A DNA stretch of 53,741 bases, the filler included, from Squatina squatina (lineage: Eukaryota), in NCBI GenBank assembly GCA_031763465.1. It is 3 parts of 3 records of this genome, joined end to end, with 100 filler letters (N's around TTAATTAATTAA, not from the genome) between each part and the next. Parts side by side here need not be neighbours in the genome. Positions count along the whole stretch, not along the records: positions 24,487 to 39,936 come from JARFOE010000080.1; 2 more parts are not named here. One strand, 5' to 3'. Positions 1 to 53,741 of this stretch are shown one piece after another. The notes beneath the pieces are model-generated. The model made no database searches. It saw only the letters and a program-made list of their open reading frames with translations, and was not told where the DNA came from. Positions within the stretch are counted from its first letter, which is position 1; each line of letters starts with the position of its first letter. Position numbers and translations under genes: made by a program.

Positions 1-11941: not shown

Positions 11942-12037
11942 GACCAGCTGAAATCGGCCTTGGATTCCATGGAGGATGAAAAGAAAAGTAAAAGTGAATT
12001 AAAACGGCAGCAGGAGAGGAAGATTTCCGAGCTGGAT
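11942..12037 (+). CDS. TRIM-B30.2 gene, coiled-coil exon (96 nt)
   Basis: TTTTAG|GAC...GAT|GTGAGT; DQLKSALDSMEDEKKSKSELKRQQERKISELD; 96-nt phase-0 exon typical of TRIM-B30.2 genes. Confidence 0.85.
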
Positions 12038-12117
12038 GTGAGTATTACTGCTGTTACCTTTAAACACTGCCACCCTTCAACAATCTGCTGCTTAAGTGAT
12101 CTTTCTCACCATCTTAG

Positions 12118-12351
12118 GAACTCACAGGATCCCTGGAGCAAGACATCTCCACACAATTTGCCAAAATCCATCGATATCTTGAAGACAAAGAGAAACATTT
12201 AATCGAAGAGCTGAGGAGACAAAAGGAGGAAGATCTGCGACCAATGGAGACGAACTTGAAAAGAATTGAAGAGGAACTGACGTCACTTGAGGAGAACATA
12301 CTGAACCTTTGTGCAGACATCGAGCAGCAAGACAGTGTCTCTTTTCTCAAG
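12118..12351 (+). CDS. TRIM-B30.2 gene, coiled-coil exon (234 nt)
   Basis: CTTAG|GAA...AAG|GTGACC; ELTGSLEQDISTQFAKIHRYLEDKEKHLIEEL...SFLK. Confidence 0.88.
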
Positions 12352-13044
12352 GTGACCCTTTATAACCAAATCCCCAAGCTGTTGGTGTAAGTGTGATCAG
12401 CACTTTATAATCGGGCTCAAACCCCATCACAACAATGCACACTGTGCGGTATAACTGAGGACAAACAGGTATCAGTCAGGATTGAGCTCTGAGTGTTGAG
12501 GAGACTGTCCCACACTGTCAGGACCTCACACTGGCCGTAGTATAACTGGAACCAGAGTAAAGGCAACTTATTAAACCTCTTGCTGGTCCCCTTCATGTTT
12601 TCAATGTTAGTGAAGAGTTGGGAGGATAGTCCACCCTTCACTGGATCTCAACCCTTCACTGACACTGAGAACTCGACCCATGTCTTTAAATAGAGGTCCA
12701 CAGTCCTCGGCTTCCCCCAGTTTGACTGTGGTGTGCAGTCAGCAGTATAACTCCGAGCTGTGTTTACAGATGTTACCAGGGTTGCAGACCATTGCTGCCG
12801 GAAATCCCGCTGTGTTTCATTGTGGTTCAGAGAGCCTGAGTGAGTGAGAGATATTGATCCTGTTCTTGCCCTATCATTCTAATCCTGACACCGTGTCACA
12901 AGCCAAACAGTGTAGACCGGCATTGAGCAATATATCATCAACTGACTCACCATCCAAATATAGGTTACACAAGATTCTTTGTTCAGGTTAAAGGTTGTCT
13001 CCTCTCAGATTTCTCCCCCTCGCTCCTGTCCTTAAATGAGTGAC

Positions 13045-13315
13045 TGGCCCTGAGAGCAATGAAATGTTGGGGTTCAGGCCCTTGGGTGCTCTCCCTGAGA
13101 GCAGTGACATGTTGGGGTTCAGGCCCTTGGGTGCTCTCCGAGAGCAGTGACATGTTGGGGTTCAGTTCCACGGGTGCTCTCCCTGAGAGCAGTGACCTTG
13201 TTGGGGTTCGGTCCCATGGGTGCTCTCCCTGAGAGCAGTGACATGTTGGGGTTCAGTCCCACGGGTGCTCTCCCTGGGATCAGTTACTTGTTGGGGTTCC
13301 GTCCACTGCGTGCTC
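13045..13315. repeat. Intronic minisatellite, about 45-bp unit, about 6 copies
   Basis: GAGAGCA anchors at 13052, 13097, 13140, 13185, 13231. Confidence 0.9.
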
Positions 13316-13793
13316 GCCATATTCTTTCCGAACAGTGAGCAAGAGACGGCTATTTGACTGTGTGGGTATCACACTGGGCCTAATCCTGTTCTTGCCTGAT
13401 GAATGTTGCCCCAGAGCAGTCTGGATGTGTCCAGGAGCTGGTACATAGGCTGTTCTCTGCCTATCGAGGCGATGCTGACGTTAGGTGTAACACCACTGTC
13501 CCCCGCTCAGGGCCGCACAGACCAGAGACAAGCTCTGAGTTACTGGGAAAGTACAGACCAGAACTAACAGGGTCGGCTCTCTGAAGCCTCAAAGTCTTCA
13601 GCAGCAGAGGAAACCCTGTTGCCTGTATTCGGGGGGGTAACTGGCGTGGTATCACATCACTGGAACCCGTCAGTGAAAACTCCACCCAGATCCTTTCACA
13701 TTTTACTAAAACCACTGATTATACATCATTAAACAGTACAATCAAAACAGTTCTGTATATTTATTAAAATGTTTCTGATTCTCTGTCTTGCAG

Positions 13794-13816
13794 GAGCTGA
13801 AAAGATTGAGAGAAAG
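13794..13816 (+). CDS. TRIM-B30.2 gene, 23-nt micro-exon
   Basis: TTGCAG|GAGCTG...GAAAG|GTGAGT; ELKRLRE(R); a 23-nt exon is characteristic of this TRIM class. Confidence 0.85.
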
Positions 13817-13908
13817 GTGAGTTCCCAATCCAAGCCCACACACGGTCTGACACTGTGATCACAGTTTGCATCCAGCAGTGAGTGACGAAATCAATCCCAT
13901 TCAAACAG

Positions 13909-14054
13909 GTACCTGGACAAAGGTGAGGAAGGAGAAGGTGCCGAGAGAGGTGAATATCAAGAGATCCTGGTGTCTGCAAGTCTGAAATACACAGTGTTTC
14001 GAGGCCCGTTACTCTACGCAGTGTGGAAGGAAATGAAACAGATCATCTCTCCAG
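13909..14054 (+). CDS. TRIM-B30.2 gene, linker exon (146 nt)
   Basis: ACAG|GTAC...CCAG|GTAAGA; YLDKGEEG...FRGPLLYAVWKEMKQIISP; phases are consistent (2 to 1). Confidence 0.8.
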
Positions 14055-14339
14055 GTAAGAAACTCCCCAGCTTTGTGTTCACTTTCTGCAGTTTCCTGCT
14101 CTCTTCCCCCTCTCCTGAAGGTGCTGCCTGTTGCTGGGTACAGATCACTGGAGCAGCAGCTTCTGGCAGTCACTCAAGGGGCCATTCTTTATGTGGGACC
14201 TTAGATTGAGCAATTCAAGCATGAGAGCATCAGAACATCATATTAGACATCCGGACACTCACACTTTCCAGCAAAACACACTGGACAGTGATCAGACTGG
14301 GACCCATGGCTGACTGTGTTCCTCTCTGACCCAGGGCTC

Positions 14340-14672
14340 ACTGTAACACCTGTTCACTGAATGTACTGGAGTCTGGAAATATATCTAATTGTACACTGTA
14401 CCCAGTCTGTAATATCTGTTCACTGTATACACTGGAGTCTGGGAATATATCTAACTGTACACTGTACCCAGTCTGTAATATCTGTTGACTGTACATACTG
14501 GAGTCTGGGAATATATCTAACTGTACACTGTACCCAGTCTGTAATATCTGTTCACTGTACATACTCTAGTCTGGGAATATATCTAACTGTGCACTGTACC
14601 CAGTCTGTAATATCTGTTCACTGTACATACTCTAGTCTGGGAATATATCTAACTGTACACTGTACCCAGTCT
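14340..14672. repeat. Intronic minisatellite, 66-bp unit, about 5 copies
   Basis: CACTGTACCCAG at 14394, 14460 and onward; 22-aa periodicity in the spurious ORFs. Confidence 0.92.
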
Positions 14673-14803
14673 GCTGTATTTACTGATACAGAAATTATGG
14701 GCTGTTTGCCGAGTCCAGTTACACAGACAGCGGATATTAACCTGTGTCCATCCACCTTCCTCTCTCTAAAATATTTAACATGATGTCATTTTTATTTCCC
14801 CAG

Positions 14804-15348
14804 TCCCAGCCTCACTGACCCTGGACCCAAACACAACGTATCGTCAGCTCATCCTGTCTGAGGACCGGACCAGTGTGAGACCCGGTGACAGAGAATTACA
14901 GCTTCCTGATATCCCGGAGAGATTCGATCCATGCCCATGTGTCCTGGGATCACAGGGATTCACATCAGGGAAACACTGCTGGGAGGTGGAGGTCGGGGAC
15001 AAGACTGATTGGGACATGGGTGTGGCCAGAGAGTCAGCCAATAGGAAGGGACGGGTAACACTGGGACCTGAACATGGATACTGGGCTGTGTGGCTGAGAA
15101 ATGGGAATGAATATAAAGCTATTGACAGCACATCTGTCCCACTGAGCCCGAGTGTGAAGCCCAGGACCATCGGAGTTTACCTGGACTATGAGGGAGGACA
15201 AGTGTCCTTTTACAATGCTGATGATATGTCCAATCTCTACACTTTCACTGACACATTCACTGACAAACTCTTCCCTTATTTCTATCCTGGATCGTGGGAT
15301 CGGGGTAAAAATGCTGCTCCTCTCAAACTGCGGCATTTCGACCGGTAG
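14804..15348 (+). CDS. TRIM-B30.2 gene (TRIM39/TRIM35/A33-like), terminal PRY-SPRY exon
   Basis: CCCCAG|TC; [70 protein letters not shown] stop. The RING/B-box exon is not visible. Confidence 0.93.
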
Positions 15349-16399
15349 GATGTGAGAGTGCGGAGAGAATGTGTCCACTGCTGGGTGAATATTGCACATC
15401 ACACACAGTAACTGTGAGACACAGCAGGACCCGGAGAGAATGGGGTTGGTCTTAACCCCCACAACAGGAGGGAGAGGGTCGNNNNNNNNNNNNNNNNNNN
15501 NNNNNNNNNNNNNNNNNNNNNNNNNNNNNNNNNNNNNNNNNNNNNNNNNNNNNNNNNNNNNNNNNNNNNNNNNNNNNNNNNCGTGATGCATTTTGAGACA
15601 TTTACGAGAAACATGTTGAGCTGTTCCATGTTGTTCATTTTTCTCATTGATTTTCTTTATATAAACTAATCAGTGCAAATTTATTAACAAAACACACCAG
15701 GTCCAGAGCCTGAGCCGGCACGTTGGAAATTCGTCCTTTGGCTTCCATGCGATTTTCATCTATTAAACTAGTGGATTGAGAAACAGGAGTTGATGGCGTG
15801 GTTTTACAATCTATGCTCCGGAGCAGGGCTCAGATCACCAACGTAGTAATTCTCCATTAGCAGACCAAGAGGGTCGCATCTTGTATCCCTGAGTTATCTG
15901 TTCTCAATAGGATCAGCAGTGGAGGTTCGGCAGTCGGCCTCCTTACAATGACCGGCCAGCACTTACAGGAAATACTCCACCTGTGATCCTCACTCATTGA
16001 CCCTAAACCCATTCAGGTAGTTGAAAGGATTAGGGTGAGGAAGTGTGTTTTCAAAACATCATTTTCTCTTTTTAAGAGCACCTGGTTACTGTGTGAACTA
16101 GAATTCATGGACAAACTATCTGACTGTTAATTGAATGAGCCCCGAATCTGCCAACTTTATTAGTGAACGGTATGTGATGAGGTGGGTGTTTTGCTGTGGA
16201 GGACACTTACCGACGGGTGGCAGCATTTAAACTGTCACAATTCTCCAGCTCCAGCTTTAAGCCCCACAATCAGTTCTGTTACAGATACTGAGAGCCAGCT
16301 GTGGGCAGTCATTCGAACCAGGGAGAACTGGAAGAAAGGGATACCAAAATCAACACGATTTTTTTTACAATTATATGAATTGAAATACTGTGGTCTGGA

Positions 16400-17150
16400 G
16401 CAATTTGGGGCAATTTAAAGCTAATAATGGTGATTTTGTAAATGAAAATAAGGAAATTGCAGACATGTTGAATAATTACTTGTCATCACCATTTACTGTA
16501 TAGGAAGAGGAGAAATCCCAAGGAAATTAGTACTGAATCAGGGAAGGGGGCTCAGCAAAATGGATGTATGCAAAATAATATTAATGAAGAAAATAGTTGA
16601 ACTAAAGAGTGACAAGTCCCCAGGACCAGATCATTTCCATCTCACCTGGAGTTCTGTGCCAAGTTGTGGGCACCACACCGTAGGAAGGATACATGGGCCT
16701 TGGACGAGTGCAGCATAAATTTACCAGAATTGTACCTCGACTCCAAGGGTAAATTACGAGGAGAGATTACACAAGCTAGGGCTGTATTCCAAGAATTTTT
16801 AATGTTAAGAGGTGATTTCATCGAAGTTTTCAAGGTAATAAGGGGAACTGATAGGCTAGATAGAGCAGCATTATTTCCGCTGGGTTGGACAGTCTATGAT
16901 ATAAGGCAAATGGTCGAAAAACTAAAGCAGATCTTTCAGTAGTGAAGTTAGGAAAAATCTCCGCATACAATGAGTTCCACAAAGCGCAATTGATGCTGGG
17001 ACTATTGTTAATTTAAAATATGAGGTTCATAGAATTTGTTAAGCAAAGGTATTGTGAAGTATGTGCCAAAGGCAGGTACATAGAGTTAGGTCACAGAACA
17101 GCCATGATATGGCGCAACAGGGTCAAGGGTTTAAATGATCTGATCTTGCC
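16400..17150 (+). mobile_element. CR1-clade LINE, degenerate and internally deleted ORF2 plus 3' UTR
   Basis: DKSPGPD motif near 16610, then WAPHRRKD...LRGDFIEVFKVIRG and a CR1-like 3' UTR. Confidence 0.8.
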
Positions 17151-17176
17151 CCGGCGTTGCTATGGCAAGTCATGGT

Positions 17177-18102
17177 TTATATTTTGCGCTGCTGATCCAA
17201 TTTAAGTAACTTAAATATCTGAGCAAAGGGATATTTTATCATATTCTTTAATGCATATCTGAATTTAGTTTGGGCCACTGCATAAATAACCGTATTAGTG
17301 CAGGAACTCAAACGCTGGAGCATATATCCAGTTTGTTCCATGATGGTAAAAGAATCTGCATAATCTGTTCGGAACAACTGAGTATCTGTAATTTGTACAC
17401 AAATTTCATAAAAGAAAGTTACCATCCATAAGAGGATAAAGCTGCCTGAAATTGCAAGCATTAAAATGATGGATTTCCTTCGGTTCACCATCTCTTCATC
17501 ATGATGACTCTCACTTTTGTTGCTCCCTCGAAGTCCCCTTCTGACTCTCATAGTCTGCACAATGTGCCTGATGGTCAGAGCATTGAGCAGTGCAATCAAC
17601 ACGAATGGAGCGAAAGGTGTTGCAATAGCGTGAAGCCAGGAGTAGGCCATCCAAATAGGCATGGTGTAGAAGTTAGGTTTTACAACACAGAACCATTGTA
17701 TTTCACCAATTGTTTCACCAGCTTCCTTTAAAAAGTAAAGTGGAATGTTCAGTAAAAAGCTCAAAGCCCACACCATTGTTATAATCACAGCTGCAGTTTT
17801 CTCGGTGCAATATTTGACTCTCAGACTCTGGGAACAAATGGCAATGAATCGATCAAAGGTGAAGACGACGGTTAACCAGACAGAACAAAAAACGGCAGAA
17901 ATTGCCAGGCTGAAATTGAGACGACAGATGAGAGTATAGTTCAGGAATGAATGTGGAAAATAAATCACTTTAAACTCATCCAGAATTACATCAAATATCA
18001 GGACCAGTAGATCTGCTGCTGCCATGGCCACCAGGTAACGGGTGATACATGCGGAGAGACCGCACTTTCCACGGGAGAGAATCACAATTGTGAATAAATT
18101 CG
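17177..18102 (-). CDS. Class A orphan GPCR, GPR139/GPR142-like, exon 2
   Basis: Acceptor TTGTAG|CG at 18103/18102; ANLFTIVILSRGKCGLS, YLVAMAAADLLV, VWLTVVFTFDRFIAIC, KYCTEKTA, PFVLIALLNALT, SSCTNTVIY; hydrophobic TM segments; TAA stop. Confidence 0.92.
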
Positions 18103-18804
18103 CTACAATAGGGAGAGAAAAATAAAGGTAATCATTGTAGCCCGAACAAACTGGCGGGCAGAAACGAGAGTTTATTAAATGCATCAGTTATTTTCTACTC
18201 CTCAACTCATGCTCTCTGGTCGACGCATTATGTATTTCCTTTGCTGTCAATGATTCTGACCATTCCTTTTTTGCTCACATCTGCTTTCTCCTGCCCCTCT
18301 CCATATGTCTCACTTTGTGTCTGTGTCGCGTTAATCATCTCTGCCTCTCTGTCTGTCTCTCTTTAGCCGGGATCTTTGTATTGGGGTATTTTCGGCGAGA
18401 ATGGCTATGGGGGAGGTGTTAGTACACAACATTAACCAGATGATTGCTCTGAATACCCATTCGCATAGCCTGAGCTGTAGATTGGGACTGGTTGGGGAGC
18501 ACACTCGTGCTGGCATCAGACAATGGGTATAATTCAATTACAAGGATGTGAACCTTAAAAGGGGCATGTCAGAATAAGGGGACAAGAACTCAAGATCCCT
18601 CGGGAGATTCAAAGCTATCTCAATCAGTTATCCTTCTCGATCAGAGTGATGAAGTTATGGAGCACGCTGAAGAAACAGGCAAATATGTAAAGAAAGGGAG
18701 CCCGAGATTCGGGCACAAGTTAGCAGACATGAGACTTGACAATAAGGAGAAAAGAGTAAATAAGTCAATCTCGCACAGTTTGCTTTACTGTGCACATGTA
18801 AATT

Positions 18805-19100
18805 GATTCTTGGGATGTGGGCATCGCTGGCAAAGCTGGCATTAATGCCCATCCCTAGTTACCATTAATGACTTGCAGGACCGCTTCAGAGGACAGTTGG
18901 TGTAGATCTTGAGTTATGTATAAGTCAGATGGCTTTGGTCGGCAGGGTCCTTCCCAAAAGGATATTAGTGAATCAATTGGCTCAATATAACAACCCAATA
19001 GGTACGGTCACAATGTATTACTGCTAAGTATATTTTTATTTCCAGATTTTTTTAACTGATTTCAAATTCTCAAACAGCCATGGTGGGTTTAAAAGCATGT
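18805..19100 (-). mobile_element. tRNA-derived SINE with LINE-like tail (intronic)
   Basis: Similar to the copies at 29450-29745 (+) and 48050-48390 (-); tail GGGATGGGC..AATGCCAGC..CCCACATCCC. Confidence 0.65.
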
Positions 19101-19711
19101 CAAAACCAAAGTATTTTGAAGTAAAAGGAAAAATAATCCAGCGAGGTTTCAAACAAGCTGTCAGTTCGCAAGCCCTGGTTTTAAACCAATCAATGTGAAG
19201 TTTAGTCCTCTGACTCTGACTTCCTGTGACTGTACCTTTTTTTTAATCTCTTTTTATATGTCTAACTCCTTTGCTCTCTCACTGCTTTTCTTTCTGTCTG
19301 TTTCTCTATTTCTGACTCTGTGAATAAAATTGGTTTTGGGCGGTGCTGCAAAACGGATGCCTGAATTTATTTTGTTTCAATGGGAAAGGAAATTGGGTGC
19401 GGAGTCAAACCGGCTCCGATTGGCTATCAGCCCGTCTCGCGCTGCTGCTGAAGACCAAGTTCGCCCCAGTACTGCAAGACTGTGATGAAAGATGTTAAAA
19501 TTGTTGGTGCTGAAGCTGCAGAGACAATTCTAATGTCCCTGAGAATTTTAGTGAGAATATTGTATTCACTAGAAACTGATGACATTTAATTGATCACAGC
19601 AATTCTGAGCTGTGCAAACAACTTCGTGAAAACAAGCAGATCACAGAATCAACAAGAGTGGAGAGACAACTAAACAGATAGTGATGTTGACAAATGCCAA
19701 ACATGACTTAC

Positions 19712-19781
19712 CAGGAATGCCAAACACTGCGAGAATAGGGTAGTAAACAGCTTCAATCTGTGGAATGACTGATCGATCCAT
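19712..19781 (-). CDS. GPR139/142-like GPCR, exon 1
   Basis: ATG at 19781, MDRSVIPQIEAVYYPILAVFGIP, donor CCTG|GTAAGT; the phase-1 join with exon 2 gives 996 nt = 331 aa + stop. Confidence 0.88.
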
Positions 19782-19860
19782 CTCTGTGATTGTCGCTCTG
19801 CCGGTGCTGGAGAAATCAGCTCAGTTGGGAAAGAGGATGAAGCGGCTTTAATTCAACACT

Positions 19861-19868
19861 TATTTATA
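19861..19868 (-). promoter_or_regulatory. TATA box of the GPCR gene
   Basis: TATAAATA about 80 nt upstream of the ATG. Confidence 0.5.
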
Positions 19869-20059
19869 TCTGAGAGAAATCTCAAGTGAGATATTTAGGT
19901 TACACAATGACTGACATTACTTACGGTCTTTAAACAAACAGATCAGCCAGCTGCTTTGACTCGAAGGATTCTGGTCTATTACAAGGGTGGAACTTCTGAT
20001 TACTGATACACTCGGATGAACGTTAATCTTTTTGCCATATATTCCTGTGTGCACCAACT

Positions 20060-20325
20060 TTACAGTGGCCATCCCCCTCTCAAATAGATATACCGCTTTG
20101 GATATTGTTGGGGAGATGGCTTATCAGGGGAAGGCAGCAGCAGCCAAGCTCGTGGCAGCGTGGGTGGCTCTGCTGCACAGGATGGGAGGAAAATGAGTGG
20201 GAGAGCAAAGGTTTTAGGGCATTCTATTGTAAGGTGAATAGATAGGCTTTTCTGCGGCCGCAAACGAGACTCCAGGATGGTATGTTGCCTCCCTGGTGCA
20301 AGGGTCAAGGATGTCTCGGAGCGGC
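20060..20325 (+). mobile_element. CR1 LINE ORF1 (SGNH esterase region) fragment
   Basis: GHSIVR*IDRLFCGRKRDSRMVCCLPGARVKDVSER, a degenerate GDSIVR block. Confidence 0.8.
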
Positions 20326-20425
20326 NNNNNNNNNNNNNNNNNNNNNNNNNNNNNNNNNNNNNNNNNNNNNNNNNNNNNNNNNNNNNNNNNNNNNNNNNNN
20401 NNNNNNNNNNNNNNNNNNNNNNNNN

Positions 20426-20525
20426 CCTTGTAAGTCCTCTCTGCACCGTCTCCAGTGCCTCTATATCCTGTTTAGAATCTGGTGACCAGAATTGCAAACA
20501 GTAGGCCAAATGTGATCTAAACAAA
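20426..20525 (-). mobile_element. CR1 ORF2 C-terminal fragment
   Basis: RSHLAYCLQFWSPDSKQDIEALETVQR. Confidence 0.75.
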
Positions 20526-20782
20526 GAGGGTTGTATATTGGCCTGGAATCAATCTGGCATGGGCAGGCTGCCTGGTCTGTTTAAACGCTGATCTTGCGAT
20601 TAGGCAGTTTACAGCCTTTCTGAGGTAATGCACGGCCTTTTGATTACCGAAGCTGATTATACATTTTCAACATTGTCAATGTCTGTACACAGGCAGGACA
20701 AATGGAGAAGTGGACGTTCTTGTATTTCTGTTTGGATGCAAATCAGCACATGGAATGGTTCAGTTGTCATGTCCGGTATCGC

Positions 20783-20818
20783 GAGGTTAAGGTGATGGAC
20801 TGCTAATCCATTCTGCTC
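20783..20818 (+). pseudogene. tRNA-Ser(GCT) fragment
   Basis: GGTTAAGGTGATGGACTGCTAATCCATTCTGCTC matches the D-loop to variable arm of vertebrate Ser-GCT; T arm and acceptor stem are absent. Confidence 0.7.
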
Positions 20819-21687
20819 ATATATTGTGTTAAACATTTGATGCTGAACAACCGTCTCAGAATTTGTCTTAATCTTACATAAAATTGGCTTTCTATCCCAA
20901 TTTCAACAAAACCACTTGTCCATCCTCCGGCATTGTTCATATTTGTTAAAATTAAAATGGTCAATTCGAACTCTTCTTCTTCATGAATGAACGTGGAACA
21001 GAGATTGCAATTTGGAGATAGAACCTTATTTGTCCGCCTTTCAGTTCGTTCGGCTGGACTGAAATGACGGAGATACGAAAGAAGACAGACAGAGAGAAAG
21101 AATGTGAACCAAAGCCTCTTTACCTCAAGTTCTGCCCGTGCCCCCAGATCCGCAATGTTAAAAATGTCCAGTCAGCTTCTGTGAGCAAAAGGAATTTGGG
21201 TATTTCTGTTATATGAGGTCAGGGATTGTTAGAAATGGTCGGGTGATTACCAGTTCCGATCTACGTTGGAACTCAATGTGCAAGCCGAACGCAACAAGAA
21301 TTGAAACTGCAATGTTCTGATAATTTTGTGAAACACACAGATAATAAACACATTATCTGTTATGCTCTGCCAGTACTGACTTGTTTCTGCTGATATTTTC
21401 TTGTTCTTGAAATGGCAACGAAGCAAACTGGCAGACTTGCATAAGCTCCACGGGAGGGGCTCGGCTCATCCTTGGACACATTATTCTTTACAGCACAGTT
21501 ACGGGTTTAAGATTCAAAGCGTCTCCACTCCCGCCTATAACTAAATAAATTCTCATCTGCTATTGCTAAATCGTGGCCCAGTGGAGCCTGACTGCTCACA
21601 TTGAACAGCTAATAAGCAAATAAAGTTTGGCGACACACCAGTTGCACCTTCAAAACCTGCAGAAATGTAACCCACAAAAGCACCAGC

Positions 21688-21783
21688 TGCTCCAGGTGAG
21701 GCTCGAACTCACAACCTCGGCATTTCCCACGCACTAACACTGCCATATAAGTACCACGCGCTAACCGATTGCGCCACTAGAGC
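21688..21783 (-). tRNA. tRNA-Ile(TAT) with 22-nt intron (21745-21724)
   Basis: GCTCTAGTGGCGCAATCGGTTAGCGCGTGGTACTTATA-[intron]-ATGCCGAGGTTGTGAGTTCGAGCCTCACCTGGAGCA; two C-to-T changes from the vertebrate consensus give G-U pairs; TTTT terminator about 10 nt downstream. Confidence 0.93.
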
Positions 21784-22249
21784 TGCACGCAATTGTGCTG
21801 AGGTATCGCTGTCCCATCATAACGTTTCCACCTGTCTTACAAGCAAGAAGACATCAAGTCATTGAATCATTCAGCACAGAATGAGACCACTCATCCAATC
21901 ATGTCTGTGCCAGCTCTCTGCGAACTTTTTATCAGCAACACAACGATTCACAACTACATTTGTTACAAATACACAGTCACCGAAATATGTTTGAAGTATC
22001 ACAGTTCAAATACAATTTTACTCACTGCGGTTCGTGGGCAAATGCTGCTGTTCCTGTTTTCCTGTACTTCTGTGTGAAGGTTTGTCGGGCTCTGCTATAT
22101 CGTTTCCCAGGGATGGTCTGTAATGCGCTGTCTAAGGCCACATTCACTGTTCTAGTTGACGTATAATAATGACCTTGACCTGGGTACACAGTGCAGGATT
22201 TCAACATCTACAGATGTGTCATCTCCGTGCACACAACACTGCCAAATTA

Positions 22250-22440
22250 GATTAAACTCTCCCCCACAGCACCAGTTAACTTTCCCGAGGGAAGCGACTG
22301 GTCCAAGCTCTGTTGAAGTGCAACACGTCCAACTGTAACAGGTCTGTCCTGCGCCAGATCTGGTCCCAATGCTCCAGGATTCTGAAGTCCATCCTCCTGC
22401 ACTGTCCATCCAACCACGCATTGATCTGTTTTATCTGACT
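22250..22440 (-). mobile_element. CR1 ORF1 esterase C-terminal fragment
   Basis: NAWLDGQCRRMDFRILEHWDQIWRRTDLLQLDVLHFNRA, a degenerate DGLHLN motif. Confidence 0.7.
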
Positions 22441-22959
22441 GTTCCATTCATCACTGGCGCAGGGAATAATCCAGAGTGTGGCTGGGAAATTTCTCAGAAT
22501 GTCGAAGCAGAACAGAATTTATCAGCAAATCAGAGATTCAGCGATAGAATTCAAATTGCAATTTCAGTCGGTCTGTCTGGTGCCCTTTTAAAAGAAACCA
22601 CATCTCCAAAAATGTCCCCGATCCTGTAATGATTGTAGAAACTGAGACAGGGGAAGAGAAAGAGAAATAGAAGCCCAGGGAAATAGACAAGAGGAAAGGA
22701 GATGTGAAAAATTGCTGTTTCCACGCGGAGCTGATGCAGAAACTCTTCTGCTGCGCTCAGGCTTGCCACCTGCAGCCTGAATATATTAATGTCCTAACAG
22801 CTCATTACCTGCAGGAGTGGGCCCGTCTGGTGCTTTAGAAGACAGGTAGAAAAGGCAAAGGCACTGTCTCGGTCTCAAGAGCCCTTGTTATGAAGAATAC
22901 CCACATATTTAACATGAGTTTCTAATGGTTCTCTCTTACTCTGCTGTTGTGGTGCAGTT

Positions 22960-23048
22960 GGCTCGTTGGTCTAGGGGTATGATTCTCGCTTTGGGTGTTG
23001 TTGTTTGAAAGTTGTGAGAAGTCCCGGGTTCAAATCCCCAATGAGCCC
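22960..23048 (+). tRNA. tRNA-Pro(TGG) with 17-nt intron-like insert (22996-23012); this copy is probably degenerate
   Basis: 5' half matches vertebrate Pro-TGG exactly; insert after G37; the 3' half has about 5 changes, two of which break the T stem (CCCCA instead of CCCGG); TTTT just downstream. Confidence 0.8.
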
Positions 23049-24386
23049 TTATTTTCCCGGTGACTGTTGAACTCGCAGTTGAAAGTGTTGCTAAGGAAGA
23101 TTTGTAATGANNNNNNNNNNNNNNNNNNNNNNNNNNNNNNNNNNNNNNNNNNNNNNNNNNNNNNNNNNNNNNNNNNNNNNNNNNNNNNNNNNNNNNNNNN
23201 NNNNNNNNNNTTATTCTCAGCGAAGGGATTAAATTGAGATCAGCTGTCAAACAAAAAGCAGCAGGGGGAAGAAAAACTATTTAAAAAATACAAACATCAA
23301 AACTTGGCACAAAAATGGGGATCGTAAATGTTACGTATTCAAAATAATCAGGTACCTTGTTTTTTTCCCCCCAACCCCAACAGTTGCTCAGAGAAGGGAA
23401 CACGCCCTCTGTACTGTGCAGCCTCAGTTACTGGATGATGCTCACCGTGTTATGTGAAATGCATCAGTGAGTCTCTAACTAAGGGAACGAGCACTACAGC
23501 CACAAGGCTCCATGCAACACCCGCTCATATTAATAGATGTGGTCAACTGATCACAACAGAAGGTCAAACCTCAAAATGTGATCCTGAACTCAAAACACAC
23601 AATCGCACCCAGCACTCGAGGACACAGAAGCAATGGTATTTAACAGTTCAGATTTATTCTATTCCCCAACCCAAACTGAAATAATGTCCTCTCGTTGGCC
23701 TTGCATCAAGACCCAAACCATTTCCAGACGGTCCTTCTCTCCAGAGATTCAACACAGTCCCTTCTGCACTCTTCAAAGCCAAAAAGCTGTGGCAGTCTTA
23801 TTGTGGCAGTCTTATAGATGGAAGGAGATAGATGCAAGCAGATAGCAATTTTTTTTTGGTCCTTTCCCCCCGCTCATTACTTCTGTTCCTTGGTGGGGGC
23901 GTAGTACAGCTCAAGAGGCTTGCTAACCTTCCAAAATTTCTCATTCACCAATTCCAACGTCAGTGATCCATTGAGTGTCTGCACAAAAATTCAAAGAGAA
24001 AATTAAACAAAGATACTTCCCATCGAGAAGCTTTCCCGGGGAATAACATGGAAGCTTGTTTAAATAGACTGCCTATTGTTGCAGTGAATTAAAACAGCAC
24101 AGTAAGGTCCGAGGTTCATTCTGAGTTAGCAAATCTCACCCTAGGGTGATACAATTAACCCGAGGCTAGGAGCTCAAGAGAGTCATTATGCTCAATCCCG
24201 ACCTATTGCCAGGGACATCTCAGTGCAGCTGGTCAAGATCATGATCCTGCTCAGCTCCGATACAACTAGCATTTAAATAGCGCCTTTTGCGACCACCAGA
24301 TGTCTCAAAGTGTTTTACAGTCAATGAAGTAGAACATAATAAATAGGAGCAGGAGTAAGCCATTTGGCCCCTCAAGCCTGCCCCCC

Positions 24387-24486
24387 NNNNNNNNNNNNNN
24401 NNNNNNNNNNNNNNNNNNNNNNNNNNNNNNTTAATTAATTAANNNNNNNNNNNNNNNNNNNNNNNNNNNNNNNNNNNNNNNNNNNN
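24387..24486. other. Artificial scaffold linker (44N-TTAATTAATTAA-44N)
   Basis: Palindromic 12-mer with a stop in all six frames, centred in exactly 100 nt. Confidence 0.95.
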
Positions 24487-25562
24487 TGAACTCTGAGGGA
24501 ATTAGCTTTGGAGCAGGAGGAATGAATGCCTCTTGTGATCTCTGGATGTGTAATGGTAAACCCAAGTTGTGTTGAAGTTCCTTTTGAGTAATATGCCATT
24601 CTAATTCACTTCTGACTTTCTTGCCAATGAAAGCGGTTTCCATGGCTACAGGCTCTATTTGGCCTCTACTTGCTATGATTGCTGGAAGCACAGGTGGAGC
24701 TTTGGGAATCATTAATTCCAATGACTCTTCATACAGAGTTTTAAAGCCCCAGAGGTGAGAAATGAGTTTGTTCTTCAAGTTCATTTCCACGTGTTCAAGA
24801 GCCTTCTGTTCAAAAAACGGTATAAATGTTGGTCGTGGTTTTTTAAAACCTTCACCAGGCGCAATAAGTTTTGGTAAAGTTTTTTTTGGTGCTGGGGGGT
24901 ATGTTTTTTTGTAGGATTCTTGTACACTTGCTGGCAAATTATCCAGTTTTATATCTAGACATTGTTTTCTTAAACACATAGCTAACTGATCTTTGTGTTC
25001 TGATTTTACGATATTAAGCATAGGAAACATTCCTTTTTCGTTTTCTTTCATGAATTTGATAGCTTGTTCACACTGTGGTGCAGGCGATTGCCCTCCCTTG
25101 AGTTTTAAACAAACTGTTTTAAACTTACTATTTAGCAATGCCTCATTTTCTTCTGATATTTTTAATTGTGGCTTGATATTTTCTACTGATGGATCTGATA
25201 TTTCTAATTGTGGCTTGATATTTTCTACTGATGGATCTGATATTTCTAATTGTGGTTTGATATTTTCTACTGATGGATCTGATATTTCTAATTGTGGCTT
25301 GATATTTTCTACTGATGGAGCACGAGGCAAAAAACTCTCTAATGACAACTGAACAACCTTCGGGAGAGCCCACCGATCATTTATGATCCGTTTCTTTACA
25401 TTCAGCTCCAATTTTTCTTTACTCTCAGCAGCGAAAAATGCAGGCTCAATTGGAACAACTTTTATGTCAACATCAGGCTGTGGGTTGAACTCTGAGGGAA
25501 TTAGCTTTGGAGCAGGAGGAATGAATGCCTCTTGTGATCTCTGGATGTGTAATGGTAAACCC
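24487..25562 (-). CDS. Open coding segment of a repetitive protein with SPATA31/FAM205-like motifs; one 999-bp repeat unit
   Basis: Stop-free across the whole contig; three LExxxxxKxxxxxWGLP..xxxS..F.PxAP motifs; identical 77-nt ends 999 bp apart. Confidence 0.75.
25152..25318 (-). repeat. Coding 42-bp tandem repeat x4 (PSVENIKPQLEISD)
   Basis: Four near-identical in-frame copies within the ORF. Confidence 0.95.
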
Positions 25563-26484
25563 NNNNNNNNNNNNNNNNNNNNNNNNNNNNNNNNNNNNNN
25601 NNNNNNNNNNNNNNNNNNNNNNNNNNNNNNNNNNNNNNNNNNNNNNNNNNNNNNNNNNNNNNTGTAACACTCACAGATTTCTACTGGTATAACGAGCTAT
25701 TGCCAATATCAATATATAACCTGTTAAAAGAGCTGGGGAATGGATGCCTTGGTTAATAGAGGTCCCTGTGTTTAAGCTGCTTCTGGTCATTTTTCCTTCA
25801 TTATTTGCAGAAGGTCATTGAAAATTAGCATTCCTGAGGTTTCGCTTTATAAGCCTATTAGTGGCACGCATCAGAGCCCTTTCAGTAAACAACAATTAAG
25901 CACCAATACTTAAAGAGGCTATAAATCAGACTCAGATTTGCATTTTTACTTATATTGCTTTTAATATGCTTATTAGCAACCAATATTCTAATTACTCCAC
26001 ACTAGGATGCTTTCGATCAATATAACATTTGAGAGTCCAAATCATTTTCATTTTATTATTACTGTAGTGAAGAAAACACACAGCAAAGGTTAAACTTAAC
26101 AATTTGTGGAGGAAGAGATTTATTTATCTATCTAAAAAAATTCTGTAGGGCACAAGCATTCCATAAAAGTTGGAATAATTTTAATAAATCTATTGAATGT
26201 TGACTGTCACTAGGTTACAGTAATAGATAAGCAGCTTCCATTAATCCATAAATCCACAGGCATTTCTCCTGCTATATCATACCCCTTGCAGCCAGTCTTT
26301 CATTGCATAGAGAAATTCCAGTCTCGTATACCTTTAGGGCACAAGTGTTCCCAGAAAATTTGAAATAATTTACAGAACCCTTCANNNNNNNNNNNNNNNN
26401 NNNNNNNNNNNNNNNNNNNNNNNNNNNNNNNNNNNNNNNNNNNNNNNNNNNNNNNNNNNNNNNNNNNNNNNNNNNNNNNNNNNN

Positions 26485-27424
26485 AATGAATAGAGAGCTT
26501 TATATCTAAGTTTGATGATGCCACTAAGTTAGATGACTTATTAAGTAGTGTAGATGGGAGCAGAAAGTTGCAAAGGACATTGATGGATTCTGTGAGTGGG
26601 TAAAACTGTGGTAGATGGAGTTCAATGTGGGAAAGTGTGAGGTCATCCATTTTGGACCTAAGGAAGATAGATCAGAGCATTATCTAAATGGTGAGAAGGA
26701 CCTGCGGAGAAGCAGAGAGATTTATGGGTCCAAGTACAGAAATAACAAAAAACTAGTGGACAGGTTCAAAAAATAATTAAAAAGACGAATGGAATGTTCA
26801 CCTTTCTCTCAAGAGGGCTGAAATATAATAGGTGGAAATTATGTTAAACTTGTACAGAGCTCTGGTTAGACCTCACCTGGAACACTGCATTCAGTTCTGG
26901 GCACCACAACTCAGGAAGAATATATTGGCCTTGAAGAGGCTACAGCATAGATTCACCCAAATGATATTGGGCTAAATGAGTTAAGTTCTGAGGACAAGTT
27001 GCATAGATTTGGCTAGTATTCTCTTGAATTAGAAGGTTAAGGGGTGATCTAATTTAGGTGTTTAATGTGATTAAAGGATTTTATAGCGTAGATAGAGAGA
27101 AACTATTTCCTCTGGTGGGAGAGTCCAGAACAAGGGGGCATAACCTTAAAATTAGAGCTAGGCCTTTCAAGGATGATGTCAGAACGCACTTCTTCACACA
27201 AATGGTAGTAGAAATCTGGAACTCTTTCCCTCAAAAAGCTGTTGCGGTTAGGTCAACTAAAAATTTCAAAACTGAAATTGGTAGATTTTTGTTATGCAAG
27301 AGTATTAAGGGTTATGGAACCAAGGTGGGTAGTTGGAGCTAAGATACAGACCAGCCATGATCTAATTGAATAGCAGAACAGGCTTGAGGGGCTGAATGGC
27401 CCACTCCTGTTCCTATGTTCCCAT
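26485..27424 (+). mobile_element. CR1/HER1-type LINE, RT C-terminus and 3' UTR
   Basis: SKFDDATKL (from FADDTKL), MEFNVGKCEVIHFG, LVRPHLEHCIQFWAP, HFFTQMVVEIWN; ends GAATGGCCCACTCCTGTTCCTATGTTCC. Confidence 0.9.
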
Positions 27425-29449
27425 AAGGGTGAAAGATGGGAGGCCGACCAGGAGATTATTGGAATAATGGCTGTGATATTTTTATTCACGGAAGAATATC
27501 ACAACCATGTGTAACATACACAAACAGCATATCACATTCAGGATACTGCAGTAATGGTGACAGCAATCCTTAAAAGAGAAGAGCCTTCTTAGATCATGCC
27601 TAGCCAAAGTCTTGCTCATAAATCATACTTCCATATCTATACAGATAATGCATCCACATCCCTCTCCACGGCCCAATCATAAGTTGAAGTATCATCATCG
27701 TTGTCCAAGCAGGGAGACAGTTTATTGACTTCATATAAACAGCATCTGGAAGATTGAAAGCTACAATCGTGACAAGGTCAAATTAAGAAGAAAGTTGGAA
27801 GGGAAGTCAAATCTCCTAATTATCATTGAAAACGTACACTTGATATGGTATGTGAGAATTAAAGGGCTCGGAAACATAAATCATCCTGATATAAGAAATA
27901 TGTTAAAGAAAAAGGAACCACAATGAAAATCGATTGAACCAGAGCCAGAACCACCTTTGCAAGTGTTATTTATCTGATGAAGATGCTATTTCAAACACAG
28001 TGAGCTTTTCAAAATGACAGAAATGAAAAACTGACTCAGGATTAATGGAGGAGTGAAAAAAGTATGCAATAAAAGTGATAAACATGAAGCAAATTTCCTA
28101 TTAATGCATAACAAGGCAAGGACTCACTAATACAAAGAAAATCAAACCAAGAGTCAGAAAATAAATCAGGATTGACAGGTAGGAACAATAATTTAAATGC
28201 AGCACAATGCTAAAATATGAGAGTGAGCATTTCTGTATAACAGCTGTTCCAACCTTAGGAAAAGCAGAAGGAATAGTAATTACTTAAAAATAAACAAAAC
28301 TGCTGAGGGCCATTAGAAAAATTACAAATTATGGATTGGCTGTGAAATAAAGCATTGATGAAAGTTTGACAAAAACCTGTCATGAGCTACAGCGAGAATT
28401 TTTATTTTTCAGTTTTCCTTCTTATCTAACGCTATAAGTCATGAAGTACGGAGACTCTGGGAGCCAGATCTGAGAATTGGATGCAAAGGTCAGCGCATCT
28501 GATTTGTTTGCAGTTTTGTGGCACTAACGTTAATGGGTGGAAAATCAGATGTGGCGCAAATTATGTCCGCTTAAATTTGGAGCTAGTGCTTCCTGTCAAT
28601 TGAAACTCCATNNNNNNNNNNNNNNNNNNNNNNNNNNNNNNNNNNNNNNNNNNNNNNNNNNNNNNNNNNNNNNNNNNNNNNNNNNNNNNNNNNNNNNNNN
28701 NNNNNNNNNNNGAATGGCCTACTCCTTATGTTCCCATTCTGAAACTCGTTATTTAAACCAATATAATAAATGTATGGGAAAACTTGAAAACTTCCAGTTA
28801 TTATTTTTCATCATTTTTTGAACAGTAATACTCCAAATATATTGAAGCTTATTTGAAGTGTGGTTTAATTCCGCTACTCCATTAATAACAAATGCTCACA
28901 AATCCTTCCTCCTTTAGGCGGTCATGACTGAGTTGTTAGAAAGGAAATGATTTCCAATTACTGTCTGGCAATGCTTAAGTTCTTGTATGATTTATACACA
29001 ATTCATCAGTGAATTAAATTATCTACAGCAGGTGGCATTTTCATAACAAATATATTGCCACCGACAAAAGCTGTAATGCCACAGATCTTTTGAAACAAAT
29101 GGAACACTTTCTAATTCATTTGATGAATCACCTGGCACAGGTCAGCATGCACATTTCTGAAGTACGTGCATGACTGAGGCCAGTGAGTTTTACCACCAAA
29201 TGATTTTCTGTTTTTGCAACCTGCATTTAAATGCATTTTTTTTGCGCTTTTTGTGAAAAATTGCAATTGTTCGGAAGCAAATGACACGAGATATGGTAAA
29301 TTTAGAATTTTGTGGGAAACACTGTGAAATACACAACATAAAAAATCACTTGTTCTTTGAGTGAGGTCCTTATAGGAAATGGTGTAACCATGACAGCCCT
29401 GTACAGCTACTGTACACTGAAGAACATATTGAAGCATCATTGACTGGTT

Positions 29450-29745
29450 ACTGTAGTGTAATGTTTATGTTACTCGACTAGTAATCCAGAGACCTGGATT
29501 AATAATGCAGACAATGTGAGTTCAGATTTCACCATGACAGTTTAAATTTAGTTTTTTTTTTATGTGAATCTGAAAATAAAAAAACGGTATTAGTAAAAGT
29601 GATCATGAAGCTGGCGGATTGTCATAAAAACCCAACTGGTTCACTAATGTCCTTTCGGGAAGGAAGCTTTTTGTCCTTACCTGGTCTGACCTGTATGTGA
29701 ATCCAGTCCTGCACCAACGTGGTTGACCTTTAATTGTCTTGTGGG
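29450..29745 (+). mobile_element. tRNA-derived SINE
   Basis: tRNA-like head (GTAGTGTAATG...GTGAGTTCAGAT) and body GGTTCACTAATGTCCTTT..GGAAGG shared with two other copies in the window. Confidence 0.7.
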
Positions 29746-29865
29746 AGTTGTGTACAGGCCACCTANNNNNNNNNNNNNNNNNNNNNNNNNNNNNNNNNNN
29801 NNNNNNNNNNNNNNNNNNNNNNNNNNNNNNNNNNNNNNNNNNNNNNNNNNNNNNNNNNNNNNNNN

Positions 29866-30612
29866 TGAACTGACTGTGGTGGCAGAGAACACCAAGAGTC
29901 TAGCTCTGAGGACCCCCATCAAGATACAGCTCATAGATCAAAACGACAATTCTCCCATCTTCACCAACTCTTTCGTTGAAGTGACCATTGAAGAGAACAA
30001 CCCTCCCAACAGCTTCCTCATTAAAGTGAAGGCCACAGACGATGACAGCGGAGAAATGGGGACCATCACTTATGCTCTGGGCCCAAATGTGCCTCCCATC
30101 TTTGTTTTAGATAAATTCAGTGGGGGGTTGACAGTGTCAACATCCTTGGATAGAGAAGAACAGGAAAAGTACAGACTCATCATCAGAGCTATAGATGGTG
30201 GGTCTCCACCCCGAGAATCCACCGCCACGGTTCTTCTCACTGTCCTTGATACCAATGACAACAGCCCCAGGTTCATCAACAAGGACTTCAATTTCTTTGT
30301 TCCCGAAGACTATCCGAGTTTTAGCGAAATCGGTGTGATTGGGGTTATCGATCCTGATGTTGGAAATAATGGCTGGGTGGCCTTGTCCATAATCAATGAC
30401 AGTGAGCACTTTGTCATAGACACGGGCAAGGGGAAGCTCATGGCGAATGCCCCCTTGGACAGGGAACAGCAGAGCTCTTACATTCTCTGGGTTCAAGCAC
30501 TGGATGGAGGAGAGCCTGCTCTGTCTGCTGTTGCTAAAGTGACAGTGCTTCTAATAGATGTCAATGATAATCCACCCTTGGTCTTGTTCCCTCAGTCGAA
30601 CCTCTCTTTTCT
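29866..30612 (+). CDS. PCDH20: Protocadherin-20, ectodomain repeats (partial)
   Basis: DQNDNSP, LDREEQEKY, DTNDNSPRFINKDFNFFVPE, NGWVALS, LDREQQSSY, NDNPPLVLFPQSN closely follow the recalled PCDH20 sequence. Confidence 0.9.
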
Positions 30613-30712
30613 NNNNNNNNNNNNNNNNNNNNNNNNNNNNNNNNNNNNNNNNNNNNNNNNNNNNNNNNNNNNNNNNNNNNNNNNNNNNNNNNNNNNNNNN
30701 NNNNNNNNNNNN

Positions 30713-31362
30713 TGTGGCTACAGTGACAGTGCTTGTAATAGCTGTCAATGATAATCCACCCTTGGTCTTGGTCCCTCAGTCGAACCTCTCATTTCTTCTG
30801 GTGCTCCCATCCACAGTCCCTGGCTCTTCCATTACTGAAGTGTATGCTGTTGATAAAGACACAGGAATGAATGCTGTCATTGCTTACAGCATCGTTGGCC
30901 ATAGAGGACCCCGTCCAGAGACCTTCGTCATTGACACAGGCACTGGTAACATCACATTGCATGAGGCTTTGGTGAAGAATGACCATGGATTGTACAGACT
31001 GTTAGTCAAAGTCAGTGATCATGGTTACCCAAAACCACTTCACACGACAGTTATAGTCAACCTTTTCGTCAATGAAACGTTAAGCAATGAGAGCTACATA
31101 GAAAGCCTGCTGAGAAAAGATCCTGACATCAGGATAGAGGAAAGCCTACCAGAGACAAGGACTGACCCTTTTCATACAGAGCTGGACATATTTCCATGCC
31201 AGATTGTGATGATAGCACTATCAGCTTTATGTTTTGGGCTTTTGACCTTGGTATTTGCTTTGGTGTGCTACATTTCACTTAGAAAAAGGAAGCACAGAAG
31301 TAAAGAGTACAGTGTTGCAGAGGTTGAGATCCCATTAAACAAAAAAATAGCTTCATATACTT
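30713..31362 (+). CDS. PCDH20: Protocadherin-20, last cadherin repeat, TM segment and short tail (partial)
   Basis: EVYAVDKDTGMNAVIAYSI, GPRPE, LLVKVSDHGYP, SNESYIESLLRK, hydrophobic TM, EVEIPL; the stop lies in the gap. Confidence 0.9.
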
Positions 31363-33739
31363 NNNNNNNNNNNNNNNNNNNNNNNNNNNNNNNNNNNNNN
31401 NNNNNNNNNNNNNNNNNNNNNNNNNNNNNNNNNNNNNNNNNNNNNNNNNNNNNNNNNNNNNNACAAGTTCTTTCTTCTTTTTTCTTAAAATGGATGCATT
31501 CACTTAACAATCAGCATTCCCAAAGCCAGTTGCATAGAAGAGGTAACAGTGTAAATAGCTAAGCAAGTACTAAATACTGGACTATATCAATTCAAGCTGC
31601 AACATCAGAGAAAACAATTCACACTCAATCAACACAGAAGAGAAAGTGCCATTTAATCAGGACAAACTGTTGCAATATAGATTATAGAGGTGCCATTCAA
31701 ATTAGAATCATTTTTTTCCTATTAAGATCACAACCTGAAACTGAAAAGGTCACAGTGTTGACAATGAATCCACTCTCCTAAGCCCTGTGTAATGTAATAT
31801 CAGTCTTTGTTTGATCGACGTTTGTTTCTGAGCTTGCCATTAAACCGACAGACGTATAAAAGGGATCAGGAAATGTGATCACTCAACCCCTGATAGGAAT
31901 AACTTGTTTGTCTGCACAATCAATAATTTAAAGTAATTTCAGATGCAACATGCACATGTATTTTTCTAGAATGTTGTGATGCAGAATTGACTAGGTAGAT
32001 ATTTTTGGTATTCTGGAACAGAGATTAATTTTTAAAAACTCATTAAAGTTGCAATGCTTGTCTCCTGCTTCTTCCTGGGCCTATTTGGAGAACTTCAAAC
32101 GTTCAACATTTTACGGATTTTGCCTATTTATTTTACTTCAGTAATTCATTTATTGATGCTCACCATTAAATCAGCTTTTGAAAATAGCTTAGTTGTTTAT
32201 GCCAGACTGCATATCTAACAGGACCTGCTACATTCCTAAAGTCTGCACAGAATACCAGAGGTGGAGCTTTGCACATTGCTGCTAGTCTCAGTGAAAGTCT
32301 CTCCTGAGGAATTCCATTGCCTGGAATTCTGTTCCTCCTAAAAGTCCCTCAAGCTCCCAACAGAAATTTTCAAAACATTTTTGTGTTCTCCACAATCCCC
32401 AGAATAAACACCAAAAGATATCAAGCCCATATATTATATTATCCCAAATCAACAAGGCTTTGATTAAATGATCTGGTGTGGTAATTAAAAGCCAATCTTG
32501 CTTAGAATCACCTGAAGTTATTGCTACTCTGTTGCACTAATAGAAAAGAATGAAGTAAAAAAGAGTTGACTTGTGGCACACTATTGTATGGTGTTCAGTA
32601 ACACTGATTTTGAATTTCTTTGTAGTGTATGCAGCACACATTAGTATTTTGTTGTTGAGAAGATTGAACATCAGTTGAACAGCTTCAGTAAAGTAAAAAG
32701 TGCTGCTCTATCTATGAGCACCCAGAGAATGATCATTTCATCTGTAAATTTATCTGGACTAGCAGTGCATTGGGTTTAACACACTGCCCTTTCATAAAAT
32801 TAAATTATAGNNNNNNNNNNNNNNNNNNNNNNNNNNNNNNNNNNNNNNNNNNNNNNNNNNNNNNNNNNNNNNNNNNNNNNNNNNNNNNNNNNNNNNNNNN
32901 NNNNNNNNNNCAACTTCTAACAGCTCCTGCCTCTATTAAAAGCTAAATGTGAGAATGCATGAATTATTTACTAACTTTCAAGCGATGCGATTGGAGTGAA
33001 AGCTTGTGTGGGTGTTGCAGCTGAGGTTTCAGTATTCCTACTCTGACCAGTTCAGTCATGTCTGAGCTGGAAGCAGGAAAGTGATATGGAGATGTGCGAG
33101 TTCCTTTCTTCCTGGCTCCATAGGTGCATTGAGATCCCTACACCAATTTCCTCAGGTACAAGGGGCGCTTTACCTCAGGGATGTATTAGATGTTGCTGTT
33201 CTAACACTTCTCCCCTTTTGGAAAATTTCTCATCTCTCCACTTCATGTCATATAATTTTTCTCTCCTTCAACTTCCTTTTCCCTGCAGATCAAGTATTCA
33301 CGTATGTGACTATCTCTGTCCACACACTAGCTCCAGGACACTGCATGCCTGTTGAAAAATGTGGCTTTGTTCATCTCTCACCACGAAATAATTGAAATCC
33401 TATTCTTTAAAATGTTTTCTTTCTACTTCAGCTCTCTACTGCATTGCTGCAGCAGCTGCTAATGTTCATTATTATTTTTAACTATTTCATATCCTGTAAG
33501 TCCCCGCCTTGAGTCCACTTGTTTATAGTTCCATATGACTAAATACACAACTATAAAGATTTTGTATCAATTGAACCTCAGATCTGATTGAGAAGCTCAA
33601 TGGGATATGTACAAACCTGAGGAATAGAATACCTAAAATGTTCAATATCTATTATGCATTAATGAAGGGTGACCAACTGCCCAATAGTATATTGCAGAAG
33701 AAGTTATGTCATACTTATGCTTCATTGACTCAAACACCA

Positions 33740-34580
33740 TGGGCGCCAAATTCGTTTTTTTTTGCCGACATTAAACTGGTGCTAAAAGGACGTTAAGGGC
33801 TGAATGCCGATTTTGGGCATTAAATTTATCGCTGCGAAGTTCGGCCCCCATTAATGCTGGCACTAAATGGGCACTAACCCTTTAAGGCTCAAAACGCAAA
33901 GTTCAGCATCAGAGTGACTCAATGACGTCATCAGTGGGCGCAAGGCCCAAAATGGCCGCCCGCTGTAGAATTCGATAAGGCTGCTGAGCCTTAAAACTAG
34001 CTGTGACAACACCCCATTTTTTGAGCATTGACATGCCTCATCTGATGACTTTCAGTGCTATTGAAGGCACTGGNNNNNNNNNNNNNNNNNNNNNNNNNNN
34101 NNNNNNNNNNNNNNNNNNNNNNNNNNNNNNNNNNNNNNNNNNNNNNNNNNNNNNNNNNNNNNNNNNNNNNNNNAGTGAGGCTACGAAGTAAAGAGTCATG
34201 TGATGAGCGCGTCACGGAGCCGCTGAGCAAAGATAAAATTAAGCCTAATCTCACTGCTTTAACTTGCGCTCGATTCTCTGAGCTGAGGCCTGTGTCACCG
34301 CTGAAAAATCCAGGTGTTTTCACCGCTGGGTTTAGTGCACACTGACACTGTTAAATATCGGGCGGGCGGCCATTTTGGGCGCCGCGCGCACTTATGACAT
34401 CATAGCGCCATGATAAAGTTTCNNNNNNNNNNCATGGAGCCTCAGAGGCCTTGCGCCAGTTTGGCGCCGGCGTGAATGGGACCCGAATTTTGCACCCGCA
34501 TTTGGACGTCCAAAATGCATGTACGCCCGTTTTGTGCTGATTTTGCGCCAAAAGTTTACCCGCGAATTGGACGCCCCAAA
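33740..34580. mobile_element. GC-rich foldback/MITE-like element with long imperfect inverted arms (spans two gaps)
   Basis: 33922-33963 is an imperfect reverse complement of about 34361-34403; the termini TGGGCGCCAAATTCG and CGAATTGGACGCCCCA are also inverted. Confidence 0.5.
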
Positions 34581-48049: not shown

Positions 48050-48390
48050 GCCTTTATTACCCATCCCTAGATGCCCGTACTAGACATTTGCTATAACTGA
48101 GTGGCTTGCCAAGCCAGTTCAAAGAACAGTCAAGAGTCAACCATGTTGGAATGGGACTGAAGTGGCAAATAAGCCAGACTAGGTAAGGATGGGAGATTTT
48201 CTTCCCTAAAAGAAGTAAGTGAACCAGTTGCATGTTTACATTAATCCAACAGCCTCAAGGTCACTTATACTGATATCAGCTTTCTTTATTTCCAGATTTT
48301 TAAAAACTGAATTCAAATTTGCCACCTACCATGGTGGGATTTGAACTCACATGCTCTGGACTACTAGTCCAGAAAAATGACTACACTATC
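48050..48390 (-). mobile_element. tRNA-derived SINE, near full length
   Basis: Reverse-complement match to the 29450-29745 element, including head and tail. Confidence 0.7.
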
Positions 48391-48399
48391 ATAACATCT

Positions 48400-48720
48400 G
48401 GAGTTAGAAGCTATACTCGGGGTCAAATAAGATGCCAAGGTTGCAACCAGTCTGGTTGAGCCAAAGGCAATGGCTGGGTAGGTGGCAGGAGTTGGTCGTG
48501 AGTGTACCTAGATTGTGATGGGGGAAGATTATGGATTTGGCCTTACCAATGTTTAGCTGGAGGAAATTACGTCTCATCCAAGACTGAATGTCATACATAT
48601 AGCATGACTACATAGAGGCAGTGGAGAAGTAGAGCTGGGTGTCATCAGTGTACATGTGGAAGCTGATCGCATGTCTGTGGATGATGTTACCAAGGGACAG
48701 CTTGTAATTGTGGAAGAGAA
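48400..48720 (-). mobile_element. L2-clade LINE RT fragment
   Basis: FHMYTDDTQL (from YADD), DIQSWMRRNFLQLNIGK, NLGILFD. Confidence 0.8.
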
Positions 48721-50636
48721 GCCAGTTTAAGGATGAATCCTTAGGGGTTTTCAAGCCTCGATTAGCATTTATCCCAATGAATTCCTTTTGAGAAGCATCA
48801 TCTTTCCTATAATTTCCAGGAATCTCTTGACCTTTAAAAATATTCCAACTAGAATTTGTATTGGATGTTCAACAACTGACTGCTAGTGAACACAACCTCA
48901 TGCTTCTCTTTTGCCTAGTTGGAAGTATAGACTCACATCCAGTATGTTTTCTCCTTACCAAACTGAACATTTTTCACCAAAGTCAAAGCTTATGTGTATA
49001 CCTCCTCAAAGACTAAAAAGCTATTTCTTCTCTCACTCAGCTGGCCCATTCCCATCCTTCCATTCAATCACCAGGATCGCAGCCTTAAGGACTAATTGCA
49101 CTCCCAGCAAGGGGCCACATTTGCAGTGTGTATGAATCGGAAATTGGAGCTAAAATATTGCAGCCNNNNNNNNNNGTGCAGTAAATTACAAATGAAGGTT
49201 ATTGGAGTAGACAATATATATTGGCTTGAGGCAATTTCTGCAGAGAGAAGTTCATTGACAGATATGGTGAGAAGATGGGTAGGTGGAGTTCTATTAAAAA
49301 GAGATGAGCTTGATGGGCTTTGAAGTCGTTTCCAGTTCTTATAAATGTTTGCTTTTTATCTAACACTAATGGTTGGATACACAGTCTGTGTACAGAGAAT
49401 TTGACCAGATGTGAGATGTTAGGCACCATCTTTATTAAAAAGAAACTTGTTCTCACCGTCTGCTTGCTCCCCATGNNNNNNNNNNNNNNNNNNNNNNNNN
49501 NNNNNNNNNNNNNNNNNNNNNNNNNNNNNNNNNNNNNNNNNNNNNNNNNNNNNNNNNNNNNNNNNNNNNNNNNNNGCCTGCCTCTCTTGTTCCTCCTAAA
49601 CTCCAATGTCCCACACGGTCTTGCTCCTCCCTACTCCCCAACATGTTGAAATCAAAACTCGTCATAACCCCCACTACTTTAAATCATTCCTTTGCATGGT
49701 CTTAAAGCCTGGGAACTCTGCATCTCCCTCAGTCTTCCTTTCCTTCCATAATATTGAGGCTTTTAAACCCCATTCTTGCCATCAGCTTACCACAACTTCC
49801 TGGATTTACCTTACCATTCCTTTTACTCTTTTTGACAATTTGGTGCAATACACTGGGGGCAGTGGGCCTTCACCATGGTTTCCCAACAGTTATTTTTACT
49901 ACTAAGGTAGAAAGGTTGACTACCATAAAGCACCTCATCATATGCGTACGAACTACTAACCTTCTGACAGATCTGATGACTAGGCAGCTCCAGAGATCTT
50001 AGCACACCATGTCTAAAATTGAGAGTCATAATTGTGATGCTTGATCTCAGTATATTTTTCAAGCGAGACTTTAATATTTGGTGGGGGGTAGGGGGGAGAT
50101 TCTAATTGTTGTCATCTCTTTGATTCTCACTTCCACCCTTAATGTCACTTTCTTTTCCTGGACTATCATCTGTTTGCGATAATTCTCCGTTTCATTTTAA
50201 TCTGGCACTGTCACCATGTAATTCTCAGCTCCTGTCGGCTGCCACACTTTTATACATGCATTTTCATGCCCATAAGAACTTTATTATCATTTACTTTTGA
50301 CACCAGTTAGAGGCAATTGCTCACAGCTCCCACTAAACAGGCAATATAATCAATATCTCCACAAAACCCACAGTGGATCTCTGTCAAAAGATCTGTCAAC
50401 AGCTTAATTTCGTATTGAAATTCATGCAAGATAGTTCTTCTTGAATATTTCTTTCAGGAGAGCCATGTCATATTGGAATTTATCCAACGCTCTCATCACC
50501 TGTCTCCTGAGGCCCACACTGCACTTATTCTAATTCNNNNNNNNNNNNNNNNNNNNNNNNNNNNNNNNNNNNNNNNNNNNNNNNNNNNNNNNNNNNNNNN
50601 NNNNNNNNNNNNNNNNNNNNNNNNNNNNNNNNNNNN

Positions 50637-50995
50637 CGCGCTACAAAACTAAATGGAAGCTTATTCCATAAATAATTTTAAAAGGAAGTTGGACAGGTAC
50701 TTGAGGATGAGGAACTTACAGGGTTACAGACTAAAAGCAGGGAATATGGGATCAATGTTTCCTCTAATTTATTTTGGGGTGTGCGACCCCTTTAAAGGGC
50801 TGCGTGGGTCATTGGAATTTCCACGCTTGCGCGGTTTTTCCATTTTAAAGCCAGTGAGCCGGCTGCACGGGACCTCCAGACTTCCGTGTGGTCGCACAGC
50901 TTAACAGGAACATTGTGTGGAACTAAGCATGTCTGCCCTTTCAAAGAGCCAGTACGGACATGACGGGCCGAATGGCCTCCTTCTGGCCTGTAAGC
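50637..50995 (+). mobile_element. CR1 3' end interrupted by a MITE
   Basis: FKRKLDRYL, then the UTR resumes after 50915 with GGGCCGAATGGCCTCCTTCTG. Confidence 0.75.
50753..50915. mobile_element. 163-bp hAT-like MITE
   Basis: TIRs CAATGTTTCCTCTAA / TTAACAGGAACATTG; degenerate 8-bp flanks TATGGGAT / TGTGGAAC. Confidence 0.6.
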
Positions 50996-51875
50996 CTCAA
51001 TGAGTCTATGAAATGTGGGACAACAAGTTGCTAAGCCTGCCCTCCCGAGAGCCAGACTGCAATATGAAAGCAACCCAAAAATAGTAGAGAGGAATGGGGT
51101 ACGGTCACATCAGGCATTTGGATGATAACGTCGGTAGCAGTATTTCGACCCTTATAATTTTTCTCATGGTGTCTTGTTGCCAAGCGGAATCCAGAGCACA
51201 TTAATTTGTGAATGGAAACTCTTGCACATTTGGATTGCTTGATAAGATCTGTGTTACCAACCAGAAATTAATCTGTTTTCAGCGCAACATCAACAGATGT
51301 CTGACAGCAATGGTCGTTGAACTGCACAGCATTATCATTTCATCCTGCCTCCTCTTATCATGGCAGCGTTATCAATCTTTCATAAGTGAAGACACTGATC
51401 TCCCATTTTTCTCCACCTCCAGGGTGTCTCATCTGAAGCTTTTCAATCTTTCAAACCAATCTACCAATTACTTTTCATCTAAAACACTTTCCGGATGAGC
51501 CTTCAGTTACATTATCCCAATAGACCTCTGCTGGGATAATATTGGGGGTTGCAGAGTTTTATAACGACAGCCATTCTCTACAGTGTAATGTGCAGTGTAT
51601 TATTATATAATGAGGGTAGTATTTACCTCTCCATAGCCCTTTCCTAATAATTTTAAAGGAAATGCCTTGAGGAAAAGTATTGCGAATCTGGACCTGAGTA
51701 TGATGTGCCCTGTCCCTTTTGGGCCCACGAAGCCTCATTGCTGTAAGCAGGCACTTCCTGGAGTGGGTTTGTGGANNNNNNNNNNNNNNNNNNNNNNNNN
51801 NNNNNNNNNNNNNNNNNNNNNNNNNNNNNNNNNNNNNNNNNNNNNNNNNNNNNNNNNNNNNNNNNNNNNNNNNNN

Positions 51876-52030
51876 ATCACATTGCTGTTTGTGGGAGTTT
51901 ACAAATTGGCTGCCGTGTTTCCCACATTATAACAGTGCCTACACTCCAGAATGTACTTCATTGGCTGTAAAGCACTTTGAGATGTCCGGTGGTCATGAAA
52001 GTCGCTATATAAATGCAAGCCTTTCTTTAT
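51876..52030 (+). mobile_element. Deu-SINE 3' part
   Basis: CATTGCTGTTTGTGGGAG..GTAAAGCACTTTGAGATGTCC..GCTATATAAATGCAAG. Confidence 0.75.
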
Positions 52031-53741
52031 TTATTTTCTTCATTTATAAGCTTGGAGTAAACTGCCTTCAATCAGTTCTAAGTTGCAGTAACGTACAGTC
52101 ATGTGAGTTGACTCTACATTACCATGTGTGTACAGTGGATATTAATGCACACGAGAGACCAATATATAGTGGGTTAAATTGTGCAGAAATAGCTGACAGA
52201 AGCTATCTGAAATACTCTGATTTGTGTCACAATAAGCTTTTCTATCTCTCGTGGTGATGGTAAAGTAATTGATGGATGCATATGAAACACAATAGAGGTG
52301 AGAATGCATCGTGATGAACAGAGATTATACATATAACGTATTGTACTGTAAGATCATGCCATTATTGTCAGGCCATCGAAGAGTACAATAATATCTGGGC
52401 TTCAATATACGTCAAACTTCATTAGTTGGAAAGCTGTCACATGCCTGAACTCATTTCCTCTGCTTTCAATCAGGCGCACACAGTGCAGTTTTTACTGAAT
52501 TGGTCTCCAGTGCTACAAGCAATTCCTTTCAAATTAACACCTTGAAAATTGAACCAATTCTGAACAAGTGAACAAAACAGTGACAAAAAAAGATTTCAAT
52601 GTAAGCTGATTTCTGCTGCTTGTACCATTTTAAGCTGCATGCCTTTGTTAAGTGAAAATGTTTATTCCGCCTGCATTTTTCACTGCCCAAGTGATGCTCT
52701 GGTGTCTCCTTGGATTGTGTCCCAACGCGGGAAAGCAGGCCTTTTACTGTTTGCCAAACGCATCAAGCTAAATGTGAGATTGCACCCTGCACTTCTGGTC
52801 ACAATTCAGGGTCTCGCAAATATCCTCCTGGAAAGCACATTCCTTGCGTGCCAGTTAATAGACTTCCTGAACACAAGGCTTTGTTTAAAGGGACTTACTC
52901 GNNNNNNNNNNNNNNNNNNNNNNNNNNNNNNNNNNNNNNNNNNNNNNNNNNNNNNNNNNNNNNNNNNNNNNNNNNNNNNNNNNNNNNNNNNNNNNNNNNN
53001 NAAGCAGGCGTTGACATCCTTTCGCACCAGCCTCGAGGGCCGCGAGGCAATTTCCCCCGTGGGGCAGAAAGGGGTCGTCACGTGCAGCGATGACATCACC
53101 GCCAGCTGCGCCATGCTGCCCTGACAATGACGCCACAAACTCGCGGACAATTTTCCCTGAGTTGATAGCGCAGCCCTCCCCCACCCCCCTCGCTGGTGAA
53201 AAGTCTCTTCCGCTCCGTTAGTGACTCCCAGCGTCACTGGCCAACCTCTAAAAAAGGGGAAATTTCACCCTCTTGGAGCTGACAGGCAAGAGTTAGCTTT
53301 TGTACCGTCGGTCCAGGGTGGATTTGATTTAGGATCTCAGTGTCTAAACCTTTGTCCCACTCAACAGCCGTTTTTGAAGAACTTTCATTTTCTAAGACAT
53401 GAATTTGACAACTGTACCTTCACACCGATACTGACAGCACATCAAAACCACTTGCCATTCCGTCTCATTGTGTAGCTTTCCTGATCCTGGCATAACACTT
53501 TATTGCTTAATCTTTACCCAAGCATAAAACGTCCCCCAATTACTCATGCTTTCATTTCTCAGCACATTGGGTATTGTCAGTAAGGCCCGTCAGTCATCAC
53601 TCGCACACTAATAGCCCTGTGTAAAAGATCACATTTGGCATAATAAAACTCTTTTAATTTCCATTCGCTCACTGCGTGAGAGATTAAATGTACCGCGATA
53701 CAAATTGGTTCTTATTTCCCCCTCTGTAAGCTGTCTGTGGA

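Follow-up and report, generated by a model that had tools for sequence, protein, structure and literature searches.

The window examined here is a stretch of 53,741 nucleotides from Squatina squatina (GCA_031763465.1). It is made up of 40 short contigs, separated mostly by gaps of 100 N, and two artificial linkers, one of them directly beside the contig that is the subject of this report. That contig (24487..25562, minus strand, in JARFOE010000080.1) is 1,076 nt long, has N gaps on both sides and is looped, consisting of a 999-nt period and a 77-nt terminal overlap. The 77-mer which opens the reading direction (25486..25562, minus strand) occurs as an identical second copy where that direction closes (24487..24563, minus strand), and the longest terminal overlap is exactly 77 nt. 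A k-mer length of 77 is a default of SPAdes. The looped contig alone overlaps itself by 5 nt or more among the 40 contigs of the window, the two 12-nt linkers being left out of that count.

One minus-strand frame (24488..25561) has no stops in 358 codons, ie a 333-aa unit plus 25 repeated residues, and remains open over the circular join; the other five frames contain between 6 and 34 stops. In 2,000 dinucleotide shuffles 333 open codons were never reached in any frame (mean longest 88, maximum 262). Within the limits of the contig, the intron-free stretch is 999 nt. A nested tandem repeat of 4.0 x 42 nt (97% matches), encoding four copies of a 14-aa sequence, is found at about 25151-25319 (minus strand), in a variable linker that is modelled with low confidence. 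Its longest exact self-match is 63 nt, so that it contains no repeated 77-mer; the idea that it forms a second collapsed loop was thereby rejected for k = 77. The self-overlap, the stop-free frame and the nested repeat had all been described in an earlier note on this DNA, and each was found as described. The note's claim that the unit is coding also holds.

The spacers at 24387-24486 and 39937-40036 consist of 44 N, a 12-nt TTAATTAA-type linker and a further 44 N, unlike the plain 100-N gaps, which we take as a sign that pieces were joined in a second step, either guided by a reference or arbitrarily. Synteny with the neighbouring contigs was rejected as a source of evidence and the neighbourhood treated as uninformative, because unrelated genes are encoded there. 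A URGCP/very-large-GTPase-type coding sequence is present at 7702-9087 on the plus strand (PF25683, E = 5e-157), and URGCP-similar pieces, assigned by eye only, at about 5243-6871 on the minus strand; their opposite orientation suggests paralogues or scrambled scaffolding. A PRY/SPRY exon at 14782-15345 (plus strand) is presumably TRIM-like, and a rhodopsin-family receptor at 17180-18187 (minus strand) has an intact-looking single-exon frame of 336 codons. Two stop-free cadherin contigs (29867-30610 and 30714-31361, plus strand) contain nearly the same stretch ending PQSNLSF, and are for that reason overlapping alleles or paralogues rather than consecutive pieces. Minisatellites with periods of 27-66 nt occur at 7241-7599, 9536-9646, 10940-11202, 11241-11562, 13048-13315, 14341-14673 and 46250-46388. 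The contigs at 34433-34789 and 34890-35569 have 23 nt in common, at the end of one and the start of the other, across a 100-N gap. No further pieces of the gene were found in the window, a tblastn search with 18 proteins giving no match outside the looped contig.

Family and motifs of the 333-aa unit

The translated unit matches a single Pfam family, FAM75 (PF14650, the SPATA31 family), with E = 1.2e-22 and 81.3 bits compared to a gathering cut-off of 24; no other family was reported up to E = 10. On this match the unit is a SPATA31/FAM75-family module. The earlier note was right in proposing a coding giant, but had missed the family, the position of the unit as module 3, and one of its motifs. 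PF14650 is carried by all 17 relatives from the longer-protein search, which include sturgeons, paddlefish, whale shark, sevengill shark, smooth-hound, coelacanth and turtles, and by all 13 proteins from a search with one of the giants. Among the latter are proteins of Scyliorhinus canicula (LOC119977343, 5,132 aa), S. torazame (5,137 aa), Pristiophorus japonicus (4,605 aa), Leucoraja erinacea (loci LOC129698331 and LOC129698430; proteins of 4,777 and 4,631 aa), Narcine bancroftii (3,764 aa), Latimeria (4,716 aa), turtles and lizards. In a representative-library search 178 proteins reached E <= 0.001, and the best of these are 2,400-5,100 aa long. No relatives of similar length (196-627 aa) were obtained among 7,999 scored candidates, in a search that was insensitive, since the representative-library search had produced some short matches. 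The best score in the ESM Atlas was 0.83, to FAM75 clusters, and is a lead, no more. DUF4599 was not found in any of the four giant homologues scanned.

Four related motifs (A to D) are present in the unit, and not three as had been noted earlier. Motif A (aa 314-346, 24524..24622, minus strand) lies over the loop join. Motif B (aa 45-77, 25331..25429, minus strand) is a predicted helix-loop-helix, as are motif C (aa 187-220, 24902..25003, minus strand), which has no Pfam match on its own, and motif D (aa 252-284, 24710..24808, minus strand), which has a weak FAM75 match (E = 0.005). Motifs A and B fall in order on the FAM75 profile, at 146-181 and 198-246 respectively. AlphaFold2 models were made of the window unit (28 rows) and of a Mustelus protein (42 rows). 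Both contain four helix-loop-helix motifs per unit, each modelled as two helices, the first about 19-22 and the second about 10 residues long, with a short loop between them. The pLDDT of a 10-residue block reaches 84 and 91 in the two models, the linkers are of low confidence, and global confidence is low in both (pTM 0.20 and 0.24). A compact domain of four hairpins is supported by neither. The three matches to solved structures by sequence (best E = 0.29) were rejected. With the model of the window unit, Foldseek gave no matches at E <= 0.001, and VIA-align gave a best Z of 3.7, to generic helices, with none of 48,161 chains at Z >= 5; given the low pTM of that model, these searches say nothing on the novelty of the fold.

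Module order and the position of the window unit

The named shark, ray and coelacanth relatives reach 4,600-5,140 aa and contain 8-12 complete modules of about 290 aa. Applied to the five giants from sharks and skate, a profile built from 42 seed units detects 10-12 complete modules per protein, and partial ones in addition. Successive modules start 268-302 aa apart (mean 290, 43 intervals in four proteins), and neighbours are usually 34-59% identical. A quick tree was built by maximum likelihood from 80 units, Narcine, Huso, P0019 and Latimeria being represented by their first three, two, one and three units, respectively; in it the shark and ray units cluster mostly by position rather than by species. 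Several of the six units of P0022 (2,405 aa) lie at the base of the elasmobranch positional clades of the quick tree, and from this placement part of the module order may go back one step beyond the split between sharks and rays. The earlier note's giant protein is borne out, but its size is ancestral, the orthologues being giants already, with mostly diverged modules.

The window unit is 75, 65, 63, 62 and 61% identical to module 3 of the Pristiophorus, the two Scyliorhinus and the two Leucoraja proteins, and 37-52% identical to their other modules. The module-3 clade which includes it has an SH-aLRT value of 99 in the 80-unit tree; its placement as sister to Pristiophorus has a value of only 80. 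By these values the unit is the positional orthologue of elasmobranch module 3, and the DNA is that of an elasmobranch and probably of a squalomorph shark. Its 333 aa correspond to the 296 aa of Pristiophorus module 3 with an insertion of 42 aa and a loss of 5 aa, both indels being in frame. Set against all five module-3 orthologues, the insertion consists of three extra copies of the nested 14-aa repeat.

The shark and ray giants thus share the module but differ from the contig in what follows it. After the module-3 tail, all five orthologues have YQ(K/N)S, which marks the head of module 4, whereas the window unit reads HIQRS, the head of module 3 itself. The opening 77-mer is this head and belongs to the second helix of motif A, and motif A is read from a module-3 tail into a module-3 head. 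With Pristiophorus as the reference, diagnostic sites favour a module-3 tail by 10:1 up to the join and a module-3 head by 5:2 beyond it. For the other four orthologues, which are more distant, the tail sites are weaker (6:4, 7:3, 5:5 and 5:5) and the head sites agree (8:2, 5:0, 9:4 and 6:2). Because the module-3 tail runs into module 3's own head, a recent, lineage-specific duplication of module 3 is the most likely interpretation of the sequence.

The point at which the contig breaks falls in the zone of this switch from tail to head. A TTG Leu codon (24563..24565, minus strand) takes the place of a Trp that is present in 61 of 75 family motifs, and the terminal 77-mer begins one base past the middle base of that codon, ie the break abuts the base which distinguishes Trp from Leu. 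By our own estimate this would occur by chance in about 1% of cases; the coincidence was noticed after the fact. It is where the graph would branch if a neighbour coding for Trp ran into the loop.

The unit itself has the appearance of constrained coding sequence. Compared with 85 other units, it keeps 38 of the 41 columns conserved at 85% or more, and its three deviations are in the middle of the range for the other units (0-17). When random substitution was simulated to 11, 17 and 23% amino-acid change, the frame stayed open in 188, 36 and 10 of 2,000 trials, respectively; the end branch of the window unit in the quick tree is 0.22 long. Long-standing pseudogeny is unlikely for the unit, and recent loss elsewhere in its gene is possible.

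Near-identical neighbouring modules, as proposed for the contig, are found in 7 of 23 named homologues, in which sequence one module apart is identical at 92% or more over 200 aa, a measure taken without gaps and therefore apt to read too low. These are the Narcine, Huso and five turtle proteins, all of them database models. The Narcine bancroftii protein (P0023) is the only one of ten named elasmobranch proteins among them, the other nine having diverged modules. It has seven complete 294-aa copies of module 7, approximately 100% alike, at about residues 1522-3656; the model ends soon after the array, and either could be incomplete. Huso huso has tandem modules which are 92-96% alike, and the turtle FAM75 modules are 92-100% alike. 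These arrays resemble the one proposed here in being near-identical, in-frame and tandem. They differ in that Narcine has amplified module 7 rather than module 3, and in that the sturgeon and turtle arrays belong to separate lineages. P0019 (5,126 aa) contains 18 complete and nearly identical 271-aa units, only two of them distinct, and its unit is identical to a named Acipenser sinensis unit at 269 of 271 residues; it would represent a very large homogenised array of sturgeon type. In P0006 and P0011 the FAM75 modules run into unrelated-looking C-terminal sequence, labelled by eye, which we take to be retroelement-like and coiled-coil; both models are probably gene-prediction fusions at assembly breaks.

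Copy number and alternative explanations

Module 3 has probably been duplicated recently, in tandem and in frame, in the long coding sequence of an elasmobranch SPATA31/FAM205-like gene; the contig would be a single period of that duplication, of which there would be at least two copies. By unequal crossover between the conserved motif-A blocks on either side of it, module 3 would have had its tail connected in frame with its own head, and a protein that had about 4,600-5,100 aa to begin with would have gained 333 aa with each copy. The near-identical copies would have formed a loop for a de Bruijn assembler of short reads, which would have written one turn and one further k-mer. In a toy graph with k = 77, arrays of 2, 3 and 8 tandem copies gave the same two edges (1,004 and 149 nt) and a path of 1,076 nt with a 77-nt overlap whatever the copy number; coverage alone differed. 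At least two near-identical in-frame units, as the earlier note proposed, are the most likely reading of a loop in which a tail is joined in frame to its own head. The very large, recently homogenised exon it also proposed does not follow, the path being the same with two, three or eight copies.

That path is equally obtained from one copy and a shared tract of 77, 120, 250 or 500 nt. The gene could on this basis have a single module 3, gene conversion or a partial duplication having replaced the head of the next module with at least 77 nt of module 3's own, and the assembler having written the shared tract and the unique part. The 77-mer falls in the block where the module is most conserved, and the diverged modules kept in nine of the ten named elasmobranch proteins also fit such an origin. 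Repeats shorter than the library insert are, however, normally bridged by read pairs, and a bridged short repeat would not stop the contig at both ends; amplification of whole modules has its precedents in the seven homologues described above. Duplication of the whole module was preferred for these two reasons, and a shared tract alone is considered unlikely. The low identity of neighbouring modules disfavours conversion, though it disfavours crossover as well.

The fragmented state of the window, with its 40 short contigs, artificial spacers and unrelated genes, is what might be expected if the loop were a chimeric read join, a misassembly or an extrachromosomal circle of 999 nt. An artefact of this kind is nevertheless very unlikely, as the join is in frame and in exact module register, and lies inside a motif common to neighbouring modules. 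The break lies beside a plausible branch base and not at an arbitrary point, which also speaks for a true boundary and against a circle cut at random. The loop might instead derive from a dead or dispersed paralogue, the duplication then being without effect on the protein. Two gene models exist in both Leucoraja (skate) and Mustelus, the window unit has unusual residues at the three deviating columns and at the Trp site, and the ends of the gene are outside the contig. This origin is judged highly improbable in view of the open frame, the in-frame indels and the normal conservation, and collapsed paralogues alone do not join the tail of a module to its own head.

Possible role and significance

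The mammalian SPATA31 (FAM75A/Vad1.3) and FAM205A proteins share the FAM75 domain with the window unit. Excerpts of PMC5338094 describe SPATA31 as having one long coding exon, and the mammalian proteins as being of 130-157 kD with one FAM75A domain and as having spread by segmental duplication of the whole gene. The elasmobranch proteins differ in being three to four times longer and in growing by intragenic modules. Spata31 is a binding partner of syntaxin and beta-actin, and knockout of the gene causes infertility, according to PMC5338094 and PMC6920530. FAM205A is described in part of PMC13423385 as acrosomal, with predicted membrane helices, one of them N-terminal, and as giving infertility and a disrupted acrosome in the mouse knockout. 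SPATA31E1 is enriched in spermatids and was seen in germ-cell nuclei, and not in the acrosome, in the sections of PMC11646353 consulted. Several fish and reptile relatives appear to resemble FAM205A at the N-terminus. Of 13 homologue models, 7 have a hydrophobic 19-mer (KD >= 1.9) among their 300 N-terminal residues, two of these being models of the same Latimeria locus, and the other six have none.

The earlier note's pointer to testis is apt for a protein of this family, and a function of the shark protein in sperm, with expression to match, would be expected from its mammalian relatives. By the same analogy there is about an even chance that it acts as a membrane-tethered, multivalent scaffold of the spermatid head, of beads-on-a-string form. 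An N-terminal membrane helix would anchor the spermatid or sperm-head scaffold, in which short helix-loop-helix motifs would follow one another in a long series, separated by flexible linkers rich in proline. The motifs would bind a partner repeatedly and would not fold together into a single globule; to judge from mouse Spata31, that partner would be actin or the acrosomal membrane machinery. Extra modules would for this reason alter length and valency without breaking the protein.

In mammals SPATA31 is a family of sperm genes known for its fast evolution, and in humans it has grown by gene duplication. Judged from these comparisons, the family reaches sharks, rays, sturgeons, coelacanth, turtles and lizards as strings of four-hairpin modules, 3,000-5,000 aa long, and appears far older and more repetitive than in the literature found. 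The databases already tag the giant models with the Pfam domain, and one Latimeria model is named FAM205A-like. The literature found on the family deals with mammals only, and none was found on the fish and reptile giants, their fixed module order or their repeated amplifications; subscription journals and unread supplements may differ. The searchable supplements of PMC5338094 gave no match, its Additional File 1 on other members could bear on novelty, and excerpts of PMC13752377 make no mention of the SPATA31/FAM75 family.

The contig itself is modest, being one more amplification event in a short-read assembly. A wider reading, which we regard as doubtful, is that it samples a large array of module 3, with at least five copies, variable in copy number and evolving in concert, in a sperm-head protein of well over 6,000 aa. 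An old SPATA31 scaffold of jawed vertebrates would on this view have been taken over several times independently, the array being one such case; the scaffold's module order would otherwise have been conserved from before sharks and rays parted, and mammalian SPATA31 would be what is left of it in reduced form. If this is true, a male reproductive protein has undergone runaway homogenisation repeatedly, of module 3 here, of module 7 in Narcine, and again in sturgeons and turtles. The minimal hairpin would provide a defined unit with which to find the binding partner of the FAM75 domain. Modules kept in position, together with the sudden amplification of single ones, would make the family a clean test system for concerted evolution and for sexual selection on sperm proteins.
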